Part shown: positions 1 to 9,560 of the stretch, one piece after another
Position numbering within the stretch: the first letter of the stretch is position 1
Layout: each line of letters opens with the position of its first letter
IMG/VR virus record: IMGVR_UViG_2529292985_000013
Coordinates: 1 to 9,560 of that record
Strand: one strand, 5' to 3'
DNA from: a virus
Taxonomy: Duplodnaviria > Heunggongvirae > Uroviricota > Caudoviricetes
Length of the DNA stretch: 9,560 nucleotides
Program-made: the position numbers and the translations under genes
The notes under the pieces: generated by a model
Databases searched by the model: none
What the model was told of the DNA's origin: nothing
Seen by the model: only the letters and a program-made list of their open reading frames with translations

Positions 1-2
1 TA

Positions 3-344
3 TTAGCCTGGGCGCTGGTGGAGCTGGTAAAGCGTCTGCCATATATCATTGAGTTGAACACCGGGCATGAAACTATCGTTATAGCCCATGCCGACTATCC
101 AGGTGGAGAGTACCAGTTCGGTAAGGATGTGTCGCTTTTTGATGTTGTCTGGTCGCGCAGTCGCGTCGGTGATTCGATAGATGGCATTGGTGGAGAAATC
201 ACAGGCGCAGATCGCTTTATCTTTGGGCACACACCGGTACGAAGACCAAAAGCATACTGGAATCAGCACTACATAGACACGGGCGCGGTTTTTTGCGGAA
301 ATCTGACGCTAATGCAGGTGAAGGGAGGGCAGCTTAAAGTCTGA
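3..344 (+). CDS. Ser/Thr protein phosphatase (PPP / calcineurin-like metallophosphatase), C-terminal part; 5' end lies upstream of the window
   Basis: Frame is open from the window edge to the stop at 342-344. Translation contains C-terminal metallophosphatase motifs (FIFGHTPV, YIDTGAVFCGNL) typical of lambda-type PPP phosphatases. P1 encodes such a phosphatase (ppp), but identity was not verified. Confidence 0.8.
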   Translation, partial: LAWALVELVKRLPYIIELNTGHETIVIAHADYPGGEYQFGKDVSLFDVVWSRSRVGDSIDGIGGEITGADRFIFGHTPVRRPKAYWNQHYIDTGAVFCGNLTLMQVKGGQLKV

Positions 345-369
345 TCAAATCATTTACGCACTCAAAATG

Positions 370-399
370 TGTTAGAACATTGATTTTAGTTTTCTAACA
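370..399. promoter_or_regulatory. Palindrome TGTTAGAA-N14-TTCTAACA in the ppp / next-gene intergenic region, overlapping -35-like TTGATT (380-385)
   Basis: Perfect 8-bp inverted arms at 370-377 and 392-399 read directly from the sequence. An 8-bp inverted repeat with a short spacer is expected about 3 times by chance in 9.5 kb, so only its position in a promoter-like AT-rich spacer supports an operator role. Confidence 0.25.
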
Positions 400-441
400 T
401 ATTATTTTACCGCTCGGAACAAAACAGAGTCGGTATACATT

Positions 442-1437
442 ATGAGTGCAATAATCACACCTCATTTCGTAAACGGAGCTGGTGTGGCTGTCTTTCCGGT
501 AGACAAGCCCACCAGCAACTACATTGGCGCAGGTCGCCGTTTCATTATCTCTCCACTTCCGCGCGAACAGGCTGAAAACACGCCAGATGGCGTAGTGGAT
601 CTGAACTATTCGCTGGTTGCCAACCAGTCTCTGAAAGCATTTTTTCAAAGCGAGCGCGTATTTAACGCATTAGGCGGTGAAGATTCGCTTGTTCATTGGG
701 TAAGTTCCAATATCCACGATTGCCAGGCGCACGATAAGCGCGATTGCAGCCACCAGCTAACCACTCATTTCTATAACGGCTCTGCCGTTCGCCTGTGCTG
801 GAAGCATGATGCGGAATACATGATGAAGGGGTACAGCAAGCTGGACGACCAGTTATCCCTGAATCGTGCCAACTGGGTTATGAACTGGGCTGCGAGCGAG
901 TTAAAACTACCGCCAGAACGCGATCTGAGTATGGTTGAACTCACTTTTTGGGCCATTCGCCGGAATCTGAAAGATGAGCTGCCAGATGAAGCCGGTCGCA
1001 TTGCATTTTGTCAGCCAAAAACTGAAATCCCTACCGGTACGCTGAAAGAATCAGATATCACCTGGGAGCACAGTACCCGCGAGCTGGTGGACATAACCGC
1101 AGAGCAGATCGTCAACCTGTCTGTAGATGAGGATTCCGGCCTGCTTTATATGCGCCGACCAAAAGCGGTCCTCGGTAAAAGCCCGGCTTATCTCCGGTTT
1201 GTGGTGTCTCGCCCGTGTGTAGGCTGCGGCGGCAAGGTTAATCACCCATTCATGTACCGCGCTCGCTCGTTAAACGAACACGACCGCTGGGCTGTTCCTC
1301 TTTGCGATGACTGCGCCAGAAGCGCAGAAAACGATGTCCGGGCATGGGAAAAAGCACATGGCATCCGCCTTTACGTAGCCGCTAACCAGCTTTTCGACTT
1401 CGCCATTGAGCGCGGAGTGATCACGTTCAATAACTGA
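442..1437 (+). CDS. Hypothetical phage protein, 331 aa, with C-terminal Cys/His-rich HNH-like zinc-finger motif
   Basis: ATG start, long uninterrupted ORF. C-terminal segment CVGCGG..NHP..NEHD..CDDC has two CxxC pairs flanking His/Asn residues as in HNH-type nuclease folds. Possible DUF968-like prophage protein (recalled, unverified). Confidence 0.75.
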   Translation: MSAIITPHFVNGAGVAVFPVDKPTSNYIGAGRRFIISPLPREQAENTPDGVVDLNYSLVANQSLKAFFQSERVFNALGGEDSLVHWVSSNIHDCQAHDKRDCSHQLTTHFYNGSAVRLCWKHDAEYMMKGYSKLDDQLSLNRANWVMNWAASELKLPPERDLSMVELTFWAIRRNLKDELPDEAGRIAFCQPKTEIPTGTLKESDITWEHSTRELVDITAEQIVNLSVDEDSGLLYMRRPKAVLGKSPAYLRFVVSRPCVGCGGKVNHPFMYRARSLNEHDRWAVPLCDDCARSAENDVRAWEKAHGIRLYVAANQLFDFAIERGVITFNN

Positions 1438-1450
1438 TGGAAACAACGCA

Positions 1451-1750
1451 ATGAGTCAAGGTAACGGTGACGGAGCTGCAAAGTGCAGAATCTCCACTTG
1501 TTTGATTAATGACAGAAAAATAGAACCGTGTGCGGCGCTGGCACAATCTCTGGAGCAGGATGCTGAATACACGACGCGAAAAGGTCTGCTGAAATACAAA
1601 ATCTATAACCATGAATTAATTCATTCACAAGAACTGATCATGCTTCGGTCAGGCGAGTTTTCTAAATCGCCGATTCGGGTTTCATTTTGCCCGTTCTGTG
1701 GTGAAAGTCTGAAAACGTGGAAAGCGGAGGCAACCAGTGAGCAAGATTGA
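1451..1750 (+). CDS. Small hypothetical protein, 99 aa, possible zinc-ribbon (C-x5-C near N-term, CPFC near C-term)
   Basis: ATG-initiated ORF 13 nt after the upstream stop. Its 3' end overlaps the next gene's GTG start by 14 nt (coupling). Confidence 0.55.
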   Translation: MSQGNGDGAAKCRISTCLINDRKIEPCAALAQSLEQDAEYTTRKGLLKYKIYNHELIHSQELIMLRSGEFSKSPIRVSFCPFCGESLKTWKAEATSEQD

Positions 1751-2384
1751 TTATCAAAAGCTTCGTGAAATCGCTGAAAAAACAAAAATTGCTGGTGAAG
1801 CACCTGTAATGCCTTTCGATCAGCGAATTAATGCGCTTAACGATTTTATGAAGCACTTTTCGCCAGATATCGCGCTGGCATTGTTGGATGAACGGGAAAG
1901 AAACCTGCAATACATCAAAAGCCGCGATCAGGAGAACGAGGATATTGCGCTAACGGTAGGGAAGCTGCGTGTTGAGCTGGAAGGCAAAGACAGCAAAATA
2001 GCCAATCTTACCGCCGAACGCGATGCTCTTCGTGAAGGTGAGATGGGCGACGCTAGGCATAGCAACACACGGGCCGCAGCTGATATCTACTTCCAACTGG
2101 TCGAGGAGTGCGAAATTCCTGCTGGCGGATCTCTGGTCGAGTACGTTGACGATATGCGCGAGAAGCTGGAAGCCGCAGAGAAGCGCATAGCAGAGTTAGA
2201 AAGTGATTCTCAGGCACAAAAGTTAGTTGAAGCAATCATTGTTGCGATAGAAAACGAACAGGAACGTCTTTTTGATGAAGATTACCTAATGGATTCGAAA
2301 GAATGCATTGACGTAATTCGTGAAGAAGTAAAGCGATGGAATGATTCCCGCACCGCTGGCATTCGCATCAAAGGAGGTGAGTAA
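1737..2384 (+). CDS. Hypothetical charged, coiled-coil-like phage protein, 215 aa
   Basis: GTG start overlapping the upstream ORF. Highly charged E/K/R/L-rich sequence with heptad-like stretches. Stop TAA 2382-2384 overlaps the ATG of the next small ORF. Confidence 0.7.
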   Translation: MSKIDYQKLREIAEKTKIAGEAPVMPFDQRINALNDFMKHFSPDIALALLDERERNLQYIKSRDQENEDIALTVGKLRVELEGKDSKIANLTAERDALREGEMGDARHSNTRAAADIYFQLVEECEIPAGGSLVEYVDDMREKLEAAEKRIAELESDSQAQKLVEAIIVAIENEQERLFDEDYLMDSKECIDVIREEVKRWNDSRTAGIRIKGGE

Positions 2385-2560
2385 TGCGTGTGGCATGTAT
2401 CGGCTTGTTACCGTACCCGACTCGCTTTTGGGCTTCTGCGCTAATTGCAAAGCCACATGTCCTGATGGCTGACAACATCATCCCGGCACCAAAGCGCCGC
2501 CATACCGGTATTGCATCGGCACGACGAGCAGCAAAGAGACGCAGGAGAGCAAAACGATGA
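2384..2560 (+). CDS. Small basic protein, 58 aa, not in the supplied ORF track (below its apparent length cutoff)
   Basis: ATG at 2384 overlaps the upstream stop (TAATG). Strong SD GGAGG at 2373-2377, 6 nt upstream. Hand translation MRVACIGLLPYPTRFWASALIAKPHVLMADNIIPAPKRRHTGIASARRAAKRRRRAKR; stop TGA 2558-2560 overlaps the next ATG (ATGA). Confidence 0.4.
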   Translation: MRVACIGLLPYPTRFWASALIAKPHVLMADNIIPAPKRRHTGIASARRAAKRRRRAKR

Positions 2561-2745
2561 AAAACCGTAAAGCAAAGATTCTGTTAGTTCGTAGAAACGC
2601 TCCTGGCGTCTGGCAGTGGGTGAGACTCAGCAACCGCCGGATGGGGTTAATGAAACATTACGGGATGATGGATTGTGGTTTTTGCAAAAAGCCCAGCGCG
2701 GCGCAAAACCGCTGGAAAAACCACTTGCGTACTAAAGGAGAGTGA
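2557..2745 (+). CDS. Small basic hypothetical protein, 62 aa
   Basis: ATG overlapping the upstream stop (ATGA), SD-like GGAGA upstream. Stop is 1 nt before the next ATG. Confidence 0.45.
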   Translation: MKNRKAKILLVRRNAPGVWQWVRLSNRRMGLMKHYGMMDCGFCKKPSAAQNRWKNHLRTKGE

Positions 2746-2746
2746 T

Positions 2747-2956
2747 ATGGCTATCGCTGCAAGTTACACCATGCATCTCTATTGTGACTGCCGTCAGTGC
2801 ACGGAAGGTGTATATCCAGTGCCAGACTTCGGTGAGTATATAGGTACGTCATGGGCTGGCTGTGCAAAAGAGGCGCGCAAGGATGGCTGGCGAATAAGCA
2901 AAGACAAAACGCGTGCTTTTGCGCCCGGGCATAAAGTTTTGAGGGTTAACAAATGA
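2747..2956 (+). CDS. Small Cys-rich hypothetical protein, 69 aa (C-x-C-x2-C ... C), possible zinc-binding
   Basis: ATG at 2747 preceded by strong SD AAGGAG (2735-2740). The longer track ORF from 2675 lacks an RBS, so the internal start is preferred. Stop overlaps the next ATG (ATGA). Confidence 0.55.
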   Translation: MAIAASYTMHLYCDCRQCTEGVYPVPDFGEYIGTSWAGCAKEARKDGWRISKDKTRAFAPGHKVLRVNK

Positions 2957-3783
2957 CCACTATAACCAAAGAGCGACTACTGACAATCAAGCAGTGGCGC
3001 GAAACATACGGACCTGGTAGCAACGTTGTACTGCCAGCAGAAGAAGCGGAAGAACTGGCGCGGATTGCGCTGACATCGCTGGAAGCAGAGCCTATTGGTG
3101 AAGTTTCAGAGAAGCAACATGGCCTTGTTATGGATGGGACGGTAGACCTTGGCGGGAAATCAACTTATCGCATCATTAAGGGAGAAAAAGCGATGAAGTT
3201 GTTGCCGTTGGGGACGAAGTTTTATACCGCACCGCCAGCGCCGATAACGCCGGAGGCCATTGAAAACGCAATTGAATACATCCGCAGTATCGCTTTTCAC
3301 ATCGATGAAGACGATTACCACGGCAAACATATTGCGTATTTCATGCGACAAGCATTGGCCTGGCTGGAAGGGCATTCATGCAGCGACGACAGACAGGGTA
3401 AAGCCGAGAATCAACCAGTACGCGGCAACCAGACTGCCGAATCCAATCGCGGTAATGAGTGGACCGGCAATCCTGATATTGATAACGCAATCATCATGCT
3501 CGACCGCATAGATACGCTGGAAAATTGCGATGATGACCGTATTGAGGCTGTTAAGGCCGTTTTGCGTAGACTGGCTGGCAACCATCCGGATTTTCCGGAT
3601 AGTTCCCAACAATCGCCCAAGAAAAGCGTAAAAACCACTCTGGAAAGAGGCTATCTTGAGGCCGCATTAAAGATTAAGCCGGGCCATACGCTAGGCGTCA
3701 TTGATGCCATGTTGGTTCATGAAATGGCGAAGGCTTTATTGCCGCTGGTGGCTGATAAAATTCCGAATAAGGCCGATATCTGA
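2953..3783 (+). CDS. Hypothetical phage protein, 276 aa
   Basis: ATG start coupled to the upstream gene; long ORF with protein-like composition. Followed immediately by a strong intrinsic terminator. Confidence 0.7.
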   Translation: MTTITKERLLTIKQWRETYGPGSNVVLPAEEAEELARIALTSLEAEPIGEVSEKQHGLVMDGTVDLGGKSTYRIIKGEKAMKLLPLGTKFYTAPPAPITPEAIENAIEYIRSIAFHIDEDDYHGKHIAYFMRQALAWLEGHSCSDDRQGKAENQPVRGNQTAESNRGNEWTGNPDIDNAIIMLDRIDTLENCDDDRIEAVKAVLRRLAGNHPDFPDSSQQSPKKSVKTTLERGYLEAALKIKPGHTLGVIDAMLVHEMAKALLPLVADKIPNKADI

Positions 3784-3793
3784 TCACCATGCT

Positions 3794-3824
3794 AAAATCC
3801 CCTCAATTCACAGAGGGGATTTTT
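3794..3824 (+). terminator. Rho-independent terminator
   Basis: Perfect 11-bp stem AAAATCCCCTC (3794-3804) / GAGGGGATTTT (3813-3823), 8-nt loop, T-run to 3824. Lies 11 nt after the stop of the 276-aa gene. The stem's 3' arm doubles as the SD for the lipoprotein gene. Confidence 0.8.
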
Positions 3825-3828
3825 GTAT

Positions 3829-4095
3829 ATGTTGCATAGAGTTTTATGGAAAAGCGTTATTGTCGGCGCGATCTTGGCTATGTCTGGGTGTGCAATGGTG
3901 CAATACAACGACGGTGAAAAGGTAAGCATCCAGTCAGATGGCTGGTATGGGCTGGATAGTCTGCAAAAAACCGCAGATAAAGCCTGTCAGCAATATGGGA
4001 AGTCTAAAGCCGTATATCAGCATAGCGCGAACGCTAATCCCCATCTCGCGCCCGGTACGGGCGTTCAGAACACCATTTGGAAATGCGAACCATAA
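3829..4095 (+). CDS. Small secreted lipoprotein, 88-aa precursor
   Basis: ATG at 3829 (track ORF begins at an upstream TTG) with SD GAGGGGA 8 nt upstream. N-terminus MLHRVLWKSVIVGAILAMSGC has a positive n-region, hydrophobic core and lipobox-like LAMSG-C (signal peptidase II site). Mature part has 3 further Cys. Confidence 0.7.
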   Translation: MLHRVLWKSVIVGAILAMSGCAMVQYNDGEKVSIQSDGWYGLDSLQKTADKACQQYGKSKAVYQHSANANPHLAPGTGVQNTIWKCEP

Positions 4096-4134
4096 TGCTG
4101 GTGGCATCTTTGTTACAAAGAGGAACACCTGCTC

Positions 4135-4485
4135 TCAATGCAGGGGATGAGATTTAACGAAATCGATCACCCTATCCTGAACTTCAGAAAGAAGGTCTTT
4201 TTCATGCGCCAGGACGTCAGGATATTGACGTTCTGGCCTTACCAGATGCCGGAGCTTCCCATTAAGCAGAATGGCCTCAGAAAACACTTTTACGCTGTGC
4301 TTTATCCCCTCTGTTTCACTTTTCAGCGTCAAAATAAAGCGCAATTGCTTATTAGCCTGATTCGGATTCAATACACGAATTTGCAGTTCGTCTATGCTGT
4401 TTCGCAATGGGATTGATGCCACCACACTGGTGCTGTCTCTGATTGTCTGAATTGAACGGCTAACATTGAGAACGTTATTGTGCAT
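4135..4485 (-). CDS. Hypothetical protein, 116 aa, opposite strand to the surrounding gene block
   Basis: ATG-initiated ORF with purine-rich first codon positions. The overlapping + strand ORF (4138..4416) translates to an F/Y/Q-rich shadow-like sequence. Weak RBS (AGG only 3 nt from ATG) and rare codons (AGA, AGG, ATA, CGA) keep confidence low. Confidence 0.4.
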   Translation of the reverse strand: MHNNVLNVSRSIQTIRDSTSVVASIPLRNSIDELQIRVLNPNQANKQLRFILTLKSETEGIKHSVKVFSEAILLNGKLRHLVRPERQYPDVLAHEKDLLSEVQDRVIDFVKSHPLH

Positions 4486-4517
4486 GTGCCTGATCCACTA
4501 ACTCCTGGAGGTTTCTT

Positions 4518-4769
4518 GTGTCAGATCGAAATATAGCAGCTAAAAGCCAGGAAGAGCGAGACAAGGTGAACGTAGACCTTGCCGCCAGCGGCGTTGCTTA
4601 CAAAGAACGGCTGAATATACCTGTGATTGCAGAGCAGGTGGCCCGTGAGCAACCGGAAAACCTGCGCGCCTATTTCATGGAACGGCTACGGCACTACCGG
4701 CAGTTAAGCCTCCAGTTGCCAAAAGGGAGCGATCCGGTGTATCAGAACGAGGATGCACCAAAAAAATAA
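4518..4769 (+). CDS. hot: Homologue of DNA polymerase III theta subunit (HolE-like; P1 Hot-like)
   Basis: GTG start with SD GGAGG 7 nt upstream. The segment [43 protein letters not shown] closely parallels E. coli HolE ([43 protein letters not shown], recalled). Confidence 0.85.
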
Positions 4770-4854
4770 CGGCAAGATGGGGGAGAAATGTGATTAGCCC
4801 CCAGCGTTGCGCGCCTACAAATCCCGCTTTCACAAACTATGCCTTTTCAATGTA

Positions 4855-4874
4855 TACTGTATAAATAAACAGTA
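4855..4874 (+). promoter_or_regulatory. LexA (SOS) box overlapping a sigma70-like promoter for the humD-like gene
   Basis: TACTGTATAAATAAACAGTA is a perfect CTGT-N8-ACAG SOS box, nearly identical to the E. coli umuDC operator (recalled). It overlaps -10 TATACT (4853-4858); -35-like TTCACA at 4829-4834 (18-nt spacer); 18 nt upstream of the ATG at 4893. Confidence 0.85.
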
Positions 4875-4892
4875 TCATTGAGGTAAAACGCT

Positions 4893-5282
4893 ATGGGCTT
4901 CCCTTCTCCTGCGGCGGATTATGTTGAAAGCCGAATTTCTCTTGATCAGCAACTAATCAGGCATCCATCAGCAACCTACTTCATGCGGGCAGCTGATAGC
5001 CATCACCGTGAGGGAATATTGCAGGGTGCTTTGCTGGTGGTTGATTCCTCGCTTACTCCGGTTGATGGTTCTCTGCTTGTGTGCGCTATGGAGGGTGAAT
5101 ATCGCATAAAGAGATACAGGAAGTATCCGCGCCAGCACCTGGAGGATTTAAGCACCGGGAGGAAAGAGGCGTTACCAGTGGATGACGATGGATGCACGGG
5201 GAGTAATGCTGTTTTTGGTGTGATCACTCATGTCATCAATGATGTCCGAAGTGGGGAATTTGACGATTGTCCGGTGATTTAA
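4893..5282 (+). CDS. humD: UmuD' mimic: S24 peptidase-family UmuD homologue lacking the N-terminal arm (P1 HumD-like)
   Basis: Protein begins MGFPSPAADYVE, matching E. coli UmuD from Gly25 (first residue of processed UmuD'). An in-frame TAA at 4884-4886 precludes a longer N-terminus. Ser (ADSH) and Lys (RIKR) of the UmuD dyad are retained. Confidence 0.9.
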   Translation: MGFPSPAADYVESRISLDQQLIRHPSATYFMRAADSHHREGILQGALLVVDSSLTPVDGSLLVCAMEGEYRIKRYRKYPRQHLEDLSTGRKEALPVDDDGCTGSNAVFGVITHVINDVRSGEFDDCPVI

Positions 5283-5317
5283 GCTGCAAAGTGCTGGTGC
5301 TTTATACCTGTGAAGTT

Positions 5318-5346
5318 TATAGTTGTGTACACATAACGAGTACACG
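5318..5346 (+). promoter_or_regulatory. phd-doc promoter/operator region with tandem palindromic sites
   Basis: Perfect palindrome TGTGTACACA (5324-5333) and imperfect CGAGTACACG (5337-5346), 13 bp centre to centre, next to -10-like TATAGT (5318-5323), just upstream of the phd SD. Consistent with Phd/Doc autoregulation of P1 phd-doc (recalled). Confidence 0.6.
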
Positions 5347-5354
5347 AGGTGTTT

Positions 5355-5576
5355 ATGCAATCCATTAACTTCCGTACCGCGCGCGGCAACCTTTCTGAAG
5401 TGCTCAACAATGTTGAAGCCGGGGAAGAGGTTGAAATCACCCGCAGAGGCCGAGAGCCAGCAGTAATTGTCAGCAAGGCTACTTTTGAAGCCTACAAAAA
5501 AGCGGCGCTGGATGCTGAATTTGCATCCCTGTTTGACACCCTGGACTCCACCAACAAGGAACTGGTTAACCGATAA
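5355..5576 (+). CDS. phd: Phd/YefM-family antitoxin (prevent-host-death)
   Basis: ATG at 5355 with SD GAGG 6 nt upstream (track ORF starts at an upstream GTG). The 73-aa product [56 protein letters not shown]... matches P1 Phd as I recall it. Stop TAA overlaps the doc ATG (TAATG). Confidence 0.9.
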
Positions 5577-5956
5577 TGAGGCATATATCACCGGAAGAAC
5601 TTATTGCGCTTCATGATGCGAATATAAGCCGCTACGGCGGCCTGCCGGGAATGTCAGATCCGGGTAGGGCAGAGGCCATTATCGGGAGAGTTCAGGCCAG
5701 AGTTGCCTACGAAGAGATCACCGACCTTTTCGAAGTCTCCGCCACCTACCTGGTAGCTACGGCGAGAGGGCATATATTCAATGATGCCAATAAGCGTACC
5801 GCGCTAAACAGTGCGCTGCTATTTCTACGCCGTAACGGCATACAGGTATATGATTCTCCCGTGCTGGTGGAACTTGCGGTGGGGGCCGCAACTGGTGAAA
5901 TCCCCGTATCTTCAGTAGCGGAAAAACTACGTGAATTATTTGGTTCCAATATTTGA
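5576..5956 (+). CDS. doc: Doc toxin (Fic-fold kinase, death-on-curing)
   Basis: 126 aa coupled to phd. Contains the Doc-type Fic motif [11 protein letters not shown] (HxFx[DN][AG]NKR). Length and sequence match P1 Doc as recalled. Confidence 0.9.
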
Positions 5957-5960
5957 AAAG

Positions 5961-5984
5961 AAGCCCGCTCAACCAGGCGGGCTT
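5961..5984. terminator. Hairpin between convergent transcription units (doc on +, leftward operon on -), probably bidirectional
   Basis: GC-rich 8-bp stem AAGCCCGC (5961-5968) / GCGGGCTT (5977-5984), 8-nt loop. On the - strand it is followed by CTTTTC (better U-tract); on the + strand a T-run appears only further downstream. Confidence 0.55.
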
Positions 5985-6039
5985 CCTACTATCACTCAAT
6001 GATTTTTTCTGCTGTCAGCCAGCTAATTCGGTGATGTTT

Positions 6040-6840
6040 TTAGGCGTCAGCATCCTCCGCTACCTCTGCTTCAACATCAGCCACGGCTTCATCGGACGGT
6101 TCTTCTTTGGCCTGCTCTGCAATCGCCGCACGGCATTTGGCCCTTGCTGTGGCGATTGCTTCAGCACGCACATCATCAGGAATCATTGACGTGATATACA
6201 TATCCAGTTCTTCGGCGCGGAACACTGTTTGGTCCAGATATTCGCGTAGCATCCAGGTAAATTCGAAATCACACGCGATAATCTCTGCGCTACCTTCTGC
6301 ACCATTTGGGAAATGAATAAAAGCCTGTTTAGCCAAACCGATAACACGACATGCGGTTGCCAAAACAGCGGCAACCAGGTTTACATTTTCACACGCTACG
6401 GGCTGATTAACGCCGGAGATTACTCCATTTAACTGTCGGTTATATGGAAGGTAGTTTGAGATGCGTTCTACGCGCCATGTGCCAGTCAGGCTGCCATTCT
6501 TAAAGATAATTGGTGTAACGGATAGCCCAAGCTCGCGTATAAGTCGTTGCGCTATAGCAGGATCATTAAACATGTCTAATGCTACACATTCGAAAGACTG
6601 TGCAAGGGTAAACAGTTCTTCCAGAGAGTAGTCTTTGCCCCTGGCGGTGATGTAACGATGAACGCCGCTTTCTGCATCACTCCATATAGCTACGCCATGC
6701 TCTTCATTCAGCTCTTCATTAAAGCCGAGATACGTCATGATAGTACGTTCAATCGTGTCAAACGGCAGTGACATGTCGGCGTTAACAGCCACCAGCAGGC
6801 CATTACGCAAGCGGTATTGAATTGCTTTAGTATTTTCCAC
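6040..6840 (-). CDS. Hypothetical protein, 266 aa, with strongly acidic Ala/Glu/Asp-rich C-terminal tail
   Basis: Long ORF with GTG start at 6840, 6 nt after the upstream stop, SD-like GGAG 9 nt upstream. No recognisable catalytic motif (no P-loop, no HxH). C-terminal ~40 aa are low-complexity acidic (EEPSDEAVADVEAEVAEDADA). Confidence 0.7.
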   Translation of the reverse strand: MENTKAIQYRLRNGLLVAVNADMSLPFDTIERTIMTYLGFNEELNEEHGVAIWSDAESGVHRYITARGKDYSLEELFTLAQSFECVALDMFNDPAIAQRLIRELGLSVTPIIFKNGSLTGTWRVERISNYLPYNRQLNGVISGVNQPVACENVNLVAAVLATACRVIGLAKQAFIHFPNGAEGSAEIIACDFEFTWMLREYLDQTVFRAEELDMYITSMIPDDVRAEAIATARAKCRAAIAEQAKEEPSDEAVADVEAEVAEDADA

Positions 6841-6846
6841 GTTAAA

Positions 6847-7509
6847 TCACTCCACTACAAACCAGTCACATGCCAGCAAGTCGCCTACAGAAGGCAACCA
6901 CGGAACAACTACACCTTGTGCATTTTTTAAGGCGAAATAAGCACCATACGGAACGAGATCGCCGGGGAAATATCCCTTAATGGCTTCCATTCGTGCCGGG
7001 TACTGTCCTTCAGGAACCAGCCAGCAGAATTGGTTTTCGCCGTTCCACCCGCGCCGGGCAACTTTCTTGCCATCCTTCAGCCACATCAGCGCGTCAGAAA
7101 AGTCGGCTGCTTCAAGGTCGATTTCTTCTTGTAGAGTAGCGATACCGCCAGCAGAAATAGTTACGTCCCTGGCTGTAATGAATGTCACCCCATTGTGACC
7201 TTCAATGCTGAGCGATACCCCATTTTCGGAGGCGTCGTTAACCCGGCTATAGCATTTTTCAAATGCTTTCTCTGGCACATAGACCAGATAGCCATTTTCA
7301 GCAGTGACGAGATATCCTCCTATTTGCGGTCGGAATTTTTCCAAGAACACACCATCAACACGAAGCGTCATTCCTTTTGGCTCAACGACTTCGATACTGC
7401 CAAAAATGGGCGCATAAGCTTTGCCGACAATAACAATATCTTTGATTTTCGATGCCCGAATGATGCTGTGGCATTTGTATTTGGGGAACACCTGAAAAGT
7501 GCTGACCAT
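6847..7509 (-). CDS. Two-domain protein, 220 aa: N-terminal ~135-aa domain of unknown function fused to a C-terminal DUF2829/Tad2-like domain
   Basis: ATG with SD AGGAAGG upstream. The C-terminal ~85 aa (FSDALMWLKDGKKVARRGWNGENQFCWLVPEG...VVVPWLPSVGDLLACDWFVVE) fit my recollection of the DUF2829 pattern (ALxxLKxGKKVxRxGWNG ... WxPSxxDLLAxDW), the family of Thoeris anti-defence Tad2. Confidence 0.75.
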   Translation of the reverse strand: MVSTFQVFPKYKCHSIIRASKIKDIVIVGKAYAPIFGSIEVVEPKGMTLRVDGVFLEKFRPQIGGYLVTAENGYLVYVPEKAFEKCYSRVNDASENGVSLSIEGHNGVTFITARDVTISAGGIATLQEEIDLEAADFSDALMWLKDGKKVARRGWNGENQFCWLVPEGQYPARMEAIKGYFPGDLVPYGAYFALKNAQGVVVPWLPSVGDLLACDWFVVE

Positions 7510-7523
7510 AATCCTTCCTCTAC

Positions 7524-8018
7524 TTAAAACTTTGCGTACTGAAGCGGTGTACGCTTGATTTCAACGCGGTCTTCCGATGTGCTACCAAAGCCACCAGCGC
7601 CTCGCTCTGTTTCATCGAGTTCATCAACTTCTACCAGCGATACCGGTTCAACACGCTCAAAAATGCCTTGCATGACCGCCATTCCTGGCTTGAGGCAAAC
7701 GCCTTCACCACCGGGATCTGTAATCAGTTTTGCCATGATTTCACCGCGATAATCGGAGTCGATAATTCCTACGCAGTTAGCCAGGCGAGTATGTTTTTTG
7801 CAGCCCAATCCGGAACGCGGATAGAGTTTCAGACACCAGCCGGGCGGGATCTCCATAGCCAGTCCGGTGTACACCCACCAGCTTGAGGAAATTGCACCAT
7901 TGCTATCGACACATGGTTTTATTTCAACAGCCTCAAAATCCATCGCCGCCGATCCGGAGGTGGCATAAGCTGGAAGTTTTGCTGCCGGATGTAGGCGTTT
8001 CACTTTTACGTAAATCAT
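7524..8018 (-). CDS. dut: Trimeric dUTPase homologue (deoxyuridine triphosphatase) with divergent motif IV and short C-terminal extension
   Basis: ATG overlaps the upstream stop (ATGA). Motifs: I PAYATSGSAAMDF, II PRSGL, III GIIDSDYRGE, V ERGAGGFGSTS. Motif IV reads GMAVMQ where E. coli Dut has GERIAQ (Arg replaced). About 15 extra residues follow motif V. Confidence 0.85.
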   Translation of the reverse strand: MIYVKVKRLHPAAKLPAYATSGSAAMDFEAVEIKPCVDSNGAISSSWWVYTGLAMEIPPGWCLKLYPRSGLGCKKHTRLANCVGIIDSDYRGEIMAKLITDPGGEGVCLKPGMAVMQGIFERVEPVSLVEVDELDETERGAGGFGSTSEDRVEIKRTPLQYAKF

Positions 8019-8491
8019 TGTTTTTTAGCTCTCTGCGTGAAGGTGTAAACCCGACGTTTGATATGTGGAACGGTAGGAACAGGAATACAGGAACTTTCAA
8101 TAACTCCTTGCTCCTCCAGCGATCGCACCGCCCGCAAGAACTGCGACGTGTCGCCGCCAAACTGGCGGGCATAGGTGCTGCCGTTATGAAGTATTTGAGC
8201 TATTACCCGAGCTTTTGTCTGGCTGTCACGATATGCGAATAGCCGCACGGCCTCTTCTGGCGCAATCGATAACTGATAGCCTTTACCGGCACGGTGTCGA
8301 ATGAATCCATGCGCCAGTAGGTTTTTGAGTTCGTTACGAGTGCGAACAGATCCGTAATCCAGGAAGTGTGGATTGATAACGACTGGCTTAAACCATTCCG
8401 TAGGTGCTTTAGCTAATAGAGCTAACAGCTTCCCGGACAATCCTGGATAGGAAGACGGGTAACAATTCAGAGATGGGTAATAAGTTTTCAC
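8015..8491 (-). CDS. Hypothetical protein, 158 aa, possible winged-helix DNA-binding segments; no internal Met
   Basis: GTG start overlapping the upstream stop (GTGA), preceded by AGGGGG. The protein has no internal Met, so a non-ATG start is obligatory. Segments LLALLAKAPTEW...RTRNELKNLLAHGFIRH and STYARQFGGDTSQFLRAVRSLEEQGVIES look like HTH/winged-helix recognition regions (inference). Confidence 0.6.
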   Translation of the reverse strand: MKTYYPSLNCYPSSYPGLSGKLLALLAKAPTEWFKPVVINPHFLDYGSVRTRNELKNLLAHGFIRHRAGKGYQLSIAPEEAVRLFAYRDSQTKARVIAQILHNGSTYARQFGGDTSQFLRAVRSLEEQGVIESSCIPVPTVPHIKRRVYTFTQRAKKQ

Positions 8492-8844
8492 CGACGCCCC
8501 CTTGCCGGATATCGACCTGCATTAGTATCCGGTGCAATAAAGCCGGTAGTGGGGCGAGTGAAAGCGAGATTAATCTTCTCGACCATAGTGCGATAATTTT
8601 CCTGATAGTGGGCCAGGAGTTTTTCGGCGGCAATGATGGTTACTTTCCGGACGTAGCTTTCTGCTTCCTCCAGATTTCGCCAGTTTTTTTCGAGGGTAAA
8701 CACAGGGACGGCCTCAAGCCCGGTCATGATGCCGAATACAACGACAGCATGACTGTTCTTAACACCAGCGGCGAAGGTTACGGTGTAACCATCCACCGTG
8801 AAGCGTCTTGATTCCGTGATTTGACTCTGCAAAGCACCCTCCAA
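8488..8844 (-). CDS. Small hypothetical protein, ~114-118 aa, first gene of the leftward operon
   Basis: Frame is open only from TTG at 8844 (in-frame stop 6 codons further upstream); no ATG is available. A second TTG at 8832 sits 5 nt after a GGAGGG SD-like sequence and may be the true start. Function unknown. Confidence 0.5.
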   Translation of the reverse strand: MEGALQSQITESRRFTVDGYTVTFAAGVKNSHAVVVFGIMTGLEAVPVFTLEKNWRNLEEAESYVRKVTIIAAEKLLAHYQENYRTMVEKINLAFTRPTTGFIAPDTNAGRYPARGRR

Positions 8845-8905
8845 AATAGGCGAGGGTACTTTACAGCAAAGATATCAATCTAAAAAGATGTGTTAGAAAT
8901 TTAAT

Positions 8906-9560
8906 TTACGAATCCATCAAGCGGCTATTAGCCCCCACAGACACACCGCCACGGCGCAGATACCGCATAAGTGTTTCCGGTTTCTTCCAGGTTCCTTCCT
9001 GCATGATCTCCACCATAGACACCTGCTTTTCAGCCATATCGATAGCGGCCCCGACACGAGCACTATGCCCGGTCCACGTCCGGTATCTCCCTTTGTTTGG
9101 CGCGGCATCCCTTTTATTCAGCAACACCCAGGCGTCGCTGAATATTTTCTCCATTGCAGGTGCAGTAAGGGGCGTTGTCGTAATCCTGGCCTTATTGCTA
9201 CGGTGTATCGGCGGGAACAGCACCGCGTCAGGATGTTCACGAAGCCCGGAAACATCCAGCCAGTCATTCAGCACAGCAGTAGTGCGACGGGAAAGCACCT
9301 TATCAAGCCCGGCGGCGGTCGTTATTGTCTTCGTGTGTGAAATATGTAGCGTGACAGTGTCACCTGTTTGGTCCAGATCTCCTACACGAATACGCGAGAT
9401 TTCCGACATACGCATCAGCGTATTGTATGCAACAAAGAGAAAAGCCCGGTTGCGCTGGTCCACCAGCCGTTCTGACCTGGACAGCAGGACGTCGAGCAGT
9501 TTCAGGTCGTCCCACCGCAACGGTATAGCCTGGCCTGTTCGCTCGCCTTTTTCCGTTGCC
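8906..9560 (-). CDS. Cre-family tyrosine recombinase, C-terminal catalytic part; 5' end beyond the window
   Basis: Frame stays open to the window edge upstream of the track's TTG at 9520. Translation aligns with P1 Cre (recalled) over the catalytic domain: RAFLFVAYNTLMRMSEISRIRV vs RNLAFLGIAYNTLLRIAEIARIRV, GHSARVGAA (His/Arg box), and conserved Trp/Tyr (TWKKPETLMRYLR). Roughly 45-50 percent identity by eye, so it is not P1 Cre itself. Confidence 0.85.
   Translation of the reverse strand, partial: ATEKGERTGQAIPLRWDDLKLLDVLLSRSERLVDQRNRAFLFVAYNTLMRMSEISRIRVGDLDQTGDTVTLHISHTKTITTAAGLDKVLSRRTTAVLNDWLDVSGLREHPDAVLFPPIHRSNKARITTTPLTAPAMEKIFSDAWVLLNKRDAAPNKGRYRTWTGHSARVGAAIDMAEKQVSMVEIMQEGTWKKPETLMRYLRRGGVSVGANSRLMDS

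Follow-up and report, generated by a model that had tools for sequence, protein, structure and literature searches.

A stretch of phage DNA with a P1-like hot-humD-phd-doc island and an inverted Cre-like gene follows the gene order of phage D6

The stretch of viral DNA analyzed here (9,560 nucleotides; hereinafter, the window) raises the question why a set of genes shared with phage P1 is followed, immediately after doc, by an arrangement that differs from that of P1. The genes are arranged in the order ppp, a DUF968 gene, lambdoid ea-type genes, hot, humD, phd and doc, then a hairpin, and, facing doc across it, genes for an IsaA-like protein, a Tad2-like protein, a dUTPase (dut) and two proteins without an assigned function, and finally the dre recombinase gene. 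In the reference P1 genome (Punavirus P1, NC_005856), against the whole of which the window ORFs were compared, doc is followed on the same strand by pdcA, pdcB, lpa, pacA and pacB, then by c1, coi and imcBA on the opposite strand, and by lox, cra and cre. The first-pass annotation gave this P1 map correctly and placed all the genes that it named where they are indeed found, including the terminator after doc, the convergent five-gene operon and the recombinase gene facing the other way; it went on to propose that the packaging and immunity segment of P1 had been replaced.

With high confidence, we identify the window as a segment of a plasmid prophage of the phage D6 type, that is, of the P1g2 group of P1-like phage-plasmids, from Escherichia coli or a close relative. 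Alignment with D6 (GenBank NC_050154/MF356679; AY753669 for the immC region, where dre, rox, c1 and pacAB are annotated) covers 77% of the window at 96.7% nucleotide identity, in nine collinear pieces with an identical annotated gene order; the 23% that lack a D6 alignment at the megablast level consist of the variable lambdoid region and a longer Tad2-like gene. D6 itself has been assigned to the more divergent P1g2 group (PMC10879196). The closest plasmid, pIso00270_02 (NZ_CP095127), is 98.8% identical across 95% of the window; coverage reaches at least 80% of the window in 42 plasmids and in 39 E. coli genomes, and the exact junction between doc and the isaA-like gene is common to 44 plasmids of ~90 kb each. 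The first-pass annotation considered this gene order non-standard and named, as the finding that would speak against its view, an alignment showing it to be the usual one of a characterized phage. The alignment shows exactly that: the order that looks odd beside P1 is, as already published, the usual one in D6 and in some 40 sequenced plasmids of ~90 kb, and the window belongs to a relative of D6, not to D6 itself.

It is very unlikely that the window comes not from an intact phage-plasmid but from a D6-like remnant, either defective or part of a cointegrate, for instance one joined to a second plasmid or inserted in a chromosome. A few of the matching records exceed the size of the phage genome (NZ_CP021720, 216 kb; NZ_CP195333, 120 kb), and thousands of other plasmids and of prophages in chromosomes also carry parts of the window, namely, the lambdoid genes and doc, but nearly every record with a window coverage of 80% or more is a plasmid of 86-95 kb, and the window ORFs are all intact.

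The left part of this D6-type segment begins with the C-terminal part of ppp (3..344, plus strand; PHROG 246, E 9e-43), which encodes a NinI-like Ser/Thr phosphatase that is 100% identical at the amino acid level to D6 orf97 and 81% identical to P1 Ppp. The next gene (442..1437, plus), of the DUF968/HNH endonuclease type (Pfam DUF968, 4e-45; PHROG 96, HNH endonuclease), has a product 99% identical to D6 orf98 and 38% identical to P1 PdcB, and is a relocated pdcB homolog, the pdcB gene of P1 being located after doc. It is followed by a small upf87.4-like ORF of the P7/D6 type (1451..1750, plus; phrog_4030; 96% to D6 orf99), an Ead/Ea22-like lambdoid accessory gene (1737..2384, plus; Pfam Ead_Ea22, 2e-17) with nucleotide matches of ~89-92% to phiV10 and Stx phages, and three small lambdoid-type ORFs (2384-2560, 2557-2745 and 2675-2956, plus; phrog_13831, phrog_1380 and phrog_926, respectively) within a region, 2384-2956, that shares 92.7% nucleotide identity with Stx-converting phages. 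None of these ORFs has a match in the whole P1 genome, nor does a 116-aa ORF of the D6 orf106/RCS47 p0100 type further downstream (4135..4485, minus; phrog_2594; 96% to D6). The region from the DUF968 gene to hot contains genes that are ~90% identical in DNA to those of lambdoid and Stx phages. It also includes a 276-aa ORF (2953..3783, plus; several PHROGs without known function) with a PmgU-like C-terminal end, the final ~52 aa being 65% identical to P1 PmgU; identity to D6 orf104 is 50%, and 3' of this ORF there is a terminator-like hairpin with an 11-bp stem and a T-rich tail (3794..3823, plus; inverted repeat I4). The small ORF that comes next (3823..4095, plus; phrog_7757) possibly encodes a lipoprotein, judging from a lipobox read in the sequence itself (...AILAMSGC...); tblastn detected no match to it in D6 or P1, and a 100% match is present in pIso00270_02.

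Nucleotide similarity to P1 is confined to positions 1-325, 3655-3754, 4524-4772 and 4840-5946, and ends 10 nt short of the doc stop codon. The P1-like island starts with a full-length hot gene (4518..4769, plus; Pfam DNA_pol3_theta, 3e-33), encoding a homolog of the DNA polymerase III theta subunit that is 93% identical at the amino acid level to P1 Hot. A sequence scan identified a sigma-70-like promoter (4829..4872, plus) overlapping a LexA box (CTGTATAAATAAACAG, 4857-4872) 5' of the UmuD'-like gene humD (4893..5282, plus; Pfam Peptidase_S24; 97% aa to P1 HumD); a LexA site is annotated at the corresponding position in P1. The genes for the Phd antitoxin (5355..5576, plus; Pfam PhdYeFM_antitox; 100% aa to P1 Phd) and the Fic/Doc-type toxin Doc (5576..5956, plus; Pfam Fic; motif HIFNDANKR) complete the island; Doc is 91% identical to its counterparts in P1 and D6 and 100% identical to that of pIso00270_02. 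These two adjacent genes, with the HxFx[D/N][A/G]NKR motif and the overlap of the phd stop with the doc start at 5576, form a Phd/Doc type II toxin-antitoxin pair.

The mosaic architecture of the window is real, and the first-pass annotation was right to see a relative of P1 that combines P1-like modules with genes absent from P1. The island proteins from Hot to Doc are 91-100% identical to those of P1, whereas the D6 backbone proteins reach only 40-55%; when pmgU and, in D6, pdcA are included with the island genes, the range is 87-100%. The alternative proposal of that annotation, that a different element acquired P1 modules, comes near the truth. Given this contrast between the identity of the island and that of the D6 backbone, we infer that the block from hot to doc would be a module lately exchanged between the P1 and D6 lineages by homologous recombination. 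Between the convergent stop codons, a GC-rich hairpin with a 10-bp stem (5960..5985; fold -28.5 kcal/mol, z = -3.0) separates the island from the D6 backbone. The T-tract of this hairpin is on the minus strand, so that by consensus it fits the convergent operon better than doc; the right edge of the P1-like block would adjoin the terminator that closes a D6-specific operon. In D6, the same hairpin motif stands after pdcA.

The five minus-strand genes beyond the hairpin are closely packed, with overlaps of 4 nt or gaps of 6-14 nt. Four of them, the genes for the Tad2-like protein, the dUTPase and two uncharacterized proteins, fit the description as non-P1 cargo; the fifth, which encodes an IsaA homolog, does not. 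The latter is a protein of 266 aa with an acidic C-terminal tail (6040..6840; phrog_2326, 8e-135) that is 96% identical to D6 orf113 and 47% identical to P1 IsaA, which is encoded at 21.6 kb in P1; searches of PDB, Pfam and NCBIfam gave no match. The neighboring gene encodes a two-domain Tad2-like protein (6847..7509; Pfam Tad2-like PF11195, 2e-22, full-length domain), in which residues 132-220 align end to end with the PDB Tad2 structures 9eib and 8v3e (E ~1e-19) and an extra domain occupies the N-terminus (1-~131); phrog_872 spans the entire length with the same architecture. Tad2 family proteins are sponges for immune signals such as gcADPR and inhibit Thoeris (10.1101/2023.05.01.538930, PMC10680739); the DUF2829 family also includes AcrIIA7-type anti-CRISPR proteins. 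The remaining genes encode a trimeric-type dUTPase (7524..8018; Pfam dUTPase; 57 PDB dUTPases, best E 2e-24; 94% to D6 dut), a 158-aa protein (8015..8491; phrog_6669; 99% to D6 orf116/orf3) and a protein of up to 118 aa with an uncertain start codon (8488..8844; phrog_1968; 100% to D6 orf117/orf2). The search of the whole P1 genome yielded no match to any of these three or to the Tad2-like gene. The operon would provide early or accessory functions, namely, a Thoeris-signal sponge of the Tad2 type and a dUTPase, besides three proteins without a known role.

The last gene encodes a tyrosine recombinase and runs off the window end, leaving the C-terminal 217 of its 342 codons (8906..9560, minus; Pfam Phage_integrase, 6e-17). 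The encoded fragment is identical to D6 Dre in 215 of 217 residues and 40% identical to P1 Cre, and when aligned to Cre, conserves all six catalytic positions (in LMRMSE, HTKT, GHSARVG, GTW and RYL), which correspond to R173, K201, H289, R292, W315 and Y324 in Cre numbering. Judged by its sequence, the Cre-like gene, the orientation of which is indeed opposite to that of P1 cre, is that of the well-known Dre recombinase. The 32-bp rox site is the one recognized by the Dre of phage D6 (PMC3082901).

Directly beyond dre, past the window end, both D6 and the closest plasmid have rox, c1, pacB, pacA and lpa. In NZ_CP095127, the recombinase gene is directly followed by c1-like, terminase, pacA and lpa-size genes, and the rox site between dre and c1 differs from D6 rox by one mismatch. 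Because the window ends inside dre, the presence of rox, c1 and pacAB in the source molecule is deduced from D6 and from plasmids that are 97-99% identical in the shared part. The D6 genome contains a contiguous block of ~15 kb, bounded by the isaA-like gene and pmgM, whose orientation relative to the shared structural backbone is the reverse of that in P1 and which encompasses the five-gene operon, dre, rox, c1, pacB, pacA, lpa, tciAB, a tRNA cluster and pmgS-pmgM; the tRNA cluster is collinear with that of P1 yet inverted. The packaging and immunity segment has not been replaced, as had been proposed, but lies inside the inverted block. The pac-c1-rox-dre unit may have been kept intact on rearrangement because packaging, immunity and cyclization or dimer resolution would work as a linked set.

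Also very unlikely is a P1 derivative that lost pdcAB-lpa-pacAB-immC, acquired foreign cargo instead and retained a diverged, flipped cre. Within the window alone, P1 similarity stops at 5946, pac and immC genes are absent, and four of the five genes after doc have no P1 homolog; against this, the supposedly deleted c1, pacB, pacA and lpa follow dre and rox in D6 and the closest plasmid, a pdcB homolog is present at 442-1437, and the backbone is of the D6 type (Dre 99% versus Cre 40%; D6 structural proteins 40-55% to P1). An assembly chimera of a P1-like contig end at doc with an unrelated contig, as the abrupt end of P1 similarity could suggest, is negligibly probable, given that 44 complete plasmids, each assembled independently, share this junction and that the D6 genome has it as well, there with pdcA in between.

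The D6 genome also contains a recurrent 21-nt motif, with the consensus AAAATGTGTTAGAAAACTAAT. In D6, a PWM scan yields 15 matches, 14 of which are intergenic, compared with an intergenic fraction of 10%; random genomes give 0-2 matches in the same scan, and P1 gives none. The window contains three copies: two adjoining ones in opposite orientations between ppp and the DUF968 gene (364-384, plus, and 385-405, minus; 19.0 and 29.0 bits), and one that directly borders the stop codon of dre, on the upstream side of the five-gene operon (8885..8905; 28.6 bits), with counterparts at 89942 in D6 and at L003:19992 in pIso00270_02. The D6 matches outside the training set precede c1, lpa and mat, some of the motif sites coincide in position with C1 operators of P1, and the reverse complement of the motif matches the P1 operator consensus at 12 of 17 positions. 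The latter consensus, ATTGCTCTAATAAATTT, was confirmed from annotated P1 sites and has no match in the window within 3 mismatches. The 21-nt motif is probably a D6-type C1 operator, a prediction from sequence likeness and placement; such an operator may already have been published. The operon would then have its own repressor-controlled promoter, flagged by the copy between dre and the first gene. The combined prediction, that the motif is this operator and that the copy abutting dre puts the five-gene operon under prophage repressor control, is tentative and rather doubtful. If true, it would make the operon a module for counter-defense and nucleotide hygiene, expressed early and specific to the D6 lineage, possibly one not yet described as such.

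Comparison with known systems places the window as follows. The Tad2-like protein shares, by sequence, its domain with the Tad2 (DUF2829) proteins and differs from them in the additional ~130 aa N-terminal domain. As in Cre/loxP, the recombinase gene of Dre/rox adjoins its site and c1, but Dre is 40% identical to Cre and the site is the 32-bp rox rather than loxP, located beyond the window end. With P1, the window shares ppp, hot, the LexA box with humD, phd and doc, in the same order and on the same strand. By contrast, the homologs of pdcB (38%), isaA (47%) and cre (40%) are located elsewhere in P1, where the run doc-pdcA-pdcB-lpa-pacAB-c1-lox-cre takes the place of a convergent operon ending at dre; the window has neither lxr nor P1-type C1 operators, and its Tad2-like gene, dut and two genes without known function are absent from P1. 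The gene order, Cre and C1 operators that define Punavirus P1 (P1g1) are not those of the window. D6 shares the order from ppp to dre, the hairpin closing the convergent operon and the operator-like motifs after ppp and dre; it differs in having orf109 between humD and phd as well as pdcA, both absent from the window, a truncated hot, a Tad2-like protein of 146 aa (220 aa in the window), a doc allele 90% identical to that of the window, and another ea-type lambdoid set in place of the one at 1984-4121, which includes the small lipoprotein-like ORF. Among the D6-like P1g2 plasmids of E. coli/Shigella, pIso00270_02 matches the window contiguously over 2358-9560, with identical proteins from HumD to dUTPase, and differs at 1995-2357 and by ~1.3 kb of additional sequence (two more genes) in the Ea22 region. 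In its synteny and identity with D6, and in encoding Dre instead of Cre, the window conforms to the D6 type (P1g2).

The gene order of the window is the standard, published arrangement of Escherichia phage D6 and of many plasmid relatives and, as such, is already known. Among phages, D6, from which the much-used Dre/rox recombination tool comes, matches best (96.7% identity over 77% of the window, in nine collinear pieces), and its annotated order is that of the window: ppp, pdcB-like, upf87.4-like and Ea22-like genes and, further along, hot, humD, (orf109), phd, doc and pdcA, with isaA-like, DUF2829, dut, orf116, orf117 and tyrosine recombinase genes convergent to pdcA and the rox site at the record origin. 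The older D6 immC record is annotated as lpa, pacA, pacB, c1, rox, dre, orf2, orf3 and dut; the 32-bp rox site is the target of the Dre recombinase from phage D6 (PMC3082901). The recombinase fragment encoded in the window shares 215 of its 217 residues with D6 Dre and is 40% identical to P1 Cre, and an alignment to Cre shows that the active-site positions are kept. The 94-kb plasmid pIso00270_02 (NZ_CP095127) is nearer still than D6 (98.8% identity, 95% of the window covered), and at least 80% of the window is covered by 42 PLSDB plasmids and 39 complete E. coli genomes, the replicons being nearly all 86-95 kb in size. A 701-bp probe spanning the doc/isaA-like junction is intact in 44 plasmids (doc alone is found in more than 1200), and because these independent plasmids have the same junction, an assembly chimera at this point is rejected. 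The first-pass annotation had read the window as a P1 relative in which a segment was replaced; the relationship to P1, the P1-like modules and the flipped Cre homologue are all real, but there has been no replacement, and the order is that of a well-characterised phage, D6, which has been assigned to a separate, more divergent "P1g2" subgroup of phage-plasmids (PMC10879196). Being common among E. coli plasmids, the arrangement carries little weight as a discovery.

The individual gene calls were borne out by a six-frame ORF listing combined with family scans. On the plus strand, the window opens with the C-terminal part of ppp (3-344), followed by a DUF968/HNH-like gene (442-1437) and an upf87.4-like ORF. 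An Ead/Ea22-like gene comes next, then three short ORFs of lambdoid type and one ORF encoding 276 aa. A small lipoprotein-like ORF (3823-4095, plus strand; phrog_7757), immediately after a strong terminator-like hairpin (3794-3823), has no counterpart in D6 or P1; read from the upstream start, its N-terminus resembles a signal peptide and closes with AMSGC, a candidate lipobox, and the shorter RefSeq form starts at the Met immediately preceding the Cys. After a lone minus-strand 116-aa ORF (4135-4485) come hot (4518-4769), humD (4893-5282), phd (5355-5576) and doc (5576-5956), all on the plus strand, with a LexA box (4857-4872) 21 nt upstream of humD; the one good sigma-70-like promoter of that strand overlaps this box. 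Three nucleotides past the doc stop codon is a GC-rich 10-bp hairpin (5960-5985; -28.5 kcal/mol, z = -3.0), with its T-tract on the minus strand. Five close-set minus-strand genes converge on this hairpin and encode an IsaA-like protein (6040-6840), a two-domain Tad2-like protein (6847-7509), a dUTPase (7524-8018) and two proteins of unknown function (orf158, 8015-8491, and orf118, 8488-8844); upstream of this operon, also on the minus strand, are the last 217 codons of the tyrosine recombinase gene (8906-9560), which continues past the window end. The Rfam scan of the window gave zero matches and ARAGORN found no tRNAs in it; the PADLOC defence models gave nothing meaningful for ten unassigned ORFs, NCBIfam gave nothing for the ORFs of unknown function, and neither the IsaA-like protein nor orf158 had a significant match in a PDB sequence search.

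The P1 map given in the first-pass annotation agrees with the annotated P1 genome, in which hot, lxr, humD, phd, doc, pdcA, pdcB, lpa, pacA and pacB lie on one strand, followed by c1, coi, imcB and imcA on the other strand and then by lox, cra and cre. The proposal that the packaging/immunity segment has been replaced does not hold in its simple form and is rejected: in D6, rox is followed by c1 (plus strand) and by pacB, pacA and lpa (minus strand), and these four genes likewise come next after the recombinase gene of the closest plasmid, with rox (positions 21193-21224 of that plasmid; one mismatch to D6 rox, in one arm, TAACTTTAAATAATGCCAATTATCTAAAGTTA) between dre and c1. The window ends about 380 bp before the dre start, and in both relatives these genes are placed just outside it. 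When all D6 genes with P1 homologues were scored for identity and orientation, the genes inverted relative to P1 were found to include one contiguous block of ~15 kb, from isaA-like (87343) to pmgM (11412), in the order isaA-like, Tad2-like, dut, orf116, orf117, dre, rox at the origin, c1, pacB, pacA, lpa, tciB, tciA, pmgS and pmgM. The P1 orientation is kept in the flanking backbone (ulx, darB, ddrB to lydA, the tail genes, genes 21-23, 5-7 and 24-26, and ppp to doc), and the ARAGORN-predicted tRNA cluster within the inverted block is collinear with that of P1 on the opposite strand; therefore, the doc/isaA-like junction in the window is one end of the inverted block. The annotation table of NC_050154 gives plus-strand orientation for the tRNA genes at 7145-7850; the ARAGORN predictions for all four (Met, Ser, Thr and Asn) are on the minus strand, in agreement with the inverted block. 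The table also lacks a tRNA-Met that ARAGORN predicts at 6084-6159. In P1, packaging begins at pac, and lox is near enough to lie in the terminal redundancy of the first headfuls; by analogy with this arrangement, pac, c1, rox and dre would be kept together. A literature search found no citable statement on the direction of P1 packaging relative to lox. The result serves chiefly to correct the replacement reading: genes for packaging and immunity are retained just beyond the window, in the inverted block.

The element is a mosaic on two levels, with a P1-like island in a distant backbone and a lambdoid variable region. At the protein level, D6 and P1 are 44% identical in the capsid, 41% in the sheath, 50% in the portal, 56% in PacB, 20% in PacA, 20% in C1, 41% in Dre versus Cre, 38% in PdcB and 48% in IsaA, and 95% identical in pmgU, 86% in ppp, 87% in the hot fragment, 95% in humD, 100% in phd, 99% in doc and 92% in pdcA. 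The copies in the window are 93% (hot), 97% (humD), 100% (phd) and 91% (doc) identical to those of P1 in amino acid sequence. At the nucleotide level, the window resembles P1 only at 1-325 (83%), 3655-3754 (85%), 4524-4772 (85%) and 4840-5946 (94.5%), and the similarity ends 10 nt short of the doc stop codon; the island is 92-93% identical to that of D6 and 94.5% to that of P1 and is thus no nearer to D6. Given an island as near to that of P1 as to that of D6 in a distant backbone, we infer, from sequence comparison, that the hot-humD-phd-doc module has been exchanged between the P1 and D6 lineages recently and still is. In D6, the P1-identical tract extends through pdcA to TTTGAAAAGAAGCCCGC...GCGGGCTT. 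A conserved terminator-like hairpin borders the right edge of the island, after pdcA in D6 and directly after doc in the window, and the same motif directly follows doc in 44 plasmids; pdcA, which is 3' of doc in P1 and D6, is missing from the window (5946-6089, compared with L001:8260-8530 in the D6 genome). The hot gene of D6 is a truncated 48-codon ORF (L001:6456-6602), and that of the window is full length and P1-like; lxr, located between hot and humD in P1, is missing from the window and from D6, with the LexA box upstream of humD kept. The tciA and cin products are also near-identical between D6 and P1 (98.6% and 97.8%, respectively), against 40-55% for the backbone, and by this measure qualify as further exchanged islands. 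Modules for addiction and SOS functions (phd-doc, humD, hot) are near-identical in two phage-plasmid lineages that are deeply diverged, a clean example of such sharing. No convincing boundary repeats that could be recombination scars were detected at the module edges; the search yielded one two-copy repeat family.

That two-copy repeat led to a motif with the core TGTGTTAGAAA. A 21-nt weight matrix derived from ten D6 sites (consensus AAAATGTGTTAGAAAACTAAT; threshold of at least 14 bits) has 15 matches in D6, 14 of them intergenic against a 10% intergenic fraction of the genome, zero matches in P1, and 0-2 matches in each of ten random genomes of matched dinucleotide composition; the closest plasmid contains 7 sites. 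In D6, matches outside the training set precede c1 (by 34 nt) and lpa or fall between mat and simB; further sites are upstream of ref, pmgS and hrdC and within the icd-repL interval. In P1, C1 operators are annotated at c1, lpa, ref, mat and pmgR/pmgS; read in reverse complement, the D6 motif agrees with the consensus of the annotated P1 sites, ATTGCTCTAATaAATtt, at 12 of 17 positions. The motif is therefore likely to be the D6-type C1 operator, a prediction made from the sequence. The window has two adjacent copies between ppp and the DUF968 gene (364-405) and a third, upstream of the five-gene operon, that borders directly on the dre stop codon (8885-8905), and no match to a P1-type C1 operator within 3 mismatches; the operon is predicted to have its own repressor-controlled promoter. 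The literature search returned nothing relevant on D6 operators, the primary D6 papers being outside its reach, and we consider the motif a modest lead for studies of D6-type immunity.

The second level of mosaicism is the hypervariable accessory region at 1726-4121, where the Ea22-like gene and small ORFs are ~89-93% identical to those of Stx-converting phages and phiV10. Because the genes are lambdoid-like and the content differs between D6, the window and the nearest plasmid, this region has the appearance of a hotspot for exchange with lambdoid prophages.

The description of the remaining genes as non-P1 cargo is correct in part. A tblastn search of each window ORF against the complete P1 genome detected no counterpart of the Tad2-like gene, dut, orf158 and orf118, nor of the upf87.4-like, Ea22-like, three small, lipoprotein-like and minus-strand 116-aa ORFs; the IsaA-like gene, however, has a P1 homologue (47%) that adjoins ssb and IS1 at 21.6 kb in P1. 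We know of no function assigned to P1 IsaA since the P1 genome was annotated. The IsaA-like protein of the window, which ends in a strongly acidic C-terminal tail (…EEPSDEAVADVEAEVAEDADA), has no match in Pfam, NCBIfam, PADLOC or PDB sequences. Residues 132-220 of the 220-aa Tad2-like protein show an end-to-end alignment to Tad2 sponges of solved structure (9eib, 8v3e; E ~1e-19), members of a family that sequesters Thoeris signalling molecules (10.1101/2023.05.01.538930; PMC10680739). The N-terminal ~130 residues have no assignment, and the two-domain architecture is recurrent in phages (phrog_872). The closest plasmid carries a second Tad2-family gene ~7 kb away (positions 26252-26827 of that plasmid). 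The Tad2-like gene near dre is a modest lead for work on anti-defence genes in phage-plasmids; the D6 version is only 146 aa long, in contrast to the 220 aa of the protein encoded in the window.

Follow-up and report, generated by a model that had tools for sequence, protein, structure and literature searches.

A phage-plasmid moron cassette encoding a predicted outer-membrane lipoprotein of phrog_7757, a probable YecR relative, with candidate overlapping control signals

A moron, in the sense established for phages HK97 and HK022, is a unit of promoter, gene and terminator inserted between conserved genes; the HK022 record itself annotates such genes as 'moron gene product'. Bor is encoded by a prophage moron and is an outer-membrane lipoprotein expressed in lysogens. 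Small prophage lipoproteins (Cor, Llp and Bor) have proved to be a source of phage resistance and host fitness, and for only a few of their families is the target known. The lipoprotein YecR encircles the flagellar LP-rings of Salmonella as a belt; it has no known phenotype, and a mutant still builds the L-ring (PMC11756786, PMC12222027).

We analyzed a 9,560-nt stretch of viral DNA (the 9.5-kb window), which is a segment of a D6/P1-like phage-plasmid and contains a small lipoprotein gene. The encoded protein resembles Cor (HK022, phi80, N15) and Llp (T5) in being phage-encoded, in its size (~77-88 aa), lipobox, short tether and conserved Cys, in its moron-type placement and in its presumable outer-membrane location. 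It also resembles lambda Bor/Iss, where a prophage moron encodes a predicted outer-membrane lipoprotein. We found that the cassette is of an ordinary kind, a moron for a phage lipoprotein whose family is uncharacterised; its compact regulatory layout and a distant link to YecR are plausible. The combined reading, which we judge moderately probable, is that of a phage accessory cassette (moron) for an outer-membrane lipoprotein of phrog_7757, a probable YecR relative, with overlapping control signals.

Location and distribution of the cassette

The limits of the cassette were set by comparison with related elements (Table 1). Homology to phage D6 ends at ~3756 on the left and restarts at ~4118 on the right; the flanks are 97.5% identical on both sides, and D6 lacks the cassette and carries a different 280 bp (orf105) in its place. 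In plasmid AP038984 the upstream gene is unrelated and similarity begins at the same left junction, and in IncY P1-like plasmids similarity stops right at the stop codon, with hot starting 2 nt later. The lipoprotein gene, whose neighbors in the window are pmgU-like, orf106-like and hot, is thus inserted between genes that are adjacent in related phages (D6, AP038984 and the IncY plasmids). An identical cassette (100%) is present in E. coli plasmid CP173462.

Table 1. Features of the window around the lipoprotein gene
Feature	Position	Strand	Description
Genes at the start of the window			ppp-type phosphatase, DUF968 (pdcB-like) protein, Ead/Ea22 protein, then pmgU-like/DUF551 protein
pmgU-like/DUF551 ORF	2953-3783		ORF upstream of the lipoprotein gene; stop codon 3781-3783
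Second extended -10-like match, TGATAAAAT	3753-3761	+	left cassette edge
Moron cassette	3757-4117	+	~360 bp; last ~9 codons of the upstream ORF, hairpin, lipoprotein gene, ~20 nt 3' tail
Extended -10-like TGcTAAAAT	3790-3798	+	overlaps hairpin 5' arm; putative promoter of the lipoprotein gene
Intrinsic-terminator-like hairpin	3794-3823	+	11-bp perfect stem, 8-nt loop, then T-run
Shine-Dalgarno sequence GAGGGGA	3813-3819	+	within hairpin 3' arm, 9-10 nt 5' of ATG 3829
Prolipoprotein gene	3829-4095	+	ATG start, 88 aa plus stop; 267 nt in most RefSeq plasmids
Signal peptide (predicted)	3829-3888	+	residues 1-20; ends in lipobox L-A-M-S-G
Mature domain (predicted)	3889-4092	+	68 aa; strand-strand-helix-strand-strand topology
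Terminator-like hairpin of convergent gene	4128-4144	-	sole hairpin 3' of the lipoprotein gene; no + strand T-run
Convergent ORF	4135-4485	-	116 aa; 3' of the lipoprotein gene
Genes beyond the convergent ORF			Hot, HumD, Phd/Doc, dUTPase, Cre-like recombinase

The cassette was found in 160 PLSDB plasmids. A search of 5426 complete E. coli genomes gave 148 positives (~2.7%), and 148 of the 150 matching places were on plasmids; the plasmid carriers among E. coli were almost always P1/D6-like phage-plasmids. Among 185,579 species-representative genomes, 15 carried a relative, all of them Enterobacterales. A tblastn search of the protein against 50,697 phage records gave no match, and the D6, RCS47 and P1 records match the flanks of the cassette only; perhaps phrog_7757 was built from prophage-derived sequences, an assumption that would explain a PHROG without a match in the phage records.

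In every homologue context that we examined, the surrounding DNA belonged to a phage or mobile element. In Klebsiella, the copy is part of the early/nin region of a lambdoid prophage and has another theta homologue close by; Hot itself is a homologue of DNA polymerase III theta. The minus-strand neighbor of the lipoprotein gene in the window showed no relation to the VCH_CASS14-like gene near the Klebsiella homologue. The Serratia, Phytobacter, Enterobacter and Mangrovibacter copies are located at the extreme end of a siphovirus-type prophage, past the tail-tip and lysis genes and on the opposite strand, and these prophages occupy differing chromosomal sites. For two distant metagenomic members, the surroundings resemble a prophage and encode integrase, CI-like repressor, ParB, AlpA and HigB. 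A group of ~112-kb plasmids was rejected as a further type of upstream context, as they match only from codon 4 and carry a 5'-truncated remnant without a start codon. This remnant adjoins a type I restriction-modification insertion.

The restriction of the homologues to phages and mobile elements supports the designation of the gene as a lipoprotein moron, and the ~360-bp insertion relative to D6, the different upstream gene in AP038984 and the occurrence in unrelated phage types and at prophage edges bear out the earlier note, which had called it a moron. Like the lambdoid morons, it is present or absent between conserved neighbors and occurs in unrelated phages and at prophage ends. It differs from them in that its terminator lies 5' of the gene, overlapping the putative promoter and the Shine-Dalgarno (SD) sequence, rather than 3' of it; no terminator was found on the + strand past 4095. 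A further difference is that the composition is not atypical: a composition profile detected no atypical G+C, and the base composition of the cassette was the same as that of its flanks.

The lipoprotein gene and its product

From ATG 3829 the N-terminus reads MLHRVLWKSVIVGAILAMSG-CAMVQYNDGEK..., with a basic N-terminus, a hydrophobic stretch and the lipobox LAMSG directly before the predicted lipidation site, Cys21 (3889-3891). An alternative start, TTG 3823, would give 90 aa. The protein was evaluated with our own coding of the PROSITE PS51257 lipoprotein rule, which calls for a positive N-terminus, a hydrophobic stretch, a lipobox [LVI..][ASTG][GAS]C and a Cys at 15-35; the window protein, 28 of 28 close homologues and 29 of 30 distant ones conformed to this version of the rule. 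The mature part of 68 aa contains two further conserved Cys, Cys53 (3985-3987) and Cys86 (4084-4086), which probably form a disulfide.

Searching 5.8 billion proteins yielded 61 relatives of ~82-90 aa, without a Pfam domain and named only 'hypothetical', and a profile search of 1.8 billion representatives added further, more distant proteins of 80-90 aa. In all full-length relatives the N-terminal sequence is variable, but Lys/Arg, a hydrophobic run and L-x-G-C are kept; the mature part is 65-97% identical. Conservation of the lipobox G-C extends over Escherichia, Klebsiella, Serratia, Enterobacter, Phytobacter and Mangrovibacter and includes distant metagenomic relatives. The more distant proteins from the profile search follow the pattern lipobox-C..V..NDG..V.IEHD...A..AC.Q.GK..A...NP.LP..G.Q.STFRC, with the lipobox Cys and two other Cys invariant. 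Of 41 sites that vary among six plasmid copies, 33 are third-codon positions. Judged from these sequences, the ORF is a real gene under purifying selection. The small lipoprotein gene with a clear lipobox and the Cys-containing mature domain of ~68 aa described in the earlier note were both upheld. A signal peptide II site was predicted by this coding of the rule and no strong match to a virion protein was obtained, the two points on which the earlier note had made its reading depend.

We considered two other products, a 71-aa cytoplasmic form starting at an internal Met (3880) and an o-spanin with a role in lysis, and regard both as very unlikely. The short start, with loss of the signal peptide, is used in one RefSeq (PGAP) record. 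Most annotated records give 88 aa, however, and no SD lies 5' of 3880. Moreover, the retention of N-terminal Lys/Arg, hydrophobic stretch and lipobox in all homologues despite the diverging sequence argues that this region is translated. The o-spanin reading draws on the position near lysis genes in one prophage group, but there the gene and the lysis genes are on opposite strands and a partner i-spanin is absent. No lysis genes are present in the window, so the gene does not lie in or beside an i-spanin gene of a lysis cassette, and the sole similarity to the Rz-like phrog_812 was confined to the signal peptide of one homologue (E 0.039). The domain is also predicted to be a folded alpha/beta unit: the AlphaFold2 model from a 28-sequence alignment (mean pLDDT 84) consists of the signal-peptide helix followed by the strand-strand-helix-strand-strand domain from residue 22.

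The exported 88-aa precursor thus remains the favored product. By analogy with well-established lipoprotein biogenesis, the precursor would be exported, lipidated and cleaved at LAMSG-C. Sorting of bacterial lipoproteins follows the +2 rule. The Ala at +2 points to outer-membrane sorting, and the Lol system would carry the product to the inner leaflet of the outer membrane. Since the domain begins one residue past the lipidated Cys, it should lie flat against that leaflet. Taken together, the cassette is very probably a real outer-membrane lipoprotein moron whose product is made in the lysogen.

Hairpin, Shine-Dalgarno sequence and putative promoter

The hairpin 5' of the lipoprotein gene begins 10 nt past the stop codon of the upstream ORF and consists of 5' arm AAAATCCCCTC, loop AATTCACA and 3' arm GAGGGGATTTT, with 11 of 11 pairs perfect. 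It is followed by TGTATATGTT (TGTATATG), and the T-run is TTTTTGTAT when the T's of the 3' arm are included. It has the G+C-containing stem (5 G-C pairs in 11 bp) and the U-run of an intrinsic terminator. When 3770-3850 was folded as RNA, the hairpin dominated the structure (-23.1 kcal/mol; z -2.3 relative to dinucleotide shuffles), and the fold of the 53 nt 5' of the start codon gave z -5.5 against mononucleotide shuffles. Terminator-like sites were not above chance region-wide (3 seen versus 1.4 expected), and among them this one stem stood out. The hairpin, TGCTAAAAT and the -10 are invariant in eight of eight aligned plasmid copies, with many adjacent coding columns variable; the hairpin is not present in phage D6. 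These features predict a good intrinsic terminator for the upstream operon, and they agree with the strong 11-bp perfect-stem terminator that the earlier note had placed at the end of the preceding operon. Its further statement that the 3' arm supplies the SD can be read straight from the sequence, GAGGGGA lying inside that arm.

The position of the SD bears on which RNA can be translated. The predicted unpaired probability of the SD was 0.00 in RNAs that contain the 5' arm, as in read-through, versus 0.48 in an RNA that begins at 3805. The space between the hairpin and the lipoprotein gene is too short for a promoter, and this constraint, together with the homologous loci, suggested a promoter overlapping the hairpin as the solution. 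The sequence TGcTAAAAT at the 5' arm is one of two matches to TGNTAWAAT in the 9.5-kb window (0.68 expected), both of which lie just 5' of the lipoprotein gene. It has no -35 hexamer, and a consensus promoter scan reported no promoter for the gene. A search for P1 C1 operators found no C1-operator-like site in the window.

Comparison with the homologues showed that TGcTAAAAT aligns with the invariant TATAAT of a TCGAAA-17-TATAAT promoter. The Klebsiella, K. indica, Rosenbergiella and Citrobacter copies all keep the TCGAAA-17 nt-TATAAT arrangement, with a spacer of variable sequence, and the two Raoultella copies retain the TATAAT but not the TCGAAA -35. In the homologues the TATAAT directly abuts a C-rich tract (CCCCCTC, CCGCCT, CCCCGG or ATAATCC) that is complementary to the G-rich SD ~10 nt downstream; the arm sequences vary by locus and the complementarity is kept. 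The window version of this layout is TAAAAT-CCCCTC-AATTCACA-GAGGGG, in which the end of the upstream gene occupies the place of the -35 and the TG makes an extended -10. Across three unrelated upstream contexts, the C-rich arm directly follows a -10 hexamer. At the same place the prophage-edge group carries another 12-bp palindrome, likewise abutting TAAAAT, and one of its members (L016) retains the pairing with different bases. In some homologues (Serratia, Kluyvera, Erwinia) the upstream hairpin was not found.

On this layout, transcription starting ~7 nt past the -10 would begin on the first loop base, near 3805-3806. The C-rich arm would then be an untranscribed discriminator of the gene's own transcript, which, starting in the loop without the 5' arm, would leave the SD free. 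The hairpin would end transcription from the upstream operon, and the SD would be buried in any read-through RNA. Within 45 nt, three overlapping signals would thus be combined, a terminator, a promoter and a ribosome-binding site. In the phage-plasmid lineage an A/T extension of the stem (AAAAT/ATTTT) and the T-run would make the same complementarity a full terminator. We consider a promoter of the gene's own that starts inside the hairpin slightly better than an even proposition.

A competing and doubtful explanation is that the promoter reading is wrong and that the hairpin is solely the terminator of the upstream operon, with the gene expressed weakly by read-through or from a start 5' of the hairpin, or that the inverted repeat serves as an operator for a binding protein or as a stabilizing 5' stem. 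It is favored by the canonical terminator features, by the missing -35 and by the negative promoter scan. The second extended -10-like site, at 3753, would also put the entire hairpin into the RNA; the TG of that site is not retained in AP038984. For the operator variant, the palindrome of the prophage-edge group sits in a divergent promoter region, where an operator is plausible. Against these points stand the recurrence of the -10 hexamer next to the C-rich arm in the three upstream contexts and the Klebsiella-type context, in which the conserved -35 lies exactly 17 nt away across the variable spacer. Furthermore, the SD is predicted to be fully paired in read-through RNA, which would be poorly translated; the coding sequence nevertheless shows clear purifying selection. 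The promoter overlapping the hairpin remains the reading that we prefer.

Family relationships and candidate functions

The window protein and its relatives were assigned to phrog_7757, of unknown function (E 2e-53 for the window protein), whereas HK022 Cor and T5 Llp, taken from their phage records, were assigned to phrog_1119, 'Cor superinfection exclusion protein' (E 2e-37 and 1e-19, respectively). An hhalign comparison of the mature domains gave a probability of 0.1% against Cor and 0.1% against Llp. The different PHROG and the lack of profile similarity mean that the 'Cor/Llp-type' label of the earlier note fails. Bor, which the same note had listed among the families to compare, was not matched either: when the window protein was scanned against Pfam together with 29 relatives, it matched neither the Bor family nor any other. 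Searches of Pfam, NCBIfam and PADLOC yielded no meaningful match, and weak matches to Phage_tail_X and CopK were below threshold and were ignored. In the literature, nothing was found on the phrog_7757 lipoprotein family. The statement that the mature domain matches no family holds for curated families (Pfam, NCBIfam), but the protein falls in phrog_7757 and has YecR as its best solved fold match.

The match to YecR (PDB 7BGL) is to the same fold, with ~19% identity in the structural alignment. Foldseek searches against PDB and BFVD gave nothing significant, the best viral match being an unnamed 'Lipoprotein' (E 1.3e-3), and a PDB sequence search with the family profile returned no matches at E up to 10. 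A helix motif, A-x-x-A-C-Q-Q-x-G-x-x-x-A-V, is common to YecR and the window family, reading ADRACQQEGYTHAV in E. coli YecR and ADKACQQYGKSKAV in the window protein. A full-length hhalign match to YecR (86-92%) owes part of its strength to the signal peptides and was set aside. The comparison redone on the mature domains alone gave a probability of 55-75% (E 1e-4 to 3e-5, 34 columns, score 26.8) and 2-3% in global mode; 30 column-shuffled controls reached a maximal score of 15.9. In a relaxed alignment the C-terminal Cys was also in register. One distant relative matched the Pfam YecR model (PF13992) with an E value of 0.004, taken as under the family's 27-bit cut-off, and six distant relatives matched DUF4189 weakly.

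These results suggest that a distant common ancestry of the phrog_7757 protein and YecR is likely. The window protein was not classed as a member of the YecR family because it fails the Pfam model (no match at E up to 10) and lacks the second Cys pair: of the four mature-domain Cys of YecR it has the helix and C-terminal ones, and the C79/C87 pair is absent. It also lacks the ~10-residue N-terminal linker of YecR and is ~20 residues shorter, and yecR is a fixed chromosomal gene beside ftnA, whereas the window gene is found on phages and plasmids.

We propose that the lipoprotein, made in the lysogen, would attach from the periplasm to a conserved protein or ring of the outer membrane, and that this docking would change an envelope property of the lysogen. 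Exclusion of other phages is the leading candidate for the phenotype, inferred tentatively.

A classic Cor/Llp-type self-exclusion, in which the outer-membrane receptor used by the carrier phage itself (FhuA, BtuB or similar) is bound from the periplasm and inactivated by the protein, appears unlikely. On that reading, superinfection would be prevented and progeny would not be lost on cell debris. The general make-up shared with Cor and Llp agrees with it, and the one prophage group has the gene at the end of the prophage, a few kb past the tail-tip gene, comparable to cor past gpJ in HK022. In the window, the gene adjoins no gene for a receptor-binding protein, which is a difference from T5 llp, next to oad. 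What makes self-exclusion less likely is that a nearly identical protein is found on phages of very different adsorption machinery, including a P1-like myovirus and lambdoid and other siphoviruses with quite different tails.

Comparably improbable is a host-fitness or virulence factor of the Bor/Iss or TraT kind that would give the lysogen tolerance to serum, bile, antimicrobial peptide or envelope stress. The parallel with Bor/Iss extends to a moron encoding a lipoprotein, but the Pfam scans described above were negative, no link to virulence loci was seen, the structural similarities were weak, and nothing ties the window gene to serum resistance.

We give still less weight to a mimic of YecR that would replace it at the L-ring of the flagellum (FlgH) or at a different outer-membrane ring and so alter motility or block flagellum-dependent phages. 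In its favor are the structural match, the common helix motif and the position of YecR around the LP-rings. The low identity, the missing Cys pair and the absent longer linker speak against it, as do the lack of flagellar genes nearby in any context examined and the presence of distant members in metagenomic bacteria that may or may not be flagellated.

A broader version, to which we would assign an equally low chance, is that phages of Enterobacterales and of bacteria represented only in metagenomes spread a miniaturized YecR-like lipoprotein that docks from the periplasm on the flagellar L-ring, a secretin or a receptor, with the 45-nt element letting only the gene's own transcript be translated.

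If the YecR-like docking reading is true, the lipoprotein would represent a new way of remodelling the lysogen envelope, independent of Cor and Llp. If confirmed, the overlap of terminator, promoter and ribosome-binding site would offer a compact and easily reused way to insulate an inserted gene from the surrounding operon. The P1/D6-like carrier plasmids also spread resistance genes, and relatives of the lipoprotein occur in prophages of Klebsiella, Enterobacter and Serratia. The target of the phrog_7757 lipoprotein would bear on the prediction of host range for phage therapy, and knowledge of it could give the orphan protein YecR a functional relative.

The theta homologue and the right-hand gene neighborhood

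Features of the window and of related loci are listed below. The lipoprotein gene lies within ~1 kb or less of a homologue of the DNA polymerase III theta subunit in P1/D6-like phage-plasmids and in a Klebsiella lambdoid prophage (loci L003/L004), and the theta proteins of the phage-plasmid and the Klebsiella prophage are 69% identical. In IncY plasmids, only 2 nt separate the lipoprotein gene from the theta gene. This proximity may come from a mosaic module common to both kinds of element, or it may point to a link in function.

Coordinates of features in the window and in related loci
Feature	Sequence	Position	Strand
Terminator-like hairpin of convergent 116-aa gene	Window	4128-4144	minus
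hot, DNA polymerase III theta homologue	Window	4518-4769	
HumD (UmuD-like) protein	Window	4893-5282	
Phd/Doc toxin-antitoxin pair	Window	5349-5956	
dUTPase	Window	7524-8018	
Cre-like tyrosine recombinase	Window	8906-9520	
Theta homologue, Klebsiella lambdoid prophage	L003/L004	6795-7058	
5'-truncated lipoprotein gene copy	L037 (CP073997)	3990-4260	

The right edge of the cassette that carries the lipoprotein gene is marked by the terminator-like hairpin, which overlaps the stop codon of the convergent gene. D6 and RCS47 have sequence in common with the window from ~4118 onward, and beyond doc the gene order in the window is that of D6, not that of P1.

A palindrome upstream of the prophage-edge homologues

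The ~45 nt 5' of the start codon were compared for homologues located at prophage ends (L015, L016, L017, L019, L023, L029, L032 and L034). These prophage-edge homologues contained a different 12-bp palindrome (ATACCCTTGTACA..TGTACGGGTAT) from the window hairpin, positioned between TAAAAT and the Shine-Dalgarno sequence; in L016, bases were changed and the pairing was preserved. The palindrome, which may act as an operator or as an RNA element, sits in a divergent promoter region, with a 242-aa minus-strand ORF just 44 nt away.

Annotation, long profile matches and a truncated copy

RefSeq/PLSDB annotation of the lipoprotein gene varies between records (CP095127, CP021729, AP038984, CP022228 and others). 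One record gives a 71-aa form from an internal ATG (window 3880) that lacks the signal peptide, and several plasmid records leave the intact 88-aa ORF without any CDS.

The family profile matched many stretches of three very long proteins (P0068, P0070 and P0084; 739-1197 aa). P0070, the sole one of these whose sequence was inspected, consists of low-complexity translation in tandem repeats; it resembles an artefact of assembly or gene calling more than a multi-domain relative.

In L037 the lipoprotein gene is present as a copy truncated at its 5' end, as it is in similar ~112-kb E. coli plasmids (hits H53-H56 and H105-H109). Similarity to the lipoprotein gene sets in at codon 4; upstream of the L037-type copy there is no start codon in the same reading frame. 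Since a type I restriction-modification operon (hsdRSM) immediately adjoins the truncated copy, its promoter and start appear to have been removed by the restriction-modification insertion.

Follow-up and report, generated by a model that had tools for sequence, protein, structure and literature searches.

The gene under study lies in a window of 9,560 nt (9.56 kb), which is the whole stretch of DNA that was analysed. On the + strand, the window contained hot, a homologue of the DNA polymerase III theta subunit (4518..4769; Pfam DNA_pol3_theta, E=3e-33; annotated in RCS47 and P1), the antitoxin gene phd (5355..5576; Pfam PhdYeFM_antitox), and the toxin gene doc (5576..5956; Pfam Fic/DOC), the latter two being annotated in P1, P7, and RCS47. 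Between hot and phd, an open reading frame on the + strand (4893-5282) extended from an ATG at 4893 to a TAA at 5280-5282 and encoded a product of 129 amino acids. The hot-humD-phd-doc neighbourhood was common to the window, P1, P7, RCS47, and D6, and a humD-phd-doc cluster has been described as common to P1-like phage-plasmids (PMC9603915). The distal part of the window harbored, on the minus strand, a dUTPase gene (7524-8018; Pfam, E=1e-13) as well as a partial gene (8906-9520) that encodes the C-terminal part of a Cre-like tyrosine recombinase. The stretch from 7714 to 9560, which covers most of these two genes, shared 99.2% identity with the dre region of D6 (AY753669). At the DNA level, positions 4700-5400 were 95-97% identical to vB_EcoM-813R1, RCS47, JL22, P1, SJ46, and P7, in which the gene is annotated as humD or UmuD-like. 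The best match to the whole window was plasmid pIso00270_02 (95% coverage, 98.8% identity), and the best among named phages was D6 (77% coverage). These whole-window matches, together with the D6-type dUTPase/Dre end, indicate that a D6/P1-like phage-plasmid is the source of the window, which is located near the lox/recombinase end of a D6-type genome. The minus strand also contained an open reading frame of 220 amino acids (6847-7509) with a C-terminal Tad2-like domain (Thoeris anti-defence 2, PF11195/DUF2829; E=2e-22), which is a candidate anti-defence gene of the phage-plasmid; its counterpart in D6 is shorter (441 nt). No RNA element was found in the window with Rfam at gathering thresholds.

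The coding sequence at 4893..5282 was assigned to humD on the basis of Pfam, PDB, and NCBIfam matches and its identity to P1 HumD. The product matched Pfam Peptidase_S24 (PF00717) with 36.1 bits against a cut-off of 23.3, and a HMMER search against PDB recovered the solved UmuD' structures 1umu and 1i4v (E~1e-23; E=3e-23 for 1umu_A). It matched the NCBIfam equivalog NF051876 ("HumD family translesion DNA polymerase"; cut-off of 120 bits) over positions 1-129 of 129 with 216.1 bits, whereas E. coli UmuD, used as a control, scored 98.7 bits and thus fell below the cut-off. Conversely, the window protein scored 87.4 bits on the UmuD model NF007621, which is below the cut-off of that model (110 bits). 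The protein was 100% identical to WP_000506731.1 from the E. coli plasmid pIso00270_02, 97.7% identical to P7 HumD, 96.9% identical to P1 HumD, and 93% identical to the D6 homologue, and it shared 44% identity with UmuD of E. coli MG1655 across 115 aligned residues (MAFFT). The four substitutions relative to P1 HumD (K90R, Y101C, C103G, and A118V) map to the variable loop or its vicinity and to the residues just ahead of the C-terminal tail; therefore, a functional difference from P1 is conceivable. An earlier reading made from the sequence alone (hereafter, the sequence-only reading) had proposed that the product is a counterpart of P1 HumD, and this was borne out by the level of identity to P1 HumD, the full-length match to NF051876, and the shared neighbourhood. 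The alignment with UmuD and P1 HumD that it had suggested as a check also paired Gly2 of the product with Gly25 of UmuD. Two further readings, a peptidase with active self-cleavage and a repressor resembling LexA, were rejected because the protein lacked a DNA-binding domain and a cleavage site and scored 28 bits on the LexA model, whose cut-off is 111.

The same register was obtained in two ways. In the MAFFT alignment with MG1655 UmuD, Met1 of the window protein was placed on Cys24, Gly2 on Gly25, Ser36 on Ser60, and Lys73 on Lys97, and in the HMMER comparison with PDB, the partner of query residue 2 was residue 25 in full-length UmuD (8gmt_B) and residue 1 in UmuD' (1umu_A). The N-terminal arm GFPSPAADYVE was identical in the window protein and UmuD', and the UmuD-type arm with its Cys24-Gly25 cleavage site was absent. 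An N-terminal extension is impossible because an in-frame TAA stop is located at 4884..4886 (+), 9 nt before the ATG. A Shine-Dalgarno-like GAGG, read from the sequence and kept in relatives, was found at 4880..4883 (+), likewise 9 nt before the ATG. No counterpart of UmuD residues 1-24 was detected in the three frames of 4770-4892, nor by tblastn across the whole window. The claims that the product begins at the equivalent of UmuD Gly25 and that an upstream in-frame start is excluded by the TAA thus both hold, with no arm-like coding sequence upstream.

Upstream of the gene, the sequence TACTGTATAAATAAACAGTA (4855..4874, unstranded) was identified as a LexA (SOS) box. It showed two mismatches to the 20-nt LexA consensus TACTGTATATATATACAGTA and was the only match within three mismatches in the window; none of 200 shuffles gave such a match, and none was expected by chance. 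Box quality was judged by counting mismatches to the consensus, and the umuDC operator of E. coli MG1655 (TACTGTATATAAAAACAGTA) served for comparison; this operator likewise agreed with the consensus at 18 of 20 positions. This equal score suggests that the box is a tight one of the umuDC kind and not an early-induced one. The sequence-only reading had described the box as perfect, which is correct for the CTGT-N8-ACAG core but not for the full consensus (18/20). The only sigma-70-like match in positions 4500-6100 was TTCACA-18-TATACT (4829-4858; 10 of 12 positions, with an 18-nt spacer), which provides the predicted humD promoter with a -35 hexamer TTCACA at 4829..4834 (+), found as the same sequence in RCS47 and D6, and a -10 hexamer TATACT at 4853..4858 (+). 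According to these consensus matches, the LexA box overlaps the -10 hexamer of the predicted promoter. Among close relatives on viral contigs, a CTG-N10-CAG box was located 38-39 nt before the ATG in all 78, each with both the CTG and the CAG triplets; variation was mostly confined to the central spacer and affected the flanking bases in a few copies. The box was also found at an equal distance from the ATG in P1, P7, RCS47, D6, and pIso00270_02, and that of P1 differed from that of the window by one central base (ATGAAC in P1, ATAAAC in the window). A LexA site is annotated in the P1, P7, and phiKO2 records; in P1 (RefSeq record), the 20-mer carries the label "LexA binding site in the regulatory region of lxr and humD," and in P7, the label of this site is "regulation of humD expression." In addition, humD has been reported as a LexA-regulated SOS gene (PMC9603915). 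From its near-identity to P1, we infer that the window copy would be under SOS control as well.

The regions flanking humD differed among related elements. P1 contains a divergent lxr gene between hot and humD that shares the LexA box, whereas lxr was absent in the window, in which hot ended 123 nt before humD, as in RCS47. Upstream of about -50, the sequence occurred in at least three unrelated flavours (P1 and P7 with lxr; RCS47, D6, and the window with hot; and pIso00270_02), which suggests that the conserved module begins at the promoter and the box and that a recombination boundary is located just upstream of the humD promoter. The D6 region is itself a mosaic: hot is annotated at only 147 nt, the annotations leave 11 nt between hot and humD, the LexA box is intact and placed inside the annotated hot ORF, and an extra ORF of 423 nt (orf109) is located between humD and phd. 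Just past the hot stop codon of the window, a GC-rich hairpin (GGGGGAG...CCCCC, 4777-4803) without a T run was observed, which might serve to end or to stabilise a transcript in the interval that separates hot from the humD promoter. The spacer from humD to phd (5283-5354) showed no terminator-like site, and its folding gave only the phd operator and promoter palindromes; SOS-driven read-through from humD into the phd-doc addiction operon is conceivable. Unlike the window, N15 and phiKO2 carry an annotated terminator directly after their HumD homologue. A tblastn search of the 9.56-kb window with E. coli UmuC returned only short hits (E>=0.05), in agreement with the earlier statement that no umuC follows the gene, whose downstream neighbours are phd and doc.

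The Ser60/Lys97 dyad positions were retained in the window protein (Ser36, with its codon at window positions 4998-5000, and Lys73), but the GDSM motif read ADSH. Across the family, the former S24 active site is drifting: the residue equivalent to Ser60 was Thr in 43 of 121 sequences, the preceding residue was freely variable, and the equivalent of Lys97 was Met in HK639. Such drift would be expected of proteins that no longer need self-cleavage. The degraded motif and the frequent loss of the nucleophile could also be the marks of an inert remnant, that is, a umuD truncated at its 5' end that was left behind by a broken umuDC operon and has no selected function, and the absence of a umuC partner in the window as well as the finding in a CRISPRi screen that P1 humD is non-essential for lytic growth (PMC10695390) point in the same direction. 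However, several features of the family speak against this reading. A relative was encoded in 462 viral stretches, the ORF was intact in 78 of 80 close viral loci, and most of the 120 database representatives encoded an intact product of 127-130 amino acids; 102 of these 120 began with M-GFPSP, with the ATG placed exactly one codon before the Gly. Among the close relatives, an in-frame stop was located 9 or 15 nt upstream of the ATG in 76 of 78, and phd was found within 900 nt downstream of humD in 71 of 78. The LexA box, the Shine-Dalgarno sequence, and the C-terminal tail were all conserved, and the loss of the nucleophile is what would be expected once a protein need not cut itself and is no sign of a dead gene. 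Because of this family-wide conservation, an inert remnant is hardly credible.

In a survey of 80 bacterial genome loci together with phage loci, three features set the HumD class sharply apart from true UmuD: its start position, the absence of umuC, and a conserved C-terminal tail. In true UmuD loci, the ATG was usually located 24 codons before the Gly, the protein body typically comprised 115 or 116 residues and ended like ...KAMR, umuC usually followed directly downstream, and the LexA box usually lay approximately 105-112 nt before the Gly codon. On the other hand, the HumD-class loci, which comprised P1, N15 gp26, phiKO2 gp23, HK639 gp28, and loci of Citrobacter, Acerihabitans, and Enterobacter, started one codon before the Gly, contained no umuC within 2.5 kb, and encoded a C-terminal extension ending in ...EFDD[CTN]P[VC][ILM].

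Comparison with individual systems placed the window protein closest to P1 HumD (P1_gp103, YP_006569.1; McLenigan et al. 1999, J Bacteriol 181:7005), which is also 129 amino acids long, starts at the equivalent of Gly25, has its box 38-39 nt before the ATG, and is followed by phd-doc with no umuC. The orphan UmuD'-like proteins of other temperate phages (N15 gp26, phiKO2 gp23, and HK639 gp28) share with the window protein an M/V-GFPSPA start, an upstream LexA box, the lack of umuC, and the tail GEFDDCPV[LM], but they are only 65-71% identical to it and carry Thr in place of the Ser60 equivalent. Their neighbours also differ and include tail fibre genes with either sopAB partition genes or integrase, and dinI in phiKO2. 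E. coli UmuD/UmuD', an accessory subunit of pol V (PDB 1umu, 1i4v, and 1ay9), resembles the window protein in its S24 fold, the GFPSPAADYVE arm, the Ser and Lys dyad positions, and an 18/20 LexA box; in contrast, UmuD carries a 24-residue arm that is removed by RecA*-stimulated self-cleavage, forms an operon with umuC, and ends in ...KAMR without the acidic tail. SOS-controlled UmuD-type accessory subunits are also known from mobile elements, including MucA, RumA, ImpA, and SamA (PMC7092418; PMC11541004). According to their descriptions in the literature, these are set apart from the window protein because they are full-length, need cleavage, and are encoded in an operon with their own UmuC-type polymerase.

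In the alignment, the C-terminal tail of the window protein, GEFDDCPVI (residues 121-129; 5253..5279, +), was a feature of the HumD class alone and was missing from UmuD. Residues 122-129 read EFDDCPVI and conform to the class motif EFDDCPV[ILM], which is a criterion found in this analysis and not a published one. Each of the tail positions 122 to 128 was at least 89% conserved among the 120 database representatives, and in the surveyed loci, the tail co-occurred with the pre-processed start and the absence of umuC and was found only in such homologues. In the AlphaFold2 prediction, which was based on an alignment of 32 sequences and yielded one usable model of five (mean pLDDT of 68.8, compared to approximately 42 for the others), the beta core was confident (approximately residues 24-97 and 105-120), whereas the N-terminal arm (1-23) and the tail (121-129) were of low confidence, with the pLDDT of the tail below 50. 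The end of HumD, GEFDDCPVI, resembles the tip of E. coli SSB, MDFDDDIPF, although this likeness is partial: the Pro stands one position off, and the HumD sequence ends in I, L, or M instead of F. It is possible, albeit doubtful, that the tail (...R-S-G-E-F-D-D-C-P-V-[ILM]-COOH) is a docking peptide that imitates the SSB C-terminal tip (M-D-F-D-D-D-I-P-F-COOH). If this were true, the phage-made UmuD' would gain its own route to SSB-binding replication and repair proteins or to stalled forks, and HumD would be more than a plain UmuD' mimic. In any case, UmuD' has nothing equivalent to this conserved tail, a hint that HumD interacts in ways that are not explained by imitation of UmuD' alone.

The features of the locus are consistent with the following mode of action. 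In an undamaged lysogen, host LexA bound to the box that overlaps the -10 hexamer would keep humD off. Upon DNA damage, LexA would be cleaved and HumD would be made directly in the UmuD' form. Methionine aminopeptidase removes the initiator Met before Gly, and because Gly is the next residue here, Met removal would probably leave the same N-terminus as that of RecA-cleaved UmuD'. HumD would then dimerise and combine with UmuC into a hybrid translesion polymerase of the pol V type that would skip the slow, RecA*-dependent self-cleavage of UmuD; as the window has no umuC of its own, the partner would be the UmuC of the host. The sequence-only reading had expected host pol V activity to be primed as soon as SOS is induced. 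Only the delay caused by UmuD self-cleavage would be bypassed, and the timing was overstated because derepression of host UmuC and activation by RecA* would still be needed. Host UmuC must be derepressed from its own LexA box, its stability also applies, and pol V needs RecA* for activation. In the work of McLenigan et al. from 1999, overexpression of HumD reportedly made recA430 lexA(Def) cells mutable again and restored the UV survival of delta-umuDC recA718 cells; the protein is also said there to dimerise and to bind UmuC and RecA filaments. In the same work, HumD was reportedly poorly expressed from its own context and complemented well only at high copy number, so that its natural contribution to mutagenesis may be small. 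In the P1 RefSeq record, the note on humD reads "DNA repair; functionally complements E. coli UmuD'"; the same reading of HumD has been stated elsewhere (PMC7092418; PMC9603915). Given the near-identity of the window allele to P1 HumD, we infer that it would be active and share this UmuD' function.

Alternatively, the main role of HumD might be to modulate replication or SOS proteins of the host to the advantage of the phage-plasmid instead of serving a mutagenic polymerase. It might, for example, form heterodimers with host UmuD and thereby cancel the UmuD2C replication checkpoint or send UmuD to degradation, or its conserved tail might engage pol III subunits, RecA*, or SSB partners. Such a role would fit the survey, in which the HumD class was always orphan, without umuC, and it would fit the position of humD beside hot, whose product likewise mimics an accessory subunit of a host polymerase. 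It would also fit the divergent pairing of the phiKO2 homologue with a homologue of dinI, a modulator of the RecA filament, at one LexA site, as well as a predicted flexible, SSB-like tail that UmuD' does not need and that is conserved at least as well as the rest of the protein. However, the likeness to the SSB tip covers part of the motif only, the nearly perfect conservation of the arm GFPSPAADYVE suggests that UmuD'-type contacts were kept, complementation of UmuD' is noted in the P1 record, and the 1999 work reportedly found both complementation and binding to UmuC. We therefore consider a mainly modulatory role to be improbable. Very probably, the gene is humD, carried by a D6/P1-like phage-plasmid, and represents an allele of the experimentally characterised P1 HumD with the pol V-type general mode of action.

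As a discovery, the locus carries little weight. NCBI maintains a model for the HumD family, and the P1 literature and public annotation already cover the gene, its truncation, the LexA site, and the dependence on host UmuC; humD has been described since the 1990s, and the window copy is an ordinary allele in its usual context. The present analysis adds the identification of the window as part of a D6/P1-like phage-plasmid, the retention among the close relatives of the LexA box (78/78) and of the pre-processed start (in-frame stop in 76/78), and the sharp separation of the HumD class from true UmuD. The conserved acidic tail is its only mildly new point. D6/P1-like phage-plasmids are common in Enterobacteriaceae and some of these carry resistance genes; therefore, an SOS-switched supply of UmuD' is relevant to the stress-induced mutagenesis of their hosts, a point that has already been made in the literature.

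What the first reader, a model, noticed from the sequence alone, without database searches (positions are those of the whole stretch)
6040..8844. Uncharacterised five-gene leftward cargo operon (dUTPase + DUF2829/Tad2-like fusion + three unknowns) between doc and a Cre-like recombinase
Five tightly packed minus-strand genes (starts/stops overlapping or 6-14 nt apart) sit where, from memory, P1 carries pdcAB-lpa-pacAB-c1-coi-imcAB. Only the dUTPase has a clear enzymatic identity and one protein carries a domain of the Tad2 anti-Thoeris family; the other three have no motifs I recognise. A recombinase-adjacent cargo block mixing a nucleotide-metabolising enzyme with a putative signal-sponge domain is a candidate counter-defence or nucleotide-pool module that may be undescribed as an ensemble.
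Basis: partly seen in the sequence, partly recalled or inferred. Interest (0 to 1): 0.75.

Follow-up and report, generated by a model that had tools for sequence, protein, structure and literature searches.

The report
Accessory operon downstream of Dre recombinase
The five genes are a real operon of a D6-type phage-plasmid that follows the Dre recombinase gene, but they are a mosaic of separately distributed accessory genes (a P1 c8 homologue, a basic orphan protein, a dUTPase, a Tad2-type immune-signal sponge and a P1 IsaA homologue), not a new integrated system.

Summary
Five translationally coupled minus-strand genes (junctions -4, -4, +14, +6 nt) run from 8844/8832 to 6040 and end at an intrinsic terminator (5955-5984).

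The window is a D6-type P1-family phage-plasmid, 100% identical to E. coli pEC213_2 and 97% to phage D6. These genes are already annotated there (orf2/orf3/dut in 2004; orf113-117 in 2018).

The positional reading is wrong. The block does not replace P1 pdcAB-lpa-pacAB-c1; those genes (apart from pdcB) lie beyond dre. It is the operon downstream of the recombinase, like P1 cre-c8-ref-mat.

Gene identities:
- P1 c8 homologue.
- A very basic orphan protein confined to D6-type elements.
- A canonical trimeric dUTPase; the plasmid also encodes Dcd.
- A Dec-like OB-fold domain fused to a Tad2 domain that is 45% identical to ModTad2, a His-ADPR/cUMP sponge.
- P1 IsaA homologue: acidic, with no informative fold match.

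The genes are not an obligate ensemble. One relative lacks dut and another lacks Tad2. In P1-type phages the Tad2-IsaA pair follows ssb. Plasmid counts differ by gene (474, 211, 130 and 126).

A 14-nt motif, 16 copies against about 0.7 expected and placed like P1 C1 operators, lies at the dre/c8 junction. This suggests repressor-controlled early expression.

Tad2 in D6/P1 phage-plasmids has already been reported. Interest is low to moderate.

The parts
8906..9560 (-). 3' part of dre, the Cre-like tyrosine recombinase of D6-type phage-plasmids. It runs off the window end. The five-gene block is its co-oriented downstream continuation.
   Evidence: 99.5% identical to AY753669, which annotates dre, orf2, orf3 and dut. 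It is a 342-aa Phage_integrase gene in all related loci.
8891..8904 (.). Candidate D6-type C1-repressor operator (TGTTAGAAATTTAA on the + strand), in the 61-73 nt gap between the dre stop and the c8-like start.
   Evidence: The motif TGTTAGAAAAYTAA has 16 sites (up to 2 mismatches) in the 92.6-kb plasmid against about 0.7 expected, and 2 in the window against 0.05 expected. Sites lie upstream of c1, lpa, repL and icd and flank ref, as P1 C1 operators do. The site at this junction is kept in D6 and in divergent relatives L007, L012 and L013. Binding by C1 is inferred, not shown.
8828..8865 (-). Conserved RNA hairpin that encloses the Shine-Dalgarno sequence (GGAGGG, 8837-8842) and the TTG start (8830-8832) of the c8-like gene. 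It may control translation or transcript stability.
   Evidence: RNAalifold on four diverged relatives gives 15 pairs at -13.7 kcal/mol, with one pair kept by changes on both sides and several by one-sided changes. With only four sequences the support is modest.
8488..8844 (-). Gene E, homologue of P1 c8 (orf2 of Sauer and McDermott; orf117 of D6). 114 aa from the TTG at 8832, 118 aa from the TTG at 8844. Basic, pI 9.6.
   Evidence: It hits phrog_1968 at E 7.6e-48, and P1 C8 hits the same family at E 6.4e-53. It holds the same slot, directly after the recombinase gene. Pairwise identity is 24% over 85 aa, E 0.056. P1 c8 is annotated 'establishment of lysogeny, putative' and was nonessential in a CRISPRi screen.
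8015..8491 (-). Gene D (orf3 of Sauer and McDermott; orf116 of D6). A 158-aa, very basic protein (pI 10.05, net charge +13) found only in this lineage. Function unknown; probably binds nucleic acid.
   Evidence: phrog_6669 at E 3e-97, function unknown. Only 8 clusters in 5.8 billion proteins, all enterobacterial. Found in 130 PLSDB plasmids. No Pfam, NCBIfam, PADLOC or PDB match. The C-terminal motif VPxPxVPHIKRRxYTxTxRA is invariant. No internal repeat was detected. Charge.
7524..8018 (-). Gene C, dut: trimeric-type dUTP diphosphatase, 164 aa.
   Evidence: PF00692 at E 1e-13. NCBIfam equivalog NF001862 at 118.2 bits against a cut-off of 103. phrog_135 dUTPase at E 1.5e-60. 38% identical to E. 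coli Dut, with motifs PRSG, GIIDSDYRGE and RGAGGFGST present (and direct reading). Found at 90% identity or more in 126 plasmids; the next nearest relatives are about 41% identical.
7237..7509 (-). Gene B, residues 1-91: Dec-like OB-fold domain.
7114..7236 (-). Gene B, residues 92-132: beta-rich linker that aligns with the stalk of Dec. It occurs in two allelic versions among relatives.
   Evidence: The profile alignment to Dec reaches residue 119. The alleles are seen in alignment A3. The model has low confidence here.
6847..7113 (-). Gene B, residues 133-220: Tad2-family (DUF2829) domain of the ModTad2 clade, a predicted sponge for TIR or cyclase immune signals.
   Evidence: PF11195 at E 2e-22. 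Best PDB hits are ModTad2 9eib/8v3e at E 8e-20, then AcrIIA7/HgmTad2 and SPO1 Tad2. 45% identical to ModTad2 over 88 aa with one 1-aa gap. Ligands of ModTad2 are described.
6040..6840 (-). Gene A, homologue of P1 IsaA (orf113 of D6). A 266-aa acidic protein (pI 4.5, net charge -20) with two alpha/beta domains, a long C-terminal helix and a disordered acidic tail. Function unknown.
5955..5984 (-). Intrinsic terminator ending the operon (AAGCCCGC-CTGGTTGA-GCGGGCTT-CTTTTC), abutting the doc stop codon.
   Evidence: Terminator scan and direct reading of the sequence.

Best explanation
The block is the D6-lineage version of the early, non-essential operon that follows the site-specific recombinase gene in P1-family phage-plasmids (P1: cre-c8-ref-mat; here: dre-c8like-D-dut-Tad2 fusion-isaA). 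It is probably transcribed leftward as one unit, under a C1-type operator at the dre/c8 junction. Translation is coupled from gene to gene, and transcription stops at an intrinsic terminator next to doc.

The five products most likely act independently:
1. The c8 homologue contributes to the lysis-lysogeny decision by an unknown biochemistry.
2. Protein D is a small, strongly basic protein found only in this lineage. It probably binds nucleic acid.
3. Dut hydrolyses dUTP. Together with the plasmid-encoded dCTP deaminase it gives a dCTP to dUTP to dUMP route that feeds dTTP synthesis and keeps uracil out of replicating phage DNA.
4. Protein B is a signal sponge. Its ModTad2-like domain would oligomerise and sequester a TIR-derived signal, most likely His-ADPR of type II Thoeris and possibly also cUMP/cCMP of Pycsar. 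That would prevent effector activation. The Dec-like OB-fold N-terminal half acts as an oligomerisation or scaffolding module.
5. IsaA is an acidic protein of unknown role that usually travels with the Tad2 gene.

Shown here: gene structure, the homologies, the distributions and the motif enrichment. Inferred: co-transcription, C1 control, ligand identity, and the roles of D, C8 and IsaA.
For: Identity of the element and prior annotation.

Synteny with P1 cre-c8.

Tight coupling and terminator.

Operator-like motif: enriched about 20-fold over expectation, placed as P1 C1 operators are, and conserved at this junction in diverged relatives.

dUTPase passes the NCBIfam equivalog cut-off. dcd is on the same plasmid.

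Tad2 domain: Pfam E 2e-22, ModTad2 E 8e-20, 45% identity. ModTad2 biochemistry.

Dec-like N-domain is supported by sequence and, independently, by fold search.

Modularity:
- L012 lacks dut and L013 lacks Tad2, while c8-like, D and IsaA-like genes stay.
- In SJ46 the order is ssb, Tad2 fusion, isaA.
- Reference P1 lost the Dec/Tad2 part by a deletion that fused its leader to isaA.
- Plasmid census: IsaA 474, N-domain 211, D 130, dut 126.

P1 c8 and isaA are nonessential for plaque formation.
Against: - No sigma-70 consensus promoter was found between dre and the c8-like gene. The transcription start, and therefore the operon boundary, is not established. Transcription could read through from dre.
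- The P1 C1 operator consensus is absent. Assigning the new motif to the D6 C1 repressor rests only on where the sites lie.
- Ligand specificity cannot be read from 45% identity. Tad2 homologues differ in which signals they bind.
- The model of the Tad2 half was of low confidence, pLDDT below 50. Neither the oligomeric state nor the pocket geometry was assessed.
- IsaA and D have no informative relatives, so their roles are guesses.
- The near-constant adjacency of Tad2 and IsaA could reflect a functional link that this explanation does not capture.
Confidence: 0.7

Rival explanations
1. One reading: the five genes form one integrated counter-defence or nucleotide-pool module, in which the dUTPase, the sponge and the three unknowns cooperate.
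For: The genes are translationally coupled and share one terminator. About 126 of 130 D-carrying plasmids also carry dut. All loci read from the main D6 clade have the same five genes in the same order.
Against: L012 has dre-c8-D-Tad2-isaA without dut. L013 has dre-c8-D-dut-isaA without Tad2. The Tad2-IsaA pair lies in the ssb operon of P1-type phages, without D or dut. Phage D6 itself carries a 146-aa Tad2 gene without the N-domain. The genes occur in 474, 211, 130 and 126 plasmids respectively. No known mechanism links dUTP hydrolysis to sequestration of Thoeris signals.
Confidence: 0.08
2. A mainly regulatory and housekeeping operon with no anti-defence role. C8 and the basic protein D control lysogeny or recombination near rox/dre, Dut serves replication fidelity, and the DUF2829 domain does something other than sequester signals. 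Possibilities include an AcrIIA7-like activity or the 'MW1434 toxin' role used in some NCBI names.
For: P1 c8 is annotated as a lysogeny-establishment gene. D is strongly basic. AcrIIA7 proteins belong to the same Pfam family and are among the PDB hits. NCBI names another DUF2829 protein of this plasmid 'MW1434 family type I TA system toxin'.
Against: The closest solved relatives by a wide margin are ModTad2 entries (E 8e-20, against 1e-10 for AcrIIA7-type). The alignment is colinear over the whole domain. Most experimentally tested Tad2 homologues act as sponges. E. coli lacks type II-A CRISPR-Cas (my own knowledge).
Confidence: 0.12
3. Tad2 fusion and IsaA form a two-gene functional unit, for example sponge plus partner or chaperone, or two complementary anti-defence proteins. 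The other three genes are unrelated neighbours.
For: In SJ46, Ro157c2YLVW, D6 and this window the Tad2-family gene is immediately followed by isaA with a 6-nt gap. IsaA is acidic, net charge -20, as many anti-restriction proteins are.
Against: IsaA occurs without the Tad2 gene in L013 and, through a deletion, in reference P1. It is in 474 plasmids against 211 for the N-domain. IsaA has no fold similarity to known anti-defence proteins.
Confidence: 0.1

Closest known systems
Phage D6 orf113-orf117 region (GenBank MF356679 / NC_050154; immC region AY753669 with dre, orf2, orf3, dut)
   Same: Same genes in the same order, next to dre and doc. 97-99.5% nucleotide identity over most of the block.
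   Different: The window's Tad2 gene has the 130-aa Dec-like N-terminal half, which D6 lacks (146 aa against 220 aa). The 3' end of isaA differs, and the small pdcA-like ORF between doc and isaA is missing.
P1 cre-c8-ref-mat early region
   Same: A recombinase gene is followed, in the same orientation, by a c8-family gene (phrog_1968) and further non-essential genes. Repressor-operator-like sites lie between the genes.
   Different: ref and mat are elsewhere on the D6-type plasmid. Their place is taken by D, dut, the Tad2 fusion and isaA. The operator sequence differs from the P1 consensus.
ModTad2 / MoTad2 (PDB 8V3E, 9EIB), a Tad2-family sponge from a Myroides odoratus prophage
   Same: 45% identity over the whole 88-residue domain with a single 1-aa gap, including the post-beta2 segment that forms ModTad2's extra pocket.
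   Different: ModTad2 is a stand-alone 88-89 aa protein. Here the domain is the C-terminal 40% of a 220-aa protein. Ligand binding has not been tested. Relatives carry two other alleles of the pocket loop, +9 aa and -8 aa.
P1-type ssb - Tad2 fusion (J46_0048) - isaA operon, as in Salmonella phage SJ46
   Same: Protein B is 81% identical to J46_0048 and protein A is 48% identical to SJ46 IsaA. The two genes are adjacent with the same spacing.
   Different: The pair sits in a different operon (after ssb, under Ossb in P1) and at a different genome position. Reference P1 has deleted the Dec/Tad2 part.
Phage L decoration protein Dec (PDB 6E3C)

Membership tests
Tad2 / DUF2829 signal-sponge family (Pfam PF11195) | Domain match above the Pfam gathering score | tested here: met
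   79.9 bits against a cut-off of 25, E 2e-22, residues 136-219 covering profile positions 2-73 of 73.
Tad2 / DUF2829 signal-sponge family (Pfam PF11195) | Full-length colinear similarity to a structurally and biochemically characterised Tad2 | tested here: met
   ModTad2 9eib/8v3e at E 8e-20. 45% identity over 88 of 88 residues with one gap.
Tad2 / DUF2829 signal-sponge family (Pfam PF11195) | Small stand-alone protein of about 90-105 aa | tested here: not met
   The domain is fused behind a 132-residue N-terminal region. D6 itself has a shorter 146-aa form.
Tad2 / DUF2829 signal-sponge family (Pfam PF11195) | Homotetramer with inter-subunit ligand pockets | not testable with these tools
   Only a monomer model was possible, and residues 92-220 had pLDDT below 50.
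Tad2 / DUF2829 signal-sponge family (Pfam PF11195) | Conservation of ligand-contact residues (His-ADPR pocket; cUMP pocket) | not tested
   The residue lists appear only in figures of the papers held. I made no residue-level comparison.
Tad2 / DUF2829 signal-sponge family (Pfam PF11195) | Binds a Thoeris, CBASS or Pycsar signal and rescues phage from that defence | not testable with these tools
   Needs biochemistry and plaque assays.
Trimeric dUTPase (PF00692; NCBIfam NF001862 / TIGR00576) | Score above the curated equivalog cut-off | tested here: met
   NF001862 at 118.2 bits against 103. TIGR00576 at 116.6 bits against 102.55.
Trimeric dUTPase (PF00692; NCBIfam NF001862 / TIGR00576) | Conserved catalytic motifs I-V | tested here: met
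   The alignment to E. coli Dut (38% identity) shows SGSAAMD, PRSG, GIIDSDYRGE, the conserved Q of motif IV, and RGAGGFGST (my reading of the motifs.
Trimeric dUTPase (PF00692; NCBIfam NF001862 / TIGR00576) | dUTP hydrolysis activity | not testable with these tools
   Needs an enzyme assay.
P1 C8 family (phrog_1968) | Membership of the same sequence family as P1 C8 | tested here: met
   Window protein E at 7.6e-48 and P1 C8 at 6.4e-53, both against phrog_1968. The direct pairwise comparison is only marginal: 24% identity, E 0.056.
P1 C8 family (phrog_1968) | Located immediately downstream of, and co-oriented with, the cre-type recombinase gene | tested here: met
   P1: cre 436-1467, c8 1518-1829. 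Window: dre stop at 8906, gene E start at 8832/8844. The same holds in L007-L013.
P1 C8 family (phrog_1968) | Role in establishment of lysogeny | not testable with these tools
   This role is only 'putative' even for P1.
P1 IsaA family (phrog_2326) | Sequence-family membership | tested here: met
   phrog_2326 at E 7.9e-135. 47% identity to P1 IsaA over 224 residues.
Phage L Dec-like OB-fold | Sequence similarity to Dec | tested here: inconclusive
   Dec is the only PDB hit for the N-terminal half, but it is marginal: E 9e-4 over 41 residues as a single sequence, and E 8e-4 over 64 residues with a profile.
Phage L Dec-like OB-fold | Fold similarity to Dec | tested here: met
Phage L Dec-like OB-fold | Trimerisation and capsid binding | not testable with these tools
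   Needs cryo-EM or binding assays.
P1-type C1-repressed early operon | P1 C1 operator consensus ATTGCTCTAATAAATTT near the promoter | tested here: not met
   No match with up to 3 mismatches in the window or in 19 kb of the plasmid.
P1-type C1-repressed early operon | A dispersed asymmetric operator found at c1 and at early and late-activator promoters, and also present upstream of the operon | tested here: met
   TGTTAGAAAAYTAA has 16 sites against about 0.7 expected. They lie at c1, lpa, repL, icd and ref, and at 8891-8904. The site is conserved in relatives.
P1-type C1-repressed early operon | Repressor binding and derepression on induction | not testable with these tools
   Needs EMSA or footprinting and transcriptomics.

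The most novel reading that the evidence does not exclude
The Dec-like OB-fold plus stalk half is more than a passive appendage. One possibility is that it trimerises a tetramer-forming Tad2 domain into a large cage or lattice-like sponge. Another is that it tethers the sponge to the P1/D6-type virion, so that it is available at the moment of infection. Swapping of the pocket loop among three alleles would then retune the sponge to different host signals. In this reading IsaA, which nearly always follows the sponge gene, and the basic orphan protein D would be further, still unrecognised counter-defence factors of a repressor-controlled early anti-defence operon.
Probability: 0.12. Interest if true: 0.65.

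Novelty: new member of a known kind. Interest (0 to 1): 0.3.

Why it matters
The result removes a false lead. The block is not a new multi-gene counter-defence system but an already annotated mosaic operon of D6-type phage-plasmids.

Some practical value remains:
- It points to an enterobacterial member of the ModTad2 clade, the clade known to bind His-ADPR and Pycsar signals, carried by elements common in clinical E. coli, Shigella and Salmonella. This makes anti-Thoeris II and anti-Pycsar activity directly testable in its natural host background.
- It shows that this sponge is usually fused to a widespread, uncatalogued Dec-like OB-fold domain, and that its pocket loop comes in three exchangeable alleles.
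- It yields a candidate operator for the D6-type C1 repressor, which would help map the early regulon of these elements.
- It flags IsaA and protein D as conserved proteins that have no informative fold or sequence relatives.

Tried and rejected
- I tested whether protein D replaces P1 Ref, and protein A replaces P1 Mat, by homology. There is no similarity. ref and mat homologues lie elsewhere on the plasmid.
- I looked for a fold or family for protein D using Pfam, NCBIfam, PADLOC and a PDB profile search. Nothing came up. A PadR hint (E 0.13 in one of eight members) and my impression of a tandem winged helix were not supported by an internal-repeat test (hhalign probability 1.3%).
- I searched for the P1 C1 operator and for sigma-70 promoters. 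Neither was found.
- I tested whether an ACAGTG...TAAAGT element, conserved in relatives upstream of the c8-like gene, is a P1-type late promoter. The spacing differs from P1 LPmat, LPpro and LPlyz, and the pattern does not recur on the plasmid. I dropped this idea. Part of that conservation is explained by the hairpin.
- I looked for papers linking dUTPases to anti-defence and found none relevant.
- I tried to read Sauer and McDermott 2004. It is not held.
- I searched the supplements of the sponge-diversity preprint for this protein's sequence. It is not among the tested homologues.

Full report
**What is there**

The window has five minus-strand ORFs at 8488-8844, 8015-8491, 7524-8018, 6847-7509 and 6040-6840. 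Their junctions are a GTGA overlap, an ATGA overlap, a 14-nt gap with a GAGGAAGGA ribosome-binding site, and a 6-nt gap. An intrinsic terminator (AAGCCCGC/GCGGGCTT followed by CTTTTC, 5955-5984) follows the last gene and abuts the doc stop codon. Each ORF hits a PHROG family at E between 8e-48 and 8e-135, so all five are real conserved genes.

**Where it comes from**

Positions 5900-9000 are 100% identical to E. coli plasmid pEC213_2 (NZ_CP061103) and 97% identical to phage D6. They match 243 PLSDB plasmids from Escherichia, Salmonella and Shigella. The element is a D6-type member of the P1 family of phage-plasmids.

The genes are already annotated. AY753669, the D6 immC region, lists dre, orf2, orf3 and dut. 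The D6 genome lists orf113 ('similar to P1 isaA'), orf114 (DUF2829), orf115 (dUTPase), orf116, orf117 and orf118 (similar to cre).

**Position relative to P1**

In D6-type genomes lpa, pacA, pacB, c1 and the rox site all lie beyond dre. The gene order is lpa, pacA, pacB, c1 (opposite strand), rox, dre, then the five genes, then doc and phd on the opposite strand.

The block is therefore the co-oriented continuation of the recombinase gene, as c8-ref-mat is of cre in P1. It does not replace the packaging and immunity genes.

**The five genes**

*Gene E (8488-8832/8844).* It hits phrog_1968 at E 7.6e-48, and P1 C8 hits the same family at E 6.4e-53. The two align colinearly at 24% identity, E 0.056. 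They hold the same slot after the recombinase gene. Gene E is the c8 homologue. P1 c8 is annotated only as 'establishment of lysogeny, putative' and was nonessential in a CRISPRi screen.

*Gene D (8015-8491).*
- It matches nothing in Pfam, NCBIfam, PADLOC or the PDB.
- It has only eight clusters among 5.8 billion proteins, all enterobacterial.
- It occurs in 130 PLSDB plasmids.
- It is very basic, pI 10.05 and net charge +13.
- It has an invariant C-terminal motif.
- Its function is unknown. Nucleic-acid binding is an inference from charge alone.

*Gene C (7524-8018).* This is a canonical trimeric dUTPase. It scores above the NCBIfam equivalog cut-off and is 38% identical to E. coli Dut with the catalytic motifs present. 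The same plasmid also encodes a dCTP deaminase (record 52873-53490; PF22769 at E 1e-30). The element therefore carries both steps of dCTP to dUTP to dUMP, which is a sufficient and ordinary reason for a dut gene.

*Gene B (6847-7509).* This gene encodes a two-part protein.
- Residues 133-220 are a Tad2-family domain (PF11195 at E 2e-22).
- Its best solved relatives are ModTad2 entries 9EIB and 8V3E (E 8e-20), well ahead of AcrIIA7/HgmTad2 and SPO1 Tad2.
- Identity to ModTad2 is 45% over all 88 residues, with one 1-aa gap.
- ModTad2 sequesters His-ADPR, the type II Thoeris signal. It also binds cUMP/cCMP of Pycsar in a second pocket.
- Residues 1-132 have one PDB sequence hit, the phage L decoration protein Dec: E 9e-4 with the single sequence, and residues 60-123 against Dec 57-119 with a profile.
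- An exhaustive search finds 931 representative proteins with this roughly 90-residue domain. Most are stand-alone small proteins; some are tandem arrays in giant proteins.
- Pfam has no model for the domain. In a sample of 54 relatives, 7 are fused to Tad2-like domains and single cases to other small phage domains.

**Is it an ensemble?**

The evidence says no.
- Diverged D6-type relatives keep dre, c8-like, D and IsaA-like genes. One lacks dut (L012) and another lacks the Tad2 gene (L013).
- Phage D6 has a Tad2 gene without the N-terminal half.
- In P1-type phages such as SJ46, a protein 81% identical to B and an IsaA homologue follow ssb in a different operon, with no D or dut.
- Reference P1 has lost the Dec/Tad2 part. 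The first 59 residues of its 320-aa 'IsaA' are 86% identical to the N-terminus of the SJ46 fusion protein.
- In PLSDB, IsaA homologues are found in 474 plasmids, the N-domain in 211, D in 130 and this dut in 126.
- Some relatives also carry an extra 366-aa gene between isaA and doc.

The block is thus a mosaic accessory region with optional slots.

**Regulation**

The P1 C1 operator consensus is absent, and no sigma-70 consensus promoter was detected.

A 14-nt motif, TGTTAGAAAAYTAA, occurs 16 times (up to 2 mismatches) in the 92.6-kb plasmid against about 0.7 expected. Sites lie just upstream of c1, in the c1-dre gap, upstream of lpa, repL, icd and rdgC, and on both flanks of ref. This mirrors the distribution of C1 operators in P1.

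One copy lies at 8891-8904, between the dre stop and the c8-like start. It is kept at that junction in D6 and in all diverged relatives. I infer that it is the operator of the D6-type C1 repressor and that the block is a repressor-controlled early operon. Binding has not been shown.

Directly after it, a conserved hairpin (8828-8865) encloses the ribosome-binding site and TTG start of the c8-like gene. It has 15 pairs, one of them compensatory, across four sequences.

**Variation in the sponge**

Among close homologues the Tad2 domain has invariant flanks but three alternative sequences for the segment after strand beta2. In ModTad2 this segment builds the extra pocket. All three alleles are nearest to ModTad2. 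The window's allele is closest, and the others carry a 9-aa insertion or an 8-aa deletion there. This is compatible with retuning of ligand specificity, which I did not test.

**Prior knowledge and verdict**

A 2025 preprint already reports 'Tad2 AcrIIA7 (anti-Thoeris)' in 93% of D6-like and 56% of P1-like phage-plasmids. The gene block is in GenBank records from 2004 and 2018.

The finding is therefore a correct observation of an ordinary, already annotated operon. The counter-defence idea holds for one gene only, and the 'undescribed ensemble' idea is not supported.

Four points were not described in the papers and records I could consult:
- the Dec-like domain fused to the sponge;
- the allelic pocket loop;
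- the candidate D6-type operator;
- the lack of informative relatives for IsaA and protein D.

Interest is 0.3.

Noticed in passing
window 386-399 (- strand) and 8891-8904 (+ strand); plasmid NZ_CP061103 (L014/L015), 16 sites: The 14-nt motif TGTTAGAAAAYTAA is about 20-fold over-represented. It sits upstream of c1, lpa, repL, icd and rdgC and flanks ref. It is probably the operator of the D6-type C1 repressor, replacing the P1 consensus ATTGCTCTAATAAATTT. The exact copy at 386-399 lies between the metallophosphoesterase gene and the DUF968 gene.
   Followed up: partly
window 8828-8865 (- strand): A conserved stem-loop encloses the Shine-Dalgarno sequence and the TTG start codon of the c8-like gene. 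Four diverged relatives keep it, with one compensatory pair. It may control translation or act as a stability element.
   Followed up: partly
L015 5873-6490 (NZ_CP061103 52873-53490): The same plasmid encodes a housekeeping-type dCTP deaminase (205 aa; PF22769 at E 1e-30). The element therefore carries both Dcd and Dut, a complete dCTP to dUTP to dUMP branch.
   Followed up: partly
L014 27803-28378 (NZ_CP061103), upstream of lpa: There is a second, distantly related Tad2-like protein on the same plasmid (191 aa; PF11195 at E 3e-10 over residues 103-190; 21% identical to protein B). NCBI names it 'MW1434 family type I TA system toxin'. D6-type elements may thus carry two different sponges.
   Followed up: partly
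L005 4570-5532 (P1 isaA) compared with L006 5048-5893 (SJ46 J46_0048): The first 59 residues of the 320-aa P1 'IsaA' are 86% identical to the N-terminus of the SJ46 Dec/Tad2 fusion protein. The reference P1 gene therefore looks like a deletion fusion that removed the sponge.
   Followed up: yes
alignment A3 (homologues of window 6847-7509): The Tad2 domain has three cassette-like alleles of the segment between WLVP and PYG: EGQYPARMEAIKGYFPGD, DKQGASRLTPIKHAANGELEINFDSP and LAGSVNLHDI. The linker before the domain has two alleles. The flanking residues are invariant.
   Followed up: partly
proteins P0074 (2543 aa) and P0083 (1177 aa): The roughly 90-residue Dec-like domain of protein B occurs as 9-11 tandem copies in giant proteins that also carry Big_9, cadherin-like and CshA repeats. 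Pfam has no model for this widespread domain.
   Followed up: no
L011 8457-9557; also the plasmids of hits H28-H34 (about 1-kb insertion): Some D6-type relatives have an extra 366-aa gene between isaA and doc (phrog_5902, unknown function; weak similarity to the terminase large-subunit family phrog_2). This marks the operon end as an insertion hot spot.
   Followed up: partly
L004 about 1478-1494 (P1, between cre and c8): P1 has ATTGCTATAATTATTTG, a 13-of-17 match to its own C1 operator consensus, in the cre-c8 gap. This parallels the operator-like site at the dre/c8 junction here. It is not annotated as an operator in the P1 record.
   Followed up: no
window 5957-6089: The window differs from phage D6 at the 3' end of isaA (C-terminal tail 266 aa against 258 aa) and lacks D6's small pdcA-like ORF between doc and isaA. 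The + strand ORF 5953-6189 listed here overlaps isaA and is probably spurious.
   Followed up: no

Follow-up and report, generated by a model that had tools for sequence, protein, structure and literature searches.

The window, by which we mean the whole 9,560-nt stretch of DNA analysed here, carries on its minus strand an operon that runs leftward from a Cre/Dre-like recombinase gene to a gene of the isaA family. The following features were mapped:

5963..5978, minus strand: terminator-like GC-rich hairpin followed by a T-run, found by scan; bidirectional and common to the convergent doc gene.
6040..6840, minus strand: isaA-family coding sequence from the ORF list, 266 aa, GTG start, stop codon at 6040-6042.
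6043..6120, minus strand: region coding for the acidic Ala/Glu/Asp tail, aa 241-266, from composition and a shuffle test; disordered, and varying among alleles.
6121..6585, minus strand: conserved core of the IsaA family, aa 86-240, with invariant L118, W122, G168 and D213.
6847..7509, minus strand: 220-aa protein with a C-terminal Tad2-like (DUF2829) domain at aa 136-219 (Pfam PF11195).
6850..6853, minus strand: GGAG ribosome-binding site for isaA, from reading the upstream sequence.
7524..8018, minus strand: dUTPase (Pfam PF00692, phrog_135).
8015..8491, minus strand: o158, a very basic protein (pI 10, net +13; phrog_6669).
8488..8844, minus strand: homolog of P1 C8, of the ~110-aa class (phrog_1968).
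8906..9520, minus strand: Cre/Dre-like tyrosine recombinase (Pfam PF00589), 99% identical to D6 dre.

The genes follow each other in the order cre-like, c8-like, o158, dut, Tad2-like and isaA, with gaps of +61, -4, -4, +14 and +6 nt. This tight spacing, together with the hairpin lying ~60 nt beyond the isaA stop codon and also kept in Escherichia phage D6, bears out the first-pass annotation, in which the gene was taken to be the last of a leftward operon. A simple sigma-70 scan of positions 5800-9560 found no promoter-like sites; the operon is probably transcribed from a promoter beyond the window, in front of the recombinase gene. The recombinase was listed as a 204-aa ORF with a TTG start, which is an internal-start artefact; its 5' end lies outside the window and the D6 ortholog has 342 aa. 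The Tad2-like assignment was made at E=2.1e-22 and 79.9 bits (cut-off 25), and phrog_1968 was matched by both the window protein (E=7.6e-48) and P1 C8 (E=6.4e-53). Relatives of o158 gave weak MarR_2/wHTH matches.

The window belongs to a D6-like phage-plasmid of the P1 family. It is 96.7% identical to phage D6 across 77% of its length, and a 92.6-kb E. coli plasmid matches the isaA segment at 100% identity. In the matching region of D6, humD, phd, doc and a pdcA-like gene are annotated on one strand, while dre, orf117, orf116, dut, orf114 (DUF2829) and orf113, described as "similar to P1 gene isaA", converge on them from the opposite strand. The isaA gene of the window corresponds to orf113. 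Its start codon is in the same position in the D6 annotation, and the equivalent codon in phage SJ46 is ATG. The GGAG lies 9 nt before the GTG, within the final codons of the Tad2-like gene. The 266-aa ORF at 6040..6840 was confirmed as it had been called.

On sequence grounds, the window protein can be assigned firmly to the P1 IsaA family (PHROG 2326). Its residues 1-257 match positions 1-263 of the 264-position profile (hmmscan, E=7.9e-135, 449 bits), and it is homologous over the entire body to P1 IsaA (P1_gp017, "IS1 insertion-associated gene A"), with 46.6% identity over 262 aa (BLASTP, E=9e-86; P1 aa 60-320). Identity is 47.5% to SJ46 IsaA, also 47% to RCS47 IsaA, and about 96% to the D6 orf113 product (YP_009914790), and tblastn matches were obtained in all P1-type phages. 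The locus also has the setting of the family, a P1-like phage-plasmid with a cre-c8 operon that includes a Tad2-like gene. Like its P1 and D6 relatives, the protein has about 250-270 aa, is acidic and finishes in a short acidic end (P1: ...TTEEVESD), although its tail is longer and more acidic than theirs, and the gene lies in the cre operon in the window and D6 but after ssb in P1 and SJ46.

No other family could be attached to the protein. Scans against Pfam (none at E<=1), NCBIfam and PADLOC gave no family, a Pfam scan of 22 IsaA family members gave nothing, and PDB sequences, whether searched with this protein alone or with a profile of the family, returned nothing below E=0.1. The first-pass annotation had described a body with no assignable motif and no recognisable catalytic motif; with zero matches in Pfam, NCBIfam, PADLOC and PDB sequences this holds for catalytic and Pfam motifs, but the body does belong to a recognisable family, PHROG 2326.

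The family is small. When 1.84 billion representative proteins were searched exhaustively with a profile, only 40 IsaA representatives came out, most of them stand-alone proteins of 225-313 aa, and a search for related loci in the GTDB representative genomes with a family alignment gave no confirmed relative. By tblastn, isaA was matched in 474 PLSDB plasmids (455 of them non-mobilizable, mostly 90-100 kb), where every copy is annotated "hypothetical protein"; of 5,426 complete E. coli genomes, 200 have an isaA match. The P1 portal protein was found in 683 plasmids, and a recognisable isaA is present in ~70% of detectable P1-like plasmids, a lower bound as distant IsaA homologs are missed by tblastn. 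P1 isaA was nonessential in a genome-wide CRISPRi screen (PMC10695390) and belongs to one of eight variable regions of P1-like plasmids (PMC9603915). The P1 annotation gives it an "unknown protein function", and our literature searches found no functional study of IsaA.

Since the gene is dispensable for P1 plaque formation and lies in a variable region, it could be asked whether isaA is a decaying or functionless passenger whose tail arose by drift or from the antisense ORF at 5953..6189. Close alleles have gained or lost DA units and so differ in tail length, which would fit such decay. However, dN/dS is 0.11-0.21 over dS values of up to 1.7, similar to cre, dut and doc, intact full-length copies occur in hundreds of plasmids, and homologs can be recognised down to ~20% identity at a fixed operon position. 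The structural model presented below is a confident one, and the antisense ORF is not kept in D6, where the sequence differs. The passenger reading is already contradicted by these selection and conservation data and can hardly be credited; isaA is a real, functional gene under purifying selection. Recombination has also occurred within it, as a copy (L038) with 55% identity at residues 1-85 and 82% at residues 86-240 shows breakpoints inside the gene.

Our chief new result concerns the genomic context of isaA. Among 35 close-homolog loci in IMG/VR, 33 have the same arrangement, in which a divergent C1 repressor gene is followed on the other side by genes for the Cre-like recombinase, o118, o158, dUTPase, the Tad2-like protein and IsaA, then the terminator and the convergent doc/phd, with the Tad2-like gene ending 6 nt before isaA. 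In the other two (L035, L038) the Tad2-like gene is missing and the dUTPase gene abuts isaA; a dUTPase gene directly before isaA is seen in relatives without a Tad2-like gene (L004, L010, L035 and L038). Distant representatives with 16-25% identity keep the same company. All eight that were looked up lie downstream of a Cre-like integrase, with a ~110-aa protein encoded between integrase and isaA in each of them, and on all distant contigs of sufficient length the divergent C1 repressor stands beside the integrase. The distant loci have from none to three variable ORFs in front of isaA, a dUTPase among them in L004 and L010, and the minimal operon (L049-L052) consists of integrase, the ~110-aa ORF and isaA, the last two overlapping by 4 nt.

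A C8-like gene lies between recombinase and isaA at every locus examined, and in P1 itself c8 is the gene after cre, annotated as "establishment of lysogeny, putative". We conclude that isaA is a conserved component of the cre-c8 operon in P1-like phage-plasmids. Because this context is fixed in close and distant loci, the cre-c8 operon is the usual home of the family and the place after ssb in P1 and SJ46 is derived, so the name "IS1-associated" is an accident of P1's own arrangement.

Such constancy raises the possibility that IsaA is a backbone accessory of the cre-c8 module without any role against host defences. Together with C8, Cre or Ref it may then help to cyclise the DNA, to resolve dimers or to decide between lysis and lysogeny; as an acidic protein it could, for instance, be a partner, chaperone or antagonist of the basic C8-like and o158 proteins. 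Arguments for this are that all distant elements examined have the cre, c8-like, isaA triad, that c8-like gene and isaA overlap by 4 nt in the minimal operons, that a Ref-type RecA-dependent nuclease gene follows isaA in three loci (L005, L010, L046), that purifying selection is similar to that on cre, and that P1/SJ46 isaA comes right after ssb, for which a C1-controlled operator is annotated. The charges are also complementary, the C-terminus being net positive in 13 of 13 C8-family proteins and o158 having a pI of 10, while IsaA is always acidic. However, the charges of IsaA and C8 do not co-vary (Spearman rho=-0.18, p=0.56), ~30% of P1-type plasmids have no isaA match, and the role of C8 is itself only "putative" in the P1 annotation. 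In P1 and SJ46, moreover, isaA was relocated to the ssb operon rather than lost, so its linkage to cre and c8 is dispensable. We regard this defence-independent role as possible but on the unlikely side, and place it second because synteny reaches deep and isaA is translationally coupled to c8.

The immediate neighbour of isaA points in another direction. Tad2/DUF2829 proteins sequester the Thoeris signal gcADPR (bioRxiv 10.1101/2023.05.01.538930), and a Tad2-like gene adjoins isaA in three arrangements. D6-like elements have the order dut, Tad2-like, isaA. SJ46 has ssb, a Tad2-like gene (J46_0048, its product 81% identical to the window protein) and isaA, and in L049/L050 the c8-like gene and isaA are followed by a 71-aa ORF that is a borderline Tad2-like match (PF11195 at 24.5 bits against the cut-off of 25; BLASTP to the Tad2-like protein of the window, E=4e-5). 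In about 120 E. coli records whose isaA is of the P1/SJ46 type, the match to the window isaA is limited to its first 43 nt, at ~97% identity. The D6-type and SJ46-type arrangements are related by recombination, and the L049/L050 arrangement is independent, though at a marginal score.

No gene of the operon varies more among D6-like elements than the Tad2-like one (146-233 aa, 60-100% identity), which also has the highest dN/dS (0.34-0.42). IsaA is a neighbour and not a member of Tad2/DUF2829, as it does not match PF11195. The two proteins would share the character of a small, accessory, non-enzymatic phage protein, which is predicted for IsaA, and are predicted to be co-transcribed here, but IsaA is ~3x the size of SPO1 Tad2 (89 aa) and gives no hint of binding a nucleotide signal.

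Structure prediction, which had been suggested in the first-pass annotation, gave a confident AlphaFold2 model from a 14-sequence alignment (mean pLDDT 83, pTM 0.76). The model begins with a small N-terminal hairpin, followed by two alpha-beta-beta-beta-alpha units at residues 27-82 and 94-166, the second with a low-confidence loop at 138-144, and then a beta-hairpin (171-191), short helices and a long helix (222-246); from residue 251 onward pLDDT is <50. The conserved core at aa 86-240 is made of one dsRBD-like alpha-beta-beta-beta-alpha module, the beta-hairpin and the long C-terminal helix. The body had earlier been taken to be ~225 aa long and to be followed by an acidic tail; the tail stands, but the boundary does not, because the conserved helix spans 222-246 and low confidence sets in only from residue 251, which moves the end of the ordered, conserved body to ~240-250.

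The four invariant residues of the core are the only ones in a 22-sequence family alignment, and Y9, G39, G116, A158, L212 and Y215 are nearly invariant. This pattern looks structural and not catalytic. As a whole, the architecture of two modules plus helix had no match among solved structures. PDB 1r7l, an uncharacterised phage protein of Bacillus cereus ATCC 14579 whose entry title gives no function, reached twilight-zone scores at ~11% sequence identity to IsaA.

The two dsRBD-like units invite the reading that IsaA binds or processes nucleic acids, either as a tandem dsRBD on dsRNA or DNA or as a degenerate PD-(D/E)xK/Hjc-like nuclease acting on recombination intermediates. True dsRBDs have a basic RNA-binding surface, however, whereas IsaA is acidic and has none. 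Neither IsaA nor the 22 family members matched Pfam dsrm, and no basic N-terminus of helix 2 was seen in the corresponding helices of IsaA, SLEELFTLAQ and LVAAVLATACRV. For the nuclease version, weak Hjc/tRNA-endonuclease matches vanish when the core is used and no catalytic D...(D/E)xK residues are conserved on the core sheet, so that this candidate was rejected. We consider direct action on nucleic acids very unlikely.

The acidic tail was the feature of the gene that first drew attention, and its Ala/Glu/Asp-rich composition was borne out. Residues 241-266 read AEQAKEEPSDEAVADVEAEVAEDADA, with 11 D/E, 8 Ala and 1 Lys and a net charge of -10. The D/E share is 42% in the tail and 13% in the body (binomial P=2e-4), the entropy of the tail is 2.53 bits against a minimum of 3.15 over all 26-aa windows of the body, and a C-terminus as acidic came up in only 12 of 20,000 composition-preserving shuffles. 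No tandem repeats were found in the tail-coding DNA. The pI of the whole protein is 4.5. The 240-aa body has a net charge of -10, which is ordinary for a cytoplasmic protein.

Across 34 family members, with the tail defined as the residues beyond that aligned to window position 240, the body was net acidic in every one (-3 to -16, median -10). The tail was far less constant. It is 3-83 aa long (at least 15 aa in 21 of 34 and 3-13 aa in 13 of 34), has a net charge of -4 or lower in half of the members (17/34) and is net positive in one only. Tails are rich in Ala, Pro, Gln, Glu and Asp and cannot be aligned to each other. Even close alleles differ in tail length; the D6-type protein has a shorter tail of different sequence, ending in ...AERAKEEQSNDTAAEEVE, and DNA divergence from the window starts exactly there. 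A disordered, usually acidic C-terminal extension is thus a recurrent tendency of the family and not a conserved element, and the tail is a variable add-on and not the core of the protein. As the tail is the least conserved part of IsaA, reading a function from it calls for caution.

Two known kinds of acidic protein can be compared with IsaA in this respect. Like the single-stranded DNA-binding proteins E. coli SSB and T7 gp2.5, IsaA carries a disordered acidic C-terminus on a protein associated with DNA metabolism, and in P1 and SJ46 the gene lies directly after ssb. The tail of SSB has a conserved hydrophobic-acidic tip. IsaA, unlike SSB, has no OB-fold, and its tails have no conserved terminal motif, ending in ...EDADA, ...EEVESD, ...AAEEVE and many other ways.

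The second comparison is with DNA mimics and anti-restriction proteins, on whose acidic tails the first-pass annotation had speculated. If IsaA were of the Ocr/ArdA kind, tail and body would imitate DNA and block restriction enzymes or other DNA-binding defence proteins. IsaA resembles T7 Ocr and ArdA in being acidic, non-enzymatic, an accessory of phages or plasmids and expected to act early, and its tail has a DNA-like charge density (net -10 over 26 aa, in a protein of pI 4.5). Acidic tails recur across the family, P1/SJ46 isaA adjoins the hxr-ddrB-ddrA-darA anti-restriction region, and another anti-defence-type gene lies in the same operon. In Ocr and ArdA, however, the acidity is on a rigid folded surface, whereas that of IsaA is concentrated in a disordered, non-conserved tail. 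Dense charge is confined to this tail with pLDDT <50, and the body is only mildly acidic. Neither IsaA nor 22 family members matched Ocr (PF08684), ArdA (PF07275) or ArdB/KlcA, and comparison with known mimics showed no similarity in sequence or fold. The speculation is weakened by these results and DNA mimicry is now improbable.

Taken with its neighbours, IsaA may tentatively be seen as a stoichiometric, protein-binding accessory factor for DNA entry and prophage establishment, perhaps in counter-defence. We favour an accessory factor because of the lack of any catalytic or nucleic-acid-binding signature, the constant acidity, the dispensability in P1 and the company kept in the operon, namely a cyclisation recombinase, a putative lysogeny-establishment gene and often an anti-Thoeris-type sponge. 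IsaA would be a non-enzymatic, acidic, two-lobed alpha/beta protein, with two packed dsRBD-like modules, a long helix and a poly-acidic tail, acting not by catalysis but by binding a partner protein stoichiometrically. It would be made alongside Cre, C8 and the Tad2-like sponge when phage DNA enters the cell and the plasmid is established, and its target, which it could neutralise or sequester, would be a basic and probably DNA-binding protein of host or phage, most plausibly one that belongs to host defence. The tail could be an optional electrostatic extension, giving stronger or broader binding or only solubility, and would not be the functional core. Timing of expression, protein binding, nature of the target and the counter-defence role itself are all inferred here.

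Counter-defence was ranked slightly ahead because of the adjacency of the Tad2-like gene and the accessory distribution of isaA, and several observations count against it. Deep positional conservation by cre and c8, down to about 20-25% identity, looks more like a backbone function than like a patchy anti-defence gene, and the average dN/dS of isaA shows no sign of an arms race, unlike that of its Tad2-like neighbour. The junction beside isaA could also be a convenient insertion slot, which would explain the adjacency, and two of the three Tad2-like arrangements are linked by recombination while the third falls just below the PF11195 cut-off. A bolder version of the counter-defence reading, which we hold to be doubtful, is that IsaA is an unrecognised establishment or counter-defence factor common to P1-like phage-plasmids, with an architecture new to the PDB. 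Made with Cre, C8 and, in elements that have one, a Tad2-like sponge during DNA entry, it would bind a host DNA-binding defence protein directly and so disable it, with the tail tuning the range of targets. If this were true, the cre operon would be to phage-plasmids what the anti-defence "leading region" is to conjugative plasmids.

Phage-plasmids of the P1 type are widespread in Enterobacteriaceae and bring resistance genes with them, and P1 itself is in standard laboratory use, but ever since its genome was annotated IsaA has only gone under the label "IS1-associated, unknown function". New here are the findings that isaA keeps its place in the operon, that it is linked to C8 and Tad2-like genes and that it has no close solved fold. 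The context of isaA turns a conserved gene into a testable hypothesis and flags the cre operon for establishment and anti-defence functions.

Finally, P1 IsaA appears to have been annotated too long, at 320 aa, its ORF having been extended to take in the beginning of a Tad2-like gene that was deleted there.

The gene immediately upstream of isaA encodes a protein in which a variable N-terminal part precedes a C-terminal domain of the Tad2 family, and this protein of an E. coli phage-plasmid is likely to act as a sponge against Thoeris. Across D6-like elements the gene encodes 146 to 233 aa with 60 to 100% identity, and its dN/dS of 0.34-0.42 is the highest value in the operon. Two loci carrying close isaA homologs (L035 and L038) are without it.

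Window features on the upstream side of isaA:
6798-6840, recombination junction (first 43 nt of isaA), together with the adjoining 3' end of the Tad2-like gene
6847-7509 (-), Tad2-like gene, C-terminal PF11195 (Tad2-like/DUF2829) domain, E=2e-22
7524-8018 (-), dUTPase
8015-8491 (-), o158, phrog_6669
8488-8844 (-), P1 C8 homolog, 118 aa, phrog_1968

In about 120 E. coli records with a P1/SJ46-type isaA, the match to the window isaA was limited to its first 43 nt, at approximately 97% identity, whereas over the remainder of the gene the window type and the P1/SJ46 type share only 47% protein identity. Window 6798-6840 thus marks a recombination junction, and through it the Tad2-like cassette was exchanged between lineages.

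The P1 gene model was compared with the SJ46 locus (4149-5783).

Annotated P1 isaA (NC_005856):
4824-5786, 320 aa

Residues 1-65 of the annotated P1 protein are 85% identical to the N-terminus of SJ46 J46_0048, the Tad2-like gene, and residues 60-320 match IsaA. In the 320-aa annotation the ORF appears to be extended too far or fused, and there seems to have been a precise deletion of the Tad2-like ORF in the P1 lineage. The true P1-type IsaA is probably a protein of 264 aa starting with MTAQNTK, as in P0016.

A third isaA/Tad2-like arrangement was found in a distant P1-like element (loci L049 and L050), where isaA is followed by a borderline Tad2-like ORF.

Borderline Tad2-like ORF, 71 aa, immediately 3' of isaA:
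L049, 6831-7046
L050, 6215-6430

This ORF scored 24.5 bits against PF11195 (cut-off 25), also matched phrog_1048 and phrog_872, and aligned with the window Tad2-like protein by BLASTP at E=4e-5.

In P1-like elements the cre operon repeatedly contains a dUTPase gene, which lies immediately 5' of isaA where the Tad2-like gene is absent.

dUTPase genes in distant isaA loci:
L004, 5338-5988
L010, 5517-5999

In L006-L009, a DUF4406/nucleoside 2-deoxyribosyltransferase-like gene is located 3' of isaA, so that nucleotide-metabolism genes are clustered around isaA.

The o158 product is strongly basic (net +13, pI 10.0). Because its positional counterparts in distant elements gave weak MarR_2/winged-helix matches, o158 is possibly a small DNA-binding regulator inside the cre operon. 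P1 C8 is annotated as 'establishment of lysogeny, putative'; the 118-aa window protein and P1 C8 both belong to phrog_1968, yet are only 24% identical pairwise. All P1-like elements examined have a C8-like gene, placed either right behind the Cre-like recombinase gene or a short way beyond it.

Window features on the 3' side of isaA:
4893-5282 (+), humD (UmuD'-like) gene
5349-5956 (+), intact phd-doc toxin-antitoxin pair
5953-6189 (+), antisense ORF opposite the isaA tail, 78 aa, TTG start

As in P1 and D6, humD and phd-doc point toward the isaA operon. D6 lacks an equivalent of the antisense ORF, which is probably spurious. The D6 pdcA-like gene is missing from the window (window 5930-6110 compared with D6 7350-7640), which places the shared terminator hairpin directly 3' of doc.

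Follow-up and report, generated by a model that had tools for sequence, protein, structure and literature searches.

A likely two-module anti-defence protein of a D6-like Escherichia coli phage-plasmid joins a Tad2-family domain to a Dec-related OB-fold

In a D6-like phage-plasmid of Escherichia coli, a gene already annotated in RefSeq for its DUF2829 domain codes for a protein of 220 aa in which a Tad2-family domain takes up only the C-terminal 40%, whereas ModTad2, the closest characterised relative of this domain, is a single-domain protein of 89 aa. What the rest of the protein is, and what it might add to a sponge of immune signals, is the question raised by this locus. The original prediction was a fusion of a C-terminal DUF2829/Tad2-like domain with a novel N-terminal domain of about 135 residues, free of recognisable motifs, that could provide a second ligand specificity, an enzymatic activity or a targeting function. 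Besides the gene and its Tad2 domain, Tad2 fusions as such were known beforehand, since multi-domain proteins of the types Acb4-Tad2 and Tad2-Sequestin have been documented (bioRxiv 10.1101/2025.07.12.664507).

The whole stretch of DNA analysed here (the window, 9,560 nucleotides) comes from a D6-like phage-plasmid of E. coli and has 100% identity to plasmid NZ_CP061103 over 2.9 kb and 97% identity to phage D6. The predicted reading frame was borne out (6847..7509, minus strand, 220 aa, ATG start); it is 100% identical to its counterpart in NZ_CP061103, is matched by PHROG 872 over the full length of the protein (E=6e-52) and has a strong Shine-Dalgarno sequence ahead of its ATG (GAGGAAGGATT-ATG). 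On the minus strand the genes follow each other in the order cre-like recombinase, two small genes, dUTPase (dut), ORF 6847-7509 and an isaA-like gene (Table 1). The ORF begins 14 nt past the dUTPase stop and ends 6 nt ahead of the GTG of the isaA-like gene, and with such short gaps on both sides we consider it a member of this operon. The c1-cre-...-dut-DUF2829-isaA order of the window is repeated in another D6-like contig (P0085), and the dut-DUF2829 order is found also in D6. The isaA-like gene adjoins the DUF2829 gene in the window, D6, SJ46, RCS47 and a D6-like metagenomic contig and thus accompanies the Tad2 gene as a conserved member of the operon; its 266-aa product gave zero matches in Pfam, NCBIfam and PADLOC.

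Table 1. Features of the DUF2829 gene and of its operon neighbours in the window
Feature	Position	Strand	Basis
CDS, 220 aa + stop codon	6847..7509	-	ORF list; RefSeq 'DUF2829 domain-containing protein'
Ribosome-binding site (GTAGAGGAAGGATT), between dut stop codon and ATG	7510..7523	-	read from sequence
dUTPase, upstream operon partner	7524..8018	-	Pfam PF00692, E=1.3e-13
isaA-like protein, 266 aa, downstream operon partner	6040..6840	-	phrog_2326, E=8e-135
N-terminal OB-fold domain akin to Dec, residues 8-92; a diverged copy within a large phage family that has no name	7234..7488	-	
Variable linker, residues 93-132 (ASENGVSLSIEGHNGVTFITARDVTISAGGIATLQEEIDL)	7114..7233	-	pLDDT <50
Tad2-family (DUF2829) sponge domain, residues 133-220	6850..7113	-	Pfam, phmmer against PDB, Foldseek, dN/dS
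Pocket loop W155-N156-G157 (HgmTad2 W21-N22-G23, SPO1 W25-N26)	7039..7047	-	alignments; translation checked
Pocket segment W204-L205-P-S207-V-G-D210 (HgmTad2 W87-L88-x-S90-x-T92-D93, SPO1 W73...D79)	6880..6900	-	alignments; translation checked

The surroundings of this operon contain several other genes. The pair of small genes that separates the cre-like recombinase from dut (8015-8844, minus strand) codes for proteins of 158 aa (phrog_6669) and 118 aa (phrog_1968); both genes are kept in D6-like elements, and every library searched was devoid of a functional annotation for either. On the plus strand, 5349-5956 holds a phd/doc toxin-antitoxin pair, 4893-5282 a UmuD'-like HumD and 4518-4769 Hot, a homologue of the DNA polymerase III theta subunit, all of them as in P1 and ordinary for such elements. 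The DUF2829/isaA locus is also a repeated target of insertion sequences. IS26 splits the gene in phage RCS47 (L003 4007-4624), and the very name isaA (insertion-associated in the P1 annotation) comes from an IS1 insertion in P1. As the locus has been hit repeatedly, some P1-like elements are left without an intact copy.

The C-terminal domain turned out to be real. Residues 136-219 matched the Pfam family PF11195 (Tad2-like) over positions 2-73 of the 73 in the profile, with E=2.1e-22 and 79.9 bits for a cut-off of 25, and a phmmer search of the PDB retrieved ModTad2 (9eib, 8.3e-21), HgmTad2/AcrIIA7 (3.4e-12) and SPO1 Tad2 (2.6e-9). An AlphaFold2 model built with 31 homologues reached a pLDDT of about 80-90 over residues 133-220 and displayed the features of the Tad2 fold, namely an N-terminal helix, an antiparallel beta-sheet and short loop helices. 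When this model was compared by Foldseek with the solved structures 9eib, 8v3e, 8kbi and 8smf, E values ranged from 7.6e-9 to 1e-5 and target TM scores from 0.63 to 0.89. Profile search and structure prediction, the two computational checks proposed along with the original prediction, therefore both came out in its favour as far as this domain is concerned. The closest characterised relative of residues 132-220 is ModTad2 (also MoTad2) from a Myroides odoratus prophage (PDB 9EIB, 8V3E), with 46% identity (E=8e-21), equal length and an insertion after beta2 common to both, which aligns with one 1-residue gap only. SPO1 Tad2 and HgmTad2/AcrIIA7 (PDB 8SME-G, 8KBI-M) share the Pfam family, the fold and the gcADPR pocket residues with the window domain but only 32-36% identity, and HgmTad2 has a longer, cGG-binding insertion that is absent from the window protein. 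Judged by sequence and predicted structure, residues 133-220 are a member of the Tad2 family closest to ModTad2.

In SPO1 Tad2, gcADPR is held by W25/N26/W73/D79, and in HgmTad2 by W21/N22/G23/W87/L88/S90/D93 (bioRxiv 10.1101/2023.11.15.567273, 10.1101/2023.05.01.538930). In the alignment to both proteins the corresponding pocket residues W155, N156, G157, W204, L205, S207 and D210 are all intact, T92 of HgmTad2 being replaced by G209, and W155, W204, S207 and D210 are invariant across the 31 homologues. Across eight plasmid alleles the dN/dS of the domain was 0-0.14, a range obtained from small substitution counts in recombining alleles, and on this measure the Tad2 domain is under strong purifying selection. 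Within the alignment of close relatives, the insertion after beta2 (window residues 166-190) comes in three versions, one ModTad2-like, one about 8 residues longer and one about 17 residues shorter, the last of which carries N156K in the pocket loop. These loop and N156 variants suggest that ligand specificity is still diversifying inside a single plasmid family.

The N-terminal part is a different matter, since here the fusion stood and the single novel domain of 135 residues did not. Model and alignments rule out residues 1-135 as one domain and give instead a 92-aa OB-fold (residues 8-92) followed by a variable linker. Modelled alone, residues 8-92 reached a pLDDT of 88.4 and a pTM of 0.78. 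The following segment, residues 93-132, has two alleles in close relatives and is beta-like, helical or missing among relatives in general, which is why we treat it as a linker. The order of elements in the OB domain (beta0, beta1-3, alphaOB, beta4-5 and a C-terminal helix) agrees with the published topology of Dec, the capsid decoration protein of phage L (PDB 6E3C), with which it has in common the extra beta0 strand, the C-terminal helix and the motif P-x-GGYL...G-L-Y...AFE--Y. A single-sequence phmmer search matched Dec with E=0.0019, the profile of the N-domain with E=3.7e-4 over residues 21-89, and hhalign with 96% probability; by sequence, profile and modelled structure alike, Dec is the closest solved relative of the N-domain. 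Dec continues into a C-terminal, three-stranded, trimerising beta-helix spike and decorates P22/L capsids. In the window protein this type of spike is absent, the segment after the OB-fold being variable, modelled with pLDDT <50 and dissimilar to the Dec C-terminus before Tad2 follows as the C-terminal partner, and the gene lies in an accessory operon.

The claim that residues 1-135 lack a recognisable motif was right for the curated libraries, as no model of Pfam (E<=1), NCBIfam or PADLOC matched them, and the PHROGs that match the N-domain family (872, 11049, 9467 and 32732) are all labelled 'unknown function'. Compared with the known sponges (the Tad1/Acb2 hairpin PF24729, Acb4 PF13876, Sequestin PF21825, Lockin and TadIV-1), the N-domain presented no profile or structural similarity. 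Its identity with Lockin was ruled out from the published description of Lockin and from the absence of Lockin from sequenced phages. Nothing points to an enzyme either, contrary to one of the functions originally suggested for this part. The window N-domain has a pI of 9.15. A fold search in BFVD retrieved only uncharacterised phage proteins and one fusion of the OB domain to a MazG-like pyrophosphatase (A0A384WK77, 394 aa, Vibrio phage KF6; phrog_37613), which is another link of the OB family to nucleotide chemistry.

Nor is the OB-fold unique to this protein: its family comprises several thousand phage proteins and is homologous to the Dec OB-fold. When the N-domain profile was searched exhaustively, 4,923 cluster representatives passed a threshold of E<=1e-3, and 2,668 passed E<=1e-10, counts slightly inflated by adhesin artefacts. 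These artefacts (P0121-P0124 and P0139, with 12-28 partial matches each) top the list of hits and could be taken for giant repeat relatives, but they are spurious, being Big_9/cadherin (Ig-like) adhesins matched over the beta4-beta5 hairpin only. With a profile made from the standalone members the yield was 4,587 proteins, of which the 120 best-scoring ones are all 81-131 aa long and have neither a Pfam domain nor a name. We have then a family of about 4,600-4,900 clusters that is unnamed, has no model in Pfam or NCBIfam and consists mostly of standalone small phage proteins. About 20 of its positions are near-invariant (in window numbering P9, Y11, H14, K15, V17, A19, I22, H59, P61, G64, G65, Y66, V68, Y70, D72, G73, Y74, S76, S78, P79, F83, E84, G86 and Y87). 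Since the polar and aromatic residues among them are near-invariant across very different hosts, a universal small ligand fits the family better than a host-specific protein does, and by this reasoning its members probably bind a conserved small ligand.

The partners of the family tell more about its possible role. Among its best 142 representatives the domain is standalone (<=130 aa) in 63, N-terminal in 65, C-terminal in 14 and internal in 2, and the Pfam families found next to it are Sequestin (PF21825, n=12), Tad2 (PF11195, n=11) and Acb4 (PF13876, n=3), any other match in this set being marginal and single (two cases). Clustering of the leftover sequence of the same 142 proteins gave one recurrent group, made of the Tad2/Sequestin/Acb4 modules, plus singletons. 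Tad2, Sequestin and Acb4 are immune-signal sponges commonly fused with one another, and Sequestin was itself discovered through the Pfam families fused to Tad2 and Acb4 (Tal et al.). Lacking a Pfam model, the OB family would be invisible to fusion screens of this kind. The sponge-sponge fusions described (Acb4-Tad2 in Pasteurella phage Pm86, Tad2-Sequestin, and Acb4-Sequestin in Pseudomonas phage Ab09) also put small anti-signalling modules together in one polypeptide, and the OB family offers parallels in OB+Tad2+Sequestin relatives of the window protein and in OB+Acb4 and OB+Sequestin+Acb4 proteins elsewhere in the family; the difference is that the partner in the window protein is an OB-fold outside Pfam and outside the recognised sponge families. 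By April 2026 the latter were Tad1, Tad2, Acb2, Acb4, Sequestin, Lockin and TadIV-1, none of which has an OB-fold, and no OB-fold sponge turned up in a search of the literature. A Dec-related OB partner family whose only recurrent partners, among its best 142 representatives, are sponge modules thus appears to be undescribed. Because these are its sole recurrent partners in that set, we regard the family as a candidate anti-defence module, and it is probably a further anti-signalling one. Generic traits of sponges are a short phage protein, homo-oligomerisation and positively charged pockets at the interfaces (Tal et al.); of these, shortness and a phage origin hold for the standalone OB members, at 81-130 aa.

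The genomic context of the family members was compared as well. SopranoGao-like Klebsiella phages have one early-operon slot that is occupied by OB+Tad2, by OB+Tad2+Sequestin, or by an Acb2/Tad1-hairpin gene followed by OB+Tad2, and that looks like an anti-signalling hotspot resembling the one reported for N4-like phages. This slot (around 3900-5900 in the contigs L017, L018 and L020) sits downstream of a divergent pair of HTH_92 regulators. The standalone OB genes are found among runs of small unnamed phage genes, outside the head modules. Known sponges were neighbours in one of five such contexts, where Tad2 and Acb4, each as a standalone gene, share an operon with the standalone OB gene and are at most four genes away from it, and were missing in the other four, so that the context of the standalone members lends weak support to an anti-signalling role. 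A few database records name members of the OB family "capsid decoration protein", presumably by their similarity to Dec.

Taken together, we tentatively put forward, as a possibility and not as our expectation, that the unnamed Dec-related OB family is an anti-signalling module swapped among Tad2, Acb4 and Sequestin fusions, acting either as a new sponge or as a capsid-binding arm. If so, a capsid-binding arm would mask the coat protein from TIR sensors or set the sponge at the source of the signal, and Dec would have branched off from an anti-defence family as a structural protein, or vice versa.

For the family, then, a role in targeting or in the recognition of a second ligand is plausible, as had been suggested for the window protein. 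For the copy in the window such roles are less assured, as six near-invariant polar residues are lost in it and sister elements have dropped the domain while keeping Tad2. The departures of the window N-domain from the family consensus are K15S, H59F, Y70A, D72N, S76V, S78V and G86C, the polar residues lost being K15, H59, Y70, D72, S76 and S78. Seven distant OB+Tad2 fusions (P0055, P0056, P0060, P0094, P0095, P0097 and P0100) retain the full consensus, and another one (P0101) retains it except at one position (G65K). As to the sister elements, the orthologue in phage D6 (L001 6759-7199, 146 aa) has an in-frame deletion that coincides exactly with the OB core (K15 to N96); its first ~20 residues remain, followed by linker and Tad2 domain. 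A second deletion is found in E. coli as a natural dUTPase-Tad2 fusion of 241 aa (P0054, 15 member sequences) from which the OB-fold is gone and in which linker and Tad2 are kept, with endpoints at 'ERGAGG' near the C-terminus of dut and at 'SAGG' in the DUF2829 linker. Databases name this protein 'dUTP diphosphatase'. The linker is the junction for both deletions. Since the OB domain has been lost at least twice, in D6 and in the dUTPase fusion, Tad2 is the part always kept, and the OB arm is dispensable, in this lineage. On this comparison of sequences, the OB arm of the window copy is taken as accessory and not as the core function, and it is probably altered or decaying.

The same asymmetry is found within the plasmids. 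The Tad2 domain is near-identical among E. coli and Salmonella plasmids, yet it is combined there with three divergent alleles of the N-domain and two of the linker. The dS is 0.65-0.75 in the N-domain and 0.05-0.19 in Tad2, a difference that shows recombination near the domain boundary and a mosaic history. The dN/dS, from the same small counts and recombining alleles, is 0.35-0.45 in the N-domain against the low values of Tad2 given above, evolution being 3-5 times faster in the OB domain than in Tad2. As regards length, no form is commoner than the full-length one of 220 aa (P0001, 197 member sequences), and truncated variants of 158-167 aa exist among the homologues. A 281-aa 'longer version' in SJ46 is most simply the result of an upstream start-codon call, since the homology starts at an internal MNNM.

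The reading that we prefer, and that we think reasonably likely to be right, is that of an anti-defence protein with two modules, encoded by a D6-like phage-plasmid of E. coli and made of a Tad2 core that would sequester an ADPR-derived signal and of an accessory, probably altered OB arm. ModTad2 sequesters His-ADPR, the signal of type II Thoeris, and has another pocket for cUMP/cCMP. The window Tad2 domain would form a homotetramer, as the solved Tad2 proteins do, and would hold an ADPR-derived signal produced by TIR proteins, with His-ADPR or gcADPR as the likeliest candidates, a ligand identity extrapolated from a relative (ModTad2) at 46% identity. Thoeris-type immunity would then stay untriggered on infection by the element or on its induction, and the assembled protein may be pictured as a Tad2 tetramer core with four flexible OB arms. 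About one quarter of the tested sponge homologues blocked none of seven systems, and membership in the Tad2 family is therefore no guarantee of anti-Thoeris activity. It also counts against this main reading that the OB-fold of Dec is a monomeric protein-binding leg with no ligand pocket.

What the OB arm does, if anything, can be read in other ways. It might have no function of its own in this element and be just a decaying N-terminal extension, still folded, that the Tad2 tetramer tolerates. The loss of the six invariant polar residues goes in this direction, as do the two independent deletions with the truncated variants of 158-167 aa, and the comparison between the window and another member of its clade (L010), which gave 0 synonymous and 7 non-synonymous differences. 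Against it, the dN/dS between alleles has not risen to 1 (0.35-0.45), a confident model of the domain is still obtained, the full-length form is the commonest, and the substitutions converge on Dec-like residues and look non-random. We consider this unlikely.

At the opposite end, the window protein could be a truly bifunctional sponge, its OB domain forming an oligomeric sponge of its own that takes up a second immune signal, in the manner of the Acb4-Tad2 fusions, so that one polypeptide would block two signalling systems. But the window copy is without K15, H59, Y70, D72, S76 and S78, D6 and the dUTPase fusion dropped the domain yet kept the gene, and the OB-fold of Dec, the closest solved relative, is monomeric. 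For this particular copy the idea is decidedly unlikely.

By analogy with Dec, the domain might also be a targeting arm that binds a protein surface, for instance the capsid or coat of the element itself, so masking the capsid from TIR sensors or positioning the sponge. Dec is the nearest solved relative in sequence, profile and structure, and the window allele is more Dec-like than the core family: its single sequence matches Dec with E=0.0019, compared with E=0.0072 for the core-family profile, and its substitutions (F59 and the hydrophobic residues at 76 and 78) are Dec-like. Major capsid proteins can activate Thoeris TIR proteins (PMC12578639), and an OB leg followed by a C-terminal oligomerising module parallels the Dec tripod. 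However, the gene is located in an accessory/early operon with dut and cre and not in a head module, the members of the family in other phages are also among small accessory genes, the linker is neither conserved nor similar to the trimeric spike of Dec, and Dec coats the outside of mature P22-like capsids, which are unrelated to P1/D6 heads. A targeting arm of this type appears to us very unlikely.

Finally, it is highly improbable that the DUF2829 domain acts not on Thoeris but as an AcrIIA7-like anti-CRISPR or as a toxin: AcrIIA7 does belong to DUF2829 and two plasmid homologues bear a toxin-antitoxin toxin label, but Li et al. failed to reproduce the Acr activity of HgmTad2/AcrIIA7 and showed a sponge, the NCBIfam search gave no match for the window protein, and the pocket residues for the ADPR signal are conserved. 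The label in question ('MW1434 family type I TA system toxin', assigned by PGAP to the plasmid homologues H90 and H105) conflicts with their assignment as Tad2-like.

Sponge proteins are a main route by which phages and plasmids disarm the signalling immunity of Thoeris, CBASS and Pycsar, and new sponge families have repeatedly revealed new immune signals. The OB family is from this point of view a concrete and cheap candidate for anti-defence assays, a lead that is tempered by the degenerate copy in the window. As for the elements themselves, D6/P1-like phage-plasmids are common in E. coli and Salmonella, sometimes with resistance genes, and they hold a well-preserved, predicted ModTad2-like sponge in a conserved dut-Tad2-isaA operon.

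Follow-up and report, generated by a model that had tools for sequence, protein, structure and literature searches.

The locus described here raises the question of whether a phage-type dUTPase that lacks a conserved arginine in motif IV and carries extra residues beyond motif V is still a working enzyme, or whether it has been diverted to other tasks. The window, i.e. the whole stretch of 9,560 nucleotides that was analysed, corresponds to positions 1 to 9,560 of the IMG/VR record IMGVR_UViG_2529292985_000013, assigned to the Caudoviricetes. An original prediction had proposed for this protein a role that was "regulatory or anti-defence rather than housekeeping". Sequence comparisons and a predicted structure led us to a different reading, namely that Dut is likely to be an active homotrimeric dUTPase with a somewhat altered gamma-phosphate binding, encoded by an accessory gene of D6-like P1-family phage-plasmids. 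The analyses reported below directly show to which family Dut belongs, which fold and motifs it has, that it is conserved throughout its lineage and under purifying selection, and how its operon is built. The coordinates of all features are collected in Table 1.

Table 1. Position of dut, of its motifs and of the neighbouring genes in the window.
Feature	Coordinates	Strand	Description
dut (phage D6 orf115)	7524..8018	minus	164 codons, 164 aa, trimeric-type dUTPase; ATG at 8018, TAA at 7524-7526, stop codon within span
Motif I, A24-A-M-D27	7938..7949	minus	alignments to solved dUTPases and homologues
Motif II, P67-R68-S69-G70	7809..7820	minus	phosphate-binding Arg/Ser; alignments
Motif III, G84-I-I-D87-S-D-Y90-R-G92	7743..7769	minus	catalytic Asp87, sugar-discriminating Tyr90; alignments
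Motif IV variant, G112-M-A114-V-M-Q117	7668..7685	minus	Ala114 codon GCG at 7677-7679; alignments
Motif V, R139-G-A-G-G-F144-G-S-T-S148	7575..7604	minus	P-loop-like arm, arginine finger, Phe lid
C-terminal tail, residues 149-164, EDRVEIKRTPLQYAKF	7527..7574	minus	16 residues beyond motif V
orf116 homologue	8015..8491	minus	158 aa, possibly winged-helix; TGA stop overlaps dut ATG (ATGA)
orf117 homologue	8488..8844	minus	114-118 aa; PHROG 1968; likely true start TTG at 8832, behind GGAGG
Tad2-like protein	6847..7509	minus	220 aa, C-terminal DUF2829; PF11195, E 2.1e-22, residues 136-219
isaA-like protein, last gene of operon	6040..6840	minus	266 aa; PHROG 2326; D6 orf113 "similar to P1 isaA"
Dre (Cre-like) tyrosine recombinase, 3' part	8906..9560	minus	runs off window; PF00589; D6 dre annotation

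The dut gene and its carrier element

The protein encoded by dut matched the Pfam family PF00692 (dUTPase; E 1.3e-13, 51.2 bits against a cut-off of 22), the NCBIfam equivalog NF001862 ("dUTP diphosphatase"; 118.2 bits against a cut-off of 103), TIGR00576 (score 116.6, cut-off 102.55) and PHROG 135 ("dUTPase"; E 1.5e-60), and a phmmer search of the PDB returned 62 solved dUTPase sequences with a best E value of 2e-24. These matches bear out the phage-type dUTPase originally predicted at this position. The AlphaFold2 model of Dut showed a pLDDT of 89 overall and of about 95 in the core, and its jelly-roll beta fold superposed on solved dUTPases; the top Foldseek matches were the enzymes from E. 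coli, Nocardia, H. pylori and M. tuberculosis, all of them trimeric (E about 1e-12, TM 0.76-0.9). A dCTP deaminase or a bifunctional dCTP deaminase-dUTPase was also considered and rejected, since the only NCBIfam models matched at E <= 0.01 were those for dUTP diphosphatase and the only Pfam family was PF00692.

Megablast alignment of the window with phage D6 (MF356679/NC_050154) returned 96.7% identity across 77% of the window, and 42 E. coli, Shigella and Salmonella plasmids of about 90 kb each covered at least 80% of it; judged from these alignments, the window belongs to the D6 lineage of P1-family phage-plasmids. The gene is already public: the 2004 record of the D6 immC region (AY753669, with Dre and the rox site) labels it "dut, probable dUTPase" and RefSeq uses the name dut. 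An identical Dut (100%) is encoded on NZ_CP150992.1 and CP056796.1. As the same protein occurs on other plasmids and the same motif IV throughout the lineage examined, the motif IV change and the tail are not a sequencing quirk.

Among 5426 complete E. coli genomes, 103 (about 2%) carried dut in one copy each, and in these 103 genomes the gene was always plasmid-borne (about 76-95 kb), never chromosomal, and annotated "dut" every time. About 126 PLSDB plasmids carried dut at 90% identity or above. The gene is widespread and as a rule intact; in a minority of D6-like plasmids it was truncated, frameshifted or, inside motif V, fused in-frame to the Tad2-like domain (P0004, P0005, P0016 and P0030). 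An Rfam scan of the whole window gave no match, and the base-composition profile of the window was unremarkable.

Catalytic residues and the missing arginine of motif IV

Motifs I, II, III and V, which the original prediction had described as recognisable, were all located by alignment with the residues listed in Table 1. The Asp of motif I was present in 116 of 120 homologues, the remaining four rows being gaps, the Arg and Ser of motif II in 118 and the Gln corresponding to Gln117 of motif IV in 117; this Gln was also invariant in alignment A3. The catalytic set (Asp27, Arg68, Ser69, Asp87, Tyr90, Gln117, Arg139 and Phe144) is complete in Dut. In trimeric dUTPases, chemical roles are assigned to the motif III Asp, which activates the attacking water, to the Arg and Ser of motif II, to the Gln of motif IV and to elements of motif V (PMC7948977, PMC6770826), the latter comprising a P-loop-like arm, an Arg finger, a Phe lid and a Gly-rich loop (PMC7948977). 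Three of the four residues that follow motif IV in Dut (F-E-R-V) would fit the "classical" three-subunit set described in the same paper.

The variant of motif IV was examined by HMMER alignment to four solved dUTPases, in which residues 112-117 (GMAVMQ) stood opposite GERIAQ of Aquifex (8y1q), GMRIAQ of Brucella and Rickettsia (3mbq and 7n56) and GDRIAQ of Helicobacter (8hrv). These alignments agree with the earlier hand alignment, according to which the conserved Arg had been replaced: Ala114 takes the place of the Arg and Met116 that of the following Ala, while Gln117 is retained. In the E. coli enzyme, we take the equivalents of Asp27, Asp87, Met113 and Ala114 to be Asp32, Asp90, Glu115 and Arg116 respectively, in a register that agrees with the 1dud match. 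On the same E. coli sequence, the spacing between motifs III and IV differs by a 1-residue indel only and holds no insertion, the extra segments of Dut lying after motif I and after motif V.

Trimer formation and activity are inferred, and so are the influence of Ala114 on the kinetics and the physiological role considered below. By analogy with known trimeric dUTPases, the three jelly-roll subunits would form three active sites at their interfaces, each built from motifs I, II and IV of one subunit, motif III of a second and the motif V arm of the third. Deoxyuridine would be selected by Tyr90 together with the motif III hairpin, the phosphate chain would be held by Ser69, Arg68 and Gln117, and the site would be closed by Arg139 and Phe144 of the arm; Asp87 would activate a water that attacks the alpha-phosphate of dUTP in line, yielding dUMP and pyrophosphate. 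For the element, the benefit might be a low dUTP level during plasmid and phage replication, with less uracil incorporation and less Ung-dependent breakage. The host already possesses an essential Dut. The benefit cannot be large, since phage P1 manages without dut and the copy is truncated, frameshifted or fused in a minority of D6-like plasmids.

The motif GMAV(M/I/V)Q was found in every related Dut, namely those of D6-like elements from E. coli and Salmonella, of Klebsiella variicola, of Raoultella ornithinolytica and of one 90-kb contig (65-100% identity), and the homologue on Pantoea eucalypti pEuc3 (50% identity) showed GMVIAQ. The codon for Ala114 varied among members (GCG, GCT and GCC), indicating that Ala has been kept through synonymous turnover. 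The loss of the Arg is an old and fixed trait of the lineage, shared by its members in E. coli, Klebsiella, Raoultella and Pantoea at 50-100% identity.

Outside the lineage, the Arg was present in 100 of the 120 best clusters at 90% identity. A HMMER scan of 1.84 billion representatives at 50% identity yielded the 137 single-domain nearest relatives of Dut, of which 123 had Arg or Lys at this position and 14 (10%) another residue (Ala in eight, Ser in two, Cys in two, Val and Pro in one each). In a rough neighbour-joining tree, the sequences devoid of Arg or Lys among the 137 representatives were spread over at least seven lineages, with motif V otherwise intact. Real and selected, the substitution is uncommon but has been acquired repeatedly. 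In M-PMV dUTPase the corresponding Arg is mostly disordered, makes water-mediated contacts only and "might not be essential" (PMC3905902). Since the curated equivalog accepts Dut, 10% of the relatives lack the Arg and this residue is peripheral in the M-PMV structures, we regard it as typical of the homotrimeric dUTPase family, not as defining it; it is the one family feature that Dut lacks.

A search of the literature returned no assay of a dUTPase devoid of the motif IV Arg and no direct mutagenesis test of that residue. As about 90% of the relatives conserve it, its loss probably costs something or needs some compensation. By eye, most of the 14 sequences devoid of Arg or Lys had a Lys or Arg among the four positions preceding motif IV, an inspection confined to this set. 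Compensation by this residue is not supported, as the same four positions contain a Lys or Arg in human and M. tuberculosis Dut too. The most likely effect of Ala114 would be a modest change in gamma-phosphate binding, either in Km or in arm closure.

Selection, the C-terminal tail and the operon

The dN/dS ratio of dut was 0.05-0.2 across the lineage, out to saturated dS. Within the core (residues 1-148), comparison with D6 returned 4 non-synonymous and 21 synonymous differences, i.e. a dN/dS of about 0.05. Such values place dut under purifying selection typical of an enzyme.

Beyond motif V, 16 residues were counted in Dut, in line with the figure of about 15 given originally, against 1-3 in the E. 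coli and human enzymes and in most relatives. Among the 147 representatives aligned at this position, a set that takes in tandem-domain proteins, 26% had 10 residues or more. The tail is limited to the E. coli/Salmonella sublineage of the D6-like members. The Duts of Klebsiella, Raoultella and contig L021 end at GFGST(S/T)(K) and have instead an insertion of 15-25 residues after motif I, and the Pantoea Dut ends in an unrelated extension, about 50 residues long, in which Thr, Ala, Glu and Ser abound. The tail is the least confidently modelled (pLDDT 45-65) and the fastest-evolving part of Dut, with 6 non-synonymous and 1 synonymous differences from D6 and 6 of 16 residues changed. Diversifying selection is not claimed from these numbers, as they are small and a recombination junction within and next to the gene explains them better. 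Length and pattern (E..-EIKR--LQY-K) were kept in all four alleles seen, so that the tail cannot be called functionless. We see in it a recent addition to the flexible arm that is under loose constraint and lies where two genes meet in a recombination-prone stretch.

Both peculiarities noticed at the outset are thus real, although the fractions of relatives that lack Arg or Lys or carry long tails make them less exceptional than had been assumed. One account of them is that Dut has kept the dUTPase fold but been crippled as a catalyst, acting as a binder or sensor of dUTP or another nucleotide and not as an enzyme. In its favour, the Arg or Lys that about 90% of relatives keep has been replaced and the acidic residue before it lost (GD/ER to GMA), and C-terminal extensions were commoner among the representatives devoid of Arg or Lys (9 of the 14, compared with 24 of the other 123; Fisher p = 8e-4, uncorrected for phylogeny). 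At the level of lineages, however, this association shrinks to about 5 of 9 in the rough tree, and we note it as a side observation. All the residues required for the chemistry are retained under strong purifying selection, whereas a binder would need neither the catalytic Asp87 nor the Arg finger nor a complete P-loop-like motif V, and the missing Arg is itself peripheral in the solved M-PMV complexes. We hold this account to be very unlikely.

The window allele of dut is a chimera. Nucleotides 1-231 are of the D6 type and nucleotides 276-495 (220 nt, tail included) of the type found in L009, with a crossover that maps to 7743-7788 and overlaps the DNA of the invariant motif III. The L009-type tract runs on into the 5' half of the gene downstream of dut. 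The orf116 homologue is about 99% D6-type, whereas the 3' third of dut is L009-type; the two alleles have been reassorted, which counts against a dedicated partnership between their products.

As originally proposed, dut sits in a cargo operon, here the accessory operon of a phage-plasmid. The order on the minus strand is that annotated in D6, with dre, orf117, orf116, orf115 ("dUTP diphosphatase"), the DUF2829 protein and the isaA-like gene, and the D6 annotation places pdcA, doc, phd and humD on the other strand. Conservation of the module extended to every one of the 21 further loci examined (D6 and L003-L021), in the order C1 repressor, recombination site, Cre-like recombinase, small ORF, orf116 homologue, dut, usually the Tad2-like gene, and isaA-like gene. 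In each dut-bearing locus, from E. coli to Pantoea, orf116 lay directly upstream of dut, its product showing 22-73% identity, with an overlap of 4 nt in the window (ATGA) and of 8-14 nt elsewhere; the ATGA overlap suggests that the two genes are probably translationally coupled. The Tad2-like gene starts 14 nt past the dut stop and has its own ribosome-binding site. Contig L020 holds orf116 followed directly by the Tad2-like gene, without dut, and in L003, L006 and L021 dut is present without the Tad2-like gene. The P1 C1-operator consensus (ATTGCTCTAATAAATTT, up to 3 mismatches) was absent throughout the window, sigma-70 consensus promoters were absent from 5900-9560, and the number of terminator-like sites did not exceed that in shuffled sequence.

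The 158-aa product of orf116 had been described as winged-helix-like. Its family is very small (8 protein clusters in a homologue search of a database of 5.8 billion proteins), and the AlphaFold model built on an 8-sequence alignment was poor (pLDDT 55), with a helix-helix-helix-strand-strand arrangement at residues 16-74 modelled at pLDDT 70-82. All the top Foldseek matches were wHTH regulators, in agreement with the description, but none was significant (E >= 0.05), so that sequence and model together give a weak hint of a winged helix.

These data bear on the possibility that Dut is a moonlighting signalling protein, in which the open active site of the trimer would bind the orf116 product or another repressor in competition with dUTP, the altered motif IV and the tail tuning this interaction. 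The constant adjacency and overlap of the two genes in spite of the low identity of orf116, and the weak wHTH signals from its product, would suit such a switch. There is also a precedent, as residues of motifs 3 and 4 of the 80-alpha Dut influence SaPI induction and Stl binds the open active site (PMC6770826), and complexes of M. tuberculosis dUTPase with Stl are among the solved structures (7pwx, 8p8o). However, the two genes may be neighbours simply because the module is inherited as a syntenic whole, and recombination reshuffles orf116 and dut alleles. Moreover, the locus that keeps orf116 without dut indicates that orf116 does not need Dut, the tail is missing from the Klebsiella, Raoultella and L021 members, an insertion between motifs III and IV is lacking, and the orf116 model is of low confidence. 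Taken together, very little probability can be given to this role. A more elaborate version, in which the Arg-less motif IV would mark a subclass of phage dUTPases whose weakened grip on the gamma-phosphate and extended arm had been co-opted for binding a partner, in P1-family phage-plasmids the translationally coupled orf116 product, appears extremely improbable. Dut and the repressor would then make up an enterobacterial counterpart of Dut-Stl, a switch responsive to dUTP and in control of the accessory/anti-defence operon next to Dre.

The operon also bears on a role in anti-defence, with Dut clearing dUTP from deaminase-type or other nucleotide-targeting host defences in partnership with the Tad2-like protein. 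The one positive hint is that the downstream neighbour contains a domain resembling Tad2 (Thoeris anti-defence 2; E 2e-22), a matter of context that says nothing direct on Dut itself; the module also adjoins the recombination site, in a part of the phage-plasmid whose accessory content varies. On the other hand, the Tad2-like gene and dut occur independently of each other, a PADLOC scan of Dut, orf116, orf117, the Tad2-like and isaA-like proteins and two other window ORFs gave no match, and, in the one published test that the literature search turned up, overexpression of Dut left the AvcID deaminase defence against T5 unaffected (PMC10511110). A literature search on the phage D6 dUTPase and on dUTPases as anti-defence factors or defence triggers returned nothing specific. 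We consider the anti-defence role very improbable; it would in any case still need ordinary dUTPase activity and hence overlaps with the reading of Dut as a working homotrimeric enzyme.

The proposal of a regulatory or anti-defence function in place of housekeeping is not supported, given intact catalytic residues, low dN/dS values and a tail that some members lack. Dut thus appears as an ordinary dUTPase with a minor motif variant, and nothing that we examined supports a regulatory or anti-defence role.

Significance and comparison with known systems

If Dut is simply active, as we think most likely, it would be a natural experiment for dUTPase enzymology, in which the motif IV Arg proves dispensable, a point left open by the M-PMV structural paper pending mutagenesis (PMC3905902). 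The natural Ala variant offers a ready means of learning what this Arg contributes. The survey of E. coli also documents a second, plasmid-borne dut in about 2% of complete genomes. Only if dut were a signalling partner of orf116 would the importance be wider, extending the Staphylococcus Dut-Stl paradigm to enterobacterial phage-plasmids.

One of the closest known systems is the Dut of phage D6 itself, which shares with the window protein the locus order dre-orf117-orf116-dut, the GMAVMQ motif, the 16-residue tail and 93.9% identity, and differs in that the window allele is a D6/L009 chimera with 6 of 16 tail residues changed. In the 2004 record, dut (P0007) diverges towards its 3' end in a frameshift-like manner and encodes 148 aa, unlike the 164 aa of the window.

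E. coli Dut and the other bacterial homotrimers (1dud, 1rn8 and 6hde; M. tuberculosis 1six; Aquifex 8y1q) have the same fold (TM 0.76-0.9), the five motifs in the same order, and the catalytic Asp, Ser/Arg, Gln, Arg finger and Phe lid in common with the window protein. The E. coli enzyme is about 37-43% identical to it and differs by having Arg116 and Glu115 where Ala114 and Met113 stand in the window Dut, which in addition carries 16 extra C-terminal residues and a short additional hairpin segment after motif I.

The Duts of the Staphylococcus phages phi11 and 80-alpha, which derepress SaPIs by binding Stl, are likewise phage-encoded and of the trimeric type, and their active site can bind an HTH repressor (PMC6770826). 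They belong to a different host clade and show marginal similarity to the window protein (4gv8, E 0.002), which is devoid of an insertion between motifs III and IV. We take this interval to be the site of the phage-specific insert (motif VI) of the Staphylococcus enzymes. With motif VI so placed, the comparison puts the window Dut outside the moonlighting subgroup of the Staphylococcus phages.

A further parallel is offered by metagenomic dUTPases that also lack the Arg (P0181, P0188, P0193 and P0244, with the motif xxA(I/V)AQ, and P0166, P0231 and P0236). They have Ala at the same position and an intact motif V, many of them with C-terminal extensions, but they are 45-52% identical to the window Dut and fall on separate branches of the rough neighbour-joining tree.

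Recombination and divergence of dut

The dUTPase gene (dut) of the window is a recombinant: its first 231 nt, at the 5' end, match the D6 type, and its last 220 nt, at the 3' end, the type found at another compared locus, L009. The crossover falls inside the gene, in the invariant DNA encoding motif III, and the L009-type tract runs on past the end of dut, reaching the 5' half of the adjoining Tad2-like gene. The 2004 record of the D6 immC region (AY753669) gives dut as 148 aa, and its 3' part diverges from the 2017 D6 genome, showing 76% identity over 87%. This divergence seems to be due to frameshifting sequence errors in the 2004 record.

The Duts of the Klebsiella and Raoultella elements and of an unassigned contig of about 90 kb (L021) have no C-terminal tail and contain 15-25 extra residues, inserted after motif I and ahead of the following strand. 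The Pantoea pEuc3 Dut carries a valine at the position of the motif IV arginine and ends with a tail of about 50 residues, rich in Thr, Ala, Glu and Ser. In the nearest dUTPase set, consisting of 137 single-domain representatives from a search of 1.84 billion representatives, at least 10 residues followed motif V in 9 of the 14 sequences lacking Arg/Lys in motif IV versus 24 of the 123 others (Fisher p = 8e-4, on sequence counts ignoring phylogeny). Evaluated by lineage, the association of Arg/Lys loss with a C-terminal extension comes down to about 5 of 9 lineages.

Loci and features compared
Feature	Locus	Coordinates	Strand	Remarks
Dre recombinase gene, 3' two-thirds	window	8906-9560	-
orf116	window	8015-8491	-
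Crossover in dut	window	7743-7788
L009-type tract	window	7260-7760
Tad2-like protein, 220 aa	window	6847-7509	-	adjoins dut downstream; PF11195, E 2e-22, residues 136-219
phd-doc addiction pair	window	5349-5956	+
humD (UmuD'-like)	window	4893-5282	+
hot homologue (DNA polymerase III theta subunit)	window	4518-4769	+
116-aa ORF (D6 orf106 counterpart)	window	4135-4485	-	lone minus-strand ORF amid plus-strand genes
dut, 2004 D6 record	L002	190-636
dut, Klebsiella or Raoultella	L003	6001-6498
dut, Klebsiella or Raoultella	L004	6001-6501
dut, Pantoea pEuc3	L006	5001-5597
dut, unassigned contig	L021	4407-4895
module segment lacking dut	L020	4001-4940

Loci lacking an intact dut or its Tad2-like neighbor

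One homologue of 241 aa (P0004), occurring on contigs up to 88.6 kb, is a natural in-frame Dut-Tad2 fusion whose junction lies inside motif V of Dut, between RGAGG and ITTQQEEIDL.... Frameshifted dut variants occur as well (set P0004, P0005, P0016, P0030); these cases show that a minority of D6-like plasmids carry an inactivated dut. On a JGI contig of 88 kb (L020), a recombinase gene and a 114-aa ORF precede the orf116 homologue, which is followed directly by a Tad2-like gene with no dut between them. L003, L006 and L021 possess dut and no Tad2-like gene. The module genes are individually dispensable.

Genes flanking dut

The dre, phd-doc and humD genes and the hot homologue form the kind of backbone that a P1-family element would be expected to carry. 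Pfam and PADLOC searches with the 116-aa ORF returned no matches. The orf116 family is very small (8 clusters in a homologue search of a 5.8-billion-protein database) and was located in a P1-like phage-plasmid at every locus examined. The protein has an invariant PHIKRR-Y motif close to its C-terminal end; by its sequence and a low-confidence model, it looks like one winged-helix unit, possibly two in tandem.

The PF11195 (Tad2-like/DUF2829) domain, the same family as the Thoeris anti-defence sponge, constitutes the C-terminal part of the Tad2-like protein, while the N-terminal 110 residues or so are variable between relatives. The phage D6 protein consists of 146 aa, with an N-terminal part that is shorter than and unrelated to that of the window's protein, and the N-terminus of the Klebsiella protein differs again from both.

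Follow-up and report, generated by a model that had tools for sequence, protein, structure and literature searches.

The recombinase frame at the end of the window (the whole stretch of DNA that was analysed, 9,560 nt) is almost certainly the C-terminal catalytic two-thirds of dre, carried by a phage-plasmid of the D6 type in the P1 family with the known Dre/rox system. Dre/rox of phage D6 was reportedly described by Sauer and McDermott in 2004, and genome engineers have used Dre/rox as a standard tool from 2004 onwards. The cognate site of the recombinase in the window is presumably rox; since the recombinase is Dre, this site was already known, and no hunt for a site is needed. Dre/rox is here an already known and ordinary feature.

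Within positions 8906-9560, the minus-strand frame comprises 217 sense codons and a stop, and it is open to the window edge. Its TAA stop occupies 8908-8906, and no in-frame stop was found from there up to 9559. The rest of the gene lies past the window edge; projection from plasmid pEC213_2 places its ATG near position 9934. A TTG start at 9520, proposed by the ORF finder for a 204-aa ORF, was rejected because the frame continues past 9560. This call arose from the truncation of the gene at the window edge, the TTG being merely the first possible start codon.

The protein encoded by the fragment was identical to residues 126-342 of Dre from Escherichia phage D6 at 215 of 217 positions (E=1e-161). 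Megablast of 8400-9560 against phage records gave three matches, each to Escherichia phage D6 with 99.3% DNA identity, and the D6 match falls under a GenBank feature annotated 'dre: tyrosine recombinase' in the D6 immC region (AY753669). Two substitutions relative to D6 Dre, L160Q and T278A, are present within the window. This allele is also carried by pEC213_2 and by the related viral locus L005, each time paired with a canonical rox.

Pfam profile Phage_integrase (PF00589) matched the fragment at 62.4 bits (E=6e-17), relative to a curated cut-off of 27.1 bits, and P1 Cre matched it with E=1e-47. These findings confirmed that the fragment is a tyrosine recombinase of the Cre family, far above chance, as the initial annotation had recognised from the C-terminus. 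The annotation had put identity to P1 Cre at about half; the measured value was 40%, both for the fragment (88/218) and at full length (137/338). It had also described the protein as a diverged relative merely comparable to Dre, and the protein proved to be Dre itself. The comparison with characterised recombinases that it had proposed did reveal a close relative, one that was already known.

In a global alignment of Cre and Dre read onto the window codons, the Cre catalytic set was complete (R175, E178, K202, H290, R293, W316, and Y325 in Dre numbering). The residue positions agree with the active-site numbering of Dre in PMC4777119. Residues 22-341 of the full-length homologue could be aligned to chains from Cre crystal structures (E=2e-68); under the E-value limit, no solved chain was nearer than Cre and engineered Cre variants. 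Residues K43, R259, and G263 of Cre help set the discrimination between loxP and rox/pox (Karimova et al., PMC4957104). The specificity positions covered by the window hold the Dre residues P259 and K263. The equivalent of Cre K43 (R44) lies outside the window and is present in the Dre of pEC213_2.

An uncharacterised Cre relative having its own 13-8-13 lox-like site, yet to be found, could also show only 40% identity to Cre and leave no site in the window. However, the protein is 99% identical to a Dre that has been characterised, its specificity-linked residues are Dre-type, and its nearest relatives all carry rox at a fixed distance. It is hardly conceivable that the window encodes such a new recombinase, and we treat the gene as dre in the following.

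The rox site is 32 bp long and consists of 14-bp inverted repeats and a 4-bp asymmetric spacer (PMC4777119). In terms of function, according to Chuang et al. (PMC4777119), rox and loxP probably have crossover regions of similar length. The canonical sequence, TAACTTTAAATAATGCCAATTATTTAAAGTTA, is annotated in AY753669, in which a 'region of crossover (rox) site for Dre recombinase' is placed upstream of dre. Searches allowing up to 3 mismatches found neither rox nor loxP in the entire window, including 8845-8905; for rox this is expected, since the site lies upstream of the dre ATG.

Several expectations of the initial annotation regarding the target site were borne out. It had reported no lox-like site in 8845..8905, and our search at up to 3 mismatches agreed. 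It had inferred a target other than loxP, near the 5′ end of the gene but outside the window. The recombinase is indeed too far from Cre for loxP, and the relatives carry rox, 151-152 bp upstream of the ATG. The case of a near-identical copy of Cre with loxP, which it had raised against its own reading, was not encountered: the two proteins differ at more than half of their positions and loxP is absent from the window. The geometry that it had expected, a 13-8-13 lox-like site, was incorrect, given the 14-bp arms and 4-bp spacer of rox. It had proposed extending the search past 9560; when this was done on relatives, a site was found, namely rox and not a 13-8-13 lox.

Because the dre of the window is a mosaic of two alleles, the upstream part of the gene was inferred from relatives. 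Plasmid pEC213_2 (NZ_CP061103.1; E. coli 1EC213; 92.7 kb; non-mobilizable) differs from window positions 5845-9560 by 1 base in 3,716, at 9443. Its dre is an intact 342-codon ORF that differs from that of D6 only by H102Q, L160Q, and T278A, and a perfect rox TAACTTTAAATAATGCCAATTATTTAAAGTTA is located 152 bp upstream of the dre ATG. In this plasmid, rox separates dre from c1, a repressor gene transcribed divergently, with pacB and pacA beyond c1. From this arrangement, the rox of the source molecule is predicted at ~10087-10118, 527 bases past the window edge, and c1 is projected to extend from about 10329 in window coordinates.

Our IMG/VR sample comprised 32 related viral loci (L005-L036) recovered with the dre fragment. 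All 32 contained a 342-aa dre ORF, with 306-342 residues identical to D6 Dre. A rox or near-rox sequence was present 151-152 bp upstream of the dre ATG in every one of these loci and likewise in D6, pEC213_2, and plasmid pIso00270_02. The site was canonical in 21 of the 32 loci, had one arm mismatch in nine, and showed other variants in two. The arm variant ATTATCTAAAGTTA (T-to-C) accounted for the nine loci and was also found in pIso00270_02. The rox of L026 has the spacer CCCC instead of GCCA, and that of L034 differs at three positions and is shifted by 1 bp. The rox spacer variants could be naturally heterotypic sites. An earlier paper (PMC4957104) had already mentioned Dre and rox from strains of E. 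coli, one with a single point mutation.

These loci also bear on the integrity of the gene. The window ends at codon 126, so that the first 125 codons are unseen, and elements of the P1/D6 type are highly mosaic; the dre of the window could in principle be a remnant or pseudogene whose N-terminal domain is missing or disrupted just past the edge, a case that the initial annotation had also named. However, the frame is open right up to the edge, and the 342-aa ORF is intact in the 32 IMG/VR loci, in D6, and in the two plasmids examined, so that all relatives examined carry the N-terminal domain. In addition, the 11 DNA differences from L005 in 8906-9560 cause no amino acid change. Substitutions relative to other dre alleles are overwhelmingly synonymous, which indicates purifying selection. 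A remnant is therefore very improbable, and we regard dre as a gene truncated by the window edge.

The dre of the window is an intragenic mosaic. Its sequence equals the L005 allele at 9560-9111, whereas from 9172 leftward it equals the L006 allele, at least as far as 7507, where the compared range ended. This match to two alleles implies a recombination junction inside dre, between 9111 and 9172, and none of the database records examined combined the alleles in exactly this way. An exact search with a 106-nt string spanning the junction gave no match in viral contigs and none in genome contigs. L005 was rejected as the source locus of the window: its protein is 100% identical, yet 64 of 2,054 bases differ.

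The mosaic structure is relevant to the form of rox that accompanies this gene. Dre could be paired here with a natural variant of rox (ATTATCTAAAGTTA or an altered spacer), perhaps partly incompatible with canonical rox. The T-to-C arm variant is not rare among the relatives (9/32 loci and pIso00270_02, with L026 and L034 also variant), and the 3′ part of the window dre matches the L006/pIso00270_02 allele, which accompanies the arm variant. However, the rox-proximal part, 9560-9111, is identical to the L005 allele, which has canonical rox, and pEC213_2, one base off over 3.7 kb, has canonical rox as well. A variant site is thus unlikely, and even if present it would still represent Dre/rox.

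Mosaicism in the window is strong outside dre also. The segment 2349-3604 is ~93% identical to Stx-converting lambdoid phages (DUF551 and ead/Ea22-like genes), and this match points to probable exchange between phage-plasmid and lambdoid prophage.

Table 1. Positions of dre, its functional residues, neighbouring genes, and related sites. Positions are those of the window unless another locus is named.
Feature	Position	Strand	Remarks
phd	5349-5576	+	
doc	5576-5956	+	
isaA-like ORF	6040-6840	-	
Tad2-like protein gene, 220 aa	6847-7509	-	
dut	7524-8018	-	Pfam dUTPase
orf3/orf116 homologue of D6	8015-8491	-	Pfam match: none
orf2/orf117 homologue of D6	8488-8844	-	Pfam match: none
dre-orf2 spacer, 61 bp	8845..8905	.	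Recombination site: none
dre, 3′ two-thirds	8906..9560	-	Codons 126-342 of 342-codon Dre tyrosine recombinase gene, plus TAA
Tyr325, nucleophile (Cre Y324 equivalent)	8960..8962	-	Alignment
Trp316 (Cre W315 equivalent)	8987..8989	-	Alignment
H290-S-A-R293 motif (Cre H289/R292)	9056..9067	-	Alignment; H290 9067-9065, R293 9058-9056
P259...E262-K263 (Cre R259/E262/G263 positions)	9146..9160	-	Dre-type residues P, E, K
Lys202 (Cre K201 equivalent, general acid)	9329..9331	-	Alignment
Arg175 (Cre R173 equivalent)	9410..9412	-	Global alignment of Cre and Dre; Dre numbering as in PMC4777119
Codon 160	9455..9457	-	Gln vs Leu in D6 Dre; alignment
Promoter-like site	L037 4234-4261 (pEC213_2)		Projects to ~10078-10105, past window; also L001, L005-L036
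Natural rox variant	L003 15194-15225		

D6-like phage-plasmids are well catalogued, and the window comes from one such element of the P1 family. D6 aligned to 77% of the window with 96.7% identity and matching annotations. The best overall matches were non-mobilizable E. coli plasmids of ~90 kb; their identity reached 98.8%, with 95% of the window covered. The gene order is that of D6: phd-doc / isaA-like / Tad2-like / dut / orf3 / orf2 / dre. D6-like plasmid prophages have already been surveyed (PMC6799933). The dre fragment was found in 117 PLSDB plasmids (95 from Escherichia, 16 from Salmonella, 6 from Shigella), 115 of which are non-mobilizable. It was also found in 99 of 5,426 complete E. 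coli genomes; all 100 matches were plasmid-borne and none was chromosomal. The hosts of D6-type phage-plasmids carrying dre are E. coli, Salmonella, and Shigella.

The initial annotation had described the recombinase gene as convergent with doc. This is correct in orientation only, because five minus-strand genes intervene between doc and dre. Junctions in this minus-strand array consist of 4-base overlaps or gaps of 6-14 bases, and the gap between dre and orf2 is 61 bases. A promoter and terminator scan of 5900-9560 revealed no promoter-like site and nothing above shuffle expectation; the 61-base gap contains neither a promoter-like nor a terminator-like site. The lack of a promoter-like site is consistent with a transcript that starts outside the window, ahead of dre, and covers dre and the five genes that follow it. 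The spacing of the junctions and the contents of the gap are compatible with co-transcription of dre and the array. No RNA family was detected in the whole window by Rfam at the gathering threshold.

A palindrome scan of 8780-9000 found a single candidate, an imperfect inverted repeat at 8827-8841/8852-8866 with 15-nt arms (87% complementary) and a 10-nt loop. It was rejected as a recombination site; its geometry is wrong and it is unlike rox. Lacking a T-tract, it does not appear terminator-like either. The repeat extends across GGAGG and the TTG that is the putative start codon of the orf2/orf117 homologue, and could sequester the ribosome-binding site. The start of orf2/orf117 is itself uncertain: the gene has 309 nt in AY753669 and pIso00270_02 and 345 nt in MF356679 and pEC213_2, and the longest ORF, from TTG, has 357 nt.

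The Tad2-like ORF of the array matched Pfam PF11195 (Thoeris anti-defense 2) over its C-terminal 85 residues (E=2e-22); its N-terminal part of 135 aa had no Pfam match. D6 annotates only a shorter version of this ORF, of 146 aa (orf114). The domain match makes this gene, located in one array with dut and dre, a candidate anti-Thoeris factor.

In pEC213_2, a sigma-70-like promoter (TTGGCA-16 nt-TATAAT; 11/12 match) directed into dre overlaps rox: the rox spacer region coincides with its -35 hexamer, and 3 bp separate the arm from its -10 hexamer. TATAAT was kept in all 35 related loci (D6, the two plasmids, and the 32 IMG/VR loci), including those with diverged flanks. When the AT-rich 394-nt dre-c1 intergenic region was shuffled, about 3.6% of the shuffles gave an 11/12 match by chance. 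Because the promoter overlaps rox, Dre bound at rox could repress its own transcription. That Dre represses dre in this way, tying the recombinase level to site occupancy, is a tentative proposal whose correctness we consider rather doubtful. A search of the dre-c1 intergenic region of pEC213_2 for sequences resembling the P1 C1 operator gave one match with 4 mismatches, which was unconvincing.

The closest known system is Dre/rox of D6 (AY753669, MF356679). The window shares with it the near-identical protein and DNA described above as well as the downstream genes orf2, orf3, and dut. The nearest relatives share its protein length of 342 aa, its rox sequence, and its 152-bp distance from rox to ATG. 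Differences from D6 are the two substitutions in the window and, in the full-length relative nearest to it, H102Q. Panto, of the Panto/pox system from Pantoea sp. aB, is reported to be the characterised recombinase closest to Dre, with 52% identity (PMC4957104); to judge from this published value, Panto is far more distant from our protein than D6 Dre is. The arms of its site are nearly identical to those of rox, and each of the two enzymes also recombines the site of the other (PMC4957104).

Cre/loxP of P1 belongs to the same family and has the same fold, and the catalytic residues of Cre are identical to those of the window. Its site is likewise located upstream of the recombinase gene, between this gene and a divergent c1, in a phage-plasmid of the P1 type. 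The two systems differ in protein sequence (40% identity), in target (the 32-bp, 14-4-14 rox vs the 34-bp, 13-8-13 loxP), and in the downstream genes, which are orf2/orf3/dut here and c8/ref/mat in P1. The order in P1 is doc, pdcA, pdcB, lpa, pacA, pacB, c1, lox, cre. Relative to this order, the annotations of D6-type elements indicate that the block lpa-pacA-pacB-c1-site-recombinase is inverted. This inversion is a known property of D6 and is not peculiar to the window.

Thus, the window holds no new orthogonal recombinase, and in this respect the value of the analysis is that of a negative outcome. For users of Dre, wild variants of rox exist (one arm change in ~30% of loci; spacer variants are rare), and natural Dre alleles range down to about 90% identity. 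The promoter-like element built into rox is a further small point for these users.

In both E. coli and mammalian cells, recombination of rox by Dre is efficient (PMC4777119, PMC4957104, PMC3553980). Dre is inactive on loxP, vox, and VloxP and acts on pox, and Cre is inactive on rox (PMC4777119, PMC4957104, PMC3553980). From this literature on D6 Dre, the allele in the window is expected to recombine rox and not loxP.

Tyrosine recombinases act as protomers on paired sites and exchange strands stepwise through phosphotyrosine links and a Holliday junction. By analogy with Cre/lox, two rox sites would be synapsed by four Dre protomers bound to their four arms. Tyr325 would then attack the scissile phosphates, forming 3′-phosphotyrosyl links. 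Exchange of the first pair of strands would generate a Holliday junction, and following isomerisation, exchange of the second pair would resolve it, as in the Cre paradigm.

If Dre/rox works as Cre/lox does in P1, it would cyclise the genome, which is terminally redundant, after injection, and would resolve prophage-plasmid dimers before partition, allowing faithful segregation of the low-copy plasmid. The restriction of dre to plasmids fits a function in plasmid-prophage maintenance. Genome cyclisation and plasmid-dimer resolution, by analogy with P1, are thus the likely role of Dre/rox in the D6-type phage-plasmids.
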